Source of the DNA: Caedimonas varicaedens
GTDB taxonomy: Bacteria > Pseudomonadota > Alphaproteobacteria > Caedimonadales > Caedimonadaceae
Assembly (NCBI GenBank): GCA_001192655.1
Contig: BBVC01000077.1
Location: 1 to 6,164 of the forward strand
Direction of reading: 5' to 3'
Length of the DNA stretch: 6,164 bases
Numbering within the stretch: position 1 is the stretch's first letter; every line of letters starts with the position of its first letter. Positions 1-6,164 of this stretch are shown here, one piece after another. The notes beneath the pieces are model-generated. The model saw only the letters and a program-made list of their open reading frames with translations, had not been told where the DNA came from and searched no databases. The position numbers were made by a program, and so were the translations under genes.

Positions 1-477
1 AACTTAAATGATGTTACTTATCATATTACAGGTCATAGTCGAGGAACAGGATTTGTACCACAAACAGTCGAATCTCTCTTAAATCTCGATATTCCTCCTC
101 AAAACATTCGAGCTGTTTGTTTTAGTCCGCTTAAAGTCTACAGTTTACAAAAAGCGCAAGAATATAATCAAAAGTTTGGAGATCGCTTTCATCTCAATTT
201 TAAGGCAGAAGAAGATACCGTGGAGGAGATGGCGATGGCGGGCGTTAATTTCTTAAAGCAAACACCTAATAATACAATATACTCTACTGTAGGTCGAACG
301 TTTACTTATAAAGCAACAGATTATCAAGAATTCAATCAATGGGTATATAAGAATCCTTATATACACTTGGATCCTAGTGCGCGATATCTCAAGCTGTTTC
401 TCTCACCGCTCAATTGGGGAGCACATATGCCAGAGGCTTATCTGCTAACAGCTCCCAACGCATGGAAATCGCAATAG
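1..477 (+). CDS. Class-3-lipase-like alpha/beta hydrolase, 3' portion (5' end lies outside the window)
   Basis: Frame 1 has no stop from nt 1 to the TAG at 475-477, so the 220..477 track ORF (GTG start) is only the tail of a longer ORF. Translation starts NLNDVTYHITGHSRGTGF..., with a G-x-S-x-G nucleophile elbow (GHSRG, Ser codon 37-39). It continues IRAVCFSPLKVYSLQKAQEYNQKFGDRFHLNFKAEEDTV (candidate Asp codon 214-216) and later WGAHMPEAY (candidate His codon 424-426). The Ser-to-Asp spacing of 59 residues equals that of Rhizomucor miehei lipase (S144/D203, as I recall it). Confidence 0.6.
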   Translation, partial: NLNDVTYHITGHSRGTGFVPQTVESLLNLDIPPQNIRAVCFSPLKVYSLQKAQEYNQKFGDRFHLNFKAEEDTVEEMAMAGVNFLKQTPNNTIYSTVGRTFTYKATDYQEFNQWVYKNPYIHLDPSARYLKLFLSPLNWGAHMPEAYLLTAPNAWKSQ

Positions 478-505
478 CGGCCTCGAAGGGGTCGCATGCG
501 CTTCG
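477..505. other. GC-rich structured segment just after the lipase-like stop codon. Possible weak terminator or IS200-type subterminal hairpin remnant.
   Basis: gcggcc (477-482) pairs with ggtcgc (490-495), including one G-T pair, around a 7-nt loop. Alternatively cgaag (484-488) pairs with cttcg (501-505), enclosing the 8-bp palindrome cgcatgcg (493-500). There is no following T-tract. The segment lies between the lipase-like stop and the 3' end of the IS200-like relic. Confidence 0.3.
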
Positions 506-507
506 GT

Positions 508-841
508 TTAGAACATTTGTAGTTGACCATTGTTCTGGTTTTTATCTTGGTTCTTGACGTATCTTTCTGCAACTATCCAATTGCCGCTCTCTCCTACTGT
601 GACGGCATAGTACTCATCTGTCCAAAATTCTCCGCCCAAGAAATCTTTTGAAAAGCTCCCATGCTATCAGACTTTTGAACTTTCTGACTACTTCATCAAT
701 GCTATACCTCATGCAAAACCAAAGGGAATATCCAGGTTCAAATGGGTTTGGGTTATCTCTTTTTAAAAAAACTTGACAGATTTTGGCAAATAATGCCAAT
801 GTGATGAATATTGCATTTTTACTATGATATAAAGGAATTGA
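508..841 (-). pseudogene. tnpA: IS200/IS605-family (Y1/HUH) transposase tnpA relic, frameshifted and degenerate
   Basis: The - strand translation of 511-636 reads GGEFWTDEYYAVTVGESGNWIVAERYVKNQDKNQNNGQLQMF, with the stop at 508-510. This matches the conserved IS200 TnpA C-terminus (LWGGxFWSxGYFxxTVGxxGNxxxIxxYVxNQ), including the catalytic-Tyr helix. The upstream part is in another frame (track ORF 614..799, TTG start): ...YSIDEVVRKFKSLIAWELFKRFLG, resembling PxYSxSxxVxxxKSxxAREIFKxF. A 1-nt frame break lies at about 634-640. The His-hydrophobic-His motif position reads YSLWF, so it is lost. The total length is shorter than an intact tnpA. Confidence 0.55.
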
Positions 842-863
842 TCATGTATAAGGTTTAGAAGGG

Positions 864-1140
864 ATGAAAAAAGGTTATTTGATGTTCCAGATTTCCTCTT
901 CCTTGCAGCGTCATTTTAAAGGATGTTGTTCCCCCCTTTCAGGGATTATGTTGTTTGTTTACATGAAATGTCGATTTTCCCTCAGTTACCATGAACTGGA
1001 AGAAATAATACTCATGCGAGGAACATTTGTAGATCACTCAACGCTTCAATGATGGGTGATAGGCTTCCTTCCGTTGATTGATCAGCGTGCACCGTTGCAA
1101 GAAGCCTGTGAATGGCAGCTAGCGGATGGATGAAACAAAG
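864..1140 (+). pseudogene. IS6-family (IS26-like) DDE transposase, N-terminal relic with a nonsense codon and a frameshift, truncated just after the first catalytic Asp
   Basis: The translation is ...QRHFKGCCSPLSGIMLFVYMKCRFSLSYHELEEIILMRGTFVDHSTLQ*WVIGFLPLIDQRAPLQEACEWQLA, then a +1 shift, then MDETKMKK. This aligns with the IS26 Tnp N-terminus as I recall it (NPFKGRHFQRDIILWAVRWYCKYGISYRELQEMLAERGVNVDHSTIYRWVQRYAPEMEKRL...PWHMDETYVKVNG). The TGA at 1050-1052 sits where the conserved Arg is (CGA->TGA). A frame change occurs between W (1113-1115) and ATG 1126. Similarity may persist to about 1165 (KMKKQY.NL against KIKGQW.YL). No DDE core follows. Confidence 0.6.
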
Positions 1141-2175
1141 ATGAAAAAACAATATGATAATTTGGGGATAATAAAAAAATTATCTCTGGCTGCTGTGTTA
1201 ATAATGACTTTGCCCGTTGCTTTTTGCAGTGATCCTACTGAGTGGGATGCTAACAAGGGATCCATAATCCTCCCTAAAGAGATAGTCACACATGCTTTCT
1301 CATATCTTCCTGTTGAAGATCTGGGTAATATGGCTTTGGTTTCCAAAGGCTTTAAAGAAATTTCAGAGCAAGATATCCTTTGGAAAAATTGGATTTCTGG
1401 CGTTAATACAAAGAGAGAATTTGTCGAATATGTCACCCCTGGTGTGATTATGTACAACCTTGGCAATTTCAACGAGATATTTATTTCCCCATATGATTTA
1501 TTTACTATATTAAATGCGGGTAGAATATCTGTGAATGAGTCTTTATATCAGTTCAAAAACTCTCGTATTACAACTCCGAAAGGGGAGCTTCTGAGTATTA
1601 TTCAGGTGATGGAGCACTGTGGTAGCCCCCATATAATGTTAAATAACGATCAATCTGTCTCTCTGATTTATGAAGAATGCGAGCGATATTATTTTAGAGT
1701 TCAGTTCGAAGCAGTAGAAGAAAACCTCAACAAATTCATTAATTTAGTTGCACCAACCCCACGTACTGATATTCATTGGAATGGACCTGAAGTCGGTGAA
1801 CTTTATATAAAGCGTCTCAATTGTTTAAGCGATCATTATAAGCCCCATTATAACTACTGGGGACGTAATCGTGCTTTTGACGAGTTAGAGGAGCTATTGT
1901 ATGGCTTTGGTAATGTGATAAACGCATCCAATGACATAAAAGATGCAGCGGTGCTTTTCTTTGTTCAAAAATATGTGGATTTTAGAGCAAAGAATTCTAG
2001 CCCGTGGGGTGATGGCTCTTATGCTGAAGATTACCTTCACCAGGTTTTAGCCCAGATCAGACAGGCTCTTCAAACAGACTTTGTGTCAACGGATTATATT
2101 CCTCCTCTGGAATATGTTGTGGCAAATGAAGCTCTTCCTGAAAAGATAAGAGAGTATTATTCGAGGCCCTTCTAA
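1126..2175 (+). CDS. F-box domain protein (eukaryotic-like, putative host-ubiquitination effector) with an unassigned C-terminal region
   Basis: This is the longest ORF in the accessory part (349 aa). Residues 47-89 match the F-box consensus. An N-terminal hydrophobic stretch KKLSLAAVLIMTLPVAFC precedes it. The start is uncertain among ATG 1126, ATG 1141 (MKKQYDNL..., with ggatgga upstream) and ATG 1204 (MTLPVAFC...), because the first codons look derived from the IS6 relic. Stop TAA at 2173-2175. Confidence 0.7.
   Translation: MDETKMKKQYDNLGIIKKLSLAAVLIMTLPVAFCSDPTEWDANKGSIILPKEIVTHAFSYLPVEDLGNMALVSKGFKEISEQDILWKNWISGVNTKREFVEYVTPGVIMYNLGNFNEIFISPYDLFTILNAGRISVNESLYQFKNSRITTPKGELLSIIQVMEHCGSPHIMLNNDQSVSLIYEECERYYFRVQFEAVEENLNKFINLVAPTPRTDIHWNGPEVGELYIKRLNCLSDHYKPHYNYWGRNRAFDELEELLYGFGNVINASNDIKDAAVLFFVQKYVDFRAKNSSPWGDGSYAEDYLHQVLAQIRQALQTDFVSTDYIPPLEYVVANEALPEKIREYYSRPF
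1264..1392 (+). other. F-box motif within the 1126..2175 CDS
   Basis: IILPKEIVTHAFSYLPVEDLGNMALVSKGFKEISEQDILWKNW compared with the F-box consensus LPxEIxxxIFxxLxxxDLxxxxxVSKxWxxLxxDxxLW. The LP, EI, F.YL, DL, LVSK and D..LWK positions are all present. Confidence 0.7.
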
Positions 2176-2222
2176 GCTCTTAGGTTGTATTCTCTAGGAA
2201 GAAATTAAGACAACCCCTAATC

Positions 2223-2258
2223 TTATCGAGAGCTTCCTTATCAAGAAGCTCTCGATAA
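2223..2258. terminator. Perfect 14-bp inverted repeat (hairpin) 47 nt downstream of the F-box gene. Possible terminator, but it lacks a U-tract.
   Basis: ttatcgagagcttc (2223-2236) and gaagctctcgataa (2245-2258) are exact reverse complements around the 8-nt loop cttatcaa. The flanks are aggtttaaac on the + strand and a non-T-rich sequence on the - strand. Confidence 0.35.
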
Positions 2259-2469
2259 AGGTTTAAACTCTCTCTGAGTATCATTGATAATCAGGAAAAA
2301 CAGGATGTTTGATCAGCGTAACTTCAATTCAACGATTGATTCGATAACAAGAGCTTTCACTCAACCCGTAATTTCTAAGTAGGTGCGATTCTCGCAAATA
2401 CTCCAATGTCATCAAGAGACGATCGTGCATACTTAACTTCTGTTAGACGACGAGAAAAATCCCATCCTA

Positions 2470-2511
2470 AATCTTTAATCTTTAATCTTTAATCTTTAAT
2501 CTTTAATCTTT
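2470..2511. repeat. Heptanucleotide tandem repeat (AATCTTT)x6
   Basis: Six exact, contiguous copies of aatcttt counted base by base from 2470 to 2511. The array is intergenic, between the convergent F-box gene and the 2697..3218 (-) gene. Confidence 0.95.
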
Positions 2512-2696
2512 TCATATTTTATGACTATAAAACCTCTCTCTCATAGCCAGAAATATCTATTAAACAAGATTATGCAAGAACTCTAATCAATGTATAGCAA
2601 AATAATGAATCGGTATTTGAAGAGTGAGAATATTAAAAAAAGCCTTGAAAAGCCTGTCCTGAAAAATACAGTTTTTCTCGAAAGCCACCACACAAC

Positions 2697-3218
2697 TCAC
2701 GATTCTTTAACAGTTTTCCAATAATCTGCCATTTCCTGGTAAAAGTCAGCTTTTTGAAAAAAAAGCTGTGCGTTAAAATCACTGGGAATATAGGTTTTTT
2801 TATAATAATGTGCTGAAGAGGCGCGCGCCTTGCTGAAAGGATCAACTTTCAGGGAATGAGAAGATTTTGAAGATCTTATTCTGTCAACAAAAAGTTGATC
2901 CTGTTGCCCCTGAAGTCTGACCGTATAAGACTTTACGATATTCTTTTGCTCTTCTGCCTGACGGCGATAGGCTGTGGTCACGGCTTCATAATATTTTTCC
3001 AACGCCTGGGGATCCTCTTCATCCTCGGCAATGGGAGATGGAAAATCCTTTATATTTTTTTCCTCTGGGATCATGGGAAATTCCGTTTGATCAATCGTGT
3101 ATGTTGTTAAATACCAGGCATTAGACTCAGGCATTTCACCCTGCTTGAAACTGTACCCTGTGGATGATATCATTATCATCCATAAAGTTACATAGAGGGA
3201 AGATTTTGAAATTCTCAT
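2697..3218 (-). CDS. Hypothetical protein, probably exported (173 aa), no recognisable family
   Basis: ATG at 3216-3218 (-) is preceded by GAGGAGAAAAAA, a good Shine-Dalgarno sequence at proper spacing. The N-terminus MRISKSSLYVTLWMIMISSTGYSF looks like a signal peptide or membrane anchor. There is an acidic central stretch, PSPIAEDEEDPQALEKYYE. Stop TGA at 2697-2699 (-). It is longer and better supported than the overlapping ORFs 2895..3110 (+) and 2633..2845 (-). Confidence 0.6.
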   Translation of the reverse strand: MRISKSSLYVTLWMIMISSTGYSFKQGEMPESNAWYLTTYTIDQTEFPMIPEEKNIKDFPSPIAEDEEDPQALEKYYEAVTTAYRRQAEEQKNIVKSYTVRLQGQQDQLFVDRIRSSKSSHSLKVDPFSKARASSAHYYKKTYIPSDFNAQLFFQKADFYQEMADYWKTVKES

Positions 3219-3248
3219 TTTTTTCTCCTCATATTTATTCTATCGATT

Positions 3249-3297
3249 GTTAATCAGAGAGATTAATAATCATTTAATAACAAATGAGCTGATTAAC
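3249..3297. promoter_or_regulatory. Nested inverted repeats in the divergent promoter region between the hypothetical gene and lepB (candidate operator)
   Basis: gttaatcag (3249-3257) and ctgattaac (3289-3297) are exact reverse complements. Inside them, ttaatc (3250-3255), agaga and gattaa (3261-3266) form a second palindrome. TTAATC/GATTAA therefore occurs three times in about 50 bp. The AT-rich context lowers its significance. Confidence 0.3.
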
Positions 3298-3367
3298 TTT
3301 TCTTCCCATTTGCAATAAATTCCGTTATTGTCAGCATAACTTTTAAATAAAATGAGTTAATTAAAAG

Positions 3368-4168
3368 ATGTTTGGAAAAGAAAAAGCACAAAAACAGCCT
3401 GAAACCCTAGGCGAATTCATACGCTCAATTCTTATAGCAATCCTGTTTGCAATGGGGATTCAGACTGTCGCCTATCAGACTTTTAATATTCCCTCAGGAT
3501 CGATGAAACCCAATCTTCTGATCGGAGATTTTATTTTTGTCAGTAAGTTTGCCTATGGTTATACCCATTATTCAATCCCTTTTAGTCCACCCCTTTTTGA
3601 AGGACGACTTTTTGGCTCTGAACCAAAACGGGGTGAGGTTGTCGTCTTTCGCGCTCCTCATAAAACGAATAGCGAGGATTGGATTAAGCGTTGTATTGGT
3701 CTTCCTGGAGACAAGATTCAAATGCGCGGGGGTGTTCTTTTTATCAATGATCAAGAATGCCCATTAGAGAAACTGGACGGAGATTTTCTGGATACTCTAT
3801 ACATAAAATACAATGGCGATGGAACAGAAGAGCGTATACTTGATAAAAATGGACCCTCTATTGAACGCTATATGCAAACGCTTCCCAATGGCGTCAAGCA
3901 TATCATTATTAAGGAAAAGCCCTTTGGCTTGGCTCGCCTTGATAATACGCCTGAGCTCGTGGTTCCTGCCGGACATTATTTCATGATGGGTGATAATCGA
4001 GACGGATCGGATGATAGTCGAAATCAACAGGCGTTGGGGTTTGTCCCCTATGAGAACTTGATCGGTCGTGCTGAACTTATTTTTTTCTCGACAGAAGCGC
4101 GATGGTGGGAGTTTTGGAATTGGCTAACCGGTATTCGCTTTAATCGACTCTTGAATGTTATTCGTTAA
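3368..4168 (+). CDS. lepB: Signal peptidase I (leader peptidase)
   Basis: The 266-aa product has an N-terminal TM segment (FIRSILIAILFAMGI), the catalytic Ser box IPSGSMKPNL (Ser codon 3500-3502), the Lys box KRCIGLPGD and box E GDNRDGSDDSR. It sits at the head of the conserved lepB-rnc-era arrangement. Confidence 0.95.
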   Translation: MFGKEKAQKQPETLGEFIRSILIAILFAMGIQTVAYQTFNIPSGSMKPNLLIGDFIFVSKFAYGYTHYSIPFSPPLFEGRLFGSEPKRGEVVVFRAPHKTNSEDWIKRCIGLPGDKIQMRGGVLFINDQECPLEKLDGDFLDTLYIKYNGDGTEERILDKNGPSIERYMQTLPNGVKHIIIKEKPFGLARLDNTPELVVPAGHYFMMGDNRDGSDDSRNQQALGFVPYENLIGRAELIFFSTEARWWEFWNWLTGIRFNRLLNVIR

Positions 4169-4191
4169 AGGCAAATGTTGAAAAAAAAGCA

Positions 4192-4863
4192 GTGAAAAAA
4201 TCTTTAGAGGAAATTTTAAACTATCAATTCCATCAACCTTCTCTGCTGATTGAAGCGTTAACGCATGCCAGCGCAAAGGGAAAAAAATGCGATAATGAAC
4301 GCCTTGAATTCCTGGGCGACCGCGTTCTAGGGCTTGTGATAGCTAAAACTCTTTATCACCGTTTTCCTGAAGAAAGGGAAGGTGAGCTTGCGGCAAAACA
4401 AGCACACCTTGTCAGTCGCGAAGTGTTAGGACAAGTTGCTGAAAAACTGAAACTTGATGAGATGCTGAAAGTCGCGTACAGAGATCGTGCAGCAGGGTTT
4501 TTCAAGAATAAGGCGCTGATCGCCAATGCATGTGAAGCACTTATAGCGGCACTCTTTCTGGATGGTGGGTTGGAAGTGGCCGAGCGATTTATTCTTCACT
4601 ATTGGGCTGAAGCGTTGAATGCTTCAGAAACTCTTGAGAGAGACGCAAAATCATTGTTGCAAGAATGGGCGCAAGGTCTGAAAAAACCTGCTCCTACTTA
4701 TATTCTTATTCGTCAAACAGGCCCCGATCACGACCCTCTTTTTGAAATCGGCGTACAGGTAAAGGGATTAGAGATGGTGACAGGCAAGGGTTACTCTAAA
4801 CGAGAAGCAGAGCAAAATGCTGCAAAAGTTCTCTTCAATCAAATTCGAGGTCATAATGCCTAA
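4192..4863 (+). CDS. rnc: Ribonuclease III
   Basis: The 223-aa product carries the RNase III signature NERLEFLGDRVLG (4294-4332) and a C-terminal dsRBD (KSLLQEWAQ...PTYILIRQTGPDHDPLFEIGVQV...GKGYSKREAEQNAAKVLF). The GTG start at 4192 is the only in-frame start that keeps the conserved N-terminus LEEILNYQFHQPSLLIEALTHAS. No clear SD. It lies 23 nt after the lepB stop, across an A8 run. Confidence 0.93.
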   Translation: MKKSLEEILNYQFHQPSLLIEALTHASAKGKKCDNERLEFLGDRVLGLVIAKTLYHRFPEEREGELAAKQAHLVSREVLGQVAEKLKLDEMLKVAYRDRAAGFFKNKALIANACEALIAALFLDGGLEVAERFILHYWAEALNASETLERDAKSLLQEWAQGLKKPAPTYILIRQTGPDHDPLFEIGVQVKGLEMVTGKGYSKREAEQNAAKVLFNQIRGHNA

Positions 4864-5752
4864 ATGCTGCGGATTTGTAACGGTTTTAGGAGTTCCCAAT
4901 GTGGGAAAATCCACTTTAACTAATCAGTTAGTAGGCTCCAAGGTTTCTATTGTCTCACCCAAAGTTCAAACGACACGGCGACGCGTTCTGGGAATTACAA
5001 TAAAAGACGAAAGTCAGGTTATTCTTATCGATACTCCCGGTATTTTCGAGCCTAAAAAGCGCTTGGATCGAGCAATGGTTTCGGCCGCATGGGGCGCTAC
5101 GTCAGAAACTGATCTTATCCTCGTTATGGCAGATGCCAGTTATCACCGTCAGGAAAAAACCATTGATATTCTTGAGAAGTCCCTTAAAAAACCAGAAATT
5201 CCCTTATTTTTGATCATTAATAAAATTGATCTGGTTCCTCGTGACCAATTGCTTGCGCTGATTGCCCGTCTAACAGAAAAGAGGAAGATTGATCGTGTTT
5301 TTCTTGTTTCCGCTCACCGAGGAGATGGCATTCAAGATCTTTTACAAGCACTAGCGAATCAGATGCCAGAAGGCCCCTGGTTATTTCCGGAAGATCAACT
5401 AACAGATATGCCGCTGCGTTTGTTGGCTGCCGAAATCACGCGCGAGAAAATTTTTTGTTCTCTTCATCAGGAAGTCCCCTATGGCATTAATGTTGAAACA
5501 GAAGCATGGGAAGAGTTTAAAAATGGCTCGGTTAAAATTTCCCAGGTGATTCATGTACAAAAGCCAGGACAAAAAGCTATTCTTTTGGGAAAAGGGGGCC
5601 ATACCATCAAGTATATTCGCGAAACAGCAGCCCTGGATTTGGGAAAGATGCTGGAACGCCCTGTTCACCTTTTCCTTCATGTAAAAATTTCTGAAAACTG
5701 GGCTGAGCAGCGTGATCACTACACTGACCTTGGACTCGACTATAATGCCTGA
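4856..5752 (+). CDS. era: GTPase Era
   Basis: G1 GVPNVGKST, G3 DTPG, G4 NKID and a C-terminal KH domain (ILLGKGGHTIKYIRE). I prefer ATG 4856 (MPKCCGFVTVLG...), which has GAGG 5 nt upstream, over the track start at 4817. That earlier start would add 13 non-conserved residues and a 47-nt overlap with rnc. With ATG 4856 the overlap with the rnc stop is 8 nt (ATGCCTAA). Confidence 0.92.
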   Translation: MPKCCGFVTVLGVPNVGKSTLTNQLVGSKVSIVSPKVQTTRRRVLGITIKDESQVILIDTPGIFEPKKRLDRAMVSAAWGATSETDLILVMADASYHRQEKTIDILEKSLKKPEIPLFLIINKIDLVPRDQLLALIARLTEKRKIDRVFLVSAHRGDGIQDLLQALANQMPEGPWLFPEDQLTDMPLRLLAAEITREKIFCSLHQEVPYGINVETEAWEEFKNGSVKISQVIHVQKPGQKAILLGKGGHTIKYIRETAALDLGKMLERPVHLFLHVKISENWAEQRDHYTDLGLDYNA

Positions 5753-6158
5753 TTGTTTCTCTGTTGAAGCAGCTGCAAAGGATCTTATTGCAAGGCTTGT
5801 CTCAAATCTCACACCGTTTGATGATCTTGAACGTCAGCACATTCAGGAAACTCTAACGTGGATTCATCAGGGTAAGATGCCCCTTTTTCGTCTTCAAAAG
5901 CCTGATATTCCACCGAAACACCTGGTAGTATATTTTGTGGTATGGGATGAAGACGCAAAAAAAATTCTTCTTGTAGATCATAAAAAAGCCCAACTTTGGT
6001 TGCCCGCAGGGGGACATGTTGAACTTAACGAGCATCCCCGTCTGACAGTTTTACGAGAATGTCGGGAAGAGCTGGGCATTGAGGCAGATTTTTGGCACGA
6101 TGATCCGCTATTTCTGACCTCTACTCTTACAGGTGGCCTGACGCCGGGTCACATATAG
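5745..6158 (+). CDS. Nudix-family hydrolase (possibly truncated at its 3' end)
   Basis: A perfect Nudix box, GGHVELNEHPRLTVLRECREELGI, fits Gx5Ex7REUxEExGU. ATG 5745 overlaps the era stop by 8 nt (ATGCCTGA). The track start GTG 5712 is less likely. The ORF stops at TAG 6156-6158, only about 25 aa after the Nudix box and 6 nt from the window edge. Confidence 0.8.
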   Translation: MPDCFSVEAAAKDLIARLVSNLTPFDDLERQHIQETLTWIHQGKMPLFRLQKPDIPPKHLVVYFVVWDEDAKKILLVDHKKAQLWLPAGGHVELNEHPRLTVLRECREELGIEADFWHDDPLFLTSTLTGGLTPGHI

Positions 6159-6164
6159 CTAAAA

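Follow-up and report, generated by a model that had tools for sequence, protein, structure and literature searches.

What might an F-box protein do for an intracellular bacterium when no familiar interaction module accompanies its F-box? Mimicry of eukaryotic F-box proteins is an established way for bacteria to hijack host ubiquitination, and the characterised mimics use familiar repeat modules. The window, the whole stretch of 6,164 nucleotides analysed here, contains a forward-strand open reading frame (ORF) at 1126–2175 (349 aa), confirmed as first delineated in a sequence-only reading of this DNA. Its product is an exact match to protein GAO98669.1 of Caedimonas varicaedens; the F-box label is already in GenBank, under the name “F-box-like protein”. 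C. varicaedens is a symbiont of Paramecium (PMC4645214; PMC11909080) and an obligate intracellular symbiont of a eukaryote. The genes flanking the F-box protein gene are bacterial lepB–rnc–era; these neighbours and the exact match assign the protein to a host-associated bacterium, as is the case for bacterial F-box effectors. The reading preferred here, with a probability of roughly 55%, is that the gene encodes a secreted mimic of a eukaryotic F-box protein, the adaptor of SCF ubiquitin ligases. What is new is that the gene diverges extremely between strains, is built as a mobile cassette and has lost, in the window, its native promoter and ribosome-binding site.

The true start of the coding sequence is most likely ATG 1141, which gives a protein of 344 aa. 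The start was moved to this position because the first five codons of the longer frame, MDETK (nt 1126–1140), lie inside the remnant of an IS6 transposase and because all homologues start at the MKKQ methionine. The IS6 transposase model NF033587 scores 24.8 bits on the ORF at 864–1052; the stitched remnant matches model positions 1–77 (41.3 bits) when WMDETK is included and positions 1–59 when it is not, and the DET motif of the remnant is the source of the spurious MDETK start. The stretch 766–1136 is 97.6% identical to positions 9446–9815 of L002, a locus with a counterpart of the F-box protein gene. The two features are as follows.

766..1140, forward strand: IS6-family transposase remnant, a pseudogene with a stop and a frameshift (NCBIfam NF033587).
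1141..2175, forward strand: F-box protein coding sequence, most likely 344 aa and a stop (homologues begin at the MKKQ methionine; exact match to GAO98669.1).

The F-box is, as judged from its sequence, genuine and of eukaryotic type, and the initial claim to this effect was borne out. Residues 47–89 of the 349-aa ORF, where the motif had been placed, correspond to nt 1264–1392; like the positions given for the ORF, the hydrophobic segment and the C-terminal tail, they are found in the sequence as quoted. Pfam model PF12937 (F-box-like) matches residues 49–88 with 39.4 bits (cut-off 24.3, E = 5e-10) and PF00646 (F-box) matches residues 49–87 with 31.1 bits (cut-off 20.5). F-box models are matched by 13 of the 15 family sequences (E ≤ 1), the remaining two being C-terminal fragments; some distant members are at or below the Pfam cut-offs (P0007, 22.2/21.5 bits; P0014, 22.8/20.1 bits). 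A profile of the family's F-box segments, run against 177,635 PDB sequences, matched 18 solved structures, exclusively of eukaryotic F-box proteins, with FBXO3 ranked first (3.6e-8), followed by FBXW8, FBXW7, FBXL5, beta-TrCP and others.

1270..1389, forward strand: F-box domain, residues 49–88 of the 349-aa ORF (Pfam scores above gathering, PDB profile matches, model helices, conserved block).

The segment has the (L/I/V)-P start, the hydrophobic core positions and the terminal LW of an F-box; the starting Pro occurs in 11 of the 12 F-box segments of the family, and L21, L26, V32, S33, D43 and W46 are invariant. The residue-level alignment with Skp1-complexed FBXW8 and FBXO3 is good, and the F-box is among the best-conserved blocks of the alignment in an otherwise fast-evolving protein. 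The three-helix bundle, which a true F-box was expected to show, is predicted by AlphaFold from 15 sequences (model residues 16–23, 28–35 and 39–45; pLDDT of the block 67–80). Confidence in these helices is moderate, since a first run with 8 sequences gave a pLDDT of about 30 there. The 15-sequence model (mean pLDDT 80.8) is the one used here, and the model from 8 homologues (mean pLDDT 50.8) was set aside.

The remaining C-terminal part, of about 260 residues, has no match in Pfam, NCBIfam, PHROGs, PADLOC or PDB sequences. The suggestion that no recognisable repeat follows the F-box held up: neither Pfam nor NCBIfam found an ANK, LRR, WD40 or Kelch module, or anything else outside the F-box, in any member, and tandem repeats are evident neither in the family alignment nor in the AlphaFold model. 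The protein thus differs from bacterial F-box effectors with a recognised interaction module (ANK, LRR, WD40 or Kelch). The homologue and structure searches, proposed at the outset as checks, also support orphan status. Profile searches found only 7 relatives in 1.84 billion representative proteins and 12 family members in 5.8e9 proteins; a scan of 185,579 species genomes found none. Foldseek of the model against the PDB gave no match (best E 0.31, TM ≤ 0.2), and against BFVD it gave matches through the F-box and none for the C-terminal domain. Apart from the Caedimonas contig, the family was seen only on metagenome contigs of bacterial appearance. One of these, carrying P0012, is placed by its neighbouring AtpD as an unclassified alphaproteobacterium and no finer; among 80 loci retrieved in a scan with that AtpD, none has a family member. 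Matching neither a known family nor a solved fold, this region can reasonably be read as a new target-recognition domain. Its distal part is conserved and also contains an S-x-x-G-D-G-x-Y-A motif and the tail NEALPEKIREYYSRPF.

1936..2172, forward strand: conserved helical C-terminal part (invariant and near-invariant columns; model helices).
1957–1983, forward strand: family signature FFVQKYVDF, within the conserved helical part.

The rest of the domain varies strongly between strains. The window protein shares 70.5% identity with its counterpart in L002, in a setting where neighbouring genes are 97–99.6% identical. Measured over 60 nt at a time, nucleotide identity to L002 is 58–82% in most bins of 1377–1920 and 97–100% in most flanking bins; the variable stretch spans the alpha/beta module predicted by AlphaFold (nt ~1411–1719) together with the bundle's first two helices.

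1377..1920, forward strand: hypervariable region, candidate target-binding part (nucleotide identity bins and dN/dS; secondary structure from the model).

The dN/dS of this region is 0.95–1.00 against L002 and 0.52–1.21 across all pairs, compared with 0.55–0.86 for the whole gene and 0.03–0.17 for the neighbours. The alleles are mosaic in their identity pattern, which indicates recombination; substitutions cluster in one patch, with 18 in 136 nt as opposed to 20 in 896 nt (p = 1.65e-7, uncorrected for the roughly 300 breakpoints scanned). Neutral decay of the family was rejected: all indels are multiples of three, the reading frames are intact, and in a neutral simulation at p = 0.17 the open frame was kept in 0 of 5000 replicates. 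Positive selection proper is not claimed, pairwise dN/dS being about 1 and not clearly above it. Recent horizontal transfer was rejected on composition (GC3 34.5%, 35.7–37.9% in the neighbours).

The F-box gene travels as a cassette of about 1.3 kb with its own promoter region and a hairpin; the cassette occurs in loci with different neighbours, and the second branch of the family is a tandem pair at a further locus. A functional link to the adjoining lepB (signal peptidase I) was discarded because other family copies lie in unrelated contexts. Searches of PHROGs, PADLOC and plasmid and phage collections with the family returned nothing meaningful, and a phage, defence-system or plasmid origin was discarded as well. 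The 125-nt region around the hairpin has a folding energy of −36.1 kcal/mol (z = −4.19), a stability that none of 200 shuffles reached, and the self-complementary element at 2223–2258 is conserved in the loci L001, L006 and L008. The hairpin is probably the F-box gene's own terminator or a structure of the mRNA end.

2219..2263, forward strand: strong hairpin about 45 nt past the stop codon, the 3′ part of the cassette (folding energy; conservation).

The 5′ part of the cassette is incomplete in the window. A segment of 181 bp present in L002 (9816–9996), with counterparts in L001, L006 and L007, is missing; in L002 it carries a GGAGA site and a promoter-like TTGTTA-16-TATATT. An IS6-associated deletion has taken the native promoter and ribosome-binding site, and the expression of the window copy is uncertain for this reason. 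The copy could accordingly be silenced or decaying, with the intact frame reflecting a recent event, and this seems to us possible but rather doubtful. Besides the missing segment, it would fit that an adjacent 87-aa ORF is broken too and that window positions 1–765 are rearranged relative to L002. Against this, the ORF is unbroken and has 94% identity to the P0001 allele, whose upstream region persists, and positions −13 to −11 from ATG 1141, where the native GGAGAG sits, read GGA. A promoter-like site at 783–812, upstream of the IS remnant, could also drive read-through into the gene, which is possible because the deletion also took the hairpin that lies 3′ of the remnant in L002. Silencing would in any case bear on the window copy alone and not on the function of the family.

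The hydrophobic segment ahead of the F-box, which had been regarded as an oddity for a protein destined for the host cytosol, loses that standing: it has the anatomy of a Sec-type signal peptide in 13 of 13 N-terminally complete members. The call is rule-based, made over these 13 members, and from it we infer cleavage. All of them combine an n-region with a charge of +2 to +6, an uncharged core of 15–20 aa and a small-x-small site, which agrees with the positive n-region, the h-region of about 10–20 residues and the small residues at −3 and −1 of Sec/SPase I substrates. The layout persists between subfamilies although the sequence there has completely changed. A lipoprotein reading of AFC (an SPase II lipobox) was rejected, as V-A-F-C has Phe at −1 and the Cys is not conserved, being absent in P0006, P0007, P0012, P0014, P0017 and P0018.

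1141..1227, forward strand: Sec signal peptide (predicted), MKKQYDNLGIIKK / LSLAAVLIMTLPVAF / C; cleavage is predicted after AFC.

The segment might instead be an uncleaved anchor tethering the protein to the bacterial inner membrane or, after delivery, to a host membrane. The hydrophobic core reaches 1.6–2.7 on a 12-residue Kyte–Doolittle window, the uncharged stretch is 17–23 residues long in some members, and the 8-sequence AlphaFold run placed a short helix at residues 22–28 of the 349-aa ORF, with very low confidence. Every member, though, shows the classic cleavable layout: the small-x-small site follows a core of 15–20 residues, a Pro/Ser helix breaker lies towards the core's end, and an acidic stretch comes directly afterwards. 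An F-box confined to the bacterial periplasm would, moreover, lack any known partner; an anchor is therefore unlikely.

To our knowledge, the characterised bacterial F-box effectors reach the host by type III or type IV injection, and a Sec signal is unusual among them. Type VI systems normally do not take Sec substrates. The Sec signal is in these respects a point against a secreted mimic. The conserved secretion system of the bacterial group to which Caedimonas belongs is type VI, not type IV, according to a 2025 review (PMC11909080).

A Sec signal peptide normally marks envelope proteins, and this would also suit a protein whose resemblance to F-boxes has nothing to do with SCF, i.e. a lineage-specific periplasmic or envelope protein using a three-helix motif for a bacterial interaction. 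It would be in keeping with such a protein that some members score at or below the Pfam cut-offs (P0007 and P0014) and that the C-terminal domain is an orphan. We hold it improbable in view of the window protein's margin of 15 bits over the Pfam cut-off, the restriction of the family profile's PDB matches to eukaryotic F-box proteins, the conservation of the F-box block within a fast-evolving protein and the confinement of the family to Caedimonas and bacterial-looking metagenome contigs.

The proposal that the protein is a type IV-secreted effector with the C-terminal tail as its translocation signal found no support and is very improbable: the spaced Glu residues, the lower pLDDT of the tail (59–68 in the AlphaFold model) and the type IV delivery that is the rule for Legionella F-box effectors (PMC2790608) would agree with it, but the tail is missing from the P0014/P0017/P0018 branch and, unlike compositional signals, near-invariant in window-type members (N334, E335, L337, P338, R342, Y344, Y345), a cleavable Sec signal does not fit one-step translocation from the cytoplasm, and the 2025 review highlights type VI in this group (PMC11909080). 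The conservation of the tail suggests a putative structural element or motif, not a compositional signal.

The known systems closest to the Caedimonas protein share some of its features and lack others. Like AnkB of Legionella pneumophila (and LegU1 and LicA), the Caedimonas protein comes from a protist-associated intracellular bacterium and has a eukaryote-type F-box near its N-terminus combined with a (candidate) target-binding module. AnkB binds host Skp1 through its F-box and redirects ubiquitination (PMC2790608). In AnkB, however, the F-box is combined with ankyrin repeats and a CaaX motif, and delivery is by injection through the Dot/Icm type IV system; the Caedimonas protein carries a predicted Sec signal peptide and an orphan domain of alpha/beta and helical parts, and known repeats are absent from it. 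Outside the F-box the two have no detectable similarity in sequence. Eukaryotic FBXO-type proteins (FBXO3, FBXW8; PDB 9kbd, 7z8b) give the best F-box matches and likewise have an N-terminal F-box ahead of a domain that is unique or free of repeats, but they are cytosolic or nuclear, lack a secretion signal and have unrelated C-terminal domains (no match past residue ~90). Giant viruses (Pithovirus, Pandoravirus, Orpheovirus) are also parasites of protists with expanded, fast-evolving F-box families; their F-box proteins are the top structural matches in BFVD, though weak and limited to the F-box (E ≥ 0.0078, TM ≤ 0.22), and they differ in their C-terminal domains and, being made inside the host, need no export signal. 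Reaching the host by way of the periplasm has a precedent in a related Paramecium symbiont, Holospora obtusa: according to titles cited in PMC11909080, its periplasmic proteins of 63 kDa and 89 kDa are released into the host in the course of infection; these have no reported F-box, sequence kinship is not expected, and their release is tied to the infectious form.

For a secreted mimic, the following course can be envisaged. The Sec pathway would carry the precursor over the bacterial inner membrane and, judging by the anatomy of the N-terminus, a signal peptide of about 29 residues would be cleaved. The mature protein, of about 315 residues, would be released to the host compartment, for which outer-membrane vesicles, a type II-like step and bacterial lysis are candidate routes. 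There the N-terminal F-box would dock on host Skp1, as family membership suggests, and the orphan domain, with its variable alpha/beta module packed against a conserved bundle of helices, may recruit host proteins for ubiquitination; alternatively, the protein might titrate Skp1. The variable module would change quickly between strains through recombination among old alleles and paralogues and under weak or diversifying selection, and such rapid change is the expected pattern of a host-contact surface.

The Caedimonas family is distinct in pairing an F-box with a classical export signal and in having a second domain without detectable relatives in billions of sequences or among solved structures; its gene is by far the most variable within a nearly identical stretch of genome. 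Research on the Caedimonas–Paramecium system goes back to the 1930s, and its toxin and antidote still await identification (PMC11909080). Full-text literature searches found no paper joining F-box proteins and Holosporales. We know of no Holosporales effector that has been characterised, and it follows that the F-box protein is a testable entry point to the manipulation of Paramecium by Caedimonas. More tentatively, and with the odds against it, the family may represent a new class of symbiont effector: a Sec-exported SCF-adaptor mimic with a previously unseen substrate-recognition fold, shuffled as a cassette between strains and paralogues and redirecting the ubiquitin system of the ciliate to strain-specific host targets. 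If this is true, strain-specific effects on the host, such as host range, resistance or killing symptoms, would have a candidate determinant in the protein.

The F-box gene was found in the window as an ORF at 1126–2175 (+), encoding the 349-residue protein quoted in the sequence-only reading. An exact-sequence look-up identified the product as GAO98669.1 (UniRef A0A0K8MFK7), an "F-box-like protein" of Caedimonas varicaedens, so the F-box had already been flagged by automatic annotation. This host-associated alphaproteobacterium is the killer symbiont "kappa" of Paramecium biaurelia; its draft genome is 454-sequenced and transposase-rich, and F-box proteins are absent from the announcement text (PMC4645214). 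A full-text literature search found no paper pairing an F-box with Caedimonas or Holosporales. The gene is surrounded by the following features:

766–1140 (+), IS6-family transposase pseudogene with an internal stop (1050–1052) and a frameshift
2219–2263 (+), hairpin with a perfect ~15-bp stem, ~45 nt past the F-box gene stop (z = −4.2)
2305–2583 (+), broken 87-aa ORF with stops, a frameshift and a ~28-nt indel
2697–3218 (−), 173-aa ORF with no assigned function and a hydrophobic N-terminus (MRISKSSLYVTLWMIMISSTGYSF...)
3368–4168, lepB, bacterial housekeeping gene 3′ of the F-box gene
4192–4863, rnc, likewise a housekeeping gene 3′ of the F-box gene
era and a NUDIX gene, also downstream

The eukaryotic-type F-box was recovered by both Pfam models, with residues 49–88 scoring 39.4 bits against F-box-like (PF12937; cut-off 24.3) and 31.1 bits against F-box (PF00646; cut-off 20.5). 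A profile of the F-box segments of 12 family members, searched against solved structures at E ≤ 0.01, gave 18 matches; 18/18 were eukaryotic F-box proteins, the best being FBXO3 (3.6e-8), followed by FBXW8, FBXW7, FBXL5, β-TrCP and others. Across the family, little or no variation is seen at the Pro of the L-P motif, the hydrophobic core positions, V-S or the terminal L-W, and the AlphaFold model predicts the segment as three helices. The F-box domain tests made here were positive, and the F-box is judged from its sequence to be genuine.

The remainder of the protein (residues 90–349) is unassigned, as had been proposed: it has no match in Pfam, NCBIfam, PHROGs or PADLOC, and no PDB sequence matched its profile credibly (best E 0.04). 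When this profile was run exhaustively with HMMER over 1.84 billion representative proteins, only seven were returned; word-indexed searches of 5.8 billion proteins gave seven relatives, and a wider profile 12. No close relatives were found for P0012, the most divergent member. The AlphaFold model (15 sequences; mean pLDDT 80.8, pTM 0.75) comprises the F-box helices and a predicted two-part orphan domain, made of an α/β module (model residues 61–163) and a helical bundle (186–311). Foldseek gave no match to this model in the PDB (best E 0.31, TM ≤ 0.2) and, in BFVD, found only giant-virus F-box proteins, weakly and through the F-box (E ≥ 0.0078, TM ≤ 0.22). Most of the conserved C-terminal residues (W-G, F-D, FFVQKYVDF, S-x-x-G-D-G-x-Y-A) have aromatic or hydrophobic side chains, and together they give no hint of a catalytic site.

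The hydrophobic segment preceding the F-box had been considered unusual, but a rule-based analysis of the 13 family members with a complete N-terminus found export-signal anatomy in every one. In 13/13, an n-region of charge +2 to +6 precedes an uncharged core of 15–20 residues, a small-x-small motif (AFC|S, ASA|W, GIA|M, THA|S) and an acidic stretch. Different subfamilies have unrelated sequences in this segment (MKKQYDNLGIIKKLSLAAVLI..., MKTNVFLKQVAFASLVIA..., MSFIKKRNFLNFLISSS...), but its anatomy is conserved; it is a predicted Sec signal peptide. A lipoprotein reading was ruled out, the Cys not being conserved and Phe occupying position −1. The type IV-like signal suspected in the C-terminal tail did not hold up, as the tail sequence is strongly conserved in one branch of the family and missing from another; one-step type IV translocation is also hard to reconcile with a Sec signal that is cleaved.

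The coding sequence most likely starts at nt 1141, giving 344 aa. Homologues all start with MKKQ..., equivalent to Met6 of the 349-residue ORF, and in four related loci (L001, L002, L006, L007) ~180 bp of conserved sequence with a GGAGA ribosome-binding site precedes the MKKQ ATG; L002 also carries a promoter-like TTGTTA-16-TATATT there. The IS6 remnant, which extends to 4 nt before ATG 1141, occupies the same place in L002 (window 766–1136 is 97.6% identical to L002 9446–9815). The window has no counterpart of L002 9816–9996; this 181-bp deletion fuses the remnant to the F-box gene and removes the promoter-like site, the GGAGA site and a small hairpin. The stitched remnant covers positions 1–59 of the IS6 transposase model on its own and 1–77 once the "WMDETK" codons are added, so MDETK is transposase debris. 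The window copy has lost its native promoter and ribosome-binding site; it still has GGA where the native Shine–Dalgarno sits, and a promoter-like site is present at 783–812, on the 5′ side of the remnant. Collinearity with L002 is lost across window 1–765 (including 480–765); L002 has nuoA upstream, and the difference indicates rearrangement at the IS remnant. A partial ORF in this segment, 1–477 (+), runs off the left window end and has a GHSRG motif resembling a lipase/esterase nucleophile elbow; a Pfam search gave no match.

Between the window and L002, the neighbouring products are 99.6% (LepB), 99.6% (Rnc), 99.0% (Era) and 97.1% (173-aa ORF) identical, and the F-box proteins 70.5%. Binned by 60 nt, identity is mostly 97–100% in the flanks, 93–95% in the F-box segment and mostly 58–82% at nt ~1377–1920; this divergent stretch spans the predicted α/β module and the first two helices of the bundle. 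By Nei–Gojobori estimates, its dN/dS is 0.95–1.00 against L002 and 0.52–1.21 over 15 allele pairs; gene-wide values are 0.55–0.86, compared with 0.03–0.17 for the neighbours. Positive selection is not claimed, since these pairwise estimates, made without site models, are not clearly above 1. Synonymous divergence is 4–7 times higher in the F-box gene (0.22–0.29) than in its neighbours (0.03–0.07), so the alleles are older than the genomic background. They are also mosaic. The allele P0001 is 97–100% identical to the window over most of the gene and 81% near the 3′ end, with 18 substitutions in 136 nt against 20 in 896 nt (clustering p = 1.65e-7, before correction for ~300 breakpoints); P0005 is 98% identical over the first 90 nt and 66–79% over most of the remaining sequence. 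Decay of the gene was ruled out: all indels between alleles are multiples of three, and when neutral evolution was simulated to the observed divergence (p = 0.17), the frame stayed open in 0/5000 replicates. The pattern is one in which old alleles or paralogues recombine and the fast-evolving middle region is under weak or diversifying selection, in a protein otherwise maintained by selection.

The same three-part layout occurs in every N-terminally complete member, and the family has at least two branches. The window type lies between IS debris and the lepB–rnc–era cluster (window, L001, L002, L007), with the nuo operon farther upstream in L002 and the 100-kb contig of P0005; close relatives lie beside a DDE transposase (L006) and upstream of sugar-modification genes (L008). 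The second branch (P0014, P0017, P0018), ~26% identical, forms a tandem pair downstream of mnmA:

L003 5533–7831 (+), tandem pair; second copy split into an F-box ORF (6871–7257) and a C-terminal ORF (7370–7831)

On a contig of metagenome sample 3300059473, the equivalent of the split copy was called as 244 + 91 aa. The tandem pair with its split downstream copy shows that duplication and decay are ongoing in the family. One genome probably carries both branches, P0005 and P0017 coming from that same sample. DNA comparison delimited a shared unit of ~165 bp upstream, the gene and ~125 bp of 3′ sequence up to about window 2299, with the strong, conserved hairpin inside it, so the gene behaves as a self-contained cassette of ~1.3 kb. 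The hairpin is kept in gene copies from unrelated genomic contexts; it lacks a clear T-run after the stem and may serve to terminate transcription, to stabilise the mRNA or as a cassette recombination boundary. The cassette was not found in plasmid and phage collections, and there is no sign of recent import, GC3 (34.5%) fitting that of the neighbours (35.7–37.9%).

The 87-aa ORF is identical in L002 and L007; its broken window copy suggests either that it is not a real gene or that the locus is eroding further in the sequenced strain, and 454 errors could contribute. The 173-aa ORF has a same-length counterpart at the same position in L002 (dN/dS 0.17) and the P0005 contig, and searches of Pfam, NCBIfam, PHROGs and PADLOC gave no match to it; it is possibly a further lineage-specific protein that is exported. 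Starting at ATG 4817, the longest era ORF shares 47 nt with the 3′ end of rnc (4817–4863); this 311-aa ORF is probably over-extended, as homologues are called at 298 aa, fitting a start at ~nt 4856.

By analogy, the protein resembles Legionella AnkB and other bacterial F-box effectors in its putative SCF adaptor mimicry (PMC2790608; PMC11338181). It differs in that their partner modules (ANK, LRR, WD40) were searched for and none is present, and, judging from its sequence, it would be exported by another route. In the most likely mechanism, the precursor would be exported by Sec and its signal peptide cleaved; the protein would then be released into the host compartment, its F-box would dock on host Skp1, and the variable module would recruit host targets while the conserved helical part holds it as a scaffold. 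According to a 2025 review, the conserved secretion apparatus of this bacterial group is a non-standard type VI system, and studies it cites describe release of Holospora periplasmic proteins into the host (PMC11909080), a precedent for a periplasm-first route.

The observation of the sequence-only reading was thus confirmed, and its interpretation stands in part, for the F-box and orphan region and not for the type IV secretion signal. F-box annotation and the concept of bacterial F-box mimicry were already known; the export signal, orphan fold, cassette behaviour and strain-level hypervariability are new and testable. The protein is best described, from its sequence, as a predicted bacterial F-box mimic that combines a signal peptide with an orphan, hypervariable recognition domain, belonging to a family so far found only in Caedimonas and a few related contigs of metagenomic alphaproteobacteria. 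For this classic symbiosis, these features provide a first concrete candidate effector.
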